Origin: Myxococcales bacterium
GTDB lineage: Bacteria; Myxococcota_A; Polyangia; Polyangiales; Polyangiaceae
Reading direction: 5' to 3'
DNA: 64,000 nucleotides
Assembly: GCA_016720545.1 (NCBI GenBank)
Contig: JADKKK010000003.1
Location: 217,516-281,515, forward strand
The translations under genes were made by a program, and so were the position numbers. How positions within the stretch are numbered: position 1 is the stretch's first letter; each line of letters opens with the position of its first letter. Below the pieces are notes generated by a model. The model ran no database searches, was not told where the DNA came from, and saw only the letters and a list, made by a program, of their open reading frames with translations. This document shows, piece by piece, positions 1-64,000 of the stretch.

Positions 1-1104
1 CCCCCGGGCGGCGGGCTCAGCAACCCGGTCCAGTTCCGCGTCCAGTACGCCGCGCCGAACCTCGTCTCGCTCGCGCCCTCGAGCGCGATCGCGGGCTCGG
101 GCCCGGTGGTGGTCTCGCTGAACGGCTCGGCCTTCTACTCCGCGTCGCAGGTCTCGTTCGACGGCGTCGCGAGCACCACGACCTTCGTGTCGTCGAGCCA
201 GCTCCGCGCGACGCTCACGGCGGCGCAGCTCGCCACCGGGAAGGTCATCGCCGTGCGCGTGTCGACCCCGGCGCCCGGCGGCGGCACCTCCGCGGTGCAG
301 TCGTTCACGGTCCAGAACCCAGGGCCCACGCTCACGGGGCTCTCGCCGAGCACCGTCGCGGCGCGCTCCGCGGCGACCACCGTCACGCTCACGGGCAACG
401 GCTTCGTCACGGCGAGCCAGGTCCGCGCGAACGGCGCCGACATCGCCACCACGTTCGTCTCCGGGACTTCGCTCACCGCGCTCGTGCCGGCGAGCTTCCT
501 CCTGAACCCGGGGGCGGTGTCGATCACGGTGGCGAACCCGAACCCCGGCGGCGGGACGAGCGGCGCGTTCAACTTGAACGTCGCCTGCAACACGGCGGGC
601 GTGGACGTGGCCCTCGGCGCGATCGGGAACACCACTACGCTGAGCACGTCGTTCGCGGCGGCGCCCACCGCGGCGCGGCTCTTGGGCGCGGGCACCTGCC
701 CGGCTTCTCTCGCCACGACGAACCCCCAACCCGCCCGCTACTGGGTCGTGCAGAACACGGCGGGCGTGCCCATCGTGCTCTCGAGCTGGGCGGTATGCAC
801 CTCGGACGCCACCCGTGAGGACGACGCGTTCCTCACGTACTACCGGCGCAGCACGCGCCCGGCCACCGACGCCGAGCGCCAGGCGTGCACCGGCTTCATC
901 AGCGAGGGGCTCAGCGGCAACGGCGGCTACACGAGCCCAGAGGCCGGCGGCTCGGACTGGTGCCCAGGGCTCACGAAGTCGAACGGTGGAGCCATCGCGC
1001 TCGGCGTGTGCGAGACGGCCGTGGTGCACATTCAGCCGTGGAGCCTCACCAGCACGACCTACTCGCCGCCCGCGAGCGTCCGCCTCCGCCCCGAGGCCCC
1101 GTAG
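1..1104 (+). CDS. IPT/TIG-repeat (cell-surface Ig-like) domain protein, 5' partial
   Basis: The reading frame is open from base 1 and the annotated ATG at 106 is internal. It contains repeated ~80-aa units ('PTLTGLSPSTVAA...VTLTGNGF') typical of IPT/TIG repeats and a Cys-containing C-terminal domain. The stop is TAG at 1102-1104. Confidence 0.55.
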   Translation, partial: PPGGGLSNPVQFRVQYAAPNLVSLAPSSAIAGSGPVVVSLNGSAFYSASQVSFDGVASTTTFVSSSQLRATLTAAQLATGKVIAVRVSTPAPGGGTSAVQSFTVQNPGPTLTGLSPSTVAARSAATTVTLTGNGFVTASQVRANGADIATTFVSGTSLTALVPASFLLNPGAVSITVANPNPGGGTSGAFNLNVACNTAGVDVALGAIGNTTTLSTSFAAAPTAARLLGAGTCPASLATTNPQPARYWVVQNTAGVPIVLSSWAVCTSDATREDDAFLTYYRRSTRPATDAERQACTGFISEGLSGNGGYTSPEAGGSDWCPGLTKSNGGAIALGVCETAVVHIQPWSLTSTTYSPPASVRLRPEAP

Positions 1105-1136
1105 CGCTCGCGTAGCCCGGCTGCGCTGCCCACCAA

Positions 1137-1156
1137 GCCCGCCAAGCCCGGCGGGC
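1137..1156. terminator. GC hairpin (gcccgcc-N6-ggcgggc) between convergent genes
   Basis: This is a perfect 7-bp inverted repeat in the 150-bp gap between the convergent CDS 1..1104(+) and 1257..2276(-). Confidence 0.3.
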
Positions 1157-1256
1157 GGCGCAGGCGTGCGTCGCCGGGGTCGCGCCACGGCGGGCACACG
1201 CCGGACAGCGGCAAGTCGCTGGAACTACGTCACTATTCGGACCGCGGCGGACGGGC

Positions 1257-2276
1257 TCAGAACGTGCCGCCCACGCCGACCGAGCCCGGACCGAGGAGCG
1301 GGTGCCACTCGCGCGCGGGCGCCTTCGCCGCCTTCGGGGCCGGGCCGCGCTCCGGCTCCTGACCCGAGGTCATCACATAGGCCACCACGGTGAGCCCGCC
1401 CGCCAGGAGCGTGGCGCCCGCGAAGATGTCGGCCACGAGCGCCATGGTCTTCGTGCCGCTTCGCTGGCTGTCGATGTCGGCCTTCGTGGCGTTGGGCGTG
1501 GCGAGGGTCTTCTCGAAGGTCGAGTGCTTCGACGAGGTGACGATCGCGAACACCGCGGTCCCACCCGCCATGACGCCAGTCGCCGCGAGGCCTATGTAGA
1601 AGGGCGTGCGGCTCTTGGGCCGCATCACGGGCGCCTCGGGCGTGGGTCCCTTCGTGGCCACCACGCCACCGATCGGCTTCAGATCGAACTTCACCTCGAT
1701 CTGCTTTGCGCCGGCCACGTCGATCACCTTGGTCTCCGTCTGGTAGCCGGAGGCGGTCACCGAGATGCGCCGGCGCCCCGCGCTGACCAGCAGCGGCTGC
1801 GGCTCGGTGCGTGCCTCGTCGTCGACGGTGATCTCGACGGGCGACGTGGTGACCGCCACCGTGATCGTGAGCTGCGCCACGCGCTGCCTCAGCTTCGCCA
1901 GCTCGCCTTCGACCTCTTTGCGGCGCTCCGCGTCGATCTTGTCGCCACCCTCACGGAGGTACCGCTCGAACGAGCGCACCGCTCGCGCGTAGTCCTGGAG
2001 CTGGTAGAGGGTCTGTCCGAGGTTGTACTCGATGCGGTAGGACGGCGCCGCGGCGTTGGCGGCGCGGAACTCCGCGAGCGCCGCGTGAAAGTTCCCTTCC
2101 TTGTAGAGCTCGATGCCGCGTGCGAAGCGTGTGCGTCCCTCGTCGAGCCCGGCCGCCTGCGCGTGCGCAGAGCCCTCGGTGAGGGCGGCGTCGGCGAGGC
2201 CTCCCAGCACCCCAACCGTGGTGATCAGCATGGCCGCTGTGGCGGCGCGGCGCAGGCTGCGCGGGCGAGGCATCAT
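1257..2276 (-). CDS. TPR + PEGA-domain membrane-anchored protein
   Basis: It has an N-terminal signal ('MLITTVGVLGGLADA') and a TPR-like motif ('ELYKEGNFHAALAEFRAA...YNLGQTLYQLQDY'). A PEGA-like beta-sandwich follows ('ITVDDEARTEPQ...ISVTASGYQTETKVIDV') and then a TM segment. Its start codon overlaps the stop of the upstream kinase (ATGA at 2273-2276). Confidence 0.6.
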   Translation of the reverse strand: MMPRPRSLRRAATAAMLITTVGVLGGLADAALTEGSAHAQAAGLDEGRTRFARGIELYKEGNFHAALAEFRAANAAAPSYRIEYNLGQTLYQLQDYARAVRSFERYLREGGDKIDAERRKEVEGELAKLRQRVAQLTITVAVTTSPVEITVDDEARTEPQPLLVSAGRRRISVTASGYQTETKVIDVAGAKQIEVKFDLKPIGGVVATKGPTPEAPVMRPKSRTPFYIGLAATGVMAGGTAVFAIVTSSKHSTFEKTLATPNATKADIDSQRSGTKTMALVADIFAGATLLAGGLTVVAYVMTSGQEPERGPAPKAAKAPAREWHPLLGPGSVGVGGTF

Positions 2277-3904
2277 GGCGCGTAGGGGTCTTTCTCGTCG
2301 AGCGCCCTCGCCGACGGCTTCGTCGTGGGCGTGGGCGCGGCGACCGTGGTTGCGGCGGGGCCGGAATGCGCGACGGTGGGGGCCGGAGCGCCGACCCGCG
2401 GCACGCCCGCACCGGGCACGAACACGTGCCCGTGCGGAGTCGCGGGGGCGGCCTGGGCCGCGACCGAGGCCGACGGTGTGGGCGTGGGCGCCGCCGTCAG
2501 CGCCGACGCCGGCGTCGCCGGCACAGTCGCGGGCGCCGCCGAGGGGGGGGGCGGTGCGGGCGGCTGCGTCGCAGCCTGGGGACCACCCGCGCGGCCCTGC
2601 GCGTGCACCACGTAGGCGGCGACGCCGAAGCCCACCGCGACGGCCGCGGCGACGGCGACCACGACCGGCAGCGAGCGGCCGGGCCGCGGCTCGGGCAGCG
2701 AGATGCGCGAGGTGGCGTCCGACGGCACGACGACGGGTGGCTGCGCGAACGTGCGCGACTCGCCGCTCGTGGGGGCCGGCTCCGCGGGCTCGGTCGAGAT
2801 GCGAGGCACGGAGTGCGGGCCGGAGCTCGAGACCGCGTGCGACCCCGTGGTGAAGAGCGAGCTGCGGATGCCGCTCATGCCGTTGTCCGTCACGCGCTGC
2901 TCGATGAGCGCACGGAGCTGCTCACGCTCGGGCGCGAACGCATCGCGCAGCGCCTTCGCCCACGTCTTGCGCGGCGGCTCACCGTGCTTGCGGAGCCAGC
3001 CTTCGAGCGCGATTTGAAACTCCGACGGGGTCGGGAAGCGGTTCGCCGGCTTCGTGGCCATGGCGCGATCGCAAATCGCGGCGAGCTCCGGATCGACCTC
3101 CGGCACGATCTCGGCGATCTTCGGATCGCTGCCGTCGATGCGGCGCGTGAGCACGTCGCGCGCCGACGCGCCCTCGGCGAACCGCCGCCCGGCGATGGCC
3201 TCCCAGAGAATGACGCCCACGGAGAACACGTCGGCGCGTCCGTCGACGGCGCCGAGGCTCGCCTGCTCCGGCGACATGTAGCCGACCTTGCCTTTGAGCA
3301 CGCCGGCCTGGGTCATCTGGCTCGCCGCGGCGCTCTTGGCGATGCCGAAGTCGACGAGCTTCACGCGCCCGTCGTAGCCCACCAGGATGTTGTGGGGTGT
3401 GACGTCGCGGTGGACGATGCCGAGGACGGTGCCGTCGTAGTCGGCGAGGTTGTGGGCGTAGTCGAGACCCTCGAGCACGTCGCAGAGCACGCGCACGTAG
3501 GCGGTCAGCGGGAACTGCTCGGGCGCGACGCGCCGCCGCACCCGCGTGATCGGCTGCCCCTCGACGTACTCCATCGCGAGCATCAGCCGCCCCTGCGTGT
3601 CGTCGACCTCGAAGGTCTGGACCACGTTCGGGTGGTGGATGCGCGCGGCGAGGCGCGCCTCGTCGAGGAACATCGCGCGGAAGTCCTCGTCCTGCTCCAT
3701 GCTCTCTTTGAGCATCTTCAGTACGCAGAGCTTCCGGAAGCCCTCCGGGCCGTCGGCGATCGCGAGGTACACGTCGGCCATGCCGCCGTGGCCGAGCGCG
3801 CCCAACAGGCGGTACTTGCCTAGCGACGCGGCCAGGGACAGATCGAACGCCTCGAGGGGCTTGATCTGACCTGTCTCCTCGGGGCGGCGGTTCGGCTGGC
3901 TCAT
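2273..3904 (-). CDS. Ser/Thr protein kinase (Hanks-type) with C-terminal TM and Ala/Pro-rich extracytoplasmic tail
   Basis: The kinase subdomains are all present ('LGHGGMADVYLA', 'VLK', 'HRDVTPHNILV', 'DFGIAK', 'GYMSPEQ'). The start ATG at 3904 was checked to be in frame. The 253-aa N-terminal extension of track ORF 2273..4663 is rejected because it overlaps the upstream lipoprotein gene in another frame. Confidence 0.8.
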   Translation of the reverse strand: MSQPNRRPEETGQIKPLEAFDLSLAASLGKYRLLGALGHGGMADVYLAIADGPEGFRKLCVLKMLKESMEQDEDFRAMFLDEARLAARIHHPNVVQTFEVDDTQGRLMLAMEYVEGQPITRVRRRVAPEQFPLTAYVRVLCDVLEGLDYAHNLADYDGTVLGIVHRDVTPHNILVGYDGRVKLVDFGIAKSAAASQMTQAGVLKGKVGYMSPEQASLGAVDGRADVFSVGVILWEAIAGRRFAEGASARDVLTRRIDGSDPKIAEIVPEVDPELAAICDRAMATKPANRFPTPSEFQIALEGWLRKHGEPPRKTWAKALRDAFAPEREQLRALIEQRVTDNGMSGIRSSLFTTGSHAVSSSGPHSVPRISTEPAEPAPTSGESRTFAQPPVVVPSDATSRISLPEPRPGRSLPVVVAVAAAVAVGFGVAAYVVHAQGRAGGPQAATQPPAPPPPSAAPATVPATPASALTAAPTPTPSASVAAQAAPATPHGHVFVPGAGVPRVGAPAPTVAHSGPAATTVAAPTPTTKPSARALDEKDPYAP

Positions 3905-3939
3905 GGGGCTCGGTTCGCAGGGCGTTGGGCGGGGAGCGA

Positions 3940-4956
3940 TCAGGGCGGCGAGGGGAACACGGCCACGGAGGTGGCGGCGCCGGCGCGGATGAGGGTTCGC
4001 GTCGAGCCAATGCGCTTCCCGCTGTCGGCCCACTCCGCCGTGAACGTGTGGAACCCCGGCGGAATATTGATGAAGCCGGCGCGCCCGAGCGGATCGGTCT
4101 TCTTGTCCGCGCCAATCTCGGGGGTCGAGCCGATGATGTAGAAAGGCACGAGCAGCGGGTCGAGGGCGGTCGTGGTGAAGCGCACCCCGGAGAGCGGGTT
4201 GTTGTTGCAGTCGCGCGCGAACACGAAGACCAGCGCGTGGTTCACCGAGTCGTACGCGTTCGGTTTCCCGAGCGCCGTGTCGGCCAGATACGAGATCTCC
4301 TGGGGGCGCAGCATGAGCTGGAGGAAGTCGGTCTTGGGGGCCCGCAGCGGGGGCGACGTGTAACGGAACGTCGGCGCGTAGGCGCCGGACTTCACTTCGA
4401 AGAAGCCCTCGAAGCCGTACTCCACAGTCGCCGCAACCCAGCCCTCGGCGGTGGGCACCACGAAGCCCGCGCCCGCCTCGGGGCCGGCGTCCGCGGGGCC
4501 GCCAGCGTCGAGGTTGCGAGGGTTGTTGCACTGGTTGTCGGTCGAGGCGCAGAGACGGACCCCGACGCCCGTGGGCGGGATGCCGTTCGTGTAGTCGAGG
4601 TACTGGATCGACACGTCGACCTTGCGCGACGGATCCGGGTTGATCGCCGGAAGCGTCGCGCACGCGAACGGGTCGATGGCGGCGTCGGCAGCGTCGGGTG
4701 CGGCGTCCGGCGCGGCCGCGTCGGCGGGTGGGGCCGCGTCAACCTCGGGGCCCGCGACGCACAGGCTCTCGAGCGAGCAGCGGGTGTTCTCGAACCCTGC
4801 GCCTCGCGCGCGGCACTCGTCGTCCGACTTGCACTGCTCCTTGCTGGTCGAGAAGAGGAGCGAGCACGCGGAGTTGAGCGTCGCAAACCCAACGAACGCC
4901 GCGGCGAGGGCCGGGACGGTCGCTTTGGAGAGGTGAAGAATCCGACCGCGCACCAT
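3940..4956 (-). CDS. Secreted lipoprotein, hypothetical
   Basis: The internal ATG at 4956 gives a lipobox-containing signal peptide ('MVRGRILHLSKATVPALAAAFVGFATLNSAC'). It is Cys-containing and Asp/Ala-rich, and lies 35 bp upstream of and co-directional with the kinase. Confidence 0.55.
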   Translation of the reverse strand: MVRGRILHLSKATVPALAAAFVGFATLNSACSLLFSTSKEQCKSDDECRARGAGFENTRCSLESLCVAGPEVDAAPPADAAAPDAAPDAADAAIDPFACATLPAINPDPSRKVDVSIQYLDYTNGIPPTGVGVRLCASTDNQCNNPRNLDAGGPADAGPEAGAGFVVPTAEGWVAATVEYGFEGFFEVKSGAYAPTFRYTSPPLRAPKTDFLQLMLRPQEISYLADTALGKPNAYDSVNHALVFVFARDCNNNPLSGVRFTTTALDPLLVPFYIIGSTPEIGADKKTDPLGRAGFINIPPGFHTFTAEWADSGKRIGSTRTLIRAGAATSVAVFPSPP

Positions 4957-5131
4957 TCGTTTTTCGCGCCCGCTTTTCTCGGAGTGAACCGCGCGAGAGA
5001 GTAGAAATCGAATCTCCCCACCCGCGCCTTGAAAAGCATACCTGTCGCGCACGTGGGCCGCCATCATGCAACGTCACTTCCTTGTGACTTCTGTCGCACT
5101 GCGTTGTTACCTGCCTCCGCCAAGGGACCCC

Positions 5132-6016
5132 ATGACCGTGAATCGCGAAGGTTTCCGAGATCCTACGTTTCCCGCGGCGCTCGACGCCGCCGTGGCCGGC
5201 CGCGTTGACGCGCTGTACCACCTGCTCGCGAAGCTCTCGGGGCTGCCCGGGACGCGCATCAACGCGGGCATGGTGGAGGCCTTCGCCGTCGAGGCGGGCG
5301 CGCGCGGCAAGAAGGTGGACGCGCTGCTGCGCGCGATGGTGCTGCTGGACGCTGACGTGGCGCCCGGCGGCTCCGCTCACGAGATCGTCCCCGTGTGCGC
5401 GGTACACGCGCTCGGCGTGCGAGGCGCGACCGACGCGAAGGCGCGGCCCTTCGCGGTCGAGCACCTGCACGCGGCCTGCGACGATCTCCGATTTCGCGTG
5501 CGCGACGCGGTGCCCGTGGCGCTCGCGCGCATCGGCGCGAAGGCGGGCGACGAGCTCGTCGGCGAGCTCGCGCCGTACATGGACGGCTACTTCCACGCCA
5601 CCGCCGCGCTGCTCGCCCTCGCGCTCCCGTCGTTCCTCGACATGACACGCGACGCGGCCACCGTGGTCGCTCGACTGACCGAGGGCTTCGAGCTCGTCCT
5701 GCGCGCGCCACGCTCGGCGTCACGGTACCCGGGCCACAAGGCGCTCATGGAGGCGCTCGCGGCGGTGCCCGTGCGCCTCGCGGCGCGCTACCCGGCCGAG
5801 ACCGTGGCAGAGGTCGATCGGTGGGCCGCGGTGAAAGATCCGGCGCTGCGCGACCTCGCGCTCCGCGTGGCGAAGGGCATCCGGGCGCGGCACGGCGAGG
5901 AGGCGGAGCGCATTCGCGCGTCGCTCGAGCGCACGCGCCCCGCGCCGCGCGACCCCACGATCATCGTGCACGGCACGCGCGGACGCGGGAAGAAGCGCGG
6001 GCTCTCGAGCACGTAG
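5132..6016 (+). CDS. Alpha-helical (HEAT/ARM-like) repeat protein, possibly DNA alkylation repair (AlkD-like) family
   Basis: The start is taken at the ATG giving 'MTVNREGFRDP'. The whole protein is helical repeat with no signal peptide. The functional assignment is a weak pattern-level guess. Confidence 0.45.
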   Translation: MTVNREGFRDPTFPAALDAAVAGRVDALYHLLAKLSGLPGTRINAGMVEAFAVEAGARGKKVDALLRAMVLLDADVAPGGSAHEIVPVCAVHALGVRGATDAKARPFAVEHLHAACDDLRFRVRDAVPVALARIGAKAGDELVGELAPYMDGYFHATAALLALALPSFLDMTRDAATVVARLTEGFELVLRAPRSASRYPGHKALMEALAAVPVRLAARYPAETVAEVDRWAAVKDPALRDLALRVAKGIRARHGEEAERIRASLERTRPAPRDPTIIVHGTRGRGKKRGLSST

Positions 6017-6046
6017 GTCCACGGGCCGGGTCTTCCCGCGCTGCTT

Positions 6047-6763
6047 TCAGCGGAGGATCTCGAGCGCGCGCGCGAGGTGCCCGCCGGCCCTGCGCGCCAG
6101 CGGCCTCGCCGCGAACGCGAGCGCAGCGCCCGCCGGCACGTCGACGAGAAAGTGCCGCTTGCACAGCACGGTCGACGCGGCGATCCCGAGGGCGAGCGCG
6201 ATGGGCACGGGCGACCAGCGCCGCGCGTGGTCCCAGAAGAACGACGCGACGAACACGCTGTAAGCCACATGCATGCTGGGGAACGCGTTGAAGCCCTGGT
6301 CGGAGCGGTACATGAGGTCGAGCGCGGCGCAGTCGGCGCTCGTGCAGGCGGCCAGCGAGGGCTGGGTCATCTGCGAGGGCAAGAGCGCGAAGAACGCGAA
6401 CCCTACGATCGCGAGCGTCAGGTACCCAGCGAACGCCTCGTAGAGCAGCGCGCGGTCGCGGCGCGTGACGAGGTGGATGGAGACCGTGAGCGGGAAGTAC
6501 GCGTAGTAGACCCACACGAGCGGCACCACGAGGGGCAAGGCGGCGTCGAGCGACGTGGCGGGGCGGAAGAGCGCGCTCGGTGCCAGCGCGGCGTTGCGCC
6601 CGTCCAGGCCCGAGTAGAGGCCCACCATCGCCGCCATCGAGAGGACCGTCACCACGAACGCCTCACGGAGCGACGGCCGCGCCCCCTCGCGCGCGAGCGC
6701 CGGGTACTCGGCGGCCTGCGTGAGCGGGATCGTGCGAGGCGCGCGAAGGGAGATGGGCTGCAT
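6047..6763 (-). CDS. PAP2-family membrane phosphatase
   Basis: It has multiple TM segments and the PAP2 motifs 'SMHVAYS' and 'CKRHFLVDV'. Alternative upstream ATGs exist at 6787 and 6799. Confidence 0.6.
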   Translation of the reverse strand: MQPISLRAPRTIPLTQAAEYPALAREGARPSLREAFVVTVLSMAAMVGLYSGLDGRNAALAPSALFRPATSLDAALPLVVPLVWVYYAYFPLTVSIHLVTRRDRALLYEAFAGYLTLAIVGFAFFALLPSQMTQPSLAACTSADCAALDLMYRSDQGFNAFPSMHVAYSVFVASFFWDHARRWSPVPIALALGIAASTVLCKRHFLVDVPAGAALAFAARPLARRAGGHLARALEILR

Positions 6764-6936
6764 GACCTCCCCTGAAGCAGTGACCATGCCGGGCCTCACC
6801 AGGCGACACGAACAAGCAATTTCATACAGTTACAGAAGAGCCTGCGCTCCGATCTGTATAATGGTTGAACCAGTGCAAGTAACCAAGTGTTCGCGCGTAG
6901 CGCGGGTAGCACCTGGGCGGACGCGCCCAAAGCACG

Positions 6937-6965
6937 AAGCCCCGCCCCCTCGAGAGGGGCGGGGC
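6937..6965 (-). terminator. Intrinsic-terminator-like GC hairpin 22 nt downstream of the Tat-protein gene
   Basis: An 11-bp perfect stem ('agccccgcccc...ggggcggggct') with a T-rich tail on the minus strand sits in a low-GC intergenic region, upstream of the PAP2 gene. Confidence 0.35.
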
Positions 6966-6986
6966 TCGGTCGATATCGCCGCGAGC

Positions 6987-8369
6987 TCAGATGACGACGG
7001 TGTTCGTGATGCCGCTCAGATCGCCGCGGAACGGCGAAGCGCGGCTGTCGCCCTTCGCGACCGCGTAGCACACCGCGGCGGCCGCGGCCTGACCCGTCGT
7101 GGCCTCGACATAGGGGGCCGTGTTGCCCGTGGCGGGATCCCACCCGTCCACCTGGTTGTCCGCCGCGCCGAGGCCGCCGAACCAGCCGGTCTTGAGGAAG
7201 CCGGCGCCGTAGGTGATGAGCATGTTGGACGCCATCGCCGTGCCGTCCGGCCAGCCGCTGCGGTTCGTGAACGACTTGCAGGTGTCGCCGTAGACGCACC
7301 ACACGAGGCTGTCGAGGATGGTCTTGGTGCTCGACGCAGGGTCGGGCATCGACTTGGCCATCGTGAACATGCCGTTCAGGATGTCGCTCATCGACTTGGC
7401 GACGAGCTCGGCGTTCGCGTCACCGTTCGCGAACATTTGGTGAGGATCGTTGCGGAAGCCCGAGATGCAGACCCCCGAGCTCAGGCCCAGCGCGAAGGCC
7501 TTCAGCGCGGTGATGGTGGCCTGACCGATGTTCATCGCGGCCGCGGGCAGGCCGGGGTTGTTGAGGCCGAACATCGCGAGGTCCGCGGTCGTCGGCCGGA
7601 GCTGATCGGAGAGGTTCTTCCCGAGGAGGTTCATCGACACCTTGCCGGTGTCGAGCCCTCGCGACATGGTCGCCCGCCCCGCGGCGGCGTTCAGGTTGAG
7701 GAAGGCCTTGTAGTACGACTCCGCGAGGGCGGCGTTCTTCGGGGTGGCCAGCAGGGTCTTCGACGCGTTGCTGTTGAAGAGGTCGACCATGCCGCCCGCG
7801 TTGGCGACGACGGCCGGCGCGGGCGCGCCGTCGGCTGTGCCGAAGGTGATGTTGCCGACCGTGATGAACGGCAGCAGCGTGGGCACCTTCTGCTGGATGG
7901 CGGCCGCGTTGGCGAGCAGGCTGCCCGCGCCGCCGAGGGTGGAGGTCGTGACCGGCGAGCCCGTGTGGGTCTCGTTGCGGCCGGCGAGGAACGCCGTGAA
8001 GGGGAACTTCGCCGACTTGATGGCGTTCGCCATCTCGGGCGCCACGTACATCGGCTTGTTGGACCCGTCGACCTTGAGGGCCTTGCCCATCGCGTGGAAC
8101 GGGAAGGCCGGGTTGTTCCCGGTGGCGATGCGCGTCTGCGGAAACAGGAGCTGCATGTTGGCGAGCCCGCCGTTCGCCTCCAGCTGGAAAATGCTGAACG
8201 CGGTCGGGCGAATGCCCGCCGAGTCGGCGAGCGCGCTACCCGCGGTGTCGTTCAGCACGTCGAGCAGCTTCGAGCGCTCGAGGCCGATGGCCGCGGCGAG
8301 CACCGTCGACCACTTGATGAAATCGCGCCGGCTCGAACCCCGGAGATCTTTGAGTCGTTCATCGATCAT
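6987..8369 (-). CDS. Tat-exported protein, DUF1552/DUF1501-like
   Basis: It has a twin-arginine signal ('SRRDFIKWSTVLAAAIGL') and is ~460 aa. It is the last gene of a four-gene minus-strand operon with the heme-motif lipoproteins upstream. Confidence 0.65.
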   Translation of the reverse strand: MIDERLKDLRGSSRRDFIKWSTVLAAAIGLERSKLLDVLNDTAGSALADSAGIRPTAFSIFQLEANGGLANMQLLFPQTRIATGNNPAFPFHAMGKALKVDGSNKPMYVAPEMANAIKSAKFPFTAFLAGRNETHTGSPVTTSTLGGAGSLLANAAAIQQKVPTLLPFITVGNITFGTADGAPAPAVVANAGGMVDLFNSNASKTLLATPKNAALAESYYKAFLNLNAAAGRATMSRGLDTGKVSMNLLGKNLSDQLRPTTADLAMFGLNNPGLPAAAMNIGQATITALKAFALGLSSGVCISGFRNDPHQMFANGDANAELVAKSMSDILNGMFTMAKSMPDPASSTKTILDSLVWCVYGDTCKSFTNRSGWPDGTAMASNMLITYGAGFLKTGWFGGLGAADNQVDGWDPATGNTAPYVEATTGQAAAAAVCYAVAKGDSRASPFRGDLSGITNTVVI

Positions 8370-8381
8370 GACGGTCCTCCT

Positions 8382-9080
8382 TCACTCGCAGGTGTGCGCG
8401 GCGGCGAGCAGCGCGGCGACGGCGATTCGCTGCCCGTCGGTGGGGTTGTCGGCCTGGGCGACGAGATCGTCGGCCAGCGCCAGGTGCGCGGGCTTCGCGG
8501 GCTTGCCAATGAGGCACGACACGCCGTCTTTCGTGAACTTCCCGTTCTCGAGGAGCTTCACGCCGGGGCAGCCTGGAGGCGCCCAGTCCGGCTTCACGAC
8601 GTCGGCCGAGACCGACGCGTAGATGTCGAACGCCTTCCCCATGGACGAGGTCGACGAGAACGGCGCCTCGGGGATGCGGCCCGTGTAGTTCGGCCCACCG
8701 AGCGCGGCGGCGTTCGCCGCGTTCGTCACGAGCCCTTGGTTCTGCGTGGACGCGCCGCGGCTCTTCAGCAGGTTGCCCATGCCGCGGAGGGTCAGCTTGC
8801 CGCACGCGTGCATCCGCGCGGAGGCGACGGCGCCGCCCGCGGCCGCTGTCTCGAGGGCGCGCTGCCCCGGATCGGGCTGGGGGCCATCGACCACACCCGC
8901 GGGGTCGTTCACGTGGTTGAACGTGCCCTCTTCACCGCCAGCGGCGGTGCGGTTCGGGTCGTTCGCGTAGCCGGCGCCGGCGCCGGGGTTCAGCTGGTCG
9001 CCGGCCTCGCCGCAGCCCGCGAGCGCGAGCGCCGCGAGGACCGTGGTCACGGAGGCAAAGGTGAGTGCGTTTGGCTTCAT
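8382..9080 (-). CDS. Lipoprotein, hypothetical
   Basis: The internal ATG gives 'MKPNALTFASVTTVLAALALAGC' (a lipobox). Track ORF 8382..10415 is a fusion of this gene with an unrelated upstream frame. Confidence 0.55.
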   Translation of the reverse strand: MKPNALTFASVTTVLAALALAGCGEAGDQLNPGAGAGYANDPNRTAAGGEEGTFNHVNDPAGVVDGPQPDPGQRALETAAAGGAVASARMHACGKLTLRGMGNLLKSRGASTQNQGLVTNAANAAALGGPNYTGRIPEAPFSSTSSMGKAFDIYASVSADVVKPDWAPPGCPGVKLLENGKFTKDGVSCLIGKPAKPAHLALADDLVAQADNPTDGQRIAVAALLAAAHTCE

Positions 9081-9097
9081 GGCTGGACTCCTTCCCT

Positions 9098-10363
9098 TCA
9101 CCACATCGTGAAATCGTCGCTCTTGAAGACGCGACCGAGGGTGTCTTTGAACTTGAAGTTGCCGGCCTTGAAGGCCGCCACCTCGTTCTTGGTGACGACC
9201 GCGGGGACGGTCGCGAGATCGCCAACCACGTCGCCGCGAGAGAAGGCGTAGTTCCACGCGCGGGTCACCGCGCAGGCCGCGACGTCGGGGTCCTTCGCCA
9301 TCTCGGCCGCGAAGCCCGCGATGTCGGTGACGGGCTTGCCGAACCGCCAGCCGAACGTCTGCTGGCCGTCGGGCAGCCAGTCCTTCAGGCGCGCACGTGG
9401 GTTGCCGGCCACCGGGACGGTGACCTGGATGTCGGTCATGTAGGCGCCGTTCCCGTCGAAGTTCCCGAACAGCGGCGCCTGGTGGTTGATGGTGCCGTGG
9501 CAGTTCGCGCAGTTGACCGCCGAGGTGTCCTTGAAGTTCACGCGGATGTCGGGGTCGCCGGTGCCGCCCGTGACGCTGTCGAAGGGCCAGGTGTTCGTGT
9601 ACACGGTGAGCCCCATCGGCACCGGCTTGTCGCTGAACTCGGTGGGGAACTTCGCGCAGACGAAGGTCTCCTGGACGAAGCGCACGCGGCGGAAGGCCAT
9701 CGGCGCGAAGTATTGCGCCATGAGCCCGCGGTCGGTGAGCAGGCCCGCGGTCTGGAGGGTGCCGTTCGCTGCGCAGTCGGCCGCGTTGAGCTTGCTCTGC
9801 GCGGCGTCGAACGTGGGGCAAGTGCCGGTCTTCGCGGTGAAGAGGTCCGTGAAGGGGCGCCCCTCGACCGTCACCAGGGCGGCGAAGTTCGCCGCGAAGT
9901 CCTTGTTGGGCTGGTTCTGGCCAATGTTGCCGACCTGCGCGGTGCGGAGCGTGTCGCGCCAAAAGTCGATCATCTTCAGGGTGAAGCGCGGATCGCCGAG
10001 CAGGCGATCGACGTGCGCCTCGTAGACCTTCTTCTGCTCGGCCTCGCTCGGCGCCGAAGCGATGGAGTTTATCTCCGCGAGGGTCGGCACCTCGCCCACG
10101 AGCTTCAGGCTCGCGGCGCGGAGCGACTCGCCGTAGTCGCGCTTGCGCTGCTCGAGCTGCACGGGCGGCCCCTCCTCCGGGGAGGCCCCGGGGCCCGTGC
10201 CCCCACCCGGCACGCCGCCCGGCCCGGGGGTGAAGGGATCGCCGGGGTCGAGCGTCGTCTCCGAGCCGAGCTGGTTCGGATCGCCTTCGCTCGAGCAGCC
10301 GCCGAGGACGGCCACCATGCCGAACCCTGCGAGCGTCCACGCGGTGAGAGTTCGCCTGCGCAT
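9098..10363 (-). CDS. Putative heme-binding (CxxCH) lipoprotein, DUF1585/1588-like
   Basis: It has a lipoprotein signal ('MRRRTLTAWTLAGFGMVAVLGGC') and a CANCH motif. A GGAGAAAGGGAAG Shine-Dalgarno sequence lies before this ATG. An alternative ATG is at 10393. Confidence 0.6.
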   Translation of the reverse strand: MRRRTLTAWTLAGFGMVAVLGGCSSEGDPNQLGSETTLDPGDPFTPGPGGVPGGGTGPGASPEEGPPVQLEQRKRDYGESLRAASLKLVGEVPTLAEINSIASAPSEAEQKKVYEAHVDRLLGDPRFTLKMIDFWRDTLRTAQVGNIGQNQPNKDFAANFAALVTVEGRPFTDLFTAKTGTCPTFDAAQSKLNAADCAANGTLQTAGLLTDRGLMAQYFAPMAFRRVRFVQETFVCAKFPTEFSDKPVPMGLTVYTNTWPFDSVTGGTGDPDIRVNFKDTSAVNCANCHGTINHQAPLFGNFDGNGAYMTDIQVTVPVAGNPRARLKDWLPDGQQTFGWRFGKPVTDIAGFAAEMAKDPDVAACAVTRAWNYAFSRGDVVGDLATVPAVVTKNEVAAFKAGNFKFKDTLGRVFKSDDFTMW

Positions 10364-10444
10364 GTGCTTCCCTTTCTCCATGATCGAAGTCACTTCTTTG
10401 CAAAGACCGGGCCACGCGGACGCGCGCGACCTAGAGCGGCAGGC

Positions 10445-11665
10445 TCAGAAGAAGATGGCCTTGTTGTTCACGAAGAGGTCGATGAACCCCTGCGTGTTCC
10501 CGACCTTGCCGCCGGTGTGCGCGACGCCCGCGGTCGCGGCCTTCTGCAGCAAGACGCTCGTCGGCAGGTTGCCCTCGTTCAGCTTGCCCAGCACCGAGTC
10601 GCACATCGCCTGGTTGTCGTTGCCGTTGAGCGAGAGCCCAGCCAACCCGGCGCCATGGCAGCTCGCGCAGTTGGAGCCCCCGCCCACCCCCTGCCCTCGC
10701 AACGCCGGGAGGATCGTGTTCCCGAACGCATTGGGATCCTTGCACTTTTTAATCTGCGGGGGCGTCTGGTAGGTGCCCTTCTCGAGCTTCACGGCGTCGA
10801 ACCGGAGCTTGTCGGCCGCGATATCGAAGGGCGCCCATCCCTCTCCGGAGAAGAAAACGGCCCCCGGCCCGAGGAGGGCCTCGGTGCCCTGCTGCACGGT
10901 CTGATCGAGGTTCGAGAAGCTCGCGTCGATGAGCTCGGGAGCCGTCGGATCGGGCTTGGCGAGCACCCGCACGAAGCGCGGGGCGTTCACGTGGACGTCG
11001 GTGCCGGCAGGCGCCACGAGCTTGAGGTTCTTCAGCGAGAGGATGCCGCCGATGAGGCTCGCGTCGAACTTGAGCTTCACGCCGGTGAGCCCGCCCTGCG
11101 CCGCCTTCGTGAGATCGATCTCGTTCGGGCCGGTCTTCACGACGAAAGGGTCGGTCCCGGGGAGCTTCGCCGCGGTGATCGCGACGGCCTCGGACTCGAG
11201 CCACTTGCGGGTCTTTTCTTCGAGCTCCGGGGTCGCCGAGATGGACGGTCCGGCGTGGGCGCCGTGGGTGAGCAGGCTGCTCTGGAAGGCGTCGCGGACG
11301 ACGATGCCTGGAAATTTGCGAATAGAAACGTAGGAGTCGGGCCCCTCGAGGAACTTCGCGGGCTCCGGGTTGAACTGCCCGAGCTCGTGGCATTGCTTGC
11401 CACACGCGTTCTTGAGAGCGGGCTCGATCTCCCGATACAGCTTCTCGGCGTAGGCCTGCTTCGCCTGGATGTCCCCGGGCGAGCCCGGCGGGGCGACCCC
11501 CCCGCCGTCGCCCGCGACGGGCGTCCTGCCGCCGGGCGGAAACACCGGGGTATCGTCCGCGCAGGCGGCGAGCGCGCCGGCGGCGAGCGCGAGCCAAGCG
11601 AGGAGGGCGAGGGGGGCGAGGGGGGCGACGAGGGCGGTCCGAATGGACAACGAGCTGCGGTTCAT
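10445..11665 (-). CDS. Putative heme-binding lipoprotein (CASCH motif), DUF1587/1592/1595-like
   Basis: It has a signal/lipobox ('MNRSSLSIRTALVAPLAPLALLAWLALAAGALAAC'), one canonical CxxCH ('CASCHG') and a CGKQCH motif. An alternative start is at 11695. Confidence 0.6.
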   Translation of the reverse strand: MNRSSLSIRTALVAPLAPLALLAWLALAAGALAACADDTPVFPPGGRTPVAGDGGGVAPPGSPGDIQAKQAYAEKLYREIEPALKNACGKQCHELGQFNPEPAKFLEGPDSYVSIRKFPGIVVRDAFQSSLLTHGAHAGPSISATPELEEKTRKWLESEAVAITAAKLPGTDPFVVKTGPNEIDLTKAAQGGLTGVKLKFDASLIGGILSLKNLKLVAPAGTDVHVNAPRFVRVLAKPDPTAPELIDASFSNLDQTVQQGTEALLGPGAVFFSGEGWAPFDIAADKLRFDAVKLEKGTYQTPPQIKKCKDPNAFGNTILPALRGQGVGGGSNCASCHGAGLAGLSLNGNDNQAMCDSVLGKLNEGNLPTSVLLQKAATAGVAHTGGKVGNTQGFIDLFVNNKAIFF

Positions 11666-11917
11666 TTTCGGCCTCGAGAGCGAGACGTTGCACACGGGGG
11701 GCCAGGAGGTGCAGGAGCGAGGCGCACGAAGCGCCTCAGGAAAGGTGTGGGATCTCGGCAGAATAGCAGGCCGGGCGCGGGGCGCTCGGGATGAGCGCTC
11801 GCGCGGGCGTGGGTCGCGCGCCCACGAGGCCCCCCGTGGATCGTCGGCGAGCCATGGGGGCCAGCCCCAACATGCCGAGCGGGTATGGCCCCCAGGGAGG
11901 CTTCGACCACCCCACCC

Positions 11918-13423
11918 TCATGGGGGCGGTGGGGCGGGAGGCGGCGGCGCGCCAGACGCCGGCGCGCCGGGCGGGGCCGCCCCAGCGGCGAGGCGCTCGC
12001 GGAGGATGCGAGCGGCGTACGCGTACGAGGGGTTCTGCGGCTGCTCGCGCGCGAGCTGCTCGTAGGCCTCCGCCGCCTTGGCCAGATCGCCCTTGTGGAC
12101 CTCGTCGACCGCGGTGCGCTCGAGTGTGGGCCCCTTGCCCGCGTCTTTCCCCGCGGCCGCCGACGGATCGGACGTCCCCGAGGGGGCGGGGCCCGGCGTG
12201 GGGTTGGGCGCGTTGGGCGCAGTGCCCGGGGCGGTCGGAGTGGGCGTCGGCGGCGTGCTCGGCGGCGTGGGCGTGGGGACGAGGCCCATCGCCGAGGGCA
12301 CCGGCGCCGGATCGCCCGCCAGCGCACCGGCCTCGGCGCCCGCGTCGGACCGGGCGGCCTTTTTGGGCGGCGGCGGTGGATCGTCGGTGAAGAGGATGAG
12401 CGCCGCCGCGACGAGCGCCAGCGGCAGGATGATGTAGGTGAGCTTGCGGACGGGCGACGCGGTCTTGAAGTCGGCGATCGCCTTCTTCAGCGGGTCGGTC
12501 TCGGCGGGCGGCGCCGCCTGCGGGAGCTGTCCGACGCCAGAGGCCGAGAATCCTTGAGGGAAAAGTTGCTCCTGCCCGGCCGAGAACGAGCCGCCAGCCT
12601 GCATCGGCTGCATGGGGGGGAAGCCACTGCTTCCCCCGCTCATCGACGCGTTCGGGAAGCCGCCGCTCATGCCGGGCATCCCGCCGGGCATTCCCCCCTG
12701 CCCTTGCATCGGGAAGCCGCCGCTCGCGCCGGGCCCTTGCATCGGGAAGCCGCCGCTCGCGCCGGGCCCTTGCATCGGGAAACCGCCGCTCATGCCTGCG
12801 CTGGGCATCCCGGGCGCCTGCATGGGGAAGCCGCCCCCGGCGGGCGGGAAGGCGCCGGTGGGCGGGCGGGTGCCGCTGCGCGACATGGAGAGATCCAGGG
12901 GCGCGACCCGCGTGGACTCGCCGTCGTCGGCCTGGCTCGAGAACGCCCCGGGCTGGAACGGCCGCGACGGCGCGTCGGTGGGCACCGCCGGAGCGCCCCC
13001 CGAGATTTGCGCGGTGCGGGCAGCGGGTGGCTGGCCAGCCGCAGGAATAGGGGCTGCGGTCGGCGCCTTCGGGGGCGCAGCGGGCGCAGGCGGCGGACCG
13101 GCCGCGGCCCGCTCTTCGGCGCGGTACTCCAAGCGCGCGCCACCGATGTCGATGCTGCAAGGCGGGCGCACCTCGGTCCACTCGGTGCCGATGGGGAAGC
13201 CGTCGACACACGCCGCGTTGTCGGGGTCGGTGGTCTGAAGGAAGAGCGCGTAGCCGTCAAAGTACGCGTACGCGTGCACGTCGAGCATGCGCGCGCCGTC
13301 GATCCGCCACTGGCCGCGGCGGCCGATGCTCAGCGTGGGGGACTCCTTCCCGGAGGTGAGCGGGATGAACCCGGGCTCCCCGATTCCGTTCACGATCTCG
13401 ATGACGTGGGTGGAGGCCGCCAT
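11918..13423 (-). CDS. FHA-like domain protein with Pro/Gly-rich repeats, TM segment and C-terminal TPR-like region
   Basis: The N-terminus is FHA-like ('TLSIGRRGQWRIDGARMLDVHAYAYFDGYALFLQ'). It is followed by three 33-nt in-frame tandem repeats encoding 'GPGASGGFPMQ', then a TM segment ('LTYIILPLALVAAALILF'). The ATG at 13423 is in frame. Confidence 0.55.
   Translation of the reverse strand: MAASTHVIEIVNGIGEPGFIPLTSGKESPTLSIGRRGQWRIDGARMLDVHAYAYFDGYALFLQTTDPDNAACVDGFPIGTEWTEVRPPCSIDIGGARLEYRAEERAAAGPPPAPAAPPKAPTAAPIPAAGQPPAARTAQISGGAPAVPTDAPSRPFQPGAFSSQADDGESTRVAPLDLSMSRSGTRPPTGAFPPAGGGFPMQAPGMPSAGMSGGFPMQGPGASGGFPMQGPGASGGFPMQGQGGMPGGMPGMSGGFPNASMSGGSSGFPPMQPMQAGGSFSAGQEQLFPQGFSASGVGQLPQAAPPAETDPLKKAIADFKTASPVRKLTYIILPLALVAAALILFTDDPPPPPKKAARSDAGAEAGALAGDPAPVPSAMGLVPTPTPPSTPPTPTPTAPGTAPNAPNPTPGPAPSGTSDPSAAAGKDAGKGPTLERTAVDEVHKGDLAKAAEAYEQLAREQPQNPSYAYAARILRERLAAGAAPPGAPASGAPPPPAPPPP
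12700..12798 (-). repeat. 33-bp in-frame tandem repeat x3 (encodes GPGASGGFPMQ)
   Basis: The unit 'ccttgcatcgggaagccgccgctcgcgccgggc' is repeated directly. Confidence 0.7.
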
Positions 13424-13485
13424 GAAGGGACAACACGCGGGGGGGGAAGGAGGTTGGAGGATCGACCGACCGAGAACCGGGGACG

Positions 13486-14601
13486 TCAGCGCCGACGCTG
13501 CGCGGCTTCGTAGACCGAGGCCGGCAGGTCGAGCCCGTGCTCGTGCAGTTGCTCGATGCAACGAGGGATGATCCCGGTCGGGCCGATCGTGCTCTCGATC
13601 TTTCCGGACGGGTCGAACCCTTGGTACTCGCGCACGAAGATGTCCTGCATCTGATACGAGCTCGTGGTCGCATCATACCCCAAGACCTCGGTCACGTGCG
13701 TGATCTTGCGGCTGCCGTCCTGGAGGCGCGACACCTGAACGATGAGGTTCACGGCCGAGGCGATCTGCACGCGGAGCGCGTGGAGCGGCATGTCGACGTC
13801 GCTCATCATGCCCATGGTCTCGAGGCGGGTGATGGTGTCGCGCGGGTACGTGGCGTGGAGCGTGGACATACAGCCGCCGTGGCCCGAGGTCATGGCTTGC
13901 ACGAGGTCGAGCGCCTCGCCGCCGCGGATCTCGCCCACGACGATGCGGTCGGGGCGGAGGCGGAGGGTCGCGCGGAACAGGTCGCGGATCTTCACCTCGC
14001 CCTTGCCCTTTGGATCGGGCGGGCGCGCTTCGAGCTGGCACACGTGCACGCGCTGGAGCTGCAGCTCGCGGGAGTCTTCGATGATGACGACGCGCTCTTC
14101 GTCGGGGATGAAGGACGAGAGCGCGTTCAACATCGAGGTCTTGCCAGACCCCGTGCCGCCGGCGATGAGCACGTTGAGCTTCGACGCGACGAACACCTTC
14201 AGCGCCTCGGCGACCTCGTCGGTCATGGCGCCGAAGTTGATGAGGCGCTGGACGGTGAGGGTCTCCTTGAAGAACCGGCGGATCGACACGCAGGGGCCGT
14301 CGGGGGCCGCCGGCGGAAGCACGGCCTCGATACGCGATCCGTCGGGCAGGCGCCCCTCGAGGATCGGTCGCTCTTCGTCGATGTGCTTGCCGACGTACTG
14401 CGCGGCGTTGCGGAGCGCCGCGGTGAGGTGCTCGACGCTCTCGAACTTCGAGTCGGAGAGGTGGAGCGTCCCCTTCTTCTCGAAGTAGATCTGCCCCGGC
14501 CCGTTGATCATGATGTCGCTGACGCCCGGATCCTCGAGGAGGGGCCGGATGGGGCCGAAGAACTGGAGGAGCGTCTCTTCGAATATTTCCTTCGGAATCA
14601 T
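13486..14601 (-). CDS. CpaF/TadA-family secretion ATPase (short form, no FHA)
   Basis: It has a Walker A ('[10 protein letters not shown]') and the conserved CpaF/VirB11 core ('RIVVGEIRGGEALDLVQAMTSGHGGCMSTLHA'). The ATG at 14601 overlaps the stop of the upstream TPR lipoprotein (ATGA). Confidence 0.8.
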   Translation of the reverse strand: MIPKEIFEETLLQFFGPIRPLLEDPGVSDIMINGPGQIYFEKKGTLHLSDSKFESVEHLTAALRNAAQYVGKHIDEERPILEGRLPDGSRIEAVLPPAAPDGPCVSIRRFFKETLTVQRLINFGAMTDEVAEALKVFVASKLNVLIAGGTGSGKTSMLNALSSFIPDEERVVIIEDSRELQLQRVHVCQLEARPPDPKGKGEVKIRDLFRATLRLRPDRIVVGEIRGGEALDLVQAMTSGHGGCMSTLHATYPRDTITRLETMGMMSDVDMPLHALRVQIASAVNLIVQVSRLQDGSRKITHVTEVLGYDATTSSYQMQDIFVREYQGFDPSGKIESTIGPTGIIPRCIEQLHEHGLDLPASVYEAAQRRR

Positions 14602-15230
14602 GGCGTATCGCCCTCGACGCGGTGAAGGATGGAGGCCCGCGCTTCCTCGACGTGAGAGCCCTTCGGGTCGAGCCGGAGGTACTCGCGAAAATGAGCGTCC
14701 GCGGCCACGAGATCTTGCTCCGCGTCCCGCAGCAGCACGGCGAGCGCGTAGTGCGCTTGGGCGTCGTTGGGGCGCGCCGCGAGCACGCGCTCGAACTCGA
14801 CGCGGGCGAGCTTGGGCTCCTCGGTCGCCGAGTACAGCGACGCGAGCACGAGGCGCACGCGCACGTCGTTCGGGTGTTTCACGAGGTGCTCGCGCGCGTA
14901 CTTCGCCGCGAGCCGAAAGCGCGACTCCTTGATGCACACCTCGAGCAGCAGCGGCATGATCTGCCGAGGGTCGCCGCCTTGGGCGAGCGCGTCGGCCAGG
15001 TACTCCTCCGCGCGCACGTAGTCGCCCACCGCCGCGAAGCCGCGCCCACGCGAGATGAGCTTGTCGACGGTGTGCTCGCGGCTGTACGTGGCCACGTCTG
15101 CCTTGATGGTCTCCGACACGGAGGGCGGCCCGCACGCAGCGGCACCGAGCGCCACGAGCGTCGCCGTCAGCGCGCGCGCGTGTATTATGCACGAGTTTAG
15201 GAGGGCGGCTCCCCGGCGCGCGGCGCTCAC
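14598..15230 (-). CDS. TPR-repeat lipoprotein
   Basis: It has a lipobox ('LVALGAAAC') and TPR repeats. The proposed GTG start at 15230 overlaps the TGA of the upstream FHA gene (GTGA). An alternative ATG at 15290 would overlap that gene by 64 nt. Confidence 0.5.
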   Translation of the reverse strand: MSAARRGAALLNSCIIHARALTATLVALGAAACGPPSVSETIKADVATYSREHTVDKLISRGRGFAAVGDYVRAEEYLADALAQGGDPRQIMPLLLEVCIKESRFRLAAKYAREHLVKHPNDVRVRLVLASLYSATEEPKLARVEFERVLAARPNDAQAHYALAVLLRDAEQDLVAADAHFREYLRLDPKGSHVEEARASILHRVEGDTP

Positions 15231-16102
15231 GTCTTCTTGGCGGCCTCGCCGATTTTCAGCTTCAGCTTTCTGTCGAGGTTCGAGAGCCATGTCACGTACT
15301 CGCCCGTCTTTCCGCTGGTGAACTGCTGAAGAATGCGGACCTGCCGCTGGGCGAGCGCCCAGTCTTCCACGGAGAGCGCGTGGTCGAGCCGCACCTGCTG
15401 TGTGCGGTAGTCGTCGTTGAGCTCGGCGCGCATGGCCCGGGCCGCCTGGTCGGCGATGCCCGCCGAGACAGCGTCGCCACCGACACGGTAGCACGCGGCC
15501 GCTTCCTCGAACAAAGGGACCGCGTGGACGCCATCGGCGACGTGGAAGGGCCGGCGCTCGCGCTTCGCGTCGGCGATGGCCATGCGCTCCTGCGCGCGGG
15601 CGAGGCCCTGCGCGCCGCTCACGGGGCAGGCCGCGATGGGCGGCCCCCAGAGGACGGGCGCCTCCTTCTTGCCGAGCACCGGCCCGGTGGCCTCGTCAGG
15701 GGCGAGGAACAGGTAGCCGGCCGCCGGGAGCATGAGCGCGAGGCCGATGAAGGCCAGCGGGCTCTGCCCTTTCTTCTTCTGCTGGGTCTGGCCACCGAGG
15801 CCAGCCGAGTCCGCGATCGCGACGGCGATCTGGGTCTGGTTGACGCCGAGCACCGCGTCCGGCGGGAGCGGCGACTGCATGAAAGGGACGTTGTTGATCG
15901 TCGGCGAGGGCTGGAAGTTCAGCGCCTTCGCGAAGACGCCCGCCGGGCCGAGCTCGATGAGGAGGTGCTCGACGGCCGCCTGATCGAGCGGCAAGCGGAT
16001 CTCGCAGTGCGCGCCGCTGCCGATGAGCACGCGCTCGGACTCGATGTTGAGCTGCTCGATCTGCCCGGTGGGGAGTCGGATCTGGAAGCGTAGGACGCGC
16101 AC
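15227..16102 (-). CDS. FHA-domain membrane protein
   Basis: The N-terminus is FHA-like ('ERVLIGSGAHCEIRLPLDQAAVEHLLIELGP...PTINNVP') and there is a central TM segment ('LAFIGLALMLPAAGYLFLA'). Confidence 0.6.
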   Translation of the reverse strand: MRVLRFQIRLPTGQIEQLNIESERVLIGSGAHCEIRLPLDQAAVEHLLIELGPAGVFAKALNFQPSPTINNVPFMQSPLPPDAVLGVNQTQIAVAIADSAGLGGQTQQKKKGQSPLAFIGLALMLPAAGYLFLAPDEATGPVLGKKEAPVLWGPPIAACPVSGAQGLARAQERMAIADAKRERRPFHVADGVHAVPLFEEAAACYRVGGDAVSAGIADQAARAMRAELNDDYRTQQVRLDHALSVEDWALAQRQVRILQQFTSGKTGEYVTWLSNLDRKLKLKIGEAAKKT

Positions 16103-16123
16103 TCAACAACCTTTCTACACCGG

Positions 16124-17035
16124 CTAGAGGCCGCCCGTGATGTTCATCATGGCGGGGCCAAGGATGAGCCCCATGATGGCGAAGAAGACGAGCATCAGCG
16201 GGCCGACCATGGCCACGCCCGCCTTCGCCGCCGACTCCTCCGCGCGAACGGAGCGGCGCTGACGCGACACGCCCGCTTGGATGCTGAGCACCTCCGAGAC
16301 CGGGTTGCCGCGCTCCTCCGCTTGGACAAGCGAGTTGACGAACTCGATCACGGCCTCGCAGGGGCAACGGTTCATGAACTCGATGAGCGCGTCCTTGCGG
16401 GTGCGCCCGAGGTTCATGGTCTGGAGGAGGAGAGTGAACTCCTCGACGATGGGGTCGGCCGGGTTGCTGGACTTCTCGACCACTTGGCGAACGGCCCCGG
16501 GGAAGTCGAGGCCCGCACCCATGGAAAGCGCCATGAGATCGATGACATACGGCAAGCCCCGGCTGACCGACTTGAGTCGCTCTTGGGCCTCGCCGCTGAT
16601 CTGCATGTAGGGCATCGACCCGCCGAGCGCGAGGCCGGCGATGAGCGTGATCTGCCCGAGGTCCATCATCCAGCCGAAGATGCCGCCCACGACGCCGCCA
16701 GCGACCGTCGCGAGGATGGTGAGCGCGATGTACTCGTCGGCGCTGATGCCCATGAAGTCGCCGGCGAGGCCGATCTGCTTGTCGAGGGCCGCGCGCTGCT
16801 CGTCGGTGGGCAGGCCGCTGACCCGGAGGCCGAGCCAGCGCACGATGGGCTCGATGCTGGCCCAGGTCTCGTTGTTCGCCAACGCGCGCTGGCGCTTCAG
16901 GCCGCGGAGGCCGAAGCGGCTCGCCACGCGGCTCGGCGCGCTGCCGATCGTGTAGAGGGCCAGGGCGGCTGCGAAGCTGATGAGGACCGGCACCGAGTAG
17001 CGGAGGGTGAGGAGCTGCCAGGAGTAGGTGGGCAT
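16124..17035 (-). CDS. TadC-like pilus-assembly inner-membrane platform protein (T2SSF family)
   Basis: It is a polytopic membrane protein with GspF/TadC-like sequence ('GLPYVIDLMALSMGAGLDF'), located directly downstream of the TadB-like gene. Confidence 0.7.
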   Translation of the reverse strand: MPTYSWQLLTLRYSVPVLISFAAALALYTIGSAPSRVASRFGLRGLKRQRALANNETWASIEPIVRWLGLRVSGLPTDEQRAALDKQIGLAGDFMGISADEYIALTILATVAGGVVGGIFGWMMDLGQITLIAGLALGGSMPYMQISGEAQERLKSVSRGLPYVIDLMALSMGAGLDFPGAVRQVVEKSSNPADPIVEEFTLLLQTMNLGRTRKDALIEFMNRCPCEAVIEFVNSLVQAEERGNPVSEVLSIQAGVSRQRRSVRAEESAAKAGVAMVGPLMLVFFAIMGLILGPAMMNITGGL

Positions 17036-17036
17036 G

Positions 17037-17921
17037 TCAGAGGTCCACCGCGAGCACCTTGCGGGCGATGATGATGGAGCTGGCCCAACACGCGACGCAG
17101 CCCGTGCTGATGAGGTACCCGGTGACGCTCTTGGTGAGCGGGTCGAAGTAGCCGGGCCAGAGCGAGTTCAGGCCGACGAGCAAGCCGAACGGCATGACCG
17201 CGATGACCCAGAGCTGCATCTTGCCCTCGGCGGTCTTGGTGCGGACGACGCCCTCGAGGCGGCGCATCTCGCGGAGCGTGTTGGCCGTCGCCTCGAGCAC
17301 CTTCGGGAGATTGCCGCCGACCTGCCGACCGATGAGCACGGACGAGAGCGCCGAGTCGAGCTGGCGGCTGCCGACCCGCGCAGCCATGTGGAGCAGCGCC
17401 TGATCGAGCGTGCTGCCGACCTTCATCTCCTTCAGCGCGAGGTCGACCTCCTGACGCATCGGATCGGTGATGACCGACGCGACCGAGTTGAGCGCGCCGC
17501 CGATGCTCGGCGTGGTCTTCAGGGCGTTCGCGAGCGCGAGCATGAAGTTGTCGAGCTGCTCTTCGATGAGCTCGACCCGCTTGCGGCGCATGGCCTCGAT
17601 GTAGACGAGCGGCACCACCGCGATGAGGAGCAGGCCCGCCCACCACATGGGGATGGAGAACAGCACGTTCGCCGTGATGAGGAAGAACGCCACGCCGAGC
17701 TGCCCGAGCGTGATGTTCTGCCCCGGGATGAAGATGAACATCGGCCGCAGGCGCTGCTCGAGCAGCGAGTTGTAGCGGGCCCAGTAGCGGTACACGGGAC
17801 CCGACTGATCGGCCGCGGCGGCCCACGTGCCAGCGAAGAGCGCGAGCCCGGTGACCCCGGCGCTCGCCCACTTCAGCACCTCCGTCACGGGGGACACGTC
17901 CCCCATTCTGCCGCTCATCAT
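17037..17921 (-). CDS. TadB-like pilus-assembly inner-membrane platform protein (T2SSF family)
   Basis: It is a polytopic T2SSF-family protein. Its ATG overlaps the stop of the upstream ATPase (ATGA at 17918-17921). Confidence 0.7.
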   Translation of the reverse strand: MMSGRMGDVSPVTEVLKWASAGVTGLALFAGTWAAAADQSGPVYRYWARYNSLLEQRLRPMFIFIPGQNITLGQLGVAFFLITANVLFSIPMWWAGLLLIAVVPLVYIEAMRRKRVELIEEQLDNFMLALANALKTTPSIGGALNSVASVITDPMRQEVDLALKEMKVGSTLDQALLHMAARVGSRQLDSALSSVLIGRQVGGNLPKVLEATANTLREMRRLEGVVRTKTAEGKMQLWVIAVMPFGLLVGLNSLWPGYFDPLTKSVTGYLISTGCVACWASSIIIARKVLAVDL

Positions 17922-19789
17922 ACGTAGGGCTCCCCGGGCTTCACGAGCCCCATCACGATGAACGTATCGAGGAACGACGGCAAGTAGCCCGTGGCGCGGA
18001 ACTCACCCACGACCTTGCCGCCTGGGCCCGTGCCCGTGCGCACGAAGGCGAAGATGTGGCGCAGCTCGATGTCGCCCGATTCGCGATCGAGGCCGGTCAC
18101 CTCGCTTATCGCGGTCACCTTGCGCGAGCCGTCGGAGAGGCGGCTCTGCTGGACGATCATGTTCACGCTCCCCGCGATCTGCTCGCGGATCGCGCGGACC
18201 GGCAGGTCGAGGCCCGACATGAGCACGAGCGTCTCGAGGCGGTTGATGGCCTCGCGCGGGGAGTTCGCGTGGGTCGTGGTCATCGACCCGTCGTGTCCCG
18301 TGTTCATGGCCTGGAGCATGTCGAGCGCCTCGCCGCCGCGGCACTCGCCGACGACGATGCGGTCGGGGCGCATACGCAGGGCGTTCTTCACGAGGTCGCG
18401 GATGGTGTACTCGCCGCGCCCCTCGAGGTTCGGCGGGCGGGTCTCGAGCGAGACGACGTGCGGCTGCTGCAGCTGGAGCTCGGCCGCGTCTTCGATGGTG
18501 ACGATGCGATCTTCCTCGGGGATCGAGGCGGAGAGCACGTTGAGCAGCGTGGTCTTCCCGCTGCCCGTGCCGCCCGAGATGACGATGTTCTTCTTCGCGA
18601 CCACGCAGCGCGTGAGGAAGCGGCCCATCTGCGTGGTCATCGAGCCGTAGTTGACGAGCTTCTCGAGCGTGAGCGGCACCTTCGAGAACTTGCGGATGGT
18701 GATGCACGCACCGCGGAGCGCGATGGGCTTGATGACCGCGTTCACGCGGGAGCCGTCTTTGAGGCGCGCGTCGACGAGCGGCGACGACTCGTCGATGCGT
18801 CGGCCGAGCGGCGTGACGATGCGCTCGATGACCGCGCGCACGCGCTCGTCGTCGGTGAACCGAGCCTCCGACAGCATGAGCTTGCCGCTGTTCTCGATGT
18901 AGATCGTGTTGGGATCCACGACCATGATCTCGCTGACCTTGGGGTCGGAGAGGAAGCGCTCCAGCGGCCCAAGGCCCAGGGCCTCGTCGGAGAGCTCGCC
19001 GATGAGCGTGTCGCGGTCGATCTCGGGCGGGATCTTCAGCGCCATGTTCGCCACGATCTGGCGGAGCGCGGTGAGCACCTTCGGGCGCATCGAGGGGTCG
19101 TCGAGCTTCTTCGCGTCGATGGTGGCGAGATCGAGGTGCTCGAGGAGCGCCTTGTGGATCTCGCGGCGCATTTCGACGTCTTTTCTTCGCTCTTCGTCGC
19201 GGGGCCGCGACGGCATGAGCTGCGCCTGCATCGCCGGGTTCTGCCCGAGCGCCTGGGGAGGGAGCGGGGGCGCCACGCCGCGCGTCTGCGCGTGGTGCTG
19301 CTGCATGTGCGCGGGCACCTGCCCCGACATGCCCATGTGACCCTGCTGGCCGCCGTGCTGCCCGTGCTGCCCTCCGTGCGCCCCCGGCTGACCCATGTGC
19401 GGGGGCATCTGCGAGGGCATCGGCGGCGGCGCCATCGGCGGCAGGCCCGTCCGCGGGCGGGTCTGCGGCGGCGGCGGCGCCTGCGGCGCGTCGCCCGGGA
19501 AGAACGCGACCGTGAAGTCGCCGAGCACCACCGGTGTGCCGAACGGCACCTCGATCGCCTCGCGCTTCAGCAGAATGCCGCCGGCGAGCGTGCCGTTCGT
19601 GGAGACGTCCTCGACGAGGATCGACTGCGGCCCAATCTGCACGACCGCGTGCTGCCGGGACACGAGATCGCTCTCGAGCCGGAGCACGCACTGCGCGTGA
19701 CGCCCGATGGAGATGGGTCCGGTGACGGCCATCGTCTCCTGACGCTGGCCCTGAGACTCCGACTGGATGAGGACCCGAACCGAGGTCAT
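17918..19789 (-). CDS. FHA-domain-fused CpaF/TadA-family secretion ATPase
   Basis: The N-terminus is a canonical FHA ('[30 protein letters not shown]...DVSTNGT'). A ~170-aa Pro/Gln/His/Met-rich low-complexity linker follows. The CpaF core comes next, with Walker A ('[10 protein letters not shown]') and '[32 protein letters not shown]'. An AGGAG ribosome-binding site lies 6 nt before the ATG. Confidence 0.85.
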
Positions 19790-19828
19790 GCCCTGCTCCT
19801 CGCAGTTTCGGCGGCGGCGGCCATGGCC

Positions 19829-19888
19829 GCTACTTGGCCGCTTACTTGGCCGCTTACTTGGCCGCTTACTTGGCCGCTTACTTGGCCG
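19829..19888. repeat. 12-bp tandem direct repeat (cttacttggccg) x~5
   Basis: Four perfect units plus one degenerate unit lie immediately 3' of the secretin gene. The rightmost unit supplies the secretin stop codon (TAA), and each further unit carries TAA in the same frame. The repeats are in the intergenic space before the FHA-CpaF gene. Confidence 0.75.
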
Positions 19889-21206
19889 ATGGGGGAGCCT
19901 TCGGGAAGGCCTCCACGTTGTCGATGTCCCCCGAGTAGTCCTTGAAGCTGTTCAAGGCGTTGTTGATGATCTCGAGCGAGCTCTTCGGCACCGAGTCCAC
20001 GACGCTGGGGATGATGAACACAGCGCCTTCGGTCTCGGCGTTGTCCCAGCGCTGGCTCCCGAAGAGCGCCCCGACGACGGGCAGCTGCGCGAGGCCCGGC
20101 AGGCCCGCGCTGTCGCGGCGACGGGTCTGGGTCTTGATTCCCGAGAGGACGAGCGCTTGGCCAAGCTTCAGCGTGACGAGGGTCTCGAGCTTGGTGGTCG
20201 AGCGCCCCGGCACCGTGCCCGAGGCCGCCGGCGTGAGGTCGGCCACATCGGCCGCGAGCTTGATCTCGACGTCCTTCGAGTTGACGTCGTACCGCGGCAG
20301 CACGGTCACGTTCGTGCCGAACTGCACCTTGACGAGGCCTACCGAGTTCGCGGTGACCTGCTGGAAGTTCTGCTCGCCGCCGCTCTGGAAGGTGGCCTCG
20401 GAGCCGTTCGACGTGATGACCGTCGACTGCTTCATGATGCGCACCCAGCCGTAGCGCGACCCGATGTCGAGGCGCGGCATGGGCTGGTTCACGATGTTCG
20501 CCTCGGCGCGCGTGGCGGTCTTGGCGATGAAGTCGAAGTCGATGCGCGTGGCGACGATCTGCTGGCCTTGGCCGGAGACGCCGCCGATGGCGTCGGGCCA
20601 CCCGATGCCCACCGTGTAGTTCCAGCTCTTCTCGTACTGGACGAAGTAAAAGTCGAGTCGCATCAACAGCTTACGGTCGGCGGCGCCCTGCCCCACCGTG
20701 ACCACCGACTCGACCTGCCCTTGATACAGCGAGGCGATCTGCTGGATGCGCTTGGAGTCGGATTCGCTCGAGACGCCGCCCTCGATGAACACGCGGCCGC
20801 CCACTCGACGCACCCGAATGCCCGGGATGCCCTCGAGGAGCTGCACGAGCTCCTTCTCGACCACCTGCGGCGGGCGCTGAGCCACCGAGATGTCGTACGT
20901 CACCTGCGACTTGTCCTTGCGGATGAGGAGCAGCGTGGTGGAGCCGGGCTTCACGGCGCGGAGCACGAACTGCGACTTGTCGTCGGTGAGCTGCACGCTC
21001 ACGATGCCGGCCTGACCCTCGGTGTACTGGTCGATGCCGGACGCGGGGATGGTCTTGGTCTCGCCGATGGCGAGCGCGATGTCCTCGCGCTTCTGCGAGC
21101 CCTGCGCCGCGGCGGCGCGAGGCACGATGGAGAGCGAGATCGCCGAGGCGACCCCCATCGCCCCCGCGAGCCAGAAGATACGTGTGGAGCGCTTCAAGCT
21201 AAGCAT
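19878..21206 (-). CDS. Secretin, CpaC/RcpA-like outer-membrane channel
   Basis: The internal ATG gives a signal peptide ('MLSLKRSTRIFWLAGAMGVASA'). The C-terminal secretin domain reads '...LVLSGIKTQTRRRDSAGLPGLAQLPVVGALFGS...AVFIIPSVV'. Its start overlaps the CpaB stop (TGATG). The upstream 170 aa of the track ORF are rejected. Confidence 0.75.
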   Translation of the reverse strand: MLSLKRSTRIFWLAGAMGVASAISLSIVPRAAAAQGSQKREDIALAIGETKTIPASGIDQYTEGQAGIVSVQLTDDKSQFVLRAVKPGSTTLLLIRKDKSQVTYDISVAQRPPQVVEKELVQLLEGIPGIRVRRVGGRVFIEGGVSSESDSKRIQQIASLYQGQVESVVTVGQGAADRKLLMRLDFYFVQYEKSWNYTVGIGWPDAIGGVSGQGQQIVATRIDFDFIAKTATRAEANIVNQPMPRLDIGSRYGWVRIMKQSTVITSNGSEATFQSGGEQNFQQVTANSVGLVKVQFGTNVTVLPRYDVNSKDVEIKLAADVADLTPAASGTVPGRSTTKLETLVTLKLGQALVLSGIKTQTRRRDSAGLPGLAQLPVVGALFGSQRWDNAETEGAVFIIPSVVDSVPKSSLEIINNALNSFKDYSGDIDNVEAFPKAPPSAK

Positions 21207-22033
21207 CACGGGTTCTGTCCTCCGCCACCGATCACGGTGGGCCCCCTGGGTGTACGCACGCCAGGGATGGTGGCCCGCTGCTCGGGCTTCAAGATTGCGT
21301 CCATGTTGATGTCGACCAGACCGACCGTGGTCTTGTTGTCCTCGGGGTTGCGGACCGCGACCGCGAGGCGGCCACGCTCGGCGGCGAGGGCGAGGATCTG
21401 GGCCTCCGGGAGCGTGAGGCTCAGCGTGAGGAGGTTCTCGCGATCGGCCGACTTGTCGCGGCTCTCGCTCGCCTCGACCGACGTGTCGACGCCCGTCGCG
21501 AGCACGAGGACGCGCTGGAGGAGCACCACCGCGTTCTTCGCCTCGCTGATGCCGCCGGCGCCGAGGACGCCGATGACGTCGACGTAGTCGCCCGGGCGGA
21601 TGAGCGCGATGCTCGAGTCGTCGCGGGCGGTGCGGATCGACACCGCGCGGTAGCCCGGCTGCACGAGCACGCTGAGCTCCTTGCGGTCCTCGTTCGCCGT
21701 GGCGAGGTCGGTCCACATGAGGGTCTGACCGGCCTTCACGGTGGTGCCCACGCGGAGGTTCAAGATCTTCGACTTCTCGGCCTCCTTCACGGAGCGCTCT
21801 TCGACGTAAGCGATCGGGATCTCGCGCGTCGCGATGTTGTCTTCGCTCAGCGCCTTGCCGCGATCGACCTGCTTGACGACGGTGAGCACGCGCACGCGCT
21901 CACCGCCGGAGGCCTCGACCTCGAAGCGGCGCTGGTACAGAAAGAGCAGGAAGATCCCGAGGATGCCGACCACGACGGCGATGGCGAGGGCGCGACGATT
22001 CACGAAGTGGCCTCCGCGTGGGCGTCCGAGCAC
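21206..22033 (-). CDS. CpaB-like Flp pilus assembly protein (SAF domain)
   Basis: It has an N-terminal TM ('ALAIAVVVGILGIFLLFLY') and CpaB/RcpC-like sequence, and lies immediately upstream of the secretin. Confidence 0.65.
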   Translation of the reverse strand: MLGRPRGGHFVNRRALAIAVVVGILGIFLLFLYQRRFEVEASGGERVRVLTVVKQVDRGKALSEDNIATREIPIAYVEERSVKEAEKSKILNLRVGTTVKAGQTLMWTDLATANEDRKELSVLVQPGYRAVSIRTARDDSSIALIRPGDYVDVIGVLGAGGISEAKNAVVLLQRVLVLATGVDTSVEASESRDKSADRENLLTLSLTLPEAQILALAAERGRLAVAVRNPEDNKTTVGLVDINMDAILKPEQRATIPGVRTPRGPTVIGGGGQNP

Positions 22034-22249
22034 AGGCTCGTGTTCGTCATGGGGATCTCCTCACCCTCCGGGCGGCGACGCCGTACTGTGGCGCGCGAGG
22101 CGCTCGCTTGCGGTTTCATGAGTTTGTCCACGGTAGCGACAATTCCGCGACGCAGGAAGCCTCATCGCGCGCGTCCCGACGCGGCGACCGCGACGCAGCG
22201 CGCGGTTCCATCCCCACGGCACGAATCCGCTGCGGGCGTCCGCGCGGCC

Positions 22250-25177
22250 TCAGAAGCTCACGCTCACGTTCGCGAGGAAGCTGCGCCCGTTCTGCAGGAT
22301 CGTGCGCTGGCGGAACTCGCGGCTCGGAATCGATTCGTAGCGGGAATCCGCGAGGTTGTACGCGCCCACGGCGTACCGAGCGTTCAGGCGCTCGATCTCG
22401 CCGGAGAACACGAGGTCGCCGACGATGCCCGCGCGCGACGAGCCCTGGGGCGGGTCGGTCACTTCGTTGTCCGAGTCGAAGCGCGGCCCCTCGACCGAGA
22501 CGCGCATCATGGCCATCAGCGATCTCCCCACGATCGGCGCCGCGCCCTTCACCGAGCCGAGCACCACCGGCGAGTTGGGGACCTGGCGGAGCGTTGGAGC
22601 GTCGAGGTACCGCGCCTTCTGCACCGAGACGGTGGCGCTGGCCATGAAGCCCTGACGCCACTCGCGTCGCAGCTCCGCCTCGCCACCCGCGACGAGGACG
22701 GGCGAGTCGCTGTTCTCGTAGCGGAGCTTGCCCGCCGAGATCTCCTTCAGCTCGATCAGGCCGCTGACGTAGTTCGTGTATCCTGCAAGGAGCGCGACGA
22801 GCGTCGGCGAAATTCGCTGCGACACCTCGACCTCGCCCGAGGTGACCTGCTCGGGCTTCAGGTCCGCGGCGGCGGCCCGATCGGAGCCGTTCGAGAAGAG
22901 CTCGTAGACGCTCGGCGAGCGGAACGCCTTGCCGCCGAGCAGCTTGATCTTTCCGCCCTTCCACGTGTCGAAGATCAGCGCGAGGCGCGGGTTCGTCGCG
23001 CCGAGCGGATCGAAGGCGACGTTCGAGTAGTAGTCGACGCGGGCGCCCGCGGAAATCTTCACGGCCTTCACGGGCGTGATGTCGCCGACCAGGTAGCCGG
23101 CGGCGTTCATGTAGGGGTCGTTGCGGTTCGTGTAGACCTGCGACGCGTCGGCCGCGAACTGCCTCGCCTGGAGGTGCCCGATGAGCTCGGCGCCGACGGT
23201 GATGCGCAGGGAGTCGGCGGGCTTCAGGACGAGGCGCTGCTCGCCGCCGATCCACTTCCCGTAGAACACCTCGGTCTCGAGGCTCGGGCGCGGATCAGAC
23301 CCGTAGGTGCCGTAGTAGTTGTAGAGGTTCAGGTGCACGCGCGAGAGGCTCTCCACGCGCTTGCCGAGGTTGGGCTCGACGCGCAGCTCGACGAGCCCGC
23401 GTGTGTCGCGGACCTTGCTGCGCGGGTCGCCGAGGACCGACTCGTACGCGCCGGTGGGGATGCTCTTGGTCCGATGCGACAGCATCCACTGCACCGTGAT
23501 GAAGCGCCACCAGGCACGCCCCCCGATCGAGCCGGCGCTGAAGCCATCCGCGTTGCGGACGTTGCCGTCGGACGGGAGGCCGTCGGCCCCGAGCTCGGGG
23601 TCCGTCGCGCGGGGGTCGTTCCGGTACTCGGGGAAGTAGAAGTCCCGGCCGCCGCTCCGGGCGATCGCGAGGGAGGTCCACACGCCCCCGTCTTCGCCTA
23701 GCCGCAGAACCCCGGTCGCGCGCGCACGACCGACGCCGTCGAGCGCGGTGCCTCCGGCGACCTCTCCGTGCGTGCGCACCTGACGGCTGCGAGTGACGAG
23801 GTTGATGACACCGAAGAACGCACCGGTACCGTAGAGGACGGACCCCGGGCCTCGGACCACCTCGATGCGGTCGATGTCGTCGAGGTCCACACGGGCGTGG
23901 AACCCCACCAGGGACGAGCCGGCGTAGTTGTCGTTCGTGGACTGCCCGTCGATCGTCACCAGGATGCGATTGCCATAGTCGCCGGGCCTCGAGAAGCCAC
24001 GCACGCCGACCGCTTCGTAGTTTCGATCGTCGCTCAGGTACATGCCGCGCACACCACGCACGGCCTCCGAGATGGTGGGGTAGCCCATCGCGCGGAGCTC
24101 GGCGCCGGTGATGATGGTGACCGACGCGGGCGCGTCCTCCACCGACTCGAGCGAGCGCGAAGCCGCGGCGACCTCGTCGAGCTCGAGCAGCTCGGCCTCC
24201 ACCTTGGCCTGAGTCTGCTTCCGCACCCTGACCTTGCGGACCACGGCGCGGTAGCCGCCCTTCTCGACGCGCACCTCATGTTCACCTTCGGTGATCGACA
24301 GCACGGCGGGGGTGAATCCGCTCGCGTTGCCGTCGACCGTCACCAGCGCTTCGCGGACGTCAGCGGACACGAGGAGCGTGCCGAACACGGCGGCGAGGCG
24401 CGGACGCACGACGGTGGTCGCGTTCGCGGCGATCTCGGCCGCCACCTCGACTCCCTGAAATCCGTTCTTCGTGACGTACAGCGTCCGGCGGCCCATCGGC
24501 AGGCGCTCCGTGCACGGGATCACGCAGAGCGGCTTCGCGTCCTCCGGAGCGAGCCGAACTTCCGCGCCGGTCGGGTCGCCCTCGACCCGAAGAGTCCCGA
24601 AGATTGGCGCGAGCGGGATTCGAACGGTCGTGTCGGTGCCGAGCTTCAGCTCGACCCCCTCGACCTTGCCGGGCTCGTGGGCCGCTCGCTCGCCGAGGAA
24701 GGTGTAGCGGCCGGCAGGCAGCGCGAGGACCATGGGCGTCTGCCCGCGCGCTCCGAGGTCCTTGCGGTCGATGAAGAGCGTCGCGCCTGGCGGGGTCGAC
24801 TCCACGCGGACGACCGCGACGAGCGGCCTGATGCGCGCGATGGCGTCGCCGATGCGAGTCCGGATCGCGGGGTCGGGCTCTCCGTCCAGCGCGCGCTGGT
24901 AGTAGCGGTACGCGTCCGCCGGCTGCTTCAGCTGCTCGTAGGTCCGCGCGATGTTGAAGAGCACGTTCTTGTTGGGAACGAGCCTGTTGGAGGCCAGAAA
25001 ATGCTCGAGCGCGCCGTTGAAGTCGCCGACCTCGTAGCGCTTCGCTGCGAGCCGAAACTGGAAGTCCGCCTCGTCGGCGACGTCGTCGGCGTAGGCCACG
25101 GCGGACACGCCGAAGAGGCCCACCAGTGAGAGGGCTGTCAGTCCGAGGCGGAGAACGCGCGGAGCCTTGCGGAACAT
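22250..25177 (-). CDS. TonB-dependent-receptor-like outer-membrane barrel with N-terminal TPR and three PEGA-like domains
   Basis: It has a signal peptide, then TPR ('YEVGDFNGALEHFLASN...YEQLKQPADAYRYYQRAL') and three PEGA/carboxypeptidase-regulatory-like repeats. A TonB-dependent-receptor plug follows ('DAPASVTIITGAELRAMGYPTISEAVRGVRGMY...RGFS') and then a long beta-barrel ending in Phe. Confidence 0.75.
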   Translation of the reverse strand: MFRKAPRVLRLGLTALSLVGLFGVSAVAYADDVADEADFQFRLAAKRYEVGDFNGALEHFLASNRLVPNKNVLFNIARTYEQLKQPADAYRYYQRALDGEPDPAIRTRIGDAIARIRPLVAVVRVESTPPGATLFIDRKDLGARGQTPMVLALPAGRYTFLGERAAHEPGKVEGVELKLGTDTTVRIPLAPIFGTLRVEGDPTGAEVRLAPEDAKPLCVIPCTERLPMGRRTLYVTKNGFQGVEVAAEIAANATTVVRPRLAAVFGTLLVSADVREALVTVDGNASGFTPAVLSITEGEHEVRVEKGGYRAVVRKVRVRKQTQAKVEAELLELDEVAAASRSLESVEDAPASVTIITGAELRAMGYPTISEAVRGVRGMYLSDDRNYEAVGVRGFSRPGDYGNRILVTIDGQSTNDNYAGSSLVGFHARVDLDDIDRIEVVRGPGSVLYGTGAFFGVINLVTRSRQVRTHGEVAGGTALDGVGRARATGVLRLGEDGGVWTSLAIARSGGRDFYFPEYRNDPRATDPELGADGLPSDGNVRNADGFSAGSIGGRAWWRFITVQWMLSHRTKSIPTGAYESVLGDPRSKVRDTRGLVELRVEPNLGKRVESLSRVHLNLYNYYGTYGSDPRPSLETEVFYGKWIGGEQRLVLKPADSLRITVGAELIGHLQARQFAADASQVYTNRNDPYMNAAGYLVGDITPVKAVKISAGARVDYYSNVAFDPLGATNPRLALIFDTWKGGKIKLLGGKAFRSPSVYELFSNGSDRAAAADLKPEQVTSGEVEVSQRISPTLVALLAGYTNYVSGLIELKEISAGKLRYENSDSPVLVAGGEAELRREWRQGFMASATVSVQKARYLDAPTLRQVPNSPVVLGSVKGAAPIVGRSLMAMMRVSVEGPRFDSDNEVTDPPQGSSRAGIVGDLVFSGEIERLNARYAVGAYNLADSRYESIPSREFRQRTILQNGRSFLANVSVSF

Positions 25178-25251
25178 ACGGGAGACACGTTACGCGGACG
25201 GGCGACCGCGCCGGCGATGAAAAGCGCGCGGCCCGAGCGAATCGGACGGCG

Positions 25252-26775
25252 TCACCGCTGGAGGATGATGTCCCCGGTCGCGGGCGGCTTCACGGCGGGC
25301 ACCGGCGAGGACGGCGCCGCCTTGGGGTGCCCCGCCGCGTTCGTGTGAGCGCCCTTGGTAGGCGACGCGGATGCGGTGGGCGCGGCGCTCGCCGAGGCGA
25401 GGGCGCTCGCGGACGGTGCGGACGCCAAGGCGACCGGCAGGGCAGTCGCGCTCGGCGGGCTCACGAGGGTGGCCGCCGGCGGCGGGGCGGGCGCGGTGGC
25501 CTGCGTCGCACGCCAGACGAGGACGATCGCGAGCGAAAGCAGCCCGAGCGCCGTGGCGCTGGTCGAGATCACGAGGGCGATGTTGCGGCTCGGTGGCGGG
25601 GCGCCGTGGACCTCGGGGCCGGTCGCGGAGGCCATCGAGAGCCCGGTGCCAGGGGTCGAGCTGCGCTCCTGGCCGGCGAGCGTCACGCCCACGACAGGGG
25701 CGGCGGCGGAGGCCACCAGGCTAGGCTGCGGCCCGCCCGTGGGAAGCGACGCGTCGGCGGTGGGCAACTGCGGGAGGTCGAGCGGGGCGAGCTCGCCCGT
25801 GACCATGAGCGGGCCCCTCGAGAGCTGTCGCTCGATGACGGCGCGGATACGCGCGCGCTCCTCCGCGAAGTGCTCGGCGACCGCCGTGCCCACTGGGCGA
25901 AGCTGCGGGGGCGGGTCGAGCGTCGCCAAGTACGCGTCGATCGGGGCGCGCATCGCGGCCGCGGTGGAGAACCGGTCGTCCGGCTTGGGCGCGAGCGCGC
26001 GAGCGCACACCTCAACCAGCGCCGGTGGCGCGTCTGGGGCGAACTCGGTGAGCTTCGGCAGCTCGCCCATCGCGAGGTAGTGGATGATCCCTGCGTCCGG
26101 GAGATCCTTCCACATGCGTCGGCCCGCGACGGCCTCCCACAGCATGATGCCCACGGCGAAGATGTCCGCGCGGCGATCCACCTTACGGCCCAGCGCCTGC
26201 TCGGGCGCCATATAGGAAATTTTTCCTTTGATGACGCCGGTTTGCGTCTTCTGCGACGACGTCGCCGCCTTCGCGACGCCGAAGTCGACGACCTTCACCT
26301 GGCCGTCGAAGGTGACGAAGACGTTGTGCGGGCTCACGTCGCGATGCACGACGTTGAGCGGCGTCCCGTCCCAGTCGACCGCCTCGTGCGCGGCGTGGAG
26401 GCCCTCGAGCACCTCGGCGAGGACACGGACGTGAGAGTCGACCGAGAGCGCTCCTTTGCGAATGAGGCGGGAGCGCACGTTGGAGAGGGGCTGCCCCTCC
26501 AGGTACTCCATGACCAGCATGTACTTCCCGTCGCCGTCCATGACCTCGTAGGTCTGGACGATGTTCGGGTGGTTTAGGCGCGCCGCGAGCCGCGCCTCGT
26601 CGAGGAACATCTCGCGAAACTCGTACTCCTCCGCGAGCTCTGCCTTCAGCTGCTTGACGACGACGAGCTTGGTGAAGCGGCTCGGCCCCTCGGCGGCGGC
26701 GAGGTAGACCGTCGCCATGCCTCCCCGCCCAAGCTCCCCCAGGAGGCGGTATTTTCCAAGGGTAGGCTCCGTCAT
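25252..26775 (-). CDS. Ser/Thr protein kinase with TM segment and Ala/Pro-rich extracytoplasmic tail
   Basis: The kinase motifs are present ('LGRGGMATVYLA', 'VVK', 'HRDVSPHNVFV', 'DFGVAK', 'YMAPEQ'), followed by a TM ('IALVISTSATALGLLSLAIVLV'). Confidence 0.85.
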   Translation of the reverse strand: MTEPTLGKYRLLGELGRGGMATVYLAAAEGPSRFTKLVVVKQLKAELAEEYEFREMFLDEARLAARLNHPNIVQTYEVMDGDGKYMLVMEYLEGQPLSNVRSRLIRKGALSVDSHVRVLAEVLEGLHAAHEAVDWDGTPLNVVHRDVSPHNVFVTFDGQVKVVDFGVAKAATSSQKTQTGVIKGKISYMAPEQALGRKVDRRADIFAVGIMLWEAVAGRRMWKDLPDAGIIHYLAMGELPKLTEFAPDAPPALVEVCARALAPKPDDRFSTAAAMRAPIDAYLATLDPPPQLRPVGTAVAEHFAEERARIRAVIERQLSRGPLMVTGELAPLDLPQLPTADASLPTGGPQPSLVASAAAPVVGVTLAGQERSSTPGTGLSMASATGPEVHGAPPPSRNIALVISTSATALGLLSLAIVLVWRATQATAPAPPPAATLVSPPSATALPVALASAPSASALASASAAPTASASPTKGAHTNAAGHPKAAPSSPVPAVKPPATGDIILQR

Positions 26776-26867
26776 CGGGTCACCGAGCCCAGAGCGCGAC
26801 GGTCCGCCGGGAGCGCATCACAGGAGCATACCCCACGCCGCGCGACGAGAGAAGCGCGAGCTTGCCT

Positions 26868-27260
26868 TCAGGGAGACGGGCACTTCCCGCGGCAGGCGGC
26901 CCGAACCGCGTGGCACTTGTCGATGCAGGGCTTCAGCTTGTCGGCGCACTTGCTGAGGCACTTGTTGTCGTTCAGCGTCTTCTGCTTCTTCGCCTCTTCC
27001 TCGGTCGTCTTGCAGGCCTTGAAGCAGGGCTCTTCCTTCTTCAGACAGAGCGACGAACAGTAGGTGCTGCCCTGGTCGCAGCGCTGCCCGCACGCCGTGG
27101 CCTGCTCGGCGTCGGCGCAGGCCTGCTCGACCAGCTCCACGCCCTCGGACGACAAGTCAGCCGACCCCGCACAGCGCACCGAGCTCGAGGGGGAGAAGGC
27201 GAGCAGCCAGGCGCCGAAGAAGGTCGCGACCGAGCCGCTGATCCGCGCGAGGGAGCTCAT
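26868..27260 (-). CDS. Small secreted Cys-rich protein (about 14 Cys, repeated CX3C pairs)
   Basis: The internal ATG gives a signal peptide ('MSSLARISGSVATFFGAWLLAFS'). The mature ~105 aa contain paired CX3C motifs ('PCFKAC', 'KCLSKC', 'PCIDKC', 'ACRGKC'). The ATG overlaps the upstream gene's stop (ATGA). Confidence 0.5.
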   Translation of the reverse strand: MSSLARISGSVATFFGAWLLAFSPSSSVRCAGSADLSSEGVELVEQACADAEQATACGQRCDQGSTYCSSLCLKKEEPCFKACKTTEEEAKKQKTLNDNKCLSKCADKLKPCIDKCHAVRAACRGKCPSP

Positions 27261-28237
27261 TGGAGATCGAGGTCCTGGGGCTTGACGCCGGGGACCACTT
27301 CCATGATCGACATGGCGGTGGTTCCAGAGCCGGCCGCGCGCCGCGCGGTGATGATCACCTGGGTGCCGCCGTTGAAGTACGCCCGCATCGTGCCTTCGGG
27401 GTGCTCGGGGGCGATCGAGCGCCAGTCGCCCGTGCTGGCGGCCCACTTGTCGTAGAAGACGCCCACGTCCTCTGGCGCCAGCGAGGTCTCGTAGATGCGC
27501 ACGCCATACGGGCTGCCGACGACCTCGGCCGTCATGAGGCGCTTGGCGCCGTTGGGGCGCGGGAGGAGCGAGTCGCTGCCGGGAGCGGTGCCGTCCGTGT
27601 TGGCGATCTTCGCGAAACTAAAGGAGTTGTCGGTCCAGGCGGTGACCACGCGGGTGCCGTGGGTGGTCTCCCGCGCATAGACGTACCGAAGCTTGCCGAG
27701 GTCGCCAAGGTCCTGCGACTCGGCGAAATTCTTGAGGGCGTCCGTGGCGCTGTTGGACGTGCGCTCTCCCTTGATGAGGCACATCACCGCGCCCTCGCCC
27801 GTGCTCCCCTGGGTGCGGAGGATGCCCGAGTGCATCGTCTTCGGCAGCTTGTGCCCGTCGACCACCATGTTCGCCTTGGGCACCTGCGACCAGAGCTCTC
27901 CAAGGGCGCCTTTGTCTTGCTCGCAGCGGCCCTCATAGTCGTCCAGAATCGACTTCACCGTCGCGTCGGTCATGCCTTCGCGAAGGAAGAAGCTCTGGCC
28001 GTTGAGGCGGACTTCACTGGCGCCGTCGCTCGCGAGCGGCGCGATCTCGCGGCCAAACTTGAGGGTCGCCTTGCCGATATCGGCCTTAGCGGTGTGGGTC
28101 GCGAACAGGCCAACGCCGAGACCCGCCACGAGCACGACCGCAGCTGCGCGGCCCGCGCCGCGGATTTGCTGTGCGCGGGCGCTGTTGAAGCCCTTGGCGT
28201 TTCGCCAGGCGATGAGCAGGGGGCCGAGCATGTTCAT
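27257..28237 (-). CDS. Hypothetical N-terminally anchored membrane/periplasmic protein
   Basis: It has a TM near the N-terminus ('AAVVLVAGLGVGLFA') and is co-operonic with the pseudopilin genes. No recognisable domain was found. Confidence 0.5.
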   Translation of the reverse strand: MNMLGPLLIAWRNAKGFNSARAQQIRGAGRAAAVVLVAGLGVGLFATHTAKADIGKATLKFGREIAPLASDGASEVRLNGQSFFLREGMTDATVKSILDDYEGRCEQDKGALGELWSQVPKANMVVDGHKLPKTMHSGILRTQGSTGEGAVMCLIKGERTSNSATDALKNFAESQDLGDLGKLRYVYARETTHGTRVVTAWTDNSFSFAKIANTDGTAPGSDSLLPRPNGAKRLMTAEVVGSPYGVRIYETSLAPEDVGVFYDKWAASTGDWRSIAPEHPEGTMRAYFNGGTQVIITARRAAGSGTTAMSIMEVVPGVKPQDLDLQ

Positions 28238-28280
28238 GGCGACCGCCCCTGGCCTCACTTCGGTTCATGGGACCAAACTC

Positions 28281-28796
28281 CTAGTTCGCCGCGCCAGCGA
28301 TCTTACCCTTAACGTAGCCGAACATGCCGCTGAAGCTGCCGTCTTCCGGTGTCTCGTTGCACACGGCGGTCGACGTGAGACTGTTGACCTTGAGCGAGAG
28401 CCCCATCCCCCGGGTGGAGGTGTTGGGCTTCGGATTGATGACGGTGGTCGAGGCGTACGTGACCTGGGTCTTCGCCATGAAGCCGCTGGTCTTCGCCTGC
28501 CCTGGAGCGTTCGCGAGGGCCTCGGCCGACTGGCTGTCGGCGGCGCCGACGCCGCCTCCCACCCCCGCGGAGCCCTGCGAGCGGCTCGTGTTTCCGTACT
28601 GAATCACCTGCCGCTGGCACTGGTGAGAGGCGTAGTCGAGCGCCATGGAGCGCGCCTGCTGGTTCTGCGTGAGCTTCACCGTGTACGCGTTGCCCATCAT
28701 CATGGTGAGTCCGAGGAAGGAGACCATCACCGGCAGCACCACCGCCGCTTCCACCATCGCCGCTCCCCGAAGGGAGAATTTGCGGGACTTCTTCAT
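28281..28796 (-). CDS. TadE-like pseudopilin
   Basis: The N-terminus ('RGAAMVEAAVVLPVMVSFLGLTMMMG') is the TadE/TadF signature. The ATG at 28796 is in frame. Confidence 0.65.
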   Translation of the reverse strand: MKKSRKFSLRGAAMVEAAVVLPVMVSFLGLTMMMGNAYTVKLTQNQQARSMALDYASHQCQRQVIQYGNTSRSQGSAGVGGGVGAADSQSAEALANAPGQAKTSGFMAKTQVTYASTTVINPKPNTSTRGMGLSLKVNSLTSTAVCNETPEDGSFSGMFGYVKGKIAGAAN

Positions 28797-28812
28797 GGTT
28801 GGGTCCTGGGTT

Positions 28813-30273
28813 CTAGTGGAGCATCTGGGGGATGACCGGGCCCGTGGGGTCGATGCCGAGCGCGCCGTTGATTGCGCCGCTGGCCGCCGCGGTGCCCTTC
28901 TTGATGGTGTCGTCCACGATGGCGCCAGCGAACGGACCGCCCTTACCGATGGCGCCTTCAATCGACTTGTACGCGTCGCTGCCCTTGATGGAGTCGCCGA
29001 GCTTGCCGCCGAGGAAGTCGGCCACCGGGCCGATGAAGAGGTCGGCGAGGGCGCCGCCGAGCAGCGAGCCGAGCGACGGAGACTTCACGTGGCGGATACG
29101 GGCCATCCACCGCATGTTGAAGGTGACCTCGGTCGAGCTGTCCCCATTGCACTTGGCGTCGGCAAACTTCGCGTCGCAGTCGTAGTAGAACTCGGCCTGG
29201 GCGGAGTAGATGGGGGCCTGGGGGACGCGGCCGCGAGCGGCGACCGCTTGGGAGTACACGGCGCCCTTGCTCCCGATGGCGAGCGCCACCTTGCTCTCCG
29301 CGAAGCCTTCGTCGTACTTCGTAGGCGTGAGAATCGACCAGATTTGCAGCCAGTCGTTGCCATTCGACGCGGGGCCGTACCACTTCTTCCAGCCGAGGTT
29401 CTGGTTCTTCCACACACCTCCGTTGCAGTAGCCGCGCCCTTCGACGAAGCGCCCGCCGACCCAGGAGATGATGGAGCCGAGGAAGCTCGGGAAGAAGCTG
29501 CCCACTGAGTCGGTGACGCGCAGGCAGAGCTCTGCGTTTTCGGCGAGCGTGACCGGAAGGCCGAGCTTCATGCCGAAGGTGGTGGGCTTCGCGCCGCCGG
29601 CCGCTGGGGCGCCGGCCGCGCCGGTCGCGGGCACCGACGGAGGCTTGCCGCCGCCAAAGTACTTGTCGAGGTTCATCGAGAAGTTGAACCCCGGGATATT
29701 CGACGGCCCGATCGCGAGCCCGGTCGTCTTGTAGTCGGACCCCACGCTGTAGCCAGCGTAGGTGCCGTACCACGGGTAGCCGATGGCCACCGCGGTGCCG
29801 GTCAGGCTGAGCGCCGGCAGGCCAATGTTCACGGCCGAGGCCTCGTAGGCGTTCTTCGCGACGGTGACCGCGCGGTCGGCCGCGGTGGCGACCGGCAAGG
29901 CTTCGCAGCAGAAGGCGCACCCGACGATGGTGGCAGCGCAGGTGGTGAGCAGCGTGACGGCGAGATCGAGCAGGTCCTTCAGGACGCACAGGATCACCCA
30001 GATCAGCGCGATGACGTACATCACGATGTTGATCACGCTGATGATGTTCATGCCGCGGGCGTGGACGACGGCCGACGTGAAGGCCACGTGGTCCGCGCTC
30101 TCTTGCATGCGGTCTTTGAAGACGACGGCGTCGCCGATGCCCTTCATGAACCACATCGCGCCGATGAGGAACGTGGCCATGAAGAGGCCCATCACCATCA
30201 CGGCGCCGCGCGTGTCCTCGCGCAGGTCACGCACGTCGCGAGTTCCGAGCTGGTCGAAGGTTGCGGTTGTCAT
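28813..30273 (-). CDS. TadG-like / large membrane-anchored pilus-associated protein
   Basis: It has N-terminal TM helices and a Gly-rich C-terminus, and lies between the two TadE-like genes. Its start overlaps the stop of the upstream TadE-like gene (TGATG). Confidence 0.5.
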   Translation of the reverse strand: MTTATFDQLGTRDVRDLREDTRGAVMVMGLFMATFLIGAMWFMKGIGDAVVFKDRMQESADHVAFTSAVVHARGMNIISVINIVMYVIALIWVILCVLKDLLDLAVTLLTTCAATIVGCAFCCEALPVATAADRAVTVAKNAYEASAVNIGLPALSLTGTAVAIGYPWYGTYAGYSVGSDYKTTGLAIGPSNIPGFNFSMNLDKYFGGGKPPSVPATGAAGAPAAGGAKPTTFGMKLGLPVTLAENAELCLRVTDSVGSFFPSFLGSIISWVGGRFVEGRGYCNGGVWKNQNLGWKKWYGPASNGNDWLQIWSILTPTKYDEGFAESKVALAIGSKGAVYSQAVAARGRVPQAPIYSAQAEFYYDCDAKFADAKCNGDSSTEVTFNMRWMARIRHVKSPSLGSLLGGALADLFIGPVADFLGGKLGDSIKGSDAYKSIEGAIGKGGPFAGAIVDDTIKKGTAAASGAINGALGIDPTGPVIPQMLH

Positions 30274-30818
30274 CAGTCCACCTTGTACCTTGCGCCTTGA
30301 TTGGGCATCGTCGCTTCGGCCGTGAGGATCTTGCGAGAGCCGGGACAGATGAGTCGACCCATGGGGACCGTGCAGCTGTAGGTCGCCTGCACGCGCACCC
30401 GAACGGGTCCGTAGACGTCGGACATGCTCGAACCGTCTTGGACCGAGACGCTGACGTTCGAGACGGAGCCGCTCGTGATCCAGGGGCTCAGCGCGAGGCC
30501 GGCGGCCTGCTTGACGTCGGTGTTGCTGCCCTTTTCGCCGGGGTTGGTGGGCTTCTTCACCATCACGATGGCCGCGCGCGCCGCGGTGATCGCCGCGTGC
30601 TGAACGCCGAGGTTGACGGTGTAGATCTTCGCCACCTGTACGAAGGAGAAGAACGTGGTGAGCAAAGGCACGACGGCGATGACGAACTCGACCAGGGCCG
30701 CTCCGCGACGATCGTGGAGGAGCGACGCGGGCGCAGAAGCCGAGTCGGAGCTGCCGGAGTCGGCGGAGCCTGACTCATGCGGCGCAGGATTAAAAAATAC
30801 CGACCTGAGCGACTTCAT
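30273..30818 (-). CDS. TadE-like pseudopilin
   Basis: It carries the TadE signature 'RRGAALVEFVIAVVPLLTTFFSFVQV'. The ATG at 30818 was checked. Confidence 0.65.
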   Translation of the reverse strand: MKSLRSVFFNPAPHESGSADSGSSDSASAPASLLHDRRGAALVEFVIAVVPLLTTFFSFVQVAKIYTVNLGVQHAAITAARAAIVMVKKPTNPGEKGSNTDVKQAAGLALSPWITSGSVSNVSVSVQDGSSMSDVYGPVRVRVQATYSCTVPMGRLICPGSRKILTAEATMPNQGARYKVD

Positions 30819-31357
30819 TTCGACCCCCAATGGAAGGCGGTGGTCACGGCGACGCCGATAAAAATACACGGCCCCAGGCGAAACCACGTCATGGCCTCGG
30901 GCTCGACCGCCTTGCGCTTTTCTTTGGGCAAGACGGGATTGAACATCAGATAGATGGTGTTCTTCAGTGTCCTGAAGAGCTTGCCGTCGTAGGCGAGCCG
31001 CGCCGGCGCGATCACGAGCGCCGCCATGAAGGCGTACATCTCGAGCTCGAGGCCGAGCGACGGGTGGCAGAGCGCGCCAAGCGCCGCGAGGAGCTTCAAG
31101 TCGCCGCCGCCGATCGCGTTCTGGCGATAGAGGACCAGCGGGACGACCGCGGTCACACAGGCCCCTGCGACGGAGAAGCCGCCTTCAAAGGCAGCTTCGT
31201 CCGAGGCTATGCCCTGCGCAGAGGCAGCGACGAAGTGGGCGATGGGGGCGAGAAACAGCGCCGGTAGCGTCACCCAATTGGGTATCTGGCCCGACTTCAT
31301 GTCGTACACCGCAGCGATGCCACTTACGATGACCGCTGCGATGAGAAAGGGAATCAT
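30815..31357 (-). CDS. Prepilin peptidase, CpaA/TadV type (A24 family, no methyltransferase domain)
   Basis: It is a polytopic membrane protein with the two catalytic Asp regions ('AAVYDMKSGQIPN' and 'GGGDLKLLAALGA'). Confidence 0.7.
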   Translation of the reverse strand: MIPFLIAAVIVSGIAAVYDMKSGQIPNWVTLPALFLAPIAHFVAASAQGIASDEAAFEGGFSVAGACVTAVVPLVLYRQNAIGGGDLKLLAALGALCHPSLGLELEMYAFMAALVIAPARLAYDGKLFRTLKNTIYLMFNPVLPKEKRKAVEPEAMTWFRLGPCIFIGVAVTTAFHWGSK

Positions 31358-31484
31358 GGCACCATGGCTACCGAATACGGGCGCTTTTTTTTCGCGTGGC
31401 GTGTGGGTCGTGCGCGTGTCCGCGAGGACGCGGGGGCCTGCTCGGTCACCCAAGCCGAGCAGGCCGCACACACGCGCAAGCGGA

Positions 31485-31640
31485 TCAGAGCTGCTGGGTC
31501 GCGTTCGTGGCCGAGCGACCGACGACGGGGCCGAGCGCCTTGAAGGCCGCAGCGGCGAGCAGCAGGACGGCGACGAGGAGGAGCGCGTACTCGACCATGG
31601 AGGCGCCGCGGGACTTCATGCGAAGGATCTGCTTGTTCAT
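31485..31640 (-). CDS. flp: Flp/Fap-family pilin (51 aa)
   Basis: The manual translation is MNKQILRMKSRGASMVEYALLLVAVLLLAAAAFKALGPVVGRSATNATQQL. It carries the Flp motif 'G/ASMVEYAL' and has a GGAGAAG ribosome-binding site. It is absent from the ORF track only because it is short. Confidence 0.75.
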   Translation of the reverse strand: MNKQILRMKSRGASMVEYALLLVAVLLLAAAAFKALGPVVGRSATNATQQL

Positions 31641-31700
31641 GTTCTTCTCCGAGAGGGGTTGCAGGCAGTTGAGGGTGCAGTTGAGGGTGAACGGGGCCTA

Positions 31701-31896
31701 TCAGGGGATAGGCGCCATGAGTGTGGTACGTGACGAACGATAGTCTGCGAGCATCTTCACGCCGCCGGCGGTGATCCCCACCATGGTGGGGACGGCGACG
31801 AACGTGAGGAGGAGAGCGTACTCTACCAGGACGGCGCCGCGGGCTGCGCGCGATGCGCGAGGCGGTAGGGCGGGTCGTGCGAACGCGCTTCGTCAT
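31701..31896 (-). pseudogene. flp: Second flp pilin gene with apparent +1 frameshift in the leader
   Basis: An ATG at 31896 opens 'MTKRVRTTRPTASRIARS...'. The pilin body ('RGAVLVEYALLLTFVAVPTMVGITAGGVKMLADY...') is in the +1 frame with no start codon of its own. Deleting one C in the run 'AGCCCGCGG' restores an intact Flp prepilin. The span is 196 nt, which is not a multiple of 3. Confidence 0.5.
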
Positions 31897-32227
31897 GGAA
31901 GTTCCTCCCGTAGCGGAGCCGGGGAGCTCAAGGTGGAGGGGCGAGGAGGCTTGCACGATGAGGGTATATCCAAGACTCGTGCCATGCCACAAGCCGAGGT
32001 CTCGGAGCGCCGACTTTCGAGCGTTTCACGAAATCATTGGAGAATTCTTCAGGGAAGGCGGGCGGCTCGCACATGTAGGACACTTCCGCAGGATCCGAAT
32101 GGATTCACCATGGTGCGGAGAGGATCCAGCTGGAGTGGATCGTTACCGCGTATGTGGAATATGCAGCGAGGCTCGAAGCGGTGGCGCTGCGCTTGACGAG
32201 ACGCGCTCCGTACGGAACGCTTGAGGC
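31897..32227. promoter_or_regulatory. Divergent low-GC promoter region (flp operon to the left, lipoprotein gene to the right)
   Basis: This is 330 bp with no credible ORF and locally reduced GC. On the minus strand, 'TGGCACGagtcTTGGA' at about 31966-31983 is near the sigma-54 -24/-12 consensus (GG-N10-GG instead of GG-N10-GC). It is roughly 70 nt from the flp2 ATG. Confidence 0.3.
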
Positions 32228-32923
32228 ATGCCACGCACGTTGACCTCTCGGCTTCTCTGGTTGAGCGTCGGCCTCGCCGGCGCGATCACCGCGCTCGGCT
32301 GCGGCAAGCAGCTCGAGCCCGCGCCGGTGCCAGCGTTCAAGTTCTCGCTGCGCGTCGACTCCGACCCGAACCGCCCGCTCGCGGGGGCGAAGGTGCTCCA
32401 CCAGGACAAGGAGGTGGGGGTCACCCAGGCCGACGGGCGCGCGCTCGTCGCGCTGCGCGGCAACGAGGGCGATCAGGCCCAGCTCGTGGTGAAGTGCCCC
32501 GAGACCAACCAGCAGCCCGCGCCCATCGTCGTGGCGCTGCGACGCCTGGCCGACGGGCGGGTCCCCGAGTACGCGATCGCGTGCCCGCCCCTCGTGCGTC
32601 GCGTGGTGGTCGGCATCCGCGCCGACGGCGGCGGGAACCTGCCTGTGGTGTTCCTAGGGAACGTGGTCGCGCGGACCGACAGCTCGGGGGCCGCGCACTT
32701 CGCGCTGGACGTGAAGCCGGGCGAGCAGTTCGAGGTGCAGCTCAAGACCGACGAGAACCCGAAGCTGCTCCCCAAGAACCCGGGGCGGAGCTTCGTGATG
32801 CCGGCGCGAGACGACGTGGTGGTGTTCAACCAAACGTTCTCGCTCGAGAAGACCAAGAAGGTCTACCACTTCGTCGCGAAGCCGCGCGGGCCGCGGCCCG
32901 TCGGCGGCCCCGCGAAGCTGTAG
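32228..32923 (+). CDS. Lipoprotein, hypothetical
   Basis: It has a signal/lipobox ('MPRTLTSRLLWLSVGLAGAITALGC') and coding-like composition throughout. Confidence 0.55.
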   Translation: MPRTLTSRLLWLSVGLAGAITALGCGKQLEPAPVPAFKFSLRVDSDPNRPLAGAKVLHQDKEVGVTQADGRALVALRGNEGDQAQLVVKCPETNQQPAPIVVALRRLADGRVPEYAIACPPLVRRVVVGIRADGGGNLPVVFLGNVVARTDSSGAAHFALDVKPGEQFEVQLKTDENPKLLPKNPGRSFVMPARDDVVVFNQTFSLEKTKKVYHFVAKPRGPRPVGGPAKL

Positions 32924-32932
32924 CGGGCGCGG

Positions 32933-33724
32933 CTACCGGCCTTCGAAGCGGGGCGGGCGCTTGGCCGCGAAGGCCTCGAGCGCCTCGCGGCGATCGGCGC
33001 TCACGAGCACCTTGTCGTAGCTCACCTTCTCGAGCTCGAGCCCCAACGCGAGCGTGGTGTCGAACGAGCGATCGATCGCTTCGAGCGCGGCCGCTTGCGC
33101 GATGGGCGCGCCCTCGGCGATGGGGTGGAGCCACGCGACGGTGTCGTCGACCACGTCGGTGGCCGCGGGAGAGACGCGGTTCACGAGGCCCCACGCGAGC
33201 GCCTCGGGCGCCTCGACGCGGCGGCCGAGGAGGATCATTTCTTTCGCCCGCGCCTCGCCCACCACGCGCGGGAGGCGCTGCGTGCCACCGGCACCCGGGA
33301 TGATGCCGAGGGTGGTCTCGGGGAGCGCGAGCACCGCGTGAGGCGCGGCGACGCGGAGATCGCACATGAGCGCGAGCTCGAGGCCGCCGCCGAAGGCCAC
33401 GCCGTTGATCGCGGCGACGACCGGCTTCGGCGAGCGATCGAGCACGCCGAGCTCTTCGCGATAGAGCTCGACCTGGAGGCGCACGTCGTTCTCCGACATG
33501 CCCTGCCGCTCTTTTAGGTCGGCGCCCGCGCAGAAGGCCTTCTGGCCGGCGCCCGTCAGGACGATCGCGCGCACCGACGGGTTGGCGATCGCCTCGCGTG
33601 TGAGCTTGCCGAGGGCGCGGAGGGTGCCTCGGGATAGGCTGTTCATGCGCTCGGGGCGCGTGATCGTGAAGACCGCGACGGTGCCGCGCTGGTCGACCTC
33701 GACGGGGAAGCTCTCGTCTGCCAT
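32933..33724 (-). CDS. Enoyl-CoA hydratase/isomerase (crotonase fold)
   Basis: It carries crotonase signatures ('AIVLTGAGQKAFCAGADLKE' and 'INGVAFGGGLELALMCDLRVAA'). The ATG at 33724 was checked. The upstream part of track ORF 32933..34393 is rejected. Confidence 0.8.
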   Translation of the reverse strand: MADESFPVEVDQRGTVAVFTITRPERMNSLSRGTLRALGKLTREAIANPSVRAIVLTGAGQKAFCAGADLKERQGMSENDVRLQVELYREELGVLDRSPKPVVAAINGVAFGGGLELALMCDLRVAAPHAVLALPETTLGIIPGAGGTQRLPRVVGEARAKEMILLGRRVEAPEALAWGLVNRVSPAATDVVDDTVAWLHPIAEGAPIAQAAALEAIDRSFDTTLALGLELEKVSYDKVLVSADRREALEAFAAKRPPRFEGR

Positions 33725-33785
33725 GGGCGGCAGTGTCGTGATTCGCTCGCCGGAACTCAAGGCGGAACTCACGCTGGGCGTGCGC

Positions 33786-36509
33786 CTACTTCGTGCGTGG
33801 CTCGCGCGGCGGGAGGGCGGGCGCCTTTGCCTTGGTGGCCTTGGTGGCCTTGGTGGCCTTGGTGGCCTTGGTGGCCTTGGTGGCCTTGGTGGCCTTGGTG
33901 GCCTTGGCTGAGTCGCGGGTCGGCTTCGCTGCGCGGAGCTTCGTGGGGCGCTCGGGCCCGACGCGCGCCTCGAGCTTCCGGAGGCGTGTCTCGAGGTCGT
34001 GCGCGTGGGCGCGGAGCTTCTCGAGCTCCGCCTCAGCTTCGTGTGCGCCCGCTTTGCGGTCGCCCGTGAGGTCGCGGAGGACCTCGCGGAGACGGCGGCG
34101 CACACGCACGTCGTCTTCGACGCCCTCGCGGGCACGGAGGGCGCCTCGCGCGCGCGGATCGCCCATGAGCTGGAGGGCGCGCGCGACGTCTTGGCGCAGC
34201 AGCGGGTCGCGATCGTCGAGCAGCTCCTCGAGCAGCTCGCGATCGTCGCGCGCCTCGGAGAGCCTACCGATCGCGAGCGCGGCGGCTCGGCGCGCCCTCG
34301 GCGCCTGCCCGTAGCGGGTCTTGGCGCGGAGGTGGGGCAACGCGCGCGGATCGCGCAGCGACGCGAGCCCGTCGATCGCGCCGGTCCGCACAACCTCGGC
34401 CCACGAGGGGCGATCGAGGAGCTCTACGAGGTCGTCGAGGGCGCCGCCTTGGCGCGTCTTGCCGAGCGAGCGCGCTGCTTCCGCGCTGACGAAGTAGCTC
34501 GCGTCGGAGCGCGCGACGTGGGCGAGGAGCGTCGCCGCCGCCGCGGTGCGGCTCGCGCCCAGCGCCTCTGCGACGGCACGGCGGACCTTCGGCGAGGTCA
34601 CGCCGAGCGCGCGCTCGAGGGCCTCGAACGCGTCCGGCGCGCGTGAGCGGCCGAGCGCCGTGGCGCACTCGGCGCGGACACCCCAGAACTCGTGCTCGTC
34701 GTGGAGGCGCGCCGCGAGCGCGGCTCGCGTGGGGGGGTCGTCGACCCGGGAGAGGCTGCCCGCGGCGAGCCACCGACCCCGCGCCGTGGGCGCGTGGGCG
34801 AGCTGCTCGCGGAGCATGTCGAGCGGACCGCGGACGCTCACCTCGCCGAGCACCCGCAGGTCGGGATCGACGACGACGAAGCGAGGGCGACGCGGCGAAG
34901 GGAGCGCGAACACCTGGTGGCGCTGCGTGAGCTCGACTTCGAGGCGCTTCACCACCGGGCGACCGCGCTCGGTCGCGGTCGCGCAGTCGAGCACGAGCGG
35001 CGCGTGGAAGACGGAGGGCACTCCGTCGGTCGCCGCCTGCCCCTGCTTGACCGTGACGAGCAAGATGCCCTCGTCCCACGCGAACGACACCTCGAGCTCG
35101 ACGTGACCGGCCCGGTGCACGAGCTCCTCGAAGGCGCGCCCGAGGCTGCGACCCGACACGCGCTCGAGAGCGCGCTGGAGATCGCGCGTCTCGACGAGGC
35201 CCTTCGCGTGCGCGCGAAGGTAGTGCGCGACGCCGGCGAAGAAGCCGTCGTCCCCGACGGTGCGGCGCAGCACGTGGAGCACGAGCCCGCCCTTCTCGTA
35301 GAGGTGGCGGTCGAACAGATCGAGCGGGGCGTCGTAGTCGAGGCAGACCAGGGGGCGGCGGTAGCGGCCGCGCGCCTCCGCCACGTAGTTGGCGAGGTCG
35401 GTCTTGAGCCCGTACTCGTACTCGTCGAGCCCGAGGCGGTGCTCGCGGAAGAGGTGCTCGCAGAACGTCGCGAAGCCTTCGTTGAGCCACGCCTCCGACC
35501 AGTCGCGGCACGTGACCAGATCGCCGAACCACTGGTGGGCGAGCTCGTGCGCGATGAGGTCGTCGCTCGTGCCGTCGAGCGCGGCGCGCTCGTCGAGCAG
35601 CACGTGCTCGTAGAGCGTCGTCGCGGTGGTGTTCTCCATTCCCCCGAAGAAGAAGTCGGAGACGACCGCCTGCGCGTACTTGCTCCAGGGATACGGCGAC
35701 GCGAAACGATGGCCAAAGAAACGCATCATTTCCGCGGTTTGCGCGAACGTACGGCGGGCGTCGGCGGCGCGCCCCGGCGGCACGTAATACGTGAGGGGCG
35801 CGGGGCCGTCGTCCTCGAGCACCTCGAGCTCGCCGACCACCAGCGTGAGCAGGTAGCTCGGGTGAGGCTCGCTCATCTTCCAATGGAAGAGGACGCCGTC
35901 GGGGCGCGGCTCGCGCGCCGCGAGGTGCCCGTTCGAGAGCGCCGTGTAGCCCGGCGGGACGACCACCGACAGCTCGGTGGTCATCTTCACGTGGGGCTTG
36001 TCGTGGGAGGGGAAGAAGTGCCGCGCGTCCTCCTCTTGGCACTGAGTCCACGCCTGGCGTGGCAGGTGCGGGCGGTGCTCGTCGGGCTCGATGAAGTAGA
36101 GCCCGCGGCGCGGCGTGCAGGTGTACACGACGCGCACGATGGCCTCTTCGAGGTCGCCCAGCTCCACCCGGAGCGCGCAGCCGTCGTAGATGAAGTCGGC
36201 GCGGGCGCCTCCCACCTCGACCGCCGAGAGCGTGAAGCCCACGGCGTCGAGGGTGATCGCCGACGCCGTCGGGCTCACCCGGCGGACGTGCAGCGTCGCC
36301 GTGCCAGCGACCTCGTGTTTCTCGAACGAGAGGCCGAGGTCGAGCGCGAGGTGCTCGATGACGAAGGGGCGATCACGCTCGAAGTTGCGAGGGCTCGTCG
36401 CGAACGCGAACGCGAACGGGCGGCCTTGCGCGGCTTGGCTCCGCTGCTCCGTGTGTTCGGTGCCCCCGGAGAGGCACCGGCAGCGGGCGTGGAGGCGGTG
36501 CTCTCCCAT
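33786..36509 (-). CDS. pepN: M1-family aminopeptidase N with C-terminal HEAT-like repeats and (KAT)n tail
   Basis: It has the GAMEN-like motif 'GGMENTT', the zinc motif 'HELAHQWFGD' and 'WLNEGFATF'. The C-terminus ends in KATKATKAT..., encoded by a 9-bp tandem repeat. Confidence 0.8.
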   Translation of the reverse strand: MGEHRLHARCRCLSGGTEHTEQRSQAAQGRPFAFAFATSPRNFERDRPFVIEHLALDLGLSFEKHEVAGTATLHVRRVSPTASAITLDAVGFTLSAVEVGGARADFIYDGCALRVELGDLEEAIVRVVYTCTPRRGLYFIEPDEHRPHLPRQAWTQCQEEDARHFFPSHDKPHVKMTTELSVVVPPGYTALSNGHLAAREPRPDGVLFHWKMSEPHPSYLLTLVVGELEVLEDDGPAPLTYYVPPGRAADARRTFAQTAEMMRFFGHRFASPYPWSKYAQAVVSDFFFGGMENTTATTLYEHVLLDERAALDGTSDDLIAHELAHQWFGDLVTCRDWSEAWLNEGFATFCEHLFREHRLGLDEYEYGLKTDLANYVAEARGRYRRPLVCLDYDAPLDLFDRHLYEKGGLVLHVLRRTVGDDGFFAGVAHYLRAHAKGLVETRDLQRALERVSGRSLGRAFEELVHRAGHVELEVSFAWDEGILLVTVKQGQAATDGVPSVFHAPLVLDCATATERGRPVVKRLEVELTQRHQVFALPSPRRPRFVVVDPDLRVLGEVSVRGPLDMLREQLAHAPTARGRWLAAGSLSRVDDPPTRAALAARLHDEHEFWGVRAECATALGRSRAPDAFEALERALGVTSPKVRRAVAEALGASRTAAAATLLAHVARSDASYFVSAEAARSLGKTRQGGALDDLVELLDRPSWAEVVRTGAIDGLASLRDPRALPHLRAKTRYGQAPRARRAAALAIGRLSEARDDRELLEELLDDRDPLLRQDVARALQLMGDPRARGALRAREGVEDDVRVRRRLREVLRDLTGDRKAGAHEAEAELEKLRAHAHDLETRLRKLEARVGPERPTKLRAAKPTRDSAKATKATKATKATKATKATKATKATKAKAPALPPREPRTK
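33822..33910 (-). repeat. 9-bp in-frame tandem repeat (cttggtggc) x8-10 encoding (KAT)n
   Basis: There are eight perfect units at 33831-33902 plus degenerate flanking units. Confidence 0.8.
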
Positions 36510-36530
36510 CGGGCGGGGGCGTCCGCGGGC

Positions 36531-38873
36531 TCAGCGCCCGAGCGCTTCGGCGCGGTTCACGATCCGGGGGGTGAGGAAGATCACCAGCTCGTTGCGGGTG
36601 TCGCTGGCGCGACGACGCTGGAAGAGCACGCCGAGGATCGGGATGTCGCCGAAGAACGGGACCTGGTCGAGGTTGCGACCCGTGTTGCGGGTGTAGATGC
36701 CGCCGATGACGGCCGTGTGGCCGTCCATCACGAGCAGGTCGGTCTCGGCCTCGCGCTTGAGGATCGTGGGATCGCCGCGCGCCGAGGTCTGGTTGAAGTC
36801 GGGCTCGTCGCGGTTGATCTTGACGTGCATCGACACCGACCCGTCGGCGGTGACGTGCGGGCGCACCAGGAGCTGCAGCTTCGCCTCCTGGAAGGTGGTC
36901 TGGACGCCCTGGGCAGAGAGCTGCGCGAACGGGATGAGCGTGCCCTGATTGATGCGCGCCTCGCGGTTGTCGAGGGTGAGGATGCGCGGGCTCGACACGA
37001 TGCGCAGCAGACCGCTCGCCTCGGCCGCCGAGAGGCGGACGCCGAGGTTGAACGCGTTGTTGATGGAGCCGAGGGAGATGCCGAGCGCGCCGCCTTGCCC
37101 GGTACCGACCGCGGCCGGGAGGTTGACCGCGTAGTTCGGGGCGTCGATGACGGGCTGAGTGGGCGAGAGACCCTGCGTGGGCGACTGGCCGTCATAGTTA
37201 CCGCCGGCGACGCCGACGCTGGACGGGAACGCGATGCCCGTGGGGTTGCCGGTGGCCTCGGAGAAGGACGCGTCGCCGCCCCACTGGATACCGATGTCGC
37301 GCTGGTAGCGGCTCGTGGCCTCGACGATGCGCGCCTCGATGAGCACCTGCGGGGTCTGCGTGTCGAGGGCGCGGACGAGCTGCTCGATGTTGTCGAGGCC
37401 GCCCGAGATGTCGCGGGCGATGAGCACGTTCGTGCGCTCGTCGACCGCGATCGAGCCGCGCGGCGAGAGCAGGTCCTTGGCGCGGGCCTGAATTTCGTCG
37501 GCCCGCGCGTAACTTACCGGAATCAATCGAGTTTCGAGCGGGGTAAGCTCGTACTCTTGGCGGGCTGCGGCGAGGCGGAGCTCGCGCTCTTTCTGCAGCG
37601 CGGCGAGCGGCGCGACGCGGATGAGATTGCCCGACCGCACCATGCCGAGGCCCTTCGCCTGGAGCACGACGTCGAGCGCTTGATCCCACGGCACGTTGCG
37701 CATGCGGATGGTGACGCTGCCGGACACGTCGTCGGCGGTCACGATGTTCACCCGGCCGACGTCGGCCAGCAGGCGCAGGATGTTGTGGATGTCCGCGTCC
37801 TTCAGGTCGAGATCGATGCGACGACCCGAGTAGCGACCCGCCTGCGCGTTCATCGTGGAGGTGAAGCCAGCCTCGCCACCGCCCGACACTTCGGCGTCCA
37901 CGCCTTCGTGTCCGGGCTCGACGGGGCGAATGCTGGTCTCGACGCGCGGCCCCTCGGCGAGCGGGCGCTCACGCGCGACGGTCACGGTCTTCGACGTGTC
38001 GCGAGCGGGGCCCTTCGCGTGCGCGGCGGGGGCCGCGTCGAACGACCAGACGATCTGCTTGCCCTCGACGGAGAGCACTCCCTGGTCGTCGCCGGCTCGC
38101 TCGAGCTCGATGACGGCGGAGTGGGTCTGCGCGTCGAACGACGTGGACACCTTGCGGACCGGGCCGCCGAACGCGCCGAGCTCGAGCGCGCGCGCGAGGT
38201 TCGCGGGCACGCGGACGTTCTTCATGGTGAGGCGCAGGCGGCCATCGTGCCCTGCGGCGAGCTGGTACGAGGGGACCTCGCTCGCCTGGATGATGACGCG
38301 ATCGGTCTGGCCCTTGCCAACCTTGCGACGCTCGAAGCGGACGTCGGCCAGCTCGGGAGAAGCCACGGCCTGCGCCGCAGCGGGCGCAGGAAAGAGCGAC
38401 GGCGCGCCTGGGGCGGTCTGCGCGGCTGGCGCGAGCTGGACGCGGAGGTCGTTCCCGTCCGCGAAGACCCGGTAGCTCGCGGGCTTCAAGAGGTTCACGG
38501 TCAGGCGGGTCATGGTGCCCGCCGAGGTCTTGAAGGTCTGCGTGAGCGCACCGCCCACGAGGCCCACGGGGCTGGTGATAGGCTCGCCCCCGCCCGACAG
38601 GTCCGCGTTCGCGATGTCGACGACGAGGCGCTTGCCTCCGGACTCGACGCGGAGCGAGAACGCCGGGGCGCTGGTGCCGCGAAGAACGAGCTCCGTGCCC
38701 GGTCCGGCCGTCGACTCGAGCGCGTGGGCCACCACGTCGCGCACGTGGTTGCCTTCACCCGCCGCGAGCGCCACGCCGGGGTGCAGGAACATCACGTGTG
38801 CGAAGGCCGCCGCGAGCAGGAGCGGCGTTCCACTCCCGAGGATTCGGCGCGTTCGCGATTTCGACCGGTGCAT
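36531..38873 (-). CDS. pilQ: Type IVa pilus secretin PilQ (AMIN domains + secretin)
   Basis: It has a signal peptide, N-terminal AMIN-like repeats and the secretin C-terminus ('GVLFQRRRASDTRNELVIFLTPRIV'). It is the last gene of the pilMNOPQ operon. Confidence 0.85.
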   Translation of the reverse strand: MHRSKSRTRRILGSGTPLLLAAAFAHVMFLHPGVALAAGEGNHVRDVVAHALESTAGPGTELVLRGTSAPAFSLRVESGGKRLVVDIANADLSGGGEPITSPVGLVGGALTQTFKTSAGTMTRLTVNLLKPASYRVFADGNDLRVQLAPAAQTAPGAPSLFPAPAAAQAVASPELADVRFERRKVGKGQTDRVIIQASEVPSYQLAAGHDGRLRLTMKNVRVPANLARALELGAFGGPVRKVSTSFDAQTHSAVIELERAGDDQGVLSVEGKQIVWSFDAAPAAHAKGPARDTSKTVTVARERPLAEGPRVETSIRPVEPGHEGVDAEVSGGGEAGFTSTMNAQAGRYSGRRIDLDLKDADIHNILRLLADVGRVNIVTADDVSGSVTIRMRNVPWDQALDVVLQAKGLGMVRSGNLIRVAPLAALQKERELRLAAARQEYELTPLETRLIPVSYARADEIQARAKDLLSPRGSIAVDERTNVLIARDISGGLDNIEQLVRALDTQTPQVLIEARIVEATSRYQRDIGIQWGGDASFSEATGNPTGIAFPSSVGVAGGNYDGQSPTQGLSPTQPVIDAPNYAVNLPAAVGTGQGGALGISLGSINNAFNLGVRLSAAEASGLLRIVSSPRILTLDNREARINQGTLIPFAQLSAQGVQTTFQEAKLQLLVRPHVTADGSVSMHVKINRDEPDFNQTSARGDPTILKREAETDLLVMDGHTAVIGGIYTRNTGRNLDQVPFFGDIPILGVLFQRRRASDTRNELVIFLTPRIVNRAEALGR

Positions 38874-39118
38874 CAGGGACTCCCTAGGCCGCGGATGAGC
38901 TCCGCGCAGGCTCGCGATCGCCGGCTCGGCTCTCGCGCGGCGCACCTGGAGGTGCGCGCTATCAACGAACGTAGAACGAGGCCGCTCGAAGAGGCCAGTT
39001 TGTCGTGCGCTATTTCGCTGTTGTCTCGCATCGCGTGCCCCGCCCGTCCCGGAGGGACCTCGCCAGCGTCACCAGTATCACGCTTCGCTCTCCGGGCTCG
39101 CCAGCATTTCGCCGCCCC

Positions 39119-39733
39119 TCAGTCGAGCTGCAGCTTGGGTTCGCCTTCAGGGTGGAGCGCGAGCACCCTCGTCGAGGGCGGGAGGTTCGGCTGGGCCGGG
39201 TCCTCACGCACCAGGACGACGTCGGTGGCCCGGACCCGGTCTACGCGCCAGTTGAGCTGGTAGTCGGCCCCGTTCGCGCCCCCGACGTGCACGGTGTCGG
39301 GACGGCCGAGGAAGTCGCCGCGCTTCAGAACCCACCCCTTGCCGCCCGGATCGATGAGCATCGCGCGCGGGTAGTCTCCCCCGGTCACGATGGCAGCGAG
39401 CTTCAGCTCGTCGAGGCTGTACTGCCCCAGGAGCACCTTGCGCTGGTTCGCGGGCTTGGGACCCTTCCGGGTCTCGTCCAGCGTCGCGGCGAACGAGCGG
39501 AACGGATCGCGGTTCTGGTCAGCCTCGACGAAGTCGCCCTCGGAGTAGTCGACCTTCACGACCTGGCTGGGGGGGAGCGCGGCGGCGTCGAGCGCGGCGA
39601 CGCCCGCGTCCGCCACGGTGGGTCCCGTATTGAGCACCGCGTCGAAGCGCTTGGGCTCCTTGCAGCCGGCTCCGACGACCAAGCTGAGGGCCGCGAGCCC
39701 CACGAGGGCGATCCCCTTGGAGAGGCGGCTCAT
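39119..39733 (-). CDS. pilP: PilP lipoprotein
   Basis: It has a lipobox ('MSRLSKGIALVGLAALSLVVGAGC'). Its ATG overlaps the pilO stop (ATGA at 39730-39733). Confidence 0.75.
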   Translation of the reverse strand: MSRLSKGIALVGLAALSLVVGAGCKEPKRFDAVLNTGPTVADAGVAALDAAALPPSQVVKVDYSEGDFVEADQNRDPFRSFAATLDETRKGPKPANQRKVLLGQYSLDELKLAAIVTGGDYPRAMLIDPGGKGWVLKRGDFLGRPDTVHVGGANGADYQLNWRVDRVRATDVVLVREDPAQPNLPPSTRVLALHPEGEPKLQLD

Positions 39734-40377
39734 TTCGGCGCCCCCGCCTGGCCAGGCGCGCCAGGCGCACCAGGCGCACCAGGCGCACCAGGCGTACCAG
39801 GTGCGGCGGCGGGCTTGATGAGATGGAACGTCGTCGCGAGGCACATGGCCTTCAGCACCACGTCTTCGCCCTCGACCTTGGGATCGCTCAGCTCGACGTT
39901 CTCGAGGTTGATGATGCGGTCCTGTTTGCCGATCTCGAACATGAACTTGCCGATCTGGTGGAACTTGCCCGACAGCTCGAGGCGCATCGGGACCTTCGCG
40001 TAGAAGGTTGCGGGGACCTCTTCTTGGGGCTGCCACGCCTTCAGGTTGGTGCCGCTGATGTTCGAGACCTGTTGGATGGCCGACAGGAACGCCGCGGCCT
40101 CGGTCTCGGCAGGCAGGATCTTGTTGAGCTCACGCTGCTTCTGCTGGCGCATGGCGAGCTCTTCGCGGTCTTGGATGTAGCTGGCCTCCGCCTGGCGGAG
40201 GCTCACGATTTGGGCCTCGAGCTCCTTCGAGCGGCGGCCCTCCTGCTCGATCTTCGCGACGACGTCGGTGTGGAGCACCACGTAGTAACCGACGGCGACG
40301 AGCACGACGAGGAAGAGTCCGAAGCCTACCTTCGCGGGGAGCGAGAGCTTGGAGAGGCTGATCGACGCGGCGGCCAT
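39730..40377 (-). CDS. pilO: PilO inner-membrane pilus alignment protein
   Basis: It has a single N-terminal TM followed by a coiled coil. The C-terminal (PGA)n is encoded by the 9-bp repeat 'ccaggcgca' x~5 at about 39755-39805. Confidence 0.75.
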   Translation of the reverse strand: MAAASISLSKLSLPAKVGFGLFLVVLVAVGYYVVLHTDVVAKIEQEGRRSKELEAQIVSLRQAEASYIQDREELAMRQQKQRELNKILPAETEAAAFLSAIQQVSNISGTNLKAWQPQEEVPATFYAKVPMRLELSGKFHQIGKFMFEIGKQDRIINLENVELSDPKVEGEDVVLKAMCLATTFHLIKPAAAPGTPGAPGAPGAPGAPGQAGAPK

Positions 40378-41088
40378 TTAGTACCTCACCATGGCGCTGA
40401 ACTCGAACTTGACGAGCTCGAGCTTGGTCGTCGGGTCAATCTCCTTCGAAGCCGGGAGCAGCTTGACGTCGTAGAAGAAGTCGCTGAGGGCGAGGCGGCG
40501 CAAGAGCTCCGAGACGTCTTCGCCGTCGCGCGCGAGGCCGCCGACCTTCACCACGCGGTCCTTCTCCGCGTACGTGGTCAGCCAGAGGCGATGCGTGTCC
40601 CAGTTCGGGTTGGGCACGGCCAGCGGGTTGTCGCGCCGCAGCTGCTCGAGCTTGTCGCGATCGACGGTCGGCCCGCGGCCGGGGCTCAGGATCTTGGAGA
40701 GCTCGAGGAGCGTAGCGGTGGGGCCCGTGCGCGCCGCCTGGAGCTTCGCGATCGCGTTCTCGCGTTCGCGTAGCTCGGTAAGCTGCGCCTTGAGCTGCTC
40801 GTGCTGAGAGATGTTCGCCTGGATGGAGGTGATCGTCGCCGTGTGGGCGAGGTTTCTGTCCTTCGCCTTGGTGAGCTGATCGCCCTTGGTCTTGTAGACC
40901 ACGAGGAGAATGAGCACCTCGAGGACCACGACCCCCAAGAGAACACCGAGCCACGCTTGGCTGCCCTCGCTGTCGCTCGAGGACGACGAGCCGCCGCCGC
41001 CGCTGGTCATGCTGGTGAAGCGCGACAGGAACGACAGATCGGTCCGCCGAGACTGCTTCTTGTTCGGCAGGAGGTTGACGCGAATCAT
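40378..41088 (-). CDS. pilN: PilN inner-membrane pilus alignment protein
   Basis: It has the PilN N-terminus 'MIRVNLLPNKK' and a TM. Its start overlaps the pilM stop (ATGA). Confidence 0.75.
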   Translation of the reverse strand: MIRVNLLPNKKQSRRTDLSFLSRFTSMTSGGGGSSSSSDSEGSQAWLGVLLGVVVLEVLILLVVYKTKGDQLTKAKDRNLAHTATITSIQANISQHEQLKAQLTELRERENAIAKLQAARTGPTATLLELSKILSPGRGPTVDRDKLEQLRRDNPLAVPNPNWDTHRLWLTTYAEKDRVVKVGGLARDGEDVSELLRRLALSDFFYDVKLLPASKEIDPTTKLELVKFEFSAMVRY

Positions 41089-42140
41089 ACCCTTCGCTCC
41101 TTGTCGCAGCGCAGCGCGAGGCCGAGGGCGACGACCATCTGCGCAGAGCGCGATCGCATCTCGGCTTCGTTGACGAATTTCGTGTCGACCGCCAGCCCAC
41201 TGAGCGGGTCGAACACCTGGACGGGCACCCGCGCGCGCCTCTCGATCGCCTTGCAGAGCGGCGCGAGATAGGCGGTCCCCCCGGAGATGCAGATCTTGGT
41301 GATCTCGGCCTCACCGCTGGTGGCCAGGTAGAAGTCGAGCGAGCGCTGGATCTCGCCGGCGAGACCGTCGCACGCGGACTGGATCACCTCATGCACCTCT
41401 TGCGGCACGATCTGCGTCGGCCCGCCACCGCACTTGTAGGCCTCAGCCTGCTCGAACGGGACGTTGCACTGCTTCTGGATCTCTTCTGTGATCGACGAGC
41501 CCGCGTTCGCGATCTCGCGCGTGAACGCCGAGATGCCACCCGAGATGATGTTGAGCGACGAGACGGCGGCCCCCACGTTGAGCAGCGCGACGGTGCCCGC
41601 CTCGGGCAGCCCCTGCTGCTGCTCGAAGATGTTCTGGACGGTGAACGCGTTGATGTCGACGACGATGGGCCGGAGGTTGGCCTCGCGTAGGATCGACGCG
41701 AAATCGTTGATTTCGTCCTTCTTGGCGGCGACCAGGACGAGGTCCATCTGGCCGGCCTCGGGGCGCTTGCGGAGCACCTCGTAGTCGATCGACATGACCT
41801 TGATGTCGAACGGGATGTGCTGCTCGGCCTCCCATCCGATCTGCTCGTCGAGCTCCGCCGCCGTCATCATCGGGACGGTGATCTTGCGGACGATGACCGA
41901 CTGGCCGTAGACGCCGATCGCCACGTCTTTCTGAGAGATCTTCTGCTCTTCGAAGATCTTGAGGAGGCTGTCGACGATGACGCCCGAGCTCATGACGTGG
42001 CCATCCACGATGGTCTGCGGAGGCAGTGGCGCGTAGCCCGCGCGGATGACCTGGAACTTCTTCCGCGACTCCTTGAGCTGGACGACTTTGATGGAGCTCG
42101 CCCCGATGTCGACGCCGACCAGGTTCTTGCCCTCACCCAT
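41085..42140 (-). CDS. pilM: PilM actin-like ATPase of type IVa pilus
   Basis: It reads 'LVGVDIGASSIKVVQL' and has an FtsA/actin-like fold. The ATG at 42140 was checked. The upstream 440 aa of track ORF 41085..43463 are rejected. Confidence 0.85.
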   Translation of the reverse strand: MGEGKNLVGVDIGASSIKVVQLKESRKKFQVIRAGYAPLPPQTIVDGHVMSSGVIVDSLLKIFEEQKISQKDVAIGVYGQSVIVRKITVPMMTAAELDEQIGWEAEQHIPFDIKVMSIDYEVLRKRPEAGQMDLVLVAAKKDEINDFASILREANLRPIVVDINAFTVQNIFEQQQGLPEAGTVALLNVGAAVSSLNIISGGISAFTREIANAGSSITEEIQKQCNVPFEQAEAYKCGGGPTQIVPQEVHEVIQSACDGLAGEIQRSLDFYLATSGEAEITKICISGGTAYLAPLCKAIERRARVPVQVFDPLSGLAVDTKFVNEAEMRSRSAQMVVALGLALRCDKERRV

Positions 42141-42350
42141 AGATACTTCCTTACTTCGCGCTCGAAGGTGGCTCGCGGACCGAGCCGGCCGTGGTCCTAC
42201 CCCGGCGGCGGGGAGGGAGACCATGAGAATCCTTTCATTGTGGCGGCACAACGTCAAAAAATGCGCCGGCACCCACACATTTTGGCGGGTTTCGCGGTCC
42301 GGTGCCCCGGAGCGGTGGCCTTCGGCGCGAGATGCGCTAAGCAGGGCCGG

Positions 42351-43520
42351 ATGGGGCCCCTCTCTCTCGCTCGCTCTCGCTCGCTCGTCGCCGCGCTCCT
42401 CGTCGTCGGCGCCACCTTGGCGCCAGGCTCCGCCGCAGCCGACGTGACGCACGTCATCGGGAAGGGTCACACGCTCAACACCATCGCCGGGCGGTACCAC
42501 GTGACGGCGAGGGCCATCCTCGCCGCGAACCCGAACCTGAACCCCAAGCGCCTCCGCGTAGGCGACAGCATCACCATCCCCGGCGTCGCGCCCAAGGCCG
42601 AGAAGGGCAAGCCCAGCACGGCCGACAAGGGCGCGAAGCCCGCGAAGCCCGCGGCGGAGGCGAAGCCCAAGGAAGCGGAGAAGGCCGCGAAGGTCGGCGA
42701 CAAGAAGGGTGCGGAGCGCGAGGCCGCGCAGGCGAAGGCGGCTCCCCCAGGCCCCGCGGTCAAGGGCGCGGGCGCGGCCCCGACCGCGTTCGCGGGCAAG
42801 CCCAAGCACCCGAACGTGGTGCAGTTCGTAAGGTTTGGCACGAGCGAGGAGGCCACCGTTCGGGTCAGCGCCGGTGGCCGCGTCCCGCCGGCGGCGCTCG
42901 CGAAGGTGAAGCAGATCATGCACTCGTCGGGCGGGGCGACCCATGCCCCCGACCCGCGCCTCGTGGCCTTGCTCGGCATCGTGTCGAACCACTTTGGTGG
43001 CCGCAAGCTCGAGGTGGTGAGCGGCTTCCGGCCGTTCTCGCCCAAGCAGTACACGCCGCACTCCAACCACAACCACGGCAAGGCGATGGACTTCCGCGTG
43101 CAAGGGGTGCCGAACACCGCCGTGCGAGACTTCTGCCGCACGCTGCACAACGTGGGCGTGGGTTACTACCCGAACAGCGTGTTCGTGCACCTCGACGTGC
43201 GCGCGGCGCCGGCGTTCTGGATCGACTACTCGCGGCCCGGTGAGGCGCCGCGGTACCACGCGCCGAACACCGACGCCGACGAGGGGACCAGCGACGTCCA
43301 CGCCGAGCTGCCCGCGGGCATGGGCGCGGCCGCCCCAGAGCCTGGCGCCGAGGGGACGACGCCGGCCGCCCCGGGTGCCGCCTCTCCGAGCGCGGGCACC
43401 GCGGGCACCGTGGCCCCGCCGGCCGTCACCGCTCCCGGGGCGCCCGCGAAGCAGCCCGATCACCCCGCGCCCAAGGGTCCGGCGCTCCCCGCGCCGTCGC
43501 CCGGCGCGCCCACGCCCTGA
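42351..43520 (+). CDS. Secreted LysM-domain protein with DUF882/M15-like peptidase domain
   Basis: It has a signal peptide and a LysM ('HVIGKGHTLNTIAGRYHVTARAILAANP'). A Lys/Ala-rich linker follows, then a DUF882-like domain ('HSNHNHGKAMDFRVQGV...YYPNSVFVHLDVR'). Confidence 0.7.
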   Translation: MGPLSLARSRSLVAALLVVGATLAPGSAAADVTHVIGKGHTLNTIAGRYHVTARAILAANPNLNPKRLRVGDSITIPGVAPKAEKGKPSTADKGAKPAKPAAEAKPKEAEKAAKVGDKKGAEREAAQAKAAPPGPAVKGAGAAPTAFAGKPKHPNVVQFVRFGTSEEATVRVSAGGRVPPAALAKVKQIMHSSGGATHAPDPRLVALLGIVSNHFGGRKLEVVSGFRPFSPKQYTPHSNHNHGKAMDFRVQGVPNTAVRDFCRTLHNVGVGYYPNSVFVHLDVRAAPAFWIDYSRPGEAPRYHAPNTDADEGTSDVHAELPAGMGAAAPEPGAEGTTPAAPGAASPSAGTAGTVAPPAVTAPGAPAKQPDHPAPKGPALPAPSPGAPTP

Positions 43521-43554
43521 TCCGCGCCACCCGACGCGAGCTCGTGCCTGACCT

Positions 43555-43596
43555 CGCCTGGCCTGGCCTGGCCTGGCCTCGCCTGGCCTCGCCTGG
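43555..43596. repeat. Pentanucleotide microsatellite (cctgg/cctcg) x8
   Basis: It lies in the 117-bp convergent intergenic gap. Confidence 0.6.
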
Positions 43597-43637
43597 CCGC
43601 GCGGCTCTCGCGCGGGACTGGCGGTGTGCGCTCGACG

Positions 43638-46286
43638 CTACCTCTTGGTGGGCGGCGGTACGGGGCTCGTGGGCAAGAACCGGAAGCCCCGCGGGGCCAG
43701 CGGCTTGGCGACCGCGTAGAGCGTGGTCGCGTCGTAGCTCGCGTGGGGCGGCGCAGACGTGCCGCTCCGGTGCCAGGACACGGGCTCGGCCACGCCCCGC
43801 TCGAGCTGCACCACCCGCTCACAGCCGAGCGCGACGAGCGCCTCCACCGGCCCTCGGCCGGCGGCGGACGCGCGTGCAATATACACATTGCCGCTGGCGA
43901 TCCCGAGCGCTGCGCGCGCGGGGCGATCACCGACGGCGCGCCCCTCGTCGGCGAGGAGGGGGAGCTCGGCGTAGTCGTGGTGAGCGAGGTCGGCGGGGAG
44001 CTCGCGGGCGAGCTGGATGGCGAGCGCGCCGTCTTCGCGCGCGACCAGGAGGGCGCGTCCTTCCCCGCTCGCGGCGGCGGTAGGCGCCGCGGCGTGCGGC
44101 GAGTGCACGACGCGGCCGTCGGTCGCGAGCCCCCACGGCCGCTTCTCCGGCGACGTGCCCAGCGTGAGCGCGAAGAGGGCGCGCTTCGCGTCGGCCTCCC
44201 CGAGCTCGTGGAGCGCCTCGCCCGAGGCGCCCGAGGGCTCTCGTTTTCCGCCGCGAATTCGATAGGTTGCGCGACCGGAAGACACGAGCGAGACCTCGAC
44301 CCCGAGGGCGGTGCGCGTGGACCAGACCCCCGGGTGCCACGCGGGGGCGGGCTGCGTGCCCGCCTCGGGCGCCCACGGGCGCGCGCCCTCGAGCGGGGGC
44401 GGCGTGGGGTCGCTCACCATCATGTAGAAGAAGTCCTTCGGGGAGAACTCGATGAAGCGGTCGGGTGAGATCTCCATCTGGTTCGTGAGCAGCTCGGTCT
44501 TGTAGGCCTTGCCCTTGATCTCGGTGATGTTGGTGAACACGAGCCCGGTGTGGTGCGGGTTCATGTCGAGGTGCATGCCGTAGACGCAGCCGGCCATCTT
44601 CATGGCCTTGCCGAGGGTGTTCGCGGAGACGTCGTCGCCCCACGCGTAGAGCATGTGCCCGGCGGGCGTGACGCAGATGCCCGAGCGCTCGGTCTGCATG
44701 CTGGTGCCGGGGAGCGTGAACCCCCACAGCGAGCGACCGGTAGGGTTCACCTTGTCGCCGTCGAGGAGCGGGTCGAGGTTCTGGCGGAAGGAGAGGATGT
44801 CCCCGTCGTCGATCCCGGCGAGCCCCGAGACCTTGGTCGTGTTGCCCCAAGAGCCCATCCCCACGCGGCCGTCCTTCAGGAGGACGACGGCGGCCGCACC
44901 CGGCTGGGGCGGCAGCAGCACGCGCCGACGGACCATCATGCCGTAGCTGCCGTGCTCGGTCTTGAAGCCGCCGTTGAACGCGGCGGCGACGCGCCCGAAC
45001 ACCGCCTTCTCGCGCGGAATGCGGCCCGCGCCCGGTGGACCGACGGCCGGCTTGGGGTCCTCCATGCCGCCCTCCATGCCGAGGTCGAGTTGGCGCATGT
45101 CCATCGCGACGAGGAGCACCTTCGCGTAGGGGCGCTCCTCGTCCGAGCGGACGAACGTGCGGTAGAACATGCTCGGCGCCGTGGCCTGGCCGGGCACCCC
45201 CGGAAAGCTGGGGAAGCGCTTCAGCCAGGCCTGCGTGGGGACCACCCAGGCGCCCTCGCCCTCCTGCGGGTTCTTCCAGATCGACGGGATGTCCGCGGGA
45301 GGAAAGCCCGCGCCTCCCTCCCCCGCTTCGGCGGCATCGAGGAGCTTCGGAGGGGGCGGCGCGGCCTTCGCGAGCTCGCTGCCCTCGGCGCCACCGCCGA
45401 CCTTGAACGACAAGCGGCGGGCCTGATCACGCGCGTAGAACGCGCGCTCCTCGAGCCACGCGATGGGCGCAGGCCCGATCTCGGGCATCGCGCGGACGGT
45501 GTCGACCGCCCAGAAGATGGGGCGCTTCGGGAGGTGCTGGACGGCCTGCGCGTGGACGCCCTCGGCCTCGGGGACGACCTCGCGCGTGGCGCCGTCGAGG
45601 CGCGCGCTGCGGGCGCTCGCGCCGTCGGCGAGGGACACCCGGAGCCCTCCCTCGTCGAGCGCGAGCCCGAGACGCGGAGTGGGCAACTCGAGGGTCAGAT
45701 CGACGCGACCGATGCCTGCGAAAGAGCCGGTCTGCTGGTAGTTCGTGACCGCCGACATGACGCGGTCAGCGGCGTGCGTGGCGAGGTTCTGTGGGCCTTC
45801 GCCGGCGAGGTCGAGGTAGCTGACGCTCTGCTCCTGGCCAAACGCGTACGTGGCGTAGGCCGCCTTGTCTCCGAGGAGGACGAGCGCGTGGTCGTCGCCG
45901 AGGTCCGTGGCGGTGAGGTTCCTCGCGTCCACCACCTCGAGCACGCGCCCCTCGGGAGTGACGCGAACGCGCGCGCGAAAGAGGTCGCGCGGAGCGTCCT
46001 TGGCGGCACCGGCGAGGAACAGCACGCGGCGCCCGAACAGCGCGTCGAGCGCGGCGCCGCGGCTCGCCTCCCAGCGGTAGTCTCCGCTCCCGACGACCCG
46101 ACCCGTCGCGCGGCCGAGGAGCAGCGCGACGCCCGCAGAGGAGGCCTCGACGGGCGAGGGGCGGGCCAGGGCCACGACGACGCCGAGCGCCGAGAACGCC
46201 GCGAGGGCGGCGCGGCGGCTAGCGAGGGCGGCGGTCGGCGAGGCGGGCGGAGCGGTCACGGCGTGCCTACATTGGACACGTTGCAT
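43638..46286 (-). CDS. Large secreted protein with phosphodiester-glycosidase-like (DUF2233/NAGPA-like) C-terminal region
   Basis: It has an N-terminal hydrophobic signal region and consistent coding composition over 882 aa. The domain call is pattern-level only. Confidence 0.5.
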   Translation of the reverse strand: MQRVQCRHAVTAPPASPTAALASRRAALAAFSALGVVVALARPSPVEASSAGVALLLGRATGRVVGSGDYRWEASRGAALDALFGRRVLFLAGAAKDAPRDLFRARVRVTPEGRVLEVVDARNLTATDLGDDHALVLLGDKAAYATYAFGQEQSVSYLDLAGEGPQNLATHAADRVMSAVTNYQQTGSFAGIGRVDLTLELPTPRLGLALDEGGLRVSLADGASARSARLDGATREVVPEAEGVHAQAVQHLPKRPIFWAVDTVRAMPEIGPAPIAWLEERAFYARDQARRLSFKVGGGAEGSELAKAAPPPPKLLDAAEAGEGGAGFPPADIPSIWKNPQEGEGAWVVPTQAWLKRFPSFPGVPGQATAPSMFYRTFVRSDEERPYAKVLLVAMDMRQLDLGMEGGMEDPKPAVGPPGAGRIPREKAVFGRVAAAFNGGFKTEHGSYGMMVRRRVLLPPQPGAAAVVLLKDGRVGMGSWGNTTKVSGLAGIDDGDILSFRQNLDPLLDGDKVNPTGRSLWGFTLPGTSMQTERSGICVTPAGHMLYAWGDDVSANTLGKAMKMAGCVYGMHLDMNPHHTGLVFTNITEIKGKAYKTELLTNQMEISPDRFIEFSPKDFFYMMVSDPTPPPLEGARPWAPEAGTQPAPAWHPGVWSTRTALGVEVSLVSSGRATYRIRGGKREPSGASGEALHELGEADAKRALFALTLGTSPEKRPWGLATDGRVVHSPHAAAPTAAASGEGRALLVAREDGALAIQLARELPADLAHHDYAELPLLADEGRAVGDRPARAALGIASGNVYIARASAAGRGPVEALVALGCERVVQLERGVAEPVSWHRSGTSAPPHASYDATTLYAVAKPLAPRGFRFLPTSPVPPPTKR

Positions 46287-46296
46287 GGCTCGTCAA

Positions 46297-46734
46297 GTTC
46301 ATCGCGACACCTCGCCTTCGGCTCGGGGTCGCCATCGACCTTCGTTCGCCCCTTCGGGGCTCACTTCGAGGTTCATCGCGACACCTCGCCTTCGGCTCGG
46401 GGTCGCCATCGACCTTCGTTCGCCCCTTCGGGGCTCACTTCGAGGTTCAGCGCGACACCTCGCCTTCGGCTCGGGGTCGCCATCGACCTTCGTTCGCCCC
46501 TTCGGGGCTCACTTCGAGGTTCATCGCGTCACCTCTCCTTCCGCTCGGGGTCGCCATCGACCTTCGTTCGCCCCTTCGGGGCTCACTTCGAGGTTCATTG
46601 CGACACCTCTCCTTCGGCTCGGGGTCGCCATCGACCTTCGTTCGCCCCTTCGGGGCTCACTTCGAGGTTCATCGCGTCACCTCTCCTTCCGCTCGGGGTC
46701 GCCATCGACCTTCGTTCGCCCCTTCGGGGCTCAC
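46297..46734. repeat. 74-bp tandem repeat array, ~6 copies, each with a GCCCC-TTC-GGGGC hairpin
   Basis: Unit starts at 46297, 46371, 46445, 46519, 46593 and 46667 give an exact 74-bp period with a few substitutions between copies. It sits in the divergent promoter region between the 882-aa gene (ATG 46286) and the FIST gene (ATG 46832). The period is not a multiple of 3. Confidence 0.85.
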
Positions 46735-46831
46735 GTGCCGGTTCTGCGGCCGCGCGCTCAGCCGTAACCAAACGGAGACGCAGCAGCGCTTGCCTCGGGC
46801 GCCGGTCCTTGCTCTCTTGCCAGCGGGGGAC

Positions 46832-48031
46832 ATGACGCTCTTTTCGTCCGCAGTTTCCTGCGCACCGATCCTCGTTGACGCGCTCGACGAGGCCATGGCG
46901 CGCGCGCGCGCCGACCTCGGCGATCACACGCCGTCGCTCGCGATCGTGTTCGCCAGCGATGGCTATGCTTCGCTCGAGGCGGTCGCGGGGCGTGTCGCTG
47001 AGCACCTCCCGGGGGTGCCCTTCGTCGGCGGCACGTCGGGCGGGTGCGTGTTCGACACGACGCGCTTCGGCTACATGGGCGTGTGCGTGGCGCTCCTCGC
47101 CGGGGGCGACCTGCGCGTCGAGACGCGCGCCGTGCCGATCGTGAGCGGGGAGCTGCTCGAGGTCGCGACGGCCGCCGAAGAGCTGCGCCTCCTCGCCGAC
47201 GCGCACGCAGAGGAGGGGCGCGGGGAGCTCACGTGCCTCGCCTTCGCGCCGAGCCGCGGCATCGTCGGCGACGCGCTCGTCGCGGCGCTCAAGAAGGGCG
47301 CGACCGCGCGCGCTCAGCTCGTCGGCGGCCTGCTGGCGCAAGAGGGGAGCATGTCGGGCGGTCGCGTCTGGTCCAGCGGGGGCGTGAGCGAGGCCCACGT
47401 GGTGCTCGCGGGCCTCTACACGGAGCGCCCGCTCGGCGTCGCGGTGCGGCACGGCTGGACGCCCATCGGCGACACCCACCGCGTGACCCGCGCCGACGGG
47501 GCGCGCCTGCACGAGCTCGACGGGCGCCCGGCGCTCGACGTGTGGCTCGAAGAGGCGACCCGCCACGGGGGGGAGCCGCTTCCTGGTGAAGCCGGCTCGC
47601 TCGCTCTCCATCTCGCGGCTCGCTACGAGCTCGCGATCTTGGGCACCGAGGCGCACCTGGACGGCGAGCCGATCGTGCGCGGCTCGCGCGTGATCCACGA
47701 CGACCGCACCGTCGAGCTGTTCGGGAGCGTGCCCGAGGGCGCCCAGGTGCGCTTCGTCACGGCCACCGAGGGGTCGCTGTTCGCCGCCGCGAAGTACGCG
47801 GCGGAGCACGCGCTCGGGAAGGTCGCCCGCGCGTCGGGTGCGCTGGCGCTCACCTGCGCGGGGCGCGCGTTCGTGCTCGGCGACCGGTACCGCCTCGAGC
47901 CCGAGCTCCTCGCCGCGACGCTCGGGGTCCCGGTGGGTGGCACCACCGTGACCGGCGAGATCGCGCTCGCGCGCCGCGCCGCGGACGGCTTCTACAACTC
48001 GACGGCCGTCTTGCTCGTGTTCCCTCGCTAA
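46832..48031 (+). CDS. FIST-domain sensory protein
   Basis: It has FIST N- and C-domain-like sequence and no TM. The ATG at 46832 is in frame. The upstream part of the track ORF is a translation of the 74-bp repeats. Confidence 0.65.
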   Translation: MTLFSSAVSCAPILVDALDEAMARARADLGDHTPSLAIVFASDGYASLEAVAGRVAEHLPGVPFVGGTSGGCVFDTTRFGYMGVCVALLAGGDLRVETRAVPIVSGELLEVATAAEELRLLADAHAEEGRGELTCLAFAPSRGIVGDALVAALKKGATARAQLVGGLLAQEGSMSGGRVWSSGGVSEAHVVLAGLYTERPLGVAVRHGWTPIGDTHRVTRADGARLHELDGRPALDVWLEEATRHGGEPLPGEAGSLALHLAARYELAILGTEAHLDGEPIVRGSRVIHDDRTVELFGSVPEGAQVRFVTATEGSLFAAAKYAAEHALGKVARASGALALTCAGRAFVLGDRYRLEPELLAATLGVPVGGTTVTGEIALARRAADGFYNSTAVLLVFPR

Positions 48032-48079
48032 ATCAGCGGTCATGAAAACGAGGGGGGCGAACGGGGAGAAGGCGCGCCG

Positions 48080-49162
48080 TCAGCCGCGAAGCAGCGCGCG
48101 GAGCTCGGCCGGCAGCTCGCTCGACACGTCGAACGAGAGCCCCACCGTCGCGGTCTCGAGCGACAGCCTCGACGCGTGCAGCGCGTGACGGGCAAGCCCC
48201 GGCACGGGCTCGCCGCCGTAGAGCACGTCGCCGACGAGCGGGTGCTCGATGGATGCAAAATGCACGCGAATTTGGTGCCGCAGCGCCTTCGACACGGTCA
48301 CCCGCACGAGCGCATAGGGTCCGGCTCGCTCGACCACGACGTAGTCGGTCGACGCCGGGCGGGGCGCGTAGCGGATGACGTCGCGCGGATGAACACACGC
48401 GTAGACACGACGCTGGTCCTTGGGGTGGTTCGCGAGCGGGAAGGCGATGGTGCCTTCGTCCGGCAAGTGCTCGCCTCGACAGACCAGCAAGTACTCCTTC
48501 ACGAGCGCCTCGCCGTCGAGCGCGGCCTTGAGCTCGTTGAACGCCTCGCGGGTCCGCGCGACGACGAGCAGGCCCGAGGTGTCGTTGTCGAGCCGGTGGA
48601 GCAGGCCCGGATCCCGCGGCGAGTAGCCCAGCGTCGCGGTCTCGGGGTAGCGAAACACGAGGGCGTTCGCGAGCGTGCCCGTCTCGCCCGCGCGGAGCGG
48701 CGCCGTGGGTTGTCCCGCGGGCTTGTCCACGACCACCACGTGGGCGGACTCGAAGCGCACGTCGAGCGGGGTGTCCTCGGGCACGGCGGGCGCGTCGGGG
48801 CTGGCGAGGTCGGCGAGCTCCATCGAGAGCCGGTCACCGGCGGCGACCACGCCGCCCTTCGGGACGTGCCGGCCGTTGACCCGCACCGCGCCGTCGGCGA
48901 TCGCGGACTTGACCCTCGCGCGTGATGCGCCGGGGATCAGCGCGACAAGCGCCTTGTCGAGGCGCGCGCCGCCGAGCCTCGTCTGGGACCGTGACTTCGT
49001 GGGTGGGCACCGCGCACTCGTACCACGGTTTGCGAGCCACGCCGCTCCGGGAGGCGCTCGACGAGCGCGACGCGCGACGGCCGCGGCCGTCGCGCTCCTT
49101 CTCGAAGGCGAGGGGTGCCGGCGTTGGGCTCCGAAGAGCGACGCACAAACACAACAAATCAT
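48080..49162 (-). CDS. RluA-family pseudouridine synthase with N-terminal S4 domain (RluD-like)
   Basis: The S4 domain reads 'RLDKALVALIPGASRARVKSAIADGAVRVNG'. The catalytic motif is 'HRLDNDTSGLLVVA'. The start is uncertain. The only in-frame ATG (49162) lies in an AT-rich stretch with atypical codons, and a non-ATG start nearer 49040 is possible. Confidence 0.65.
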   Translation of the reverse strand: MICCVCASLFGAQRRHPSPSRRSATAAAVARRARRAPPGAAWLANRGTSARCPPTKSRSQTRLGGARLDKALVALIPGASRARVKSAIADGAVRVNGRHVPKGGVVAAGDRLSMELADLASPDAPAVPEDTPLDVRFESAHVVVVDKPAGQPTAPLRAGETGTLANALVFRYPETATLGYSPRDPGLLHRLDNDTSGLLVVARTREAFNELKAALDGEALVKEYLLVCRGEHLPDEGTIAFPLANHPKDQRRVYACVHPRDVIRYAPRPASTDYVVVERAGPYALVRVTVSKALRHQIRVHFASIEHPLVGDVLYGGEPVPGLARHALHASRLSLETATVGLSFDVSSELPAELRALLRG

Positions 49163-49185
49163 TCGCGATTTATCCTCCGCTGCTG

Positions 49186-50184
49186 CTAGGGCCCGGCGGA
49201 GACCCATGTGCGGAGCGCCCGATCGTCTTCCGGATGCAGGAACGGCGCGACCTCGTCGATGCTTCCCGCGCGCGAGGTGGGCGCGCCGAGCCCAAGGGCC
49301 GCCTGCTTCGCGATCGCGGCGAGGAGTGGGTGCGGCGACTGCACGAGCTCGAGGAGCTCCCGCACGAGCTCGGTAGCGCCAAGCTCCGCCGCCAAGACCG
49401 CGGCGAAGGCGCGCGGATCGGCCTCGGCGCGCGGCGCCCCCCGCAGCGCGGCCCGCAGGACCTCCACCGCGGGGCGCGTAGCGACGCGGGCGGAAGCCCG
49501 CCGGTACCCCGCGCCGTGAAGCCCGAGCCGCCTGTGCGCCTCGGCGGTGTCGAGCCACGCTCGCGCGGCGCCCACGAGGCGCTCCCACTCCGGCTCGGTG
49601 ACGTCGCCCGCGGTCGTACCCTCGAGGTCGAAAGCGAGCGGGGTGGACTGTTCGTCGGCGTAGGCGGTGTGGTAGGCCTCGAGCCTGTCGAGCGGGGCCG
49701 CGCCGGCGGTGCGCCCGTGGAAGGTCTCGCGACCGGTCTCGACGGTGACGAAGCTCGCGAGGGTGTCGGTGTTCCCTCCGTCGCGGGTGTGCGCCATGCG
49801 GACGCGGATGCTGCGCACCGACGACCACATGAGGGCCCGCAGGCCGTCGTGGGCCTCGACGAGGACGCCCCAGGGCACGATCGCGAACGACGCCTGATCG
49901 CCACCGTCGGGGCTCGTGCTCGCGGCGCGACGGAGGAGGAGCCCCGACAAGCCGCCTACGGTGAGCGCGGCGGCGAGACGCACGCCAACGCCCGAAGCGA
50001 GCGCGACGCCGAGGCCCGCCGCCGATCCGGCCAGGAGGAGCGGCCAGGCCCGACGCGAGCTGTAAGGCATCAGTGCGACATAGCGAAAATCGGGCGCCGG
50101 CGGCCTCCGCGCAGGCGCCGAGGGCCCCGCAGACTCGGCGGGAGCCTCGCTCGGAGGGCCGTCGTCTCCCGAAGCCGGTACCAT
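49186..50184 (-). CDS. Hypothetical membrane protein
   Basis: The internal ATG at 50184 was checked. It has TM segments ('AWPLLLAGSAAGLGVALASGVGVRLAAALTVGGLSGLLL'). The upstream 279 aa of the track ORF are antisense to the kinase gene. Confidence 0.45.
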   Translation of the reverse strand: MVPASGDDGPPSEAPAESAGPSAPARRPPAPDFRYVALMPYSSRRAWPLLLAGSAAGLGVALASGVGVRLAAALTVGGLSGLLLRRAASTSPDGGDQASFAIVPWGVLVEAHDGLRALMWSSVRSIRVRMAHTRDGGNTDTLASFVTVETGRETFHGRTAGAAPLDRLEAYHTAYADEQSTPLAFDLEGTTAGDVTEPEWERLVGAARAWLDTAEAHRRLGLHGAGYRRASARVATRPAVEVLRAALRGAPRAEADPRAFAAVLAAELGATELVRELLELVQSPHPLLAAIAKQAALGLGAPTSRAGSIDEVAPFLHPEDDRALRTWVSAGP

Positions 50185-50283
50185 GACGCAAATGTAGCGA
50201 CGCGCGGAGCGGAGGCCAGGCGCGGGCGCAGAATTCGACGATTGCGCCGATACCCCACGCGCGAAGGCGCTAAAATTGCCGTA

Positions 50284-51441
50284 GTGAACTGCGCTCGCTG
50301 CCAGACGCCGCTCGCTCCGGGCACGGCGGTGTGCCCTCAGTGCCGCTCTTTGCAGCGGCGGCGCAGCGCGGGCGTCGGGCCGGGGACGCGGATCGATCGA
50401 GGCTTCGGCACCTACGTGGTGGACGCCCGGCTCGGGGCCGGCGCGATGGGCGTCGTGTGGCGCGCGTGGCTCTTCTTCGCTCCGGACGGTCCCCACGCGG
50501 GCAAACCACCGCAGCTCTTGGCGTTGAAGCAGCTCCGCCATCAGGGGAGCCTCCAGGCGCAGTTTCAGACCTTTTTTCTGCGCGAGGCGGAGGCCCTGCG
50601 GCGGCTCTCCCACCCCAACGTCGTGGCCTTCCACGAGCTCTTCGAGTGGGTCCCCTCGGCGGAGTCGGGGCCTCCCTCGAGCGGGGGGGCAACGCTGACG
50701 CTCGTGCTCGAGTACGTCGAGGGCTCGACGCTCGAGGACGTGATCGTTCGACACGTCGCGCGGGCGCGCCTCGCGGGCCCGGGCGCCCTCCCGGGCGTGC
50801 CATTCCGGCGCGCGTGGTACTACTTCGAGCAGCTCCTCGGCGCGCTCAGCGCGACCCACGCGCTCGACATCGTCCACCGCGACGTGAAGCCGGCGAACCT
50901 GCTCCTTCGCAACGACGGCATCGTGAAGCTGACCGATTTCGGCATCGCGCGGGTGACCGCGCCCACCCCGGAGGAGGCGAAGACCGCGCCCGGCACCGGC
51001 GCCTACATGTCGCCCGAGCAAGTGCTGGGGCAGCCCCTCGACGGCCGCAGCGATCTGTACTCCGCGGCGATCGTGCTGTTCGAGACCCTCACGGGCGTGC
51101 TGCCCTTCCCCACCACCGATCGAACCGAATACGAGGTGCGACGCGACCAGGTCGAGGCGCCGCCGCCACCCCTGCGCGCCTACCTCCCGCAGGCGCCGCG
51201 CGTCCTCGACGACCTCTTCGCCCGCGCGCTGGCCAAGCAGGCAAGCGACCGCTTCCCCACCGCCGAGGCCATGGGCGAGGCCTTCCGTGGCGCGCTTGGG
51301 CTACCCGCCAGCTCGACCTGGGCAGCCCAACGCGAGATGTCCGCGCTCGCGCGGCCCGGCGGCTCGACCGTGAGGCTCGAGCAGGTGCGGGCCGCCCTCG
51401 TGCAGGGCTACCGCACGGCCATGCTCCAGCAGGCGCCCTAG
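50284..51441 (+). CDS. Ser/Thr protein kinase with N-terminal zinc-ribbon
   Basis: It has an N-terminal 'CARCQTPLAPGTAVCPQC' and a Hanks kinase ('HRDVKPANLLL', 'DFGIAR', 'YMSPEQ'). The start is probably the GTG at 50284, since there is no in-frame ATG before the zinc ribbon. Confidence 0.7.
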   Translation: MNCARCQTPLAPGTAVCPQCRSLQRRRSAGVGPGTRIDRGFGTYVVDARLGAGAMGVVWRAWLFFAPDGPHAGKPPQLLALKQLRHQGSLQAQFQTFFLREAEALRRLSHPNVVAFHELFEWVPSAESGPPSSGGATLTLVLEYVEGSTLEDVIVRHVARARLAGPGALPGVPFRRAWYYFEQLLGALSATHALDIVHRDVKPANLLLRNDGIVKLTDFGIARVTAPTPEEAKTAPGTGAYMSPEQVLGQPLDGRSDLYSAAIVLFETLTGVLPFPTTDRTEYEVRRDQVEAPPPPLRAYLPQAPRVLDDLFARALAKQASDRFPTAEAMGEAFRGALGLPASSTWAAQREMSALARPGGSTVRLEQVRAALVQGYRTAMLQQAP

Positions 51442-51490
51442 AGCGCCTTCGATTTGCGGACGTGTGCCGGCGAAGGGCGTCGGTCGCGAG

Positions 51491-54400
51491 CTACCGACGC
51501 GCGCGGAGGACGCGCACCTCGATGGAGGCGCCGCGGTGGTCGGGGTTCAGCGCGAGGACGTCCTCGAACGCCGCGAGGGCGTCCATCTGCCGGCCGAGCG
51601 CCTTCAGGAGCTTGCCTCGGTAGAAGTGCGCGGTCTCACACACGGGGTCGTCGGCGATGATGAGATCGAACTCGCCCACGAACTCGAGCGCCTCGTTCGG
51701 CCGGCTCTGCGAGCGCACCCAGGTGAGCAGCGCGCGGTACTCCGCTTGAGACGGATCCCCCTCGACGGCCTTCTCGGCGAGCACCTCCGCCGACGGGATG
51801 TCGCCGCGCTTCAACGCGGCCTCCGCGAGGCGGAAGTCGGTGACGGCACCGAGCGCGCGCTCCGCGTCGGCGACGCCCTCTTCCTCGATCTCGACCTCGC
51901 CGAGGTCGACCGGGGCGGACTGCTCGGGCCGCGAGGCGAAGGCCGTCGGGCTCGCGGCGACCTGAGGCCGCGGCGCGGGCCGGGGAGGCGCGAAGACGGG
52001 GCGAGCCGCGATCGCGGTCTTCTCGTCGTCGTCGTCGTCGGGTGGCGGCTCCGCGTGCCGGAGGTTCTCACGCGACGGCGGCGGTGGCGGCGGTGGCGGC
52101 GGTGCCGGTGCCTCGGCGGCCGCTGGGCGGATGGGGCGGATCATCGGGCGGCGCCCGCCGGCCGGCAGAGGCGCTCGCACGGCGGGCTGCGCAGGCTGCG
52201 CAGACTGGACAGACTGGACAGACTGGACAGGGGCCGCAGGCGGCGGCGGTGGCGCGGGCGGCGCGGGCTGCACACGCGGGGCGACGGGAGGCGCGGCATG
52301 GACCGGAGGCGCGACCGGCGCGGCGACCGGTGCCGGCGCAGCGTTCGCGGCGCGGGCGGCCATCGGGCCCTTCTTCTGACCCTTGAACGCGAACTGGCGC
52401 GTCACCGCGAAGGTGTAGACAAGAGAGTTGACCACTTCCTCGTCGGTCACCCCTCGATCGATGAGCTCCGCGTACGTGAGGCTCTCCGTGCGCAGCAGGG
52501 CCATGACGGCCTCCTCTTCGCCCGTGAGCACCAGCGACTCGAACGCGCACTCCTCGAAGAAGACGAGCGGGTGCTTCGAGATACGGAGCAGCGTGGCGCG
52601 GATGCGGTCGCGATCGCGCCACTGGCGAGTGGCGGTGAGGATCGCGTTGAGCGCGCCCTGCAGCTCGATGTTCGCAGCGCCCCAGTCGGCGAGCGAGTTG
52701 ACGTTGTAGAAGTACGAGTACGTCGACTCGACGGGCAGGTTCGTGAGGGTCGCGAGGTTCTCGAGCAGCTGCAGCTCGAGGCCGAGACCCACCACCGACT
52801 CGGGCATGCCGACGTTCGCGACGAGGTGCTGCCCGAAGAGGAGCCCAGCCTGCTTCGCCTCGGCCGACAGCGCGTCGAGGCCGGCGCCGTCGAGCTGCTC
52901 GAGCCGCGCGAGCGCCTCGCCCAGCTTGATCCCCCCGTAGGCCAGCCGCACCTTCGCGGGTACGCCAGCGACGAAATAGACCGCGTGCTCGAACTCGCCC
53001 TCCATGAACACCACGGTGCCCGTGAGCGCGTGGTCGAGCATGTACACGAGCACGTGGACCAGCGGGGTCGTCGACAGCACGCCCTCGGCCGTGGGGGTGA
53101 CTCCCTCGGGGCGCATGCGAGCCGCGGGCGCAGGGCGCGGCGGGCGCGCGGCGGGCGCGGCGGGCGCCCGCGCGAAGTCCTGCCCTACGCGCGACGGCGT
53201 AGTGCCGATCGAGGGGCTCGAGCGCTTCAAGTCGCCGCTGCTCGGGCGCATGTTGGCGCTCGAGGTCTTCATGTTGGCGCTCGAGGCCTTCTGGCTGCTC
53301 GGGCTCGACCAGCCGGAGTAGTCCGGTGGAGCGACGGGCGGAGGCGCCGGCGAGACGTCGACGCCGAGCGCGATCGGCGGCCGGTTGGCGCGCGGATCGG
53401 GGAGCGCACTCCGCGCCTCCGCGGGCGGCGGCTCCGGCGCGGGCGCCTGCTGCGGCGGTGTCCAGGCCGCGACCGGGGGTGGCGCTGGCGGCGGCGGCGG
53501 CTCTGGCGGGGGATCCGAGCCGCCTCCTGCGTTGGCCTCTTCCTGGGGGAAGCCCTCGAGGCCCTTCTTCCACCCGTCGATGCTCACCACGCGGTTGATT
53601 TGCCGAGGCGGCTCGCGGGGGTTCGGCTTGCCGAGGTCGATCTCGGCGCCGTTCGCGATCACGCCGCCGCGCGCGTCCATGACGATCTTGAGCTTCGGCT
53701 TGTCGAGCGAGCCCGCGGCGCCACGCGTGACCTCGGCCACTTCGCCTGTCGAGAGCTGCACCACCGTGCCGATGGGGATGAGCCCGAGCGCGGCGACCGC
53801 CATTCGCAGCACGGTCTTGTCGGACGGATCGGTGAGCTCGGCGTCGAGGCTGGCTACCGCGAAGTCGGTGGTGGGCGGCGGGAGGCCGGGCTCCGGCGTG
53901 AGGAGGTCGTTGTAGCGCCGCGCGATGCGCATGATGCGCGCGTGCACCGTCGGCTGGCGCTGCCCGCGGTAGAGCGGCCCAAGCCACTGCTGCCTGCGCA
54001 TCCACTGGGCCTCGTAGGCGACGACGGTGCGCGTGATGGTGGGCTCGTTGACGCGACCGAGGGCCGTAAGGACCGCCGCGGTGCCGGCGGCGAGGCGGTC
54101 TTCCTGGTCCTCCGACAGGGTGGTGGTCGTCATCATCGCGGCGAACTCGCCGGCGTTGGCCTTGCTGAGGGCGAACGCGCGCGGCCTCGCGACGTCATGC
54201 ATCATGGCGGCCATCGCCACCTGGGCGAGCACCACGCGATCGGACGTGACCTCACGCGCGATCGCCACGGCGAGGATCGCCGAGTTGACCGCGCGGCCCG
54301 CTTCGTCGTGGTTCGCGTTACGCACCTCGGTGACCCCCAGGAACGCCGGCGTGGTGCCGTCGGAGAGGTCGACGAGGCTCTGCGCGACGCGTTTGATGCG

Positions 54401-55000
54401 CCGCGGGAGCATGTAGTGACTGGACTCCAAGTCCTCGAAAAACCTACGCAAAACGACGACAGCCGACGCATAGGTGCGGCGAATTCGCTGCTCTTGATCG
54501 AGCTTCTCGACGTCGATGCCGCGCATGCGCGCCGCGTCAGCCACCTGGCGCAAGCGGATCTTCGCCGTGGGCGAGCGGAAGTTGCCTCGCTCGCTGCGCA
54601 TGCACCGCGAGATCTCCTCGGCGAAGGCGAGCATCTCTTCGCGCGAGATGTCGCGCTGCATGATGAGCTCGGAGCCGCCGAGCCACTCGAAGATCTCGCC
54701 GAGCTCCGTGGCGAGCTGGTAGGTCCCGCGCGAGCCTTTCAGGAGCTGCCCGCCGACGAACGCGGCGCGGTGCGCGAAGAGGATGTTGAGGTTGGTCCCC
54801 GATCGCAGGCAGTAGTCGGCGACGATGTTGACGGTCTGATCGAGCTGCTGGAGGAACGCCTGGTTCGTCAGGTTGTGCACCTGCGCCAGCTTCGCGAGCT
54901 TGTAGACCGCCATGAGGGCGTTCGAGCCCTGGTCGCGCGCGTGCTCACGACGGACGAGCTCGCCCGCGTCGTTCGTCACGATATCGAGCCGCATCGTCAT
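51491..55000 (-). CDS. Large multidomain regulatory protein: HD-like domain + Pro-rich linker + DUF4388-like domain + C-terminal TPR
   Basis: The HD-like region reads 'AAMMHDVARP'. Low-complexity Pro/Ala linkers follow, including a 9-bp repeat giving (VQS)n. The DUF4388-like region reads 'PLVHVLVYMLDHALTGTVVFMEGEFEHAVYFVAGVP'. The ATG at 55000 overlaps the upstream kinase stop (ATGA). Confidence 0.65.
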   Translation of the reverse strand: MTMRLDIVTNDAGELVRREHARDQGSNALMAVYKLAKLAQVHNLTNQAFLQQLDQTVNIVADYCLRSGTNLNILFAHRAAFVGGQLLKGSRGTYQLATELGEIFEWLGGSELIMQRDISREEMLAFAEEISRCMRSERGNFRSPTAKIRLRQVADAARMRGIDVEKLDQEQRIRRTYASAVVVLRRFFEDLESSHYMLPRRIKRVAQSLVDLSDGTTPAFLGVTEVRNANHDEAGRAVNSAILAVAIAREVTSDRVVLAQVAMAAMMHDVARPRAFALSKANAGEFAAMMTTTTLSEDQEDRLAAGTAAVLTALGRVNEPTITRTVVAYEAQWMRRQQWLGPLYRGQRQPTVHARIMRIARRYNDLLTPEPGLPPPTTDFAVASLDAELTDPSDKTVLRMAVAALGLIPIGTVVQLSTGEVAEVTRGAAGSLDKPKLKIVMDARGGVIANGAEIDLGKPNPREPPRQINRVVSIDGWKKGLEGFPQEEANAGGGSDPPPEPPPPPAPPPVAAWTPPQQAPAPEPPPAEARSALPDPRANRPPIALGVDVSPAPPPVAPPDYSGWSSPSSQKASSANMKTSSANMRPSSGDLKRSSPSIGTTPSRVGQDFARAPAAPAARPPRPAPAARMRPEGVTPTAEGVLSTTPLVHVLVYMLDHALTGTVVFMEGEFEHAVYFVAGVPAKVRLAYGGIKLGEALARLEQLDGAGLDALSAEAKQAGLLFGQHLVANVGMPESVVGLGLELQLLENLATLTNLPVESTYSYFYNVNSLADWGAANIELQGALNAILTATRQWRDRDRIRATLLRISKHPLVFFEECAFESLVLTGEEEAVMALLRTESLTYAELIDRGVTDEEVVNSLVYTFAVTRQFAFKGQKKGPMAARAANAAPAPVAAPVAPPVHAAPPVAPRVQPAPPAPPPPPAAPVQSVQSVQSAQPAQPAVRAPLPAGGRRPMIRPIRPAAAEAPAPPPPPPPPPSRENLRHAEPPPDDDDDEKTAIAARPVFAPPRPAPRPQVAASPTAFASRPEQSAPVDLGEVEIEEEGVADAERALGAVTDFRLAEAALKRGDIPSAEVLAEKAVEGDPSQAEYRALLTWVRSQSRPNEALEFVGEFDLIIADDPVCETAHFYRGKLLKALGRQMDALAAFEDVLALNPDHRGASIEVRVLRARR

Positions 55001-57807
55001 GACGGCGAGCCCTCCACGCGCGCTGCGATCTTGGAGAGCGCCGTGGTGGCGGCCTGGCGGGTCTCCTCGGCCGTGCCCCACCGCGACTGAAACACCTCGT
55101 TGAGCGCGGCGATCGCGCCGCGTGAGCGCGCGTACTCGCCTAGCACCTCGCACGCGATCGCGCGGGTCGACTCGCGCGACTCGGACGCGAGCATGCCGCC
55201 CTTCCGAGCCAGGTCGAGCAGGAGCGGTTCGCCACGCTCGGGGCCGAGCAGGTAGAGCGCTCGCAGGACCTCTCGGCGCTCGTCGGCGCCGAGCTCGAAG
55301 AAGTTCTTCGCCTGGGTCATGCGCTGCACGGGCAGCCACGCGCCACGCAAGCCGTAGCGAATGATGGCGCGGAGCGACGCCATTCGCACGAGCGCCGACG
55401 GGTTCTCGAGCATGCGAGAGACCTCGTTCACCGCCTGGTCGGGCGAGCCCATCATCAGGATGCGCGCCTCGACGCGCACGTTGACGTCGTCGGTCTGGGC
55501 GAGGCTGGAGAGCGCCTGCCGAGCGGCGGGGGTGCCCGTGCGCCCGAGCAGCGCCACGATGGCGGCGGCGAGGTCGCTGTCGGCGCCGAGCGCGACCTGC
55601 GCGACCTCGGCCTCGCGGCCCGTGAGGTGCCGCTCGAGGAAGCCGATGAGCAGGGCGCGCACGGGCGGCGGCGACGGCTCGCGGAGCGCGTTTTGTACGC
55701 CCGTGAACTCGTTCGCAGGGAGGAGCGCCATGATGGGGGCGAACGCCTCGACGCGCGCCGGATCTTCCCGGAGGGTGCGCACGATGAGATCGAGGGTCTC
55801 TCCGCCAAAGAGCGCGCTCGTGAGGACGCTCACGAGCTTCCGGTGGCTCTCCGCGCTCGGCACCCGCGGCGCGAGGCGCTCGCAGACGGCCGAGTAGAGC
55901 TGGACGAGGACGTCCACCCTGCCGGCGACCACGAGGTCCTGCCCCGACTTGCGGAGCGAGGCGAGGACGAGGGGCGCGTCGCGATTGGCCGCGGCGTCGA
56001 GGAAGCCGTCGACGAGGGCGTCGACGAAGCGCTCGGCCCACTGATCGCGGCCGACCTCGAACTGGGCGAGCATGGCGCCCTTCACCACGTCGTCGAGGCC
56101 GAGGACGCTGGCCACCTTCGGGGCCGTGAGCGCGGTCTTGTCCGTGGAGAGCGCCATCGTGCGCGTCTCGAGGCGGCTGATGTTCTCGCGGTTGGCCGAC
56201 TCGGCCATGGCCTCGAGGCGATCGGACTCTTCGAAGAAGGCCTCGCGCGCGCCGGCGTCGCCTTCGGCGAAGGCCTCGGCGCACTCGTAGGTGATGCTCG
56301 GGAGCGCGCGCTCCCAGAACGCCGCCGCGAGGTCGTCCTCGGGGGGCAGGTCCCGCGCGGGGTCGAGCATGAAGAGCGTGAGCGTCTCCCTCAGCTCGTC
56401 GATGGAGATGCCCGGACCTAGCCGCATGCTGCGGATCCCGCACGCGAAGAGGTTGTAGGGGATGGAGTCGTAGGGGGCTTGGGGCTCCCACACGTTGTGG
56501 CCCAACGTGACGAACGAGTACGGGCGCACCGAGAACTGCAGGAGCTCGGGGTCGCGGCCGAGCGCCTCGCGGAAGGCGTCGTGGGCCGTGCGCAGCGAGC
56601 GATCGGTCGCGGGGTGCGCCCAACCGAACTGCCTCACGCTCGGGAGCACCCGGTCGAGGTGACGCAGGACGTCGCGGGCCCCTTGAACCCGCGGATCGTT
56701 CTCTGGCACCTCGGGGGCGGGGGGCGCAGCCTGGACGGGCGGCTTGGGGACCGCGCGCGCGCCCGACGCGGCGTCGGTGTGCGACCCCGAGGGGAGCTGG
56801 GCGTTCGCCTTTGGCGAGGACCCGCTGCTCGAGACCTCCTGAGGTGACGGGGCGGCCGCTTGAGGCTGCGCGACCGGCGCGGGCGCCGGCGCGGGCGCTG
56901 CCCGTCGACCACCGTACGAGAGCGGCTCGCCGCCCGCGTTCTTGAGCGCCTCGAGCACGGCCGCCTGCATCTCGCGCGCATCGGCGAAGCGGTTGCGTCG
57001 GTCCCACTGGAGCGACTTGTCCGTGAGCGCGATGACGTCGATGGGCAGATTCGGCGCAAGACGGGCCACGGAGGGCACCGGCTTCGTGGCCGCCATCACG
57101 AGCGCCTCTTGCTCGGTGCGGCCGTTGTTGATGCGGTGCCCCGTCACGAGCGCGTGGAGCATGGCGCCCACGGAGAAGATGTCGGCGCGGCCGTCGAGCT
57201 GATCGACGAGCCCCATCGCCTGCTCCGGGGACATGTAGGCCGGCGTGCCGAGCGCGGTGCCGGTCGCGGTGCGTTCGCTCGTGGCGTCGCGCATCTGGGC
57301 GACGCCGAAGTCGAGCACCTTGATGTCACCGGTGTCGGTGATGAAGATGTTCGCGGGCTTGAGGTCGCGGTGGATGACGTTGATGGCGTGGCAGGCGACG
57401 AGACAGTCGAGCACGCGCTCGCAGATTTGAAGGACGCGTACGACGGGCATCGTGCGGCCCGACTTCTTCCACGCGTCGCGGACCGTCTCGCCCTCGAGGA
57501 GCTCCATCACGAGGAACGGCTCGCCGTTCTCGGTCTCGTCGTCGTCCTGGACCTGAACCGTCGCCGGATGCCCGACCTTGTTCGAGACGTACGCCTCGCG
57601 GAGAAAGCGCTCGACCACCGTGCGCTCTCGCGCGAAGTCGGCGTGGAGGATCTTCAACGCGGCGCGCGTGCTGTTGCGGTGGACGGCCGCGTACACGGCG
57701 GCCATTCCTCCGACTCCAAGGAGGGACTCGATGGTCCACTTGCCTTTGATGACCTGCCCAACCCTGGCTGCCGGGTTGGCCGCGTCGGTCTGGTTCTTCG
57801 CCGCCAC
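54997..57807 (-). CDS. Ser/Thr protein kinase (936 aa) with long C-terminal HEAT/ARM-like region
   Basis: The kinase motifs are 'LGVGGMAAVYAA', 'HRDLKPANIFI', 'DFGVAQ' and 'YMSPEQ'. The C-terminal half is helical repeats. Confidence 0.85.
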   Translation of the reverse strand: MAAKNQTDAANPAARVGQVIKGKWTIESLLGVGGMAAVYAAVHRNSTRAALKILHADFARERTVVERFLREAYVSNKVGHPATVQVQDDDETENGEPFLVMELLEGETVRDAWKKSGRTMPVVRVLQICERVLDCLVACHAINVIHRDLKPANIFITDTGDIKVLDFGVAQMRDATSERTATGTALGTPAYMSPEQAMGLVDQLDGRADIFSVGAMLHALVTGHRINNGRTEQEALVMAATKPVPSVARLAPNLPIDVIALTDKSLQWDRRNRFADAREMQAAVLEALKNAGGEPLSYGGRRAAPAPAPAPVAQPQAAAPSPQEVSSSGSSPKANAQLPSGSHTDAASGARAVPKPPVQAAPPAPEVPENDPRVQGARDVLRHLDRVLPSVRQFGWAHPATDRSLRTAHDAFREALGRDPELLQFSVRPYSFVTLGHNVWEPQAPYDSIPYNLFACGIRSMRLGPGISIDELRETLTLFMLDPARDLPPEDDLAAAFWERALPSITYECAEAFAEGDAGAREAFFEESDRLEAMAESANRENISRLETRTMALSTDKTALTAPKVASVLGLDDVVKGAMLAQFEVGRDQWAERFVDALVDGFLDAAANRDAPLVLASLRKSGQDLVVAGRVDVLVQLYSAVCERLAPRVPSAESHRKLVSVLTSALFGGETLDLIVRTLREDPARVEAFAPIMALLPANEFTGVQNALREPSPPPVRALLIGFLERHLTGREAEVAQVALGADSDLAAAIVALLGRTGTPAARQALSSLAQTDDVNVRVEARILMMGSPDQAVNEVSRMLENPSALVRMASLRAIIRYGLRGAWLPVQRMTQAKNFFELGADERREVLRALYLLGPERGEPLLLDLARKGGMLASESRESTRAIACEVLGEYARSRGAIAALNEVFQSRWGTAEETRQAATTALSKIAARVEGSPS

Positions 57808-57954
57808 GTTCTATTCCACCGGAGGTCGGGCCACACTAGAAGACGGCGGGAGCGCCGGACTCAGGCGTCGACGAGCTACAGAATAGCGAGCCTCGCGCTA
57901 CGTTCCCAGGAAGTTTTGGCATTTCGCTCGGTCGCCGCGCCGTCAGCCGCGGGC

Positions 57955-57980
57955 ATCCTGGCATGCGACGTGCGAGCGCT
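57955..57980 (+). promoter_or_regulatory. Candidate sigma-54-type promoter upstream of the copZ-like gene
   Basis: 'cTGGCATgcgacgtGCg' has GG-N10-GC spacing. It lies about 35 nt upstream of the copZ-like ATG, which is preceded by a GAGAGGTAGGA ribosome-binding site. Confidence 0.25.
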
Positions 57981-58007
57981 CGCTCACCACCCGAGAGGTA
58001 GGACACC

Positions 58008-58241
58008 ATGCCGACGATCGTGCTGAATATCGAGGGGATGACGTGCGGGGGCTGCGTGAAGGCGGTGCAAAATGTGCTGGGCCGGCTAGAAGGTGCCGAG
58101 GTCGTCGAAGTGAGCGTCGGCCGCGCAGTACTGCGTTTCGGTTCAGCGTGGGGAGGTGATTCGAGCCCGGCGGTCGCGGCGATCGCCAAGGCAGGCTTCA
58201 CCGCGCGCGTCGCGGAACCTGCGGGGGACGCTACGCGCTGA
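58008..58241 (+). CDS. copZ: Heavy-metal-associated (HMA) copper-chaperone-like protein
   Basis: It carries the 'GMTCGGC' metal-binding motif, is 77 aa long and has a good ribosome-binding site. Confidence 0.75.
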   Translation: MPTIVLNIEGMTCGGCVKAVQNVLGRLEGAEVVEVSVGRAVLRFGSAWGGDSSPAVAAIAKAGFTARVAEPAGDATR

Positions 58242-60696
58242 GGCGACGCACCGCGAGCAGGCCGAGCACGGCCGCGGCGAGGCCCGCGAGCGGCGCGAGC
58301 GGCGTGGGGATAACGCCGAACGCGAGCCCGAGCACGGCCACGACCGTGGGCGCTACGCCGAACACGAGGCCACGCCGCACTCGCTCGCGCAGGCTCCGGG
58401 CGAGGCTCAGGGCGAGCGCCGCGGCGCGCACGTCGTCGGTGGCGAGGAGCACGGCGAAGTCACCGGGGAGGCCGATCGAGCCGAGCGCGATCGACACGTC
58501 GGCCGCGGCAAGCGCGGCGTCGTCGGCCACCGCGCGCCCCACCACCGCCACGACGTGGCCTCCCTCGGCGAGGGCTCGCACCTCGGCGGCGCGGTCCTGC
58601 GGGAGCACCTCGGGCCTCACGTGGTCGATGTCGAGCGCCCGCGCGAGGGTATCGCAGGCCTCGCGCGTCTCGCCGCTCACGAGCACGGGCTCGACGCGAG
58701 CCTCGAGCAATCGCTGGATCGCGGCGCGCGCCCCGGGTCGCAGCGCGTCTTGGAGGGCGACGAGACCGGCGAGCTTGCCCGAGAGCGCGACGAGCACGAC
58801 GCTCGCCCCCTGGGCCTCGAGCTCGCGGACGCGCTCCTCCGAGGCGGCGACGCTCACGCGCTCCTTCAACAGGTGGGCGCGGCTCCCGACGATGAGCGGC
58901 TCGCCGTTGGCGAGGAGCGCCGTCACGCCGAGGCCCTCGTGTGTGAGGACGCTGCGAAGCGACTCGGCCACCACGCCCTCGCCCGCCGCGGCCCCTAGGA
59001 GCGCCTTGCCGGCGGGCGTGCCACGCGAGCCCTCGGCGCCCGCGGCGAGCGCCAAGATGCGCTTTCGATCGTAGACGCGCGCGCCGAGCGGATCGATCGC
59101 GATGACCTCGGGCTCGCCCATGAGGACGGTGCCGCGGGAGCACAGGACGGCCACGTCGCTCATGCCCGCGAGCTCCAGCGCGCGGGCGTCGCGGAAGGCG
59201 ATGCCCGCGGTCAGGGCGTCCTGCTGGGTCGCCGCCGTGGCGAGCGTGAGCGTGGCGACCACTCCGACCACCGAGAGGGATGTCCCCGCCGCGAAGGCGG
59301 CCGACAGTACGCCGAGCCAGGGCGCGTTGCTCGCGAACTCGGCCGCGCCGACGAGCGCGCACACGATGGGCAGCGCGCGGGGTGTCCACACACGCACGAG
59401 GCCGAAGAGGCCGGCGGTCTCGCGCCCCGCGAACCGTCGCGTCGCGAGGCGCTCTCGCCCCACGGCGCTGGCCTCCACGACGAGCTCGCCCTCGAGCACG
59501 GTGAGGCCCGCCAGGACCGCGTCGCCGGCGGCCTTGGTGGCCTCAGTGCCCGCGAACGCCCATGGGATCACCGTGGCCCGGCCGCGAACCACGACCCCGT
59601 CCACGCGCAGAACCTCGCCAGCCGCGACGGCCACGCGATCGCCGAGGCGGAGGTCGGAGGAAGGGAGCGTCACCGTGGTCGATCCGACGACCCGCCGCGC
59701 ACCTCCGCCCAAGTGGGCGGCGAGTTCCTCTGTATATCCAAGCACTTCCGCTTCTGCCCTGAGCGCCGCGAGCTGCGACAACACGAGCGCCGCGACCGCG
59801 AGCCCGGCCGCGGAGACCACGCCTCCCGCCTGGTCGACGCGGAGCGCGGCCGCCACGACCGCGACCGCGACCAGGCCGAGCGTGGGCGCGCCCGCGATCC
59901 ATGGCGAGGGCTCGCCAAGGACCCGCGGCTTTCGCACGAACCACGGCACCAGCAGCGCCGCGCCGAGCAGCACGAGGCCCGCGCGGAGCCGCGGCTCGGG
60001 GACGCCCGCCAGGGCCAAGGCGAACGCCCCCGCGCCCGCCACCACCGCGGCGAGAGGTAGCCAGAGTCGCGCGAAGGGCGCGCGGGTCACCTGCCCGGAC
60101 GCGGGCGACGGTTCGTCGAGCGACCGCTGGGTGTGCGGCGCCGGCAGCGACGCGGGCTCCTCCTCCGCCCACCGGGCGTAGTCTACGGAGGGCGCGAGGT
60201 ACGGCTCGTCGACGGCGCTCTGCGACGCGGGCGCCGGCGGCGGCGCGGAGGGCGCGAGCTCCTCGAGCGGCGGCGTGGAGGCCCACGAGCGGAGGGTGGG
60301 GTGGGAGGGCGGGTCGGTGTCGCGCCGGGCCCCGTCGTCGGCGGGGTCATCGACATCGATCGAGACCTCGGGCGCTGCCGGCGTGCGCGGGCGTGTGCGC
60401 GGCCCCGACTCGACGGCCTGGTCGCGCGGCGACGGCGCCACGCCCGGCGGCCTCGCCGACGGCGCCACGCCCGGCGGCCTCGCCGAGCGAGTGAGCGACG
60501 CCACCCGCGGGGGCTCCGCGGTGAGGTCGAACGACCGCTCCGCCGACGGCGAGCTCTCGACGTACGCAGCCTTGCAGCTCGCGTCGCAGAAGTAGCGGAA
60601 GCGCCCGTCGAGGATCGCCACGTGCCCCGCGCGCAGCGGATCGGTCGGCCTCCCACAGCCGAGGCACTGCACGGGGTCTTGTGCGGCTTGACTCAT
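58231..60696 (-). CDS. P1B-type (heavy-metal) ATPase-like membrane protein with degenerate catalytic motifs and N-terminal Cys-rich zinc-ribbon
   Basis: The topology and length fit a P1B ATPase, with 8 TM helices. However DKTGT is replaced by 'CSRGT', TGES by 'GTEAT', GDGxND by 'GRAVADD', and no CPC is seen in the TM6 region. The N-terminus has 'CLGCGRP...FCDASC'. It overlaps the copZ-like gene convergently by 11 bp. Confidence 0.65.
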   Translation of the reverse strand: MSQAAQDPVQCLGCGRPTDPLRAGHVAILDGRFRYFCDASCKAAYVESSPSAERSFDLTAEPPRVASLTRSARPPGVAPSARPPGVAPSPRDQAVESGPRTRPRTPAAPEVSIDVDDPADDGARRDTDPPSHPTLRSWASTPPLEELAPSAPPPAPASQSAVDEPYLAPSVDYARWAEEEPASLPAPHTQRSLDEPSPASGQVTRAPFARLWLPLAAVVAGAGAFALALAGVPEPRLRAGLVLLGAALLVPWFVRKPRVLGEPSPWIAGAPTLGLVAVAVVAAALRVDQAGGVVSAAGLAVAALVLSQLAALRAEAEVLGYTEELAAHLGGGARRVVGSTTVTLPSSDLRLGDRVAVAAGEVLRVDGVVVRGRATVIPWAFAGTEATKAAGDAVLAGLTVLEGELVVEASAVGRERLATRRFAGRETAGLFGLVRVWTPRALPIVCALVGAAEFASNAPWLGVLSAAFAAGTSLSVVGVVATLTLATAATQQDALTAGIAFRDARALELAGMSDVAVLCSRGTVLMGEPEVIAIDPLGARVYDRKRILALAAGAEGSRGTPAGKALLGAAAGEGVVAESLRSVLTHEGLGVTALLANGEPLIVGSRAHLLKERVSVAASEERVRELEAQGASVVLVALSGKLAGLVALQDALRPGARAAIQRLLEARVEPVLVSGETREACDTLARALDIDHVRPEVLPQDRAAEVRALAEGGHVVAVVGRAVADDAALAAADVSIALGSIGLPGDFAVLLATDDVRAAALALSLARSLRERVRRGLVFGVAPTVVAVLGLAFGVIPTPLAPLAGLAAAVLGLLAVRRLSA

Positions 60697-60754
60697 GGGT
60701 CTGCGAGTCGCCTTGTGCCGCGCCCTCGCGCGGAACGCAAGCGACGCTGGCCGA

Positions 60755-61969
60755 TCACCCGCCGCGCTCGCTCGCCATGGCTCGGAGCGTGGCCTTCAGC
60801 AGGCCGACGGCGTCGGTCAGCTGGGCCTCTGTCACCACGAGAGGCGGCACGAAGCGTATGACGCGTGCGCCCGCGCCCGTGAGCAGCAGCCCAGCGACAG
60901 CGGCACGAGCCACGACGTCGCGTGCGACCCACCCTGGCGCCAGCACCAGGCCTCGCAGGAGCCCCACGCCGCGCTCCGCCTCGCACACGCTCGGGAGCTC
61001 GGCGACGAGACCGCGCAGCCCCGCCGCGAGGTGCTCACCCTTGGCGCGGGCACCCTCCACGAGCCCCTCCGTCGCGACGGCCGAAAGCACGGCGCGCGCC
61101 GCGGCGCAGCCAAGCGGGTTGCCCGCATAGGTGGAGCCGTGCGTGCCCGGGGGCAGCGCCTCGGCGAGGGCCTCCCGCGTGAGGATCGCGCCTATCGGGA
61201 AGCCCCCGCCGAGCCCCTTCGCGAGCGCCACGGCGTCCGGCGCGACGCCGGCCCGCTGGAAGCCGAACCACGCGCCCGTGCGACCCACCCCCGTCTGCAC
61301 CTCGTCGAACAGCAGCAGCGCGCCGCGCGCGTCGCAGGCCGCGCGGAGGCCCGCGAGGAAGCCCTCCGGCGCAGGCAGCACCCCGCCCTCGCCTTGAATG
61401 GGCTCGACCACGACCGCGGCGAACTCGTCGGTCAGGGCCGCGCGCACCGCTTCGAGGTCGCCGTAGGGCACGTGCGTGACACCGGCGACCTCTCCGAAGC
61501 CTTCCCGATACTTGGGCGTCCCCGTGAGGCTGAGGGCGCCCATGGTGCGACCGTGAAACGCGTTGTCGAACGCGAGAAAACGCGTGCGCGAGAGCTGGCC
61601 TCTGCCGAAGAAATGATGGCGCGCGAGCTTGAACAGCGCCTCGAGCGCCTCCGCGCCCGAGTTGCAGAACATGGCCCGATCGAAGCCCGACAGACGGCAG
61701 AGCTCGTCGGCCAGCAGCACGTTCTCTTCGTTGTAGAACCAGTTCGACACGTGCCCGAGCTTCGCGACCTGCGCCGATACGGCGGCCACATACGCGGGGT
61801 GGGCGTGCCCGAGCGTGCACACAGCGACCCCGGCCGCCATGTCCAGGTAGCGCGCGCCCTCCACGTCCCACACCTCGCAGCCCTTGCCGCGCGAGAGCAC
61901 GAACGGCGCGGGCCGATAGTTCGGGTAGAGGCGCTGGCTGGCGAGGGCGAGGAGCTCGGCGTTGTTCAT
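60755..61969 (-). CDS. argD: Class-III PLP aminotransferase, acetylornithine aminotransferase-like
   Basis: It carries 'LLFDEVQTGVGRTGAWFGFQ' and 'GSTYAGNPLGCAAA', and is 404 aa. Confidence 0.8.
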   Translation of the reverse strand: MNNAELLALASQRLYPNYRPAPFVLSRGKGCEVWDVEGARYLDMAAGVAVCTLGHAHPAYVAAVSAQVAKLGHVSNWFYNEENVLLADELCRLSGFDRAMFCNSGAEALEALFKLARHHFFGRGQLSRTRFLAFDNAFHGRTMGALSLTGTPKYREGFGEVAGVTHVPYGDLEAVRAALTDEFAAVVVEPIQGEGGVLPAPEGFLAGLRAACDARGALLLFDEVQTGVGRTGAWFGFQRAGVAPDAVALAKGLGGGFPIGAILTREALAEALPPGTHGSTYAGNPLGCAAARAVLSAVATEGLVEGARAKGEHLAAGLRGLVAELPSVCEAERGVGLLRGLVLAPGWVARDVVARAAVAGLLLTGAGARVIRFVPPLVVTEAQLTDAVGLLKATLRAMASERGG

Positions 61970-62030
61970 GGCGGTGACGCGCAGCTTAGCAGCCCCGAGT
62001 AGCGAGGCGATCTCCCTCCCCCCTCGAGGG

Positions 62031-63729
62031 TCAGCGGAGACGCGCCACGACCGAGCCCGTCGCGGGCAGCTCGAGGGTGATCTTCGCCCCCTCGCGGCGC
62101 GCGATCCCCGCGCCGAGCGCCCGCTCGGTGAGCGTGCCCTCCACCTCGGCCACGCCGGACTGAGCCGCCTCGGTGAGGTTCTCGGCGACCAGCCACGCCT
62201 CCGAGGCGTCGGAGCGCACGAAGGCGAACACGCTCGGGTTCCCCACGTCGACGAGCTTCATGTCGCCCGCGCCGAACACCCGCCGGCCGCGCCGCAGCGC
62301 GAGGAGCTGCTTGTAATGTACATACATCGACCCGGGCTCGGCTCGCTCGGCCTCGACGTTCGTCACGTCGGCGTCGGGGGCGAGGGCGAGCCAGGGCTTC
62401 CCCGTGGAGAAGCCGTGGTTCTGCCCGCCGCGCGTCCAGGGCATGGGGGTGCGCGCCGAGTCGCGATTGTCGACCACCTTCTCGGCGCCGGGGCGGAGGC
62501 CGAGCTCCTCGCCGTAATAGATGTAGGGAGTGCCCCGCGCGAGCAGCTGGATCTCCACCGCGCGCCGGTGCCGCCACTCCTTCCCCTGCGCCACCGCGTA
62601 CGCGCGCCCGACGTCGTGCGAGCCGATGACGAGGGCGCTTTGGGCACCGGCCGGGAACGTGGCGGCCGACTCGAACGCGCGGTCGATCTGGGCGCGGCTC
62701 TCCGACTGGAAGGCGAGCGGCCACAGGTATCCATAGTCGAACAGGAAGGCCATCTGGAACATGTCGGAGCCAGAGCCGAAGTAGGCCTTCGGGCTCTCGA
62801 ACAGCACCGACTCGGCGACCATCGCGCGGTCCGGGAACGTGTCGAGCACGCCGCGGAGCTTCCGTAGGTACTCGCCGGTCTTGGGCTGGAGCGCGCCGCA
62901 ATCCTTCGCGACGGGCGACTCGTAGAGCAATCCGATCACGTCGCAGCGGAAGCCATCGACGCCCTTCTCGAGCCACCTCCGCGCGACGCCGAGGGTGTCG
63001 GAGACCACGGCCGGATCGTCGAAGTTGAGGTCGGGCTGACCCAGGGTAAAACCTATGAAAATAATACTGATTTCGGGTCGGATCGAGCGTCCACGGCGTG
63101 GTCCCGAACTGCGCGTTGAAGGGGCCACACGCGTTCGTCGGCGAGGAGGCCGTGTCCGACCACACGTACGTGTTCGCGCGGGGGCCGGTCTTGTCCTTGC
63201 GCGACTCTTGGAACCAGGGGTGCGCCTCCGAGGTGTGGTTGAACACGAGGTCGAGGAACACGCGCATCTTGCGGTTGTGGGCTTCGTCCAGCAGCTCCTT
63301 CAGGTCGGCGTCGGTGCCGTACTCCGGCGCGATCGCGTCGTAGTCGGCGACGTCGTAGCCCGAGTCCTTGAAGGGGCTCTTGAAGATCGGCATGAGCCAC
63401 AGAGCATCGACCCCGAGGCGCTGCAGATCGTCGAGCCGCGAGGTGAGGCCCTTCAGGTCGCCGATGCCGTCGCCGTTCGAGTCCTGGAACGAGCGGACCA
63501 TCACCTCGTAGAACACCGCGTGGCGGTACCAGTCGGGCCCCGTGAGGAGCGCCGCGGCCCTGGCCTGCTGCTCCGCGGTGGGCTCGGTGGGCGCCGCGGG
63601 CGCGGGCGCGGGCGCGGGGGCAGGCGTCGTGGCCGCGCTGCATGCGGCCGCGAGGAGCCCGAGGGCCGCCGCGAGGCGCGCGAGCGCGGTCAGGGGTCGC
63701 GTGGTTCGGCGAGGTACGGGCGCGCTCAT
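62031..63729 (-). pseudogene. GH13 alpha-amylase-family lipoprotein (trehalose-synthase/oligo-1,6-glucosidase-like) with a +1 frameshift
   Basis: The N-terminal part, up to '...NQYYFHRFYPG', runs from ATG 63729 and has a lipobox ('LLAAACS'). The remainder, '...GQPDLNFDDPAVV...GVDGFRCDV...YYGEELG', is in another frame. Deleting one G near 63040-63046 joins the two frames to give 'FYPGQPDLNFDDP'. Confidence 0.7.
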
Positions 63730-63843
63730 GAGCCCATGGGAGGGGAGAACTCGGCGGACGGCAAGCGGCCCGATCCTGCGGCGCCTCGCGGCCATGGCTG
63801 AGCGGACCGAACCGCGGGCAAGGCGCGATGCGAGCGCCGCTGC

Positions 63844-64000
63844 TACGCCAACACGCCGAGGCGCTTGCCCGCGCGCGCGAACGCCGCGATCGCCTGGTCG
63901 ACCTGGGCCTCCGAGTGGTCGGCGGAGAGCTGCACCCGGATGCGCGCCTCCCCCTTCGGAACGACGGGAAAGTAGAACCCAATCACGTAGATACCCTCTT
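63844..64000 (-). CDS. C-terminal fragment of 2-amino-3-ketobutyrate CoA ligase / 8-amino-7-oxononanoate synthase family (PLP enzyme), 5' end outside window
   Basis: The translation '...[50 protein letters not shown]' matches the conserved Kbl/BioF C-terminus. The stop is TAG at 63844-63846. Confidence 0.55.

Follow-up and report, generated by a model that had tools for sequence, protein, structure and literature searches.

The locus consists of two divergently oriented genes, one coding for a protein of 873 aa and the other for a FIST-domain protein, and of an array of six 74-nt units placed head-to-tail between them (444 nt in total; Table 1). It lies in a 64-kb stretch of DNA, referred to below as the window, whose GC content is 70%. 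A previous reading of this DNA, made from the sequence alone (the sequence-only reading), described six near-identical 74-bp tandem units, and this organization is confirmed by Tandem Repeats Finder (46297-46734, period 74, 5.9 copies, 96% matches, score 813), by a repeat search in which the start-to-start spacing is 74 five times, and by a 34-mer, GCCATCGACCTTCGTTCGCCCCTTCGGGGCTCAC, found exactly in 6/6 units where shuffles expect 0. The 34-nt 3' part of the unit is invariant across all six copies. Identity of the units to their consensus is 74, 74, 73, 71, 72 and 67 of 74, the differences being restricted to unit positions 6, 7, 11, 18 and 24 and, in unit 6, also to the final six bases. Both motifs quoted by the sequence-only reading for each unit are present, but cgccttcggctcggggtcgcc is intact only in units 1-3. 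A CRISPR array had rightly been dismissed, as the units abut with no unique spacers between them. The repeat search found no inverted repeat of 12 nt or more in the array region.

Table 1. Features of the array locus and of a second, shorter copy in the window (positions in the window)
Feature	Position	Strand	Remarks
873-aa gene downstream of the array	43638..46259	-	GTG 46259 conserved; RR-containing signal-like N-terminus; no Pfam domain
FIST_N + FIST_C gene, divergent	46832..48031	+	ATG 87 nt from the distal end of the array
Six-unit inserted block	46297..46740	-	plus-strand unit starts 46297, 46371, 46445, 46519, 46593, 46667
Distal junction core GAAC (plus strand GTTC)	46741..46744	-	from alignment with the empty sites, which have a single GAAC
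Proximal junction core GAAC	46297-46300	-	counterpart of the distal copy
Hairpin 1 of unit 1 (GCCCC-GAA-GGGGC, GUGA and GAAC flanks)	46348..46360	-	every 74 nt; invariant in 6/6 units
Hairpin 2 of unit 1 (AUGGCGAC...GUCGCGAU)	46301..46335	-	every 74 nt; holds the SD-like sequence as well as the A and U of the terminal AUG
SD-like GGCGAGGTG of unit 1	46308..46316	-	read off the sequence; 5 nt upstream of the unit ATG; every 74 nt; GGAGAGGTG in units 4-6
Terminal ATG of unit 1	46300..46302	-	opens the 11-codon ORF listed below
Other junction codons	46374-46376 ATG; 46448-46450 CTG; 46522-46524, 46596-46598, 46670-46672 ATG	-	
Distal junction codon	46744-46746	-	CAG, no start codon
11-codon ORF MNLTSHATCPM*	46267..46302	-	opened by the unit 1 ATG; not in the frame of the downstream gene; stops (TAG) 7 nt short of GTG 46259
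TTGACG	46291..46296	-	adjoins the insertion point on its downstream side; conserved between the window, L076 and L079; candidate -35 element
Relic (probable) ATGAACCGAAGTGAGGCCAGGGGCGGTCGCCATGAAC	28232..28268	-	37 nt, both family ends; between a TadE-like gene and the next gene, whose start is the second ATG of the relic (28237)

The positions given earlier for the two flanking genes need some adjustment. The array had been placed 11 bp upstream of the ATG of an 882-aa protein; it does lie 10-11 nt from ATG 46286, but this ATG is not conserved in relatives, whereas GTG 46259 and the block extending from it up to the insertion point are. An NCBI MAG has a matching contig on which the recorded gene call likewise begins at this GTG and gives 873 aa, and the 882-aa reading is probably wrong. 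The ATG of the divergent FIST gene (46832) is 87-91 nt, not about 100 bp, from the end of the array. Neither the 882/873-aa protein nor a 160-aa plus-strand ORF belongs to a Pfam family, and an 11-nt match between a second unit type described below (type B) and window positions 46259-46269 was discarded as being at chance level (E = 1.2).

As the copy number of the array rests on short-read assemblies, it could be asked whether the array, or its count of six, is an artefact of assembly. Five metagenome contigs break within it, and at 444 bp it exceeds typical short reads. It is nevertheless spanned by long contigs from two independent assemblies, with six units in each and the variants in different orders; the second assembly shares 99.8% identity with the window, and in it two junctions are CTG and one unit is 75 nt long. 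Furthermore, one JGI contig holds at least 5.3 units, and the flanks match exactly those of empty sites in relatives. An artefact is in consequence highly improbable; the array is real, with some uncertainty as to the exact number and order of its units.

Structure and folding of the repeat unit

The informative strand of the unit is the minus strand, on which the downstream gene is also encoded. On this strand, the consensus of the family to which the unit belongs, GAACCTGGAAGTGAGCCCCGAAGGGGCGAACGAAGGTCGATGGCGAGCCCGAGCCGAAGGCGAGGTSTCGCCATGAAC, begins with GAAC, followed by a first hairpin, by a second hairpin formed around an SD-like sequence (GGCGAGGUG), and by ATG-AAC. The sequence-only reading had overlooked that the minus strand is the informative one, that each unit ends in an SD-like sequence and an ATG, and that the element is not a classical REP or MITE.

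Hairpin 1 (GUGA-GCCCC-GAA-GGGGC-GAAC), to whose stem tandem G.A pairs as well as G-C and U-A pairs are added, is nearly invariant in the family, its 5 pairs being 98% paired across 35 copies. Hairpin 2 (AUGGCGAS...SUCGCCAU) encloses the SD-like sequence, located 5 nt before the terminal AUG, and pairs the A and the U of this AUG. For the structure as a whole, 93% of cells are paired in the 35 family copies. Three compensatory pairs are seen (U-A to C-G, C-G to G-C, and G-C/C-G at 14:12), and the covariation score of 0.069, against 0.040 in shuffles, is reached by 0/500 shuffles, on the basis of few events among young copies. The core of both hairpins also comes out in RNAalifold, and the family consensus folds as RNA at -38.4 kcal/mol (z about -5). 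The hairpins fold with DNA parameters as well (z = -3.2 and -4.0). G.U pairs outnumber A.C pairs by 20 to 7 on the gene strand, an excess owed mostly to one variant. The strong GC hairpins claimed for the array are only in part true of the window copies, which fold at -30.6 kcal/mol (z = -2.9, minus strand) or, for the variant units, at -22 (z = -1.0); hairpin 2 of the window copies contains a G.G mismatch, with more changes in units 4-6. The unit has no terminal inverted repeats, its first 15 nt matching the reverse complement of its last 15 at 5/15 positions. A hammerhead or k-turn was considered for the GUGA-stem-GAAC arrangement and rejected, with no fit to the consensus cores by eye, in agreement with Rfam.

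The array could be imagined to yield small RNAs or peptides, the latter from 25-codon mini-ORFs on the minus strand or from the 160-aa ORF (46285-46767) on the plus strand, and frames are indeed open on both strands. To this possibility we attach almost no credence. The 74-nt period is not divisible by 3, the 160-aa ORF is without a Pfam match, units of 72 and 73 nt found elsewhere in the family stop after about 4 codons, and long spurious ORFs are expected at 70% GC. No Rfam family reaches the gathering score anywhere in the window, and a search of the array at E <= 10 gives only chance-level hairpin matches (best E-value 3.6), while scans for sigma-70 promoters and for intrinsic terminators found none. 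The same results speak against the structured 5'-UTR or small-RNA array put forward by the sequence-only reading.

Dispersal of the family and comparison with empty sites

To examine the distribution of the repeat, we searched one genome per species with its 22-nt core, CGTTCGCCCCTTCGGGGCTCAC. Thirty-nine loci were found: 22 in MAG DAORJJ01, 15 in MAG CAZHGG01 and 2, sharing the hairpin only, in a Kiritimatiellota MAG. The first two MAGs (37 loci together) are both labelled Polyangiaceae, it being understood that MAG contigs can be chimeric. They carry full-length units 82-98% identical to the window consensus, from 1 to 7 per locus, either single or as 2-7 copies in tandem. A metagenome scan yielded 30 further contigs with the 22-mer, some of which represent other loci of the JGI metagenome that holds the window's own locus. 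Many of the 22-mer matches fall at contig ends; these repeats break metagenome assemblies. The occurrence of the unit at many other loci, named by the sequence-only reading as the sign of a generic repeat, is thereby established for related genomes, and its suggestion of a locally amplified REP/MITE-like element was essentially right, given that the family is dispersed and the array is absent in two related species, although the element is neither a classical REP nor a classical MITE.

Copies are always co-oriented with the downstream gene, and tandem copies are arranged head-to-tail only; the lone inverted pair (locus L014) consists of two separate insertions at divergent genes. Copy number differs between orthologous loci of the two MAGs (1 versus 4 in one case, 1 versus at least 2 in another). 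Dispersal is thus seen in related MAGs and in metagenomes, while for the source genome itself the survey covers the 64-kb window, which contains this array and one short relic; blastn and nhmmer found no further full-length copy in it. The relic, at 28232-28268, is the only match in the window outside the array to the left-end motif of the family, and lies 12 nt from the only exact match outside the array to the right-end motif. It is probably an internally deleted member of the family, judging from its two ends, and suggests that the family has been active elsewhere in the source genome too.

Four comparisons of filled and empty sites each show a clean insertion at GAA(C). In the first, the element sits exactly at the start codon of a lipoprotein gene, the empty site (L005) reading ..CGC ATG GAA CGA AGC.. 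and the filled one (L014) ..CGC ATG AAC CGG...GTC GCC ATG AAA CGA AGC... In the second, the left gene of L008 is empty (ATG CCC CCG GAC CCC AAC ACC...), and its counterpart in L048 received the element after codon 6 (AAC); from the old start codon of L048 one now reads M P S D P N L R V S P E G A N G E V A P *, and the TGA closing this frame overlaps with the new start, ATG AAC ACC... The roles of these two loci are reversed in the third comparison, at the right, divergent gene, where L008 is filled with 1.6 units and L048 is empty (GAAGAC/CTCTTG). The fourth opposes the window to the orthologous loci L076 and L079. At all four filled sites a junction repeat of 3-6 nt is found (GAA, GAAC or RTGAA), and since the end of the element carries these same bases, neither the exact cut sites nor the length of a duplication can be read from the junctions. 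Truncated units (L008, L060) coincide with internal GAAC sites.

At L076 and L079 the same divergent gene pair is separated by 125 and 148 nt without any array, the FIST orthologues being 89% and 81% identical to that of the window. The two empty sites have the consensus ..CCGCR/GAAC/TTGACG.., with a single GAAC. Alignment of L076 (..CCGCG/GAAC/TTGACG..) with the window (..CCGCA/GAAC/CGGCAC...GCGAT/GAAC/TTGACG..) shows an inserted block of exactly 444 nt, or 6.0 units, with GAAC at each end. These comparisons bear on the suggestion that the six units are iteron-like sites of a regulator controlling the divergent FIST and 873-aa genes. The position between divergent genes and the regular 74-bp spacing are what such sites would show, but the unit adjoins dozens of unrelated genes, it is missing from the orthologous intergenic regions, and unit sequences drift between strains. 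Because the unit stands beside unrelated genes and is absent from orthologous loci, iteron sites specific to this locus are scarcely believable.

The array is in our view likely to have arisen by tandem amplification, in variable number, of a small mobile repeat that is non-autonomous and belongs to a Polyangiaceae/Myxococcales lineage. The insertion point in the window is 38 nt upstream of GTG 46259, and thus off the start codon. The insertion would have missed the start codon and been tolerated between two divergent core promoters, after which the array would have expanded to six units that are now decaying and drifting. Its sole predictable effect would be to displace by 444 bp the DNA lying upstream of each core promoter. 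Most likely the array is a neutral variable-number repeat, and we infer that the insertion has no selected role at this locus. In annotating the locus, the array should be labelled a variable-number interspersed repeat instead of a regulatory array or a small-RNA locus, and the start of the neighbouring gene should be set at GTG 46259.

Association with gene starts and the short reading frame

The terminal ATG or GTG of the unit is in frame with a long ORF at about 22 of the 29 independent loci that have a complete gene-proximal unit (binomial p = 3e-6 against an expectation of 1/3), gene starts being inferred from ORF length, GC3 and N-terminal features. The in-frame ORFs extend over 88 to more than 1,000 codons with a GC3 of 0.87-0.99, the other frames having a GC3 of 0.5-0.7. 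The N-termini of these ORFs have an authentic appearance, as Pfam domains begin within their first 25 residues and lipoprotein signal peptides are also present among them. The second codon after the unit start is always AAx. One of the in-frame cases, L008, probably has its real start farther downstream. The genes concerned are functionally unrelated, and include those for adenylosuccinate lyase, a TrmB-type methyltransferase, a nucleotidyl transferase, an SNF2 helicase, a MacB/FtsX permease and kinases. The upstream (distal) junction is an ATG or GTG as well in about 22 of 38 cases (p = 1e-15); start codons at both junctions are expected if the target was a start codon that is now repeated at either end of the element. 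Few of the other 177 RTGAA sites of the window look like gene starts.

Measured from start codon to start codon, units are 74 nt (27 units), 73 (11), 72 (4), 75 (2), 68 (2) or 67 (1) long. In all 27 of the 74-nt units, the frame opened at the upstream junction comprises 25 codons, and its stop codon, a TGA, overlaps with the ATG downstream (ATGA). An early stop, after about 4 codons, is found in the 72- and 73-nt variants (15 of the 47 units), and since they make up about a third of these type-A units, coupling is not universal. The family comprises a second type of unit with the same layout, type B, which is 65 nt long, is unrelated in sequence to type A and alternates with it in several loci. 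It consists of a 5' AAC, an SD-like sequence (GAAGGGAG), a hairpin before the terminal ATG and a 22-codon frame ending in ATGA, the TGA overlapping the proximal ATG in 6/6 units. In L030, L039, L020 and L072, it is the last B unit that supplies the gene start. That the length is 2 mod 3 and the overlap -4 in two different sequences is, small as the sample is, the best hint that translational coupling may be a design feature rather than an accident. An open 25-codon frame at 70% GC among copies at least 90% identical is by comparison weak evidence of selection.

The following scheme can be proposed from these observations. The element would insert at (R)TGAA(C), mostly at or just within the 5' ends of genes, and would in doing so re-create an SD sequence and an ATG for the gene. 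The old start codon would then open a 25-codon ORF whose TGA overlaps the new ATG (ATGA, spacing -4), and translation of the gene would survive by termination-reinitiation. Head-to-tail arrays could grow by re-insertion or by unequal recombination, which is possible because the element ends in its own target sequence. For the window array the coupling part of this scheme says little, since the array is off the start codon, one of its junctions is CTG and its distal junction is without a start codon.

The position of the unit also lends itself to another reading, in which it would act in cis as a regulatory leader of the mRNA, for instance as a translational operator or a thermosensor, common to the genes of a regulon, with hairpin 2 hiding the SD sequence and AUG until it is opened by a signal or factor, and the array being a multimer that regulates the 873-aa gene. 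The enclosure of the SD-like sequence and of the A and U of the AUG by hairpin 2, some compensatory changes, and the co-oriented copies at the 5' ends of many genes would all fit such a leader. We nonetheless regard it as improbable. Copies next to unrelated genes are 82-98% identical over the whole 74 nt, unpaired positions included, and both their presence and their number differ among close relatives. At the window locus, the unit ATG is out of frame, one junction is CTG and hairpin 2 is weakened, and the orthologues in two relatives do without the array. Insertions with regulatory side effects are possible.

Relation to known repeat families and significance

MIRUs are described, in a 2025 review of translational coupling (PMC12548453), as repeats that are apparently mobile and have start codons as their insertion sites. 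The ORF internal to the MIRU is said there to become coupled to the gene with a -4 spacing, minimizing the effect on expression (PMC12548453, citing Supply et al. 1997, Mol Microbiol 26:991). The likeness to the repeats studied here is considerable: both are short direct repeats found at many loci, single or in variable-number head-to-tail arrays, co-oriented with the gene, and both combine insertion at a start codon with an internal short ORF and a -4 (ATGA-type) overlap. MIRU units measure about 40-100 bp and are used as VNTR markers. To our knowledge, no function mobilizing them has been identified since 1997. Dispersal in variable arrays, insertion at start codons (at loci other than that of the window) and, at sequence level, an overlapping short-ORF stop are all found in the myxobacterial family, which appears to match the mycobacterial MIRUs as an analogue. 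There are also differences, as the host phylum is Myxococcota here and Actinomycetota for MIRUs, and the present family has two GC-rich hairpins, its own SD-like sequence and a GAA(C) junction core, as well as two unit types (74 and 65 nt) forming mosaics, with the window array off the start codon. As both phylum and sequence differ, the family is to be called an analogue of MIRUs and not a shown homologue; similarity in sequence would not be expected between phyla.

Classical REPs are 20-40 nt long, carry a GTAG or CGTC tag and occur mainly as head-to-head dimers, head-to-tail arrangements being rare; those with GTAG are linked to RAYT genes (PMC3733652). The present repeats resemble REPs, REPINs and BIMEs in being abundant, extragenic, GC-rich hairpin repeats that form mosaic arrays and have a short conserved motif beside the stem. 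They differ in their location, at the 5' ends of genes where REPs are typically 3' of genes, and in having a 74-nt unit with two different hairpins and no RAYT identified. Hairpin 1 is flanked by GTGA-G and CGTT-C, not by GTAG or CGTC, and no array of the family contains inverted dimers, all being head-to-tail. With no terminal inverted repeats, no GTAG/CGTC tag and head-to-tail copies only, the element is not a classical REP or MITE, the lack of terminal inverted repeats alone setting it apart from MITEs. Rickettsia palindromic elements (RPEs), too, are small repeats that are tolerated within coding regions or at their borders, but an RPE is inserted in the reading frame of its gene and becomes a segment of the translated protein, whereas here there is usually a separate mini-ORF and a new start codon. 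Some copies of the present family (75-nt units, L071) would read through in frame.

A further parallel is offered by the palindrome-associated miniature elements derived from IS200/IS605, which also lack terminal inverted repeats and have subterminal hairpins and a fixed orientation beside a short specific sequence. According to this explanation, compatible with the mobile-repeat interpretation adopted above, the unit would be a REP/REPIN-type or IS200/IS605-derived element moved in the form of single-stranded DNA by a Y1 HUH transposase or a RAYT, which would recognize the hairpins and cut beside GAAC. The two subterminal hairpins in the absence of terminal inverted repeats, their folding with DNA parameters, insertion beside a short fixed sequence also present at the element's own end, and the truncation points at internal GAAC are in its favour. 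On the other hand, a GTAG or CGTC tag is lacking, no parent IS came to light whose ends or transposase match, and the junction repeat of 3-6 nt also fits a target-site duplication; insertion of IS200/IS605 elements is not known to make a duplication. No transposase or other mobilizing gene was seen in the family-locus DNA examined: the ORFs downstream of the left-half-only copies L055, L056 and L066 are kinases or unknown proteins, without any transposase, and tblastn with IS608 TnpA and E. coli RAYT found no match in about 0.5 Mb of locus DNA, in what is a weak test with approximate query sequences. We consider this specific assignment unlikely on balance; the mechanism as such is an attractive guess, under which head-to-tail arrays would be explained by insertion beside a short sequence that the element regenerates.

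A more far-reaching interpretation, conceivable but which we hold at somewhat less than even, is that a Polyangiaceae lineage has an independent analogue of MIRUs: 65-74-nt start-codon cassettes that would move to GAA(C) at the 5' ends of genes, put their own hairpin-enclosed SD sequence and ATG in place of the native region of translation initiation, and keep the gene expressed through a mini-ORF with a -4 overlap. Hairpin 1, with its tandem G.A flanks and an exact 22-mer found in repeats of other phyla, would then mark the mobilizing factor. If this is true, the translation start of dozens of unrelated genes would be set by a mobile element. In the genomes carrying them, these repeats mislead start-codon calling.

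The array itself is ordinary, being a variable-number tandem array, and the interest lies in the family, a new MIRU-like mobile repeat targeting start codons, of which we found no earlier description in myxobacteria among open-access papers. The pairs of empty and filled sites, the GAA(C) junction, the conserved hairpins and the two unit types of the same design provide handles on the mobilizing enzyme and on a test of coupling. The MIRU strategy, that of a selfish start-codon repeat rendered harmless through translational coupling, seems to have in this family a second representative that is phylogenetically independent of the first.

The 873-aa gene and repeats elsewhere in the window

The ATG at 46284-46286 (-), from which an 882-aa ORF can be read downstream of the array, is not kept in two related species, and the conserved start of the gene is a GTG at 46257-46259 (-), giving 873 aa from position 46259. 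The N-terminus of this product includes SRRAALAAF, a stretch resembling a twin-arginine signal.

Elsewhere in the window, between a TadE-like gene (stop codon 28281-28283) and the next gene, lies a minus-strand sequence that retains both ends of the array's repeat family and for that reason appears to be a relic of it with an internal deletion. The second ATG of this candidate relic (28237) is the start of the gene following the TadE-like gene. Four short tandem repeats, all perfect or nearly so, are probably coding repeats, judging from their periods, which are all multiples of 3. The 873-aa gene is separated at its 3' end from a PilM-like gene by a short gap, which holds a GCCTG pentanucleotide microsatellite.

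Repeat features in the window and at loci (L) from other MAGs and metagenomes
Feature	Location	Strand	Details
Candidate relic	window 28232-28268	(-)	ATGAACCGAAGTGAGGCCAGGGGCGGTCGCCATGAAC
Tandem repeat (TRF)	window 12700-12791		33 nt x 2.8, 98%
Tandem repeat (TRF)	window 19824-19888		12 nt x 5.5, 98%
Tandem repeat (TRF)	window 33829-33907		9 nt x 8.8, 100%
Tandem repeat (TRF)	window 39752-39801		9 nt x 5.6, 95%
GCCTG microsatellite	window 43546-43598		10.6 copies
Type B units	L016:~4680-4745; L030:5692-5965; L039:7868-7940; L072; L020; L027		65 nt
Hairpin-1 sub-repeat arrays	L073:3-118; L074:11-248		37 nt, ~6 copies
Hairpin-1 22-mer	L011, L025		Kiritimatiellota MAG
Hairpin-1 22-mer	L046, L047, L049, L050, L054, L061, L067, L070		JGI Ga0316616/7, Ga0315276
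Hairpin-1 22-mer	L057, L063, L069		low-GC contigs

Unit types and variants

A second unit type (type B) is unrelated in sequence to the 74-nt type A unit of the window array but alike in layout, with a 5' AAC, an SD-like sequence, a terminal ATG and a 22-codon ORF with an ATGA end. Type B units alternate with those of type A and also form hybrids with them (A/B), and the resulting arrays are mosaics. Two further arrays consist of the hairpin-1 module alone (GAGCCCCGAAGGGGCGAACGAAGGTCGAGGGC), both finishing with a normal hairpin 2 and ATG at a gene start. A 75-nt variant is carried by L071 and L075, which are one locus; it appears to be in frame with coding-like sequence upstream and with an ORF downstream, and may be read through to give an insert of 25 residues, much as Rickettsia palindromic elements are.

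The hairpin-1 22-mer in other phyla

The exact hairpin-1 22-mer, including its G.A flanks (GTGAGCCCCGAAGGGGCGAACG), is also found within very different repeats and contexts in other phyla. Rfam contains no family for this 22-mer. Its recurrence across phyla is not explained by chance, and may be the mark of a common trans-acting factor.

Follow-up and report, generated by a model that had tools for sequence, protein, structure and literature searches.

The window (the whole 64-kb stretch of DNA that was analysed) encodes an 821-aa protein that is an intact, membrane-embedded homologue of the P1B-type ATPases, with eight transmembrane (TM) helices and the A, P and N domains, in which other residues stand in place of the acceptor Asp for phosphorylation, the Asp of GDGxND that binds Mg2+, the Lys that binds phosphate, the TGE dephosphorylation loop and the intramembrane metal ligands CPC, YN and MxxSS. 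The best overall explanation, held at a probability of about 0.6, is that this conserved protein does not pump but serves as a membrane-anchored regulator or scaffold, probably with a link to metal homeostasis. Judged from its residues, the protein very probably runs no Post-Albers phospho-enzyme cycle and occludes no metal in the membrane, which would make it a pseudoenzyme whose selected function lies in the cytoplasmic headpiece and an N-terminal Cys4 finger. The gene and its membrane and cytoplasmic domains are placed as follows.

58231..60696, minus strand: pseudo-P1B-ATPase coding sequence, 821 aa (Pfam, HMMER, dN/dS)
59707..60081, minus strand: TM helices MA, MB, M1 and M2, aa 206-330 (AF2 model)
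59422..59706, minus strand: A (actuator) domain, aa 331-425 (Pfam E1-E2_ATPase, 35.5 bits)
59212..59421, minus strand: TM helices M3-M4, aa 426-495 (alignment, AF2 model)
58387..59211, minus strand: P and N domains, aa 496-770 (Pfam Hydrolase, 44.4 bits)
58234..58386, minus strand: TM helices M5-M6, aa 771-821 (alignment, AF2 model)

The product is identical to GenBank HQY60018.1 ('HAD-IC family P-type ATPase', from a Polyangiaceae MAG), and its homology to P1B pumps is far beyond chance. CopA of A. fulgidus matches it at E=1.6e-33 in the HMMER sequence alignment, canonical P1B pumps lie between sequence E-values of 1e-33 and 1e-16, and the best Foldseek matches are LpCopA, AfCopA and ZntA at about 1e-22. 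Both Pfam models given in the list (PF00122 for E1-E2_ATPase and PF00702 for Hydrolase) score above their gathering scores, and TIGR01494 is passed with 93 bits against a cutoff of 62; TIGR01525 (ATPase-IB_hvy) is failed with 189 bits against 346, and the CopA and ZntA equivalog models fall far under their cutoffs. The AF2 model contains eight TM helices and the A/P/N fold, so that the P1B-like topology and length recognised in an earlier note on this DNA are supported by Pfam, the CopA alignment, AF2 and Foldseek alike; the two reading frames on which that note was built, this one and a 77-aa frame at 58008..58241 on the plus strand, were also recovered. Helices 208-229, 235-255, 265-284 and 290-329, corresponding to MA, MB, M1 and M2, are modelled at a pLDDT of about 80-90. 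The alignment shows that the A domain and the Rossmann P domain keep their structural cores; in the A domain a conserved P-W and then a variable loop take the place of the TGE loop. The modelled M4 helix still breaks at LSV, the position of CPC, and pLDDT falls below 50 in the parts of the P domain that bear the altered motifs.

Motif positions were read from an HMMER alignment to A. fulgidus CopA and from MAFFT alignments with nine and with four canonical P1B pumps, and the coordinates were re-translated. All of the following assignments are by alignment.

59128..59142, minus strand: CSRGT for DKTGT, aa 519-523
59542..59553, minus strand: AGTE in the TGE loop, aa 382-385
59269..59277, minus strand: LSV for CPC, aa 474-476
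58522..58539, minus strand: GRAVAD for GDGxND, aa 720-725
59014..59025, minus strand: RGTP for SEHP
58669..58677, minus strand: SGE for TGD
58591..58605, minus strand: LPQDR for LPxxK

The earlier note had described DKTGT, TGES and GDGxND as degenerate and CPC as missing, and each of these readings holds at its coordinates; the last three lines are further substitutions beyond its list. Alignment to CopA and to the other P1B pumps gave the same motif placements throughout, and the possibility that the motifs are present and merely shifted is ruled out by the three independent alignments (HMMER against CopA, MAFFT with canonical pumps). The TGE loop was aligned as FAGTEA with a register uncertain by one or two residues, and no T-G-E appears in any register; across the family this region varies, with only the preceding P-W conserved. 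In the N domain of the window's protein E555, G588, G590 and G604 are kept and the His is replaced (RGTP). M5-M6 lack YN and MxxSS, the metal ligands that Cu pumps have there, and keep P797 and P802 as their only conserved residues; the family alignment contains no conserved polar or thiol residues in any TM helix.

These replacements are not peculiar to one protein. The family was found in 184 species-representative genomes, of which all the named ones are Polyangiales, and comprises at least 150 clusters at 50% identity. At the nucleophile position the 81 informative of 83 loci carry Cys (64), Ser (16) or Asn (one), and 147 informative cluster representatives carry Cys in 122 cases and Ser in 13, with Asp in none of either set; N, A, L, T, Q, G, V and W also occupy the position in some members. 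The LPxxK position is Arg in 126 of the same 147 representatives and Lys in one. Motif states in the representatives were taken from an alignment-based readout, a regex readout having left 51 of 150 unmatched. The family-wide replacements are conserved as (C/S)xRGT, SG(E/D), LPxxR and G(H/R)xxxD, and most of the family keeps the N-domain HP, the His of which is lost in the window's own clade. The replacement motifs define a sharply bounded family spread through Polyangiales: in the profile search dead members score at least 483 bits and canonical pumps at most 345, and the motif states switch exactly there. The more divergent members reached by cluster look-up are mostly metagenome proteins.

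Purifying selection on the gene is strong, and most so in the cytoplasmic headpiece: dN/dS against a 95%-identical relative is 0.065 overall and 0.029 in the P and N domains. These domains are the best-conserved part of the protein and the TM segments the least conserved; 39 of 125 P-domain columns are at least 95% conserved, as against one to three in each TM block. The comparison with orthologues proposed in the earlier note thus finds the same substitutions shared by the informative loci and representatives, and the claim of a pseudo-ATPase without a phospho-enzyme cycle is strongly supported by this family-wide loss together with the low omega.

The N-terminus carries a small Cys-based module, which is followed by a long disordered segment.

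60556..60672, minus strand: Cys4 TRASH/zf-FCS-like finger, aa 9-47 (alignment, Pfam, AF2)
60082..60555, minus strand: Pro/Ala/Ser-rich disordered tether, aa 48-205 (AF2 pLDDT 31-47)
60430..60486, minus strand: perfect 27-bp tandem repeat, encoding ARPPGVAPS twice (TRF)

The finger cysteines C11, C14, C37 and C41 (CLGC...FCDASC) are spaced C-x2-C-x22-C-x3-C, fitting the C-x2-C-x19-22-C-x3-C pattern with the F-C-x-x-x-C signature of TRASH/YHS/zf-FCS, and all four are invariant in a 24-sequence alignment, as are DPLRAG and F-x-Y-F-C. AF2 models the module as a beta-hairpin plus helix at pLDDT 65-77. With TRASH-clan Pfam models the window's finger reaches at most 20.7 bits (TRASH_HVO_1752_C; cutoff 27); at E<=1 the 24 members are matched by TRASH_HVO_1752_C in 18 cases, by DUF7576 in 19 (with the best single-member E-value, 6.4e-6) and by zf-FCS in 10. 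Among solved structures in the PDB the finger profile best matches ribosomal protein eL24 (E=0.011). What had been called a zinc ribbon is a Cys4 finger of TRASH/zf-FCS/eL24-like type that stays below the Pfam thresholds and is matched in 18-19 of the 24 members. It is the sole remaining candidate metal site of the pseudo-ATPase, and by analogy with eL24 and zf-FCS fingers it may bind structural Zn only. A new metal site formed by Cys519, Cys681 and His721 was considered but is not claimed: one whole clade has Ser for C519 yet keeps C681, and Arg is as frequent as His at position 721.

The tether is hypervariable in length, with a mean top-residue frequency of 0.38 and two conserved short motifs, TA(E/D)PPxV and EEPxSLPAP / TLRSP. 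The duplicated ARPPGVAPS stretch to which the earlier note drew attention is present (2.1 copies of the 27-bp unit, TRF score 114) but is not noteworthy, being a one-versus-two-copy polymorphism in a hypervariable linker: the unit occurs once in P0090, and its copy number is polymorphic between near-identical strains.

The genes around the pseudo-ATPase bear on its possible partners.

58008..58241, plus strand: CopZ-like HMA-domain gene, 77 aa, with GMTCGGC (Pfam HMA)
58231..58241, no strand: 11-bp 3'-3' coding-sequence overlap including both stop codons, CTACGCGCTGA (re-translation)
60755..61969, minus strand: argD (acetylornithine transaminase; TIGR00707, 437.8 bits against a cutoff of 410)
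54997..57807, minus strand: Ser/Thr protein kinase, 936 aa, Pkinase plus HEAT-like C-terminus (domain match)
51491..55000, minus strand: protein of ~1170 aa with faint TPR matches (no NCBIfam match)

The 77-aa protein scores 36.2 bits with Pfam HMA against a cutoff of 24.8 (E=8e-9); it is under all NCBIfam CopZ equivalog cutoffs, the best of these models being NF047957 with 37.9 bits against 85. Its gene is under purifying selection (omega = 0.20), and lies convergent and adjacent downstream in 14 of the 83 loci, the window included, being absent in the other 69. The 11-bp convergent overlap singled out by the earlier note is exact in the window but not conserved, and a functional role for it is unsupported, given that among relatives the two genes may be separated by as much as 21 bp or overlap by as much as 35 bp. 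A value of 123 bp in L035 is probably an ORF-extension artefact. A Fur-like regulator is found downstream in 17 of the 83 loci, and also in L085; an HMA or Fur-like neighbour is present in 31 of 83 loci, the two gene types in separate clades. The kinase gene lies downstream on the same strand in about half of the family, 18 bp away in L086, and is conserved together with the gene for the ~1170-aa protein, which overlaps it by 4 bp. In the SARGT clade HMA, Fur and kinase are all missing as adjacent genes. A scan of 57700..62100 yielded no promoter-like sites, and terminator-like sites at chance level.

With some support from the HMA and Fur-like neighbours, the metal sensor or scaffold role put forward in the earlier note is a reasonable guess. 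The functional part of the best explanation stands on synteny and residue chemistry, and the role of a membrane-anchored regulator or scaffold tied to metal homeostasis is accordingly worded here as a tentative proposal, at somewhat less than even odds. A metal-binding or metal-receiving role would fall to the TRASH-like finger, borne on a long and flexible tether and possibly supplied in the window's clade by the adjacent CopZ-like chaperone, and metal-dependent docking of the finger on the locked headpiece would alter what the headpiece binds; synteny offers the Fur-like regulator or the Ser/Thr kinase as candidate partners. Since two acidic Mg2+ ligands are lost and Arg or His is gained at homologous positions (R521, R702, H/R721), the former active-site pocket is predicted to be basic, and might accommodate an anion, nucleotide or phosphate group that it does not turn over. 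Nucleotide binding, if part of the function, would not be universal, as the HP His is lost in the window's clade. A bolder version, which is quite unlikely, would make this the first recognised P-type ATPase pseudoenzyme family, a pump turned membrane receptor whose basic pocket (Arg521, Arg702, His/Arg721) binds nucleotide or phospho-Ser/Thr without turnover while the TRASH finger reports metal status, which would let the protein tie signalling by Ser/Thr phosphorylation or of the Fur type to the metal supply in Polyangiales. The phospho-Ser/Thr ligand would in that case come from the co-conserved kinase, possibly on the tether's own S/T-P motifs.

A conserved pseudo-pump could also serve independently of metal, as a membrane scaffold or regulator with a housekeeping role, expressed together with argD and argF, with the Cys4 finger as a structural zinc finger for protein or nucleic-acid binding. 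The gene for argD, which has no obvious metal link, is (with or without argF) the sole near-universal neighbour, immediately upstream on the same strand at nearly all loci where upstream sequence is covered; it lies 58 bp away in the window, overlaps by 4 bp in L086 and forms an argD-argF-gene array with a 10-bp gap in L085. Together with the eL24 match of the finger profile and the lack of an adjacent metal gene at most loci this gives the metal-independent role some weight. However, the argD linkage may merely reflect a conserved core-genome block YbeY-HU-HAD-argD, HMA and Fur-like genes recur immediately downstream in separate clades, and the descent is from metal pumps with N-terminal YHS/TRASH modules that reportedly bind transition metals (PMC4626032); this role is rated as rather unlikely. 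More improbable is an accessory subunit or decoy that tunes efflux, either as a heterodimer with a CopA-type pump or as a docking site or sink for a CopZ-like chaperone. It would account for the retention of the whole P1B architecture, including the MA/MB membrane platform region, where chaperones reportedly dock in canonical pumps (as in work on LpCopA), and for the selected CopZ-like gene in 14 loci. However, no canonical P1B pump is adjacent to the family gene in any locus examined or present in the 64-kb window, the TM segments are the least conserved part, and most members have no adjacent chaperone.

A still-active enzyme or transporter with unconventional chemistry, such as a Cys or Ser nucleophile forming a thio- or phospho-ester intermediate, is very improbable. 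Cys stands at the Asp position in ~80% of members and Ser in about 10-20%, the adjoining G-T and the S-G-(E/D) motif are kept, and most members keep the adenine-binding N-domain residues E, HP and GxG; however, the nucleophile position tolerates eight other residues, both Mg2+-binding Asp and the TGE loop are gone, no intramembrane ligands are conserved, and HP is missing in the window's clade. No HAD-superfamily enzyme is known to use a Cys nucleophile. The loss of every catalytic signature, and a nearby alpha-amylase-family gene that looks frameshifted, might suggest a pseudogene in decay, or else an error of reading or assembly, but this has a negligible probability, with decay excluded by dN/dS and conservation: the 821-codon frame is intact, the identical protein occurs in independent assemblies, and orthologues with conserved substitute motifs extend to complete Sorangium chromosomes.

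The preferred reading, a non-pumping regulator or scaffold, can be set beside several known systems. CopA (A. fulgidus 3J08/7R0G, L. pneumophila 3RFU/4BBJ) and ZntA (4UMV/4UMW) have the same domain order, namely an N-terminal metal-binding module, MA-MB-M1-M2, A, M3-M4, P/N and M5-M6, but differ in possessing the phosphorylatable Asp, TGE, CPC/YN/MxxSS, the LPxxK lysine and GDGxND. The closest active relatives, at E about 1e-33, are P1B pumps with N-terminal YHS/TRASH/HMBD modules (PF04945, PF24273, PF19335; P0023-P0025, P0028, P0031), which like the pseudo-ATPase carry a Cys-rich TRASH/YHS module rather than HMA, and are plausibly the ancestral type of the dead family. These pumps keep DKTGT, TGE, CPC and GDGxND, whereas the dead family does not, and its finger has diverged into a subtype marked by an invariant DPLRAG of its own and by sub-threshold Pfam scores. 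The 77-aa neighbour resembles CopZ-type chaperones in GMTCxxC and in passing Pfam HMA, and its placement mirrors copZ-copA pairs; unlike copZ, it is convergent and not co-transcribed, it accompanies only a minority of the family, and it is paired with a protein that is predicted to be unable to take over metal for transport. Snf3/Rgt2 of yeast, UhpC of E. coli and mitochondrial Tim50 are transporter-derived sensors or HAD-fold pseudo-phosphatases. They illustrate the same concept in unrelated protein families, with catalysis or transport lost and the fold kept as a receptor or binding module. The YHS domain of a Mycobacterium phlei adenylyl cyclase, likewise a small Cys-based module on a larger cytoplasmic domain, is proposed as a transition-metal sensor (PMC4626032) and gives a precedent for YHS/TRASH in sensing; in the present family the module is joined to a dead pump headpiece, where the cyclase has an enzyme of measurable output, and metal binding by the finger is putative.

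A literature search found no account of dead P-type ATPases or of the family's accessions. The phospho-aspartate is the defining feature of P-type ATPases. In a census of 9,634 of them 99.77% had DKTGT, with exceptions treated as point mutants or errors, and the predictors of its classifier were DKTGT, TGD, TGE and GDG, so that a family without all four would go unseen (PMC3896382). The present family suggests that the P-type fold can be put to uses other than pumping, with the architecture kept and every catalytic and transport residue discarded. Comparable repurposing is known among kinases, phosphatases and GTPases. Because the gene is carried by the cultured Sorangium cellulosum So ce56 and Labilithrix luteola DSM 27648, the role of the family is directly testable. 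Database names of its members include "Cu+-exporting ATPase", "P-type Zn(2+) transporter" and "HAD family hydrolase"; hundreds of entries are thus mis-annotated, and the numbers of metal-resistance genes counted in Sorangium and its relatives come out too high.

The ORF at the centre of this analysis encodes a protein that is homologous to P1B-ATPases and shares their architecture, and that has lost all of their catalytic and transport determinants. Around it, the window has a G+C content of about 66-80%.

58231..60696 (-): ORF of the pseudo-ATPase, 821 aa

A Polyangiaceae MAG encodes the identical protein (GenBank HQY60018.1, "HAD-IC family P-type ATPase"). Its matches to Pfam E1-E2_ATPase (aa 333-420) and Hydrolase (aa 522-733) exceed the gathering scores, and it also passes the generic P-type model TIGR01494. 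It does not reach the heavy-metal subfamily TIGR01525 (189 bits vs a cutoff of 346 bits) and scores far under the cutoffs of the CopA and ZntA equivalog models. Among solved structures it is closest to A. fulgidus CopA (E=1.6e-33), then to L. pneumophila CopA and ZntA. An AlphaFold model built from 21 family sequences (mean pLDDT 66) contains eight transmembrane (TM) helices (208-229, 235-255, 265-284, 290-329, 429-455, 460-496, 754-793 and 798-816), of which 460-496 is broken at 474-475. In this model the A and N domains have a pLDDT of about 80-90, dropping below 50 in the N-terminal linker and in three P-domain segments (514-527, 667-673 and 687-753), and a Foldseek search with it ranks P1B pumps first (about 1e-22).

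Motif positions were taken from a HMMER alignment to CopA and from MAFFT alignments with canonical pumps, and the coordinates of all sub-features were re-translated.

aa 474-476: CPC replaced by LSV
aa 519-523: DKTGT replaced by CSRGT
aa 558-561 (nt 59014..59025 (-)): SEHP replaced by RGTP
aa 674-676: TGD replaced by SGE
aa 698-702: LPxxK replaced by LPQDR
aa 720-725: GDGxND replaced by GRAVAD

Since the alignments agree on every motif, the description of these motifs as degenerate in an earlier, sequence-only note is right, and a mere shift of intact motifs is excluded. In the TGE loop the sequence is FAGTEA, in a register that is ambiguous by 1-2 residues, and T-G-E is absent; M5/M6 contain neither the YN nor the MxxSS ligands. 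The removal of two acidic Mg2+ ligands together with the addition of Arg/His (R521, R702 and R/H721) points to a putative basic pocket at the former active site. From its sequence, the protein is predicted to be unable to form a phospho-enzyme or to occlude metal, and would thus not be a pump.

The substitutions are common to all of the approximately 21 close relatives recovered at E<=1e-67 in a word-indexed search, where the next matches, at about 1e-34, are canonical pumps. When one genome from each GTDB species was scanned, 184 genomes encoded this dead family. The best 80 of them are all Polyangiales-type myxobacteria, namely Polyangiaceae, Polyangium, Labilithrix (with L. luteola DSM 27648) and seven complete Sorangium chromosomes, So ce56 among them. 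Of 83 loci, 64 have C at the nucleophile position, 16 have S and one has N; two are gapped there and none has D. The Lys position of LPxxK is R throughout and GDGxND always takes the form G(H/R/...)xxxD. An exhaustive profile search over 1.84 billion cluster representatives returned at least 150 proteins at >=347 bits; among the 147 representatives with an informative nucleophile column, this residue is C in 122, S in 13 and D in none, 118 carry R at the third motif position, and at the Lys position 126 have R and one has K. With a profile made from the most divergent members, a clean gap separates dead proteins, including those of Sandaracinaceae (at least 483 bits), from canonical pumps (at most 345 bits), and DKTGT, TGE, CPx and GDGxND are present only at or below 345 bits and absent above the gap. 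A further Cys, C681 (58654..58656 (-)), is near-invariant in the family alignment at a position where canonical pumps have Ala; it follows the first residue of SG(E/D) by seven positions (SGETREAC) and is kept even in the clade with Ser for the nucleophile-position Cys.

Members of the family are named "HAD-IC family P-type ATPase", "HAD family hydrolase" or "Cu+-exporting ATPase" in databases, and the So ce56 protein A9GHV0 (CAN90162.1) is labelled "P-type Zn(2+) transporter", all of them names that give no hint of the dead site. In a 2014 census (PMC3896382) covering 9,634 P-type ATPases, DKTGT occurred in 99.77% of the proteins, and 22 variants were listed as point mutants; the classifier gave weight to DKTGT, TGD, TGE and GDG, and Sorangium is unmentioned in the paper's text and supplement. 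The sequences are public, and the pseudoenzyme family appears to have gone unrecognised so far: the literature searched, which lay mostly outside subscription journals and included a 2023 review on unanswered questions about P-type ATPases, mentions neither a catalytically dead P-type family nor these accessions.

The extent of motif loss could be taken as the mark of a pseudogene. This is unlikely, as the gene is under purifying selection. Compared with its 95%-identical relative (locus L004), dS is 0.40 and overall dN/dS is 0.065. The ratio is lowest in the P/N domains (0.029) and reaches 0.077 in the A domain and 0.06-0.13 across the TM blocks; for the neighbouring kinase gene it is 0.024. 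In the family alignment conservation is focused on the cytoplasmic headpiece (the A, P and N domains, aa 331-770), with 39 of 125 columns in the second half of the P domain at least 95% conserved. The N-terminal finger is likewise well conserved, and the TM blocks keep only boundary Arg and Gly/Pro residues. The low dN/dS and the conserved headpiece show that the pseudo-ATPase is a maintained pseudoenzyme, whose substitutions are a family trait and not decay. We consider unconventional catalysis unlikely as well. The HP motif of the N domain is retained in most of the dead family, with two independent losses, one in the clade of the window (RGTP, FGTP, NGSP) and one in a Labilithrix-like subclade where HP became DA, suggesting that nucleotide binding may be dispensable in some lineages.

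The finger (aa 9-47) has the form C-x2-C-x22-C-x3-C, and its four Cys and a DPLRAG motif are invariant in the family alignment. In a member-by-member scan of 24 sequences it was matched by a TRASH model in 18, DUF7576 in 19 and zf-FCS in 10, none above gathering scores, and the best PDB match of its family profile is the Zn-finger ribosomal protein eL24 (E=0.011). The N-termini of the nearest canonical pumps are YHS/TRASH/HMBD modules, which suggests that the pseudo-ATPase may descend from pumps bearing them. The Pro/Ala/Ser-rich tether between finger and membrane domain differs greatly in length and holds two short conserved motifs; it also has S/T-P motifs (TLRS-P, SLPA-P). The 27-bp repeat described in the earlier note is found in this variable linker.

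60430..60486: perfect 27-bp duplication within the tether

A near-identical protein from another assembly has a single copy of the unit vs two here, so the duplication is a recent slippage.

Downstream of the pseudo-ATPase gene, the neighbour differs by clade. A convergent HMA gene is found in 14 of the 83 loci, the clade of the window among them.

58008..58241 (+): HMA gene, CopZ-like, 77 aa

Its Pfam HMA match, its GMTCGGC motif and an omega of 0.20 establish it as a real gene. The 11 bp which the two ORFs share (CTACGCGCTGA) contain both stop codons. This overlap had been singled out as unusual; it is present, but because the spacing ranges from a 21-bp gap to a 35-bp overlap across loci, it is a matter of tight gene packing, not a conserved device. 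In all 17 loci of the Sorangium/Polyangium clade the pseudo-ATPase gene is followed, after 43-204 bp, by a Fur-like regulator (co-directional in 10, convergent in 7), and the divergent locus L085 also has one; its closest type is iron Fur, though under equivalog cutoffs. In the SARGT clade the HMA gene, the Fur-like regulator and the Ser/Thr kinase are all absent next to the pseudo-ATPase, and one locus of this clade (L013, 11412..15064 (-)) has a convergent NtrC-type sigma-54-dependent response regulator and a GAF/HATPase histidine kinase.

Upstream, argD (TIGR00707, 437.8 bits vs a cutoff of 410) lies at 58 bp on the same strand, an arrangement shared by almost every locus with upstream sequence; it is missing in L075 and L079 and 7.6 kb distant in L005. 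At its tightest the spacing is a 4-bp overlap, and in a Polyangium-like clade argF sits between argD and the pseudo-ATPase gene. In distant members the gene is preceded by a wider block of YbeY, HU (Bac_DNA_binding), a PUA-domain SAM methyltransferase, a Cof-type HAD hydrolase (Hydrolase_3) and argD (L003, 1-7974; L085, 148-4194; L086, 1467-6004), and the argD linkage may therefore be a core-genome syntenic block and not a functional operon.

The selected function would be carried by the headpiece and the tethered Cys4 finger. We favour, at a probability of roughly 40%, a membrane-anchored protein that serves metal homeostasis as a regulator or scaffold, based on its descent, its finger and the presence of an HMA or Fur-like neighbour at 31 of the 83 loci. 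The main rival, a metal-unrelated role tied to the argD/argF block in which the Zn finger is purely structural, draws on the widespread argD linkage and is in our view less likely.

In about half of the loci an approximately 950-aa Ser/Thr kinase and then a protein of more than 1000 aa lie downstream, and the pair is conserved together in this position in about half of the family. In the window an 1838-aa ORF (51491..57007 (-)) is an over-extended frame, for which the real genes appear to be the following.

54997..57807 (-): Ser/Thr kinase, 936 aa
51491..55000 (-): Pro-rich protein of ~1170 aa, overlapping the kinase by 4 bp

The ~1170-aa protein has no NCBIfam match, and its relatives give faint TPR or weak PatA_N matches. 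In all seven complete Sorangium genomes (L037, L038, L044, L047, L052, L055 and L063, with ranges starting at 705-905) the argD/pseudo-ATPase/Fur-like block is located within ~8-12 kb of chromosome coordinate 1. Upstream of argD in the window, an alpha-amylase/TreS-like gene appears to be split over two frames.

61966..63795 (-): 609-aa ORF, plausible over its N-terminal half and Arg-rich nonsense after that
62031..63128 (-): 365-aa ORF, the C-terminal half (treS_nterm, 160 bits)

L001 has an intact orthologue of 550 aa, and the split here appears to stem from a frameshift at about 63100, caused by an assembly error or marking a pseudogene.
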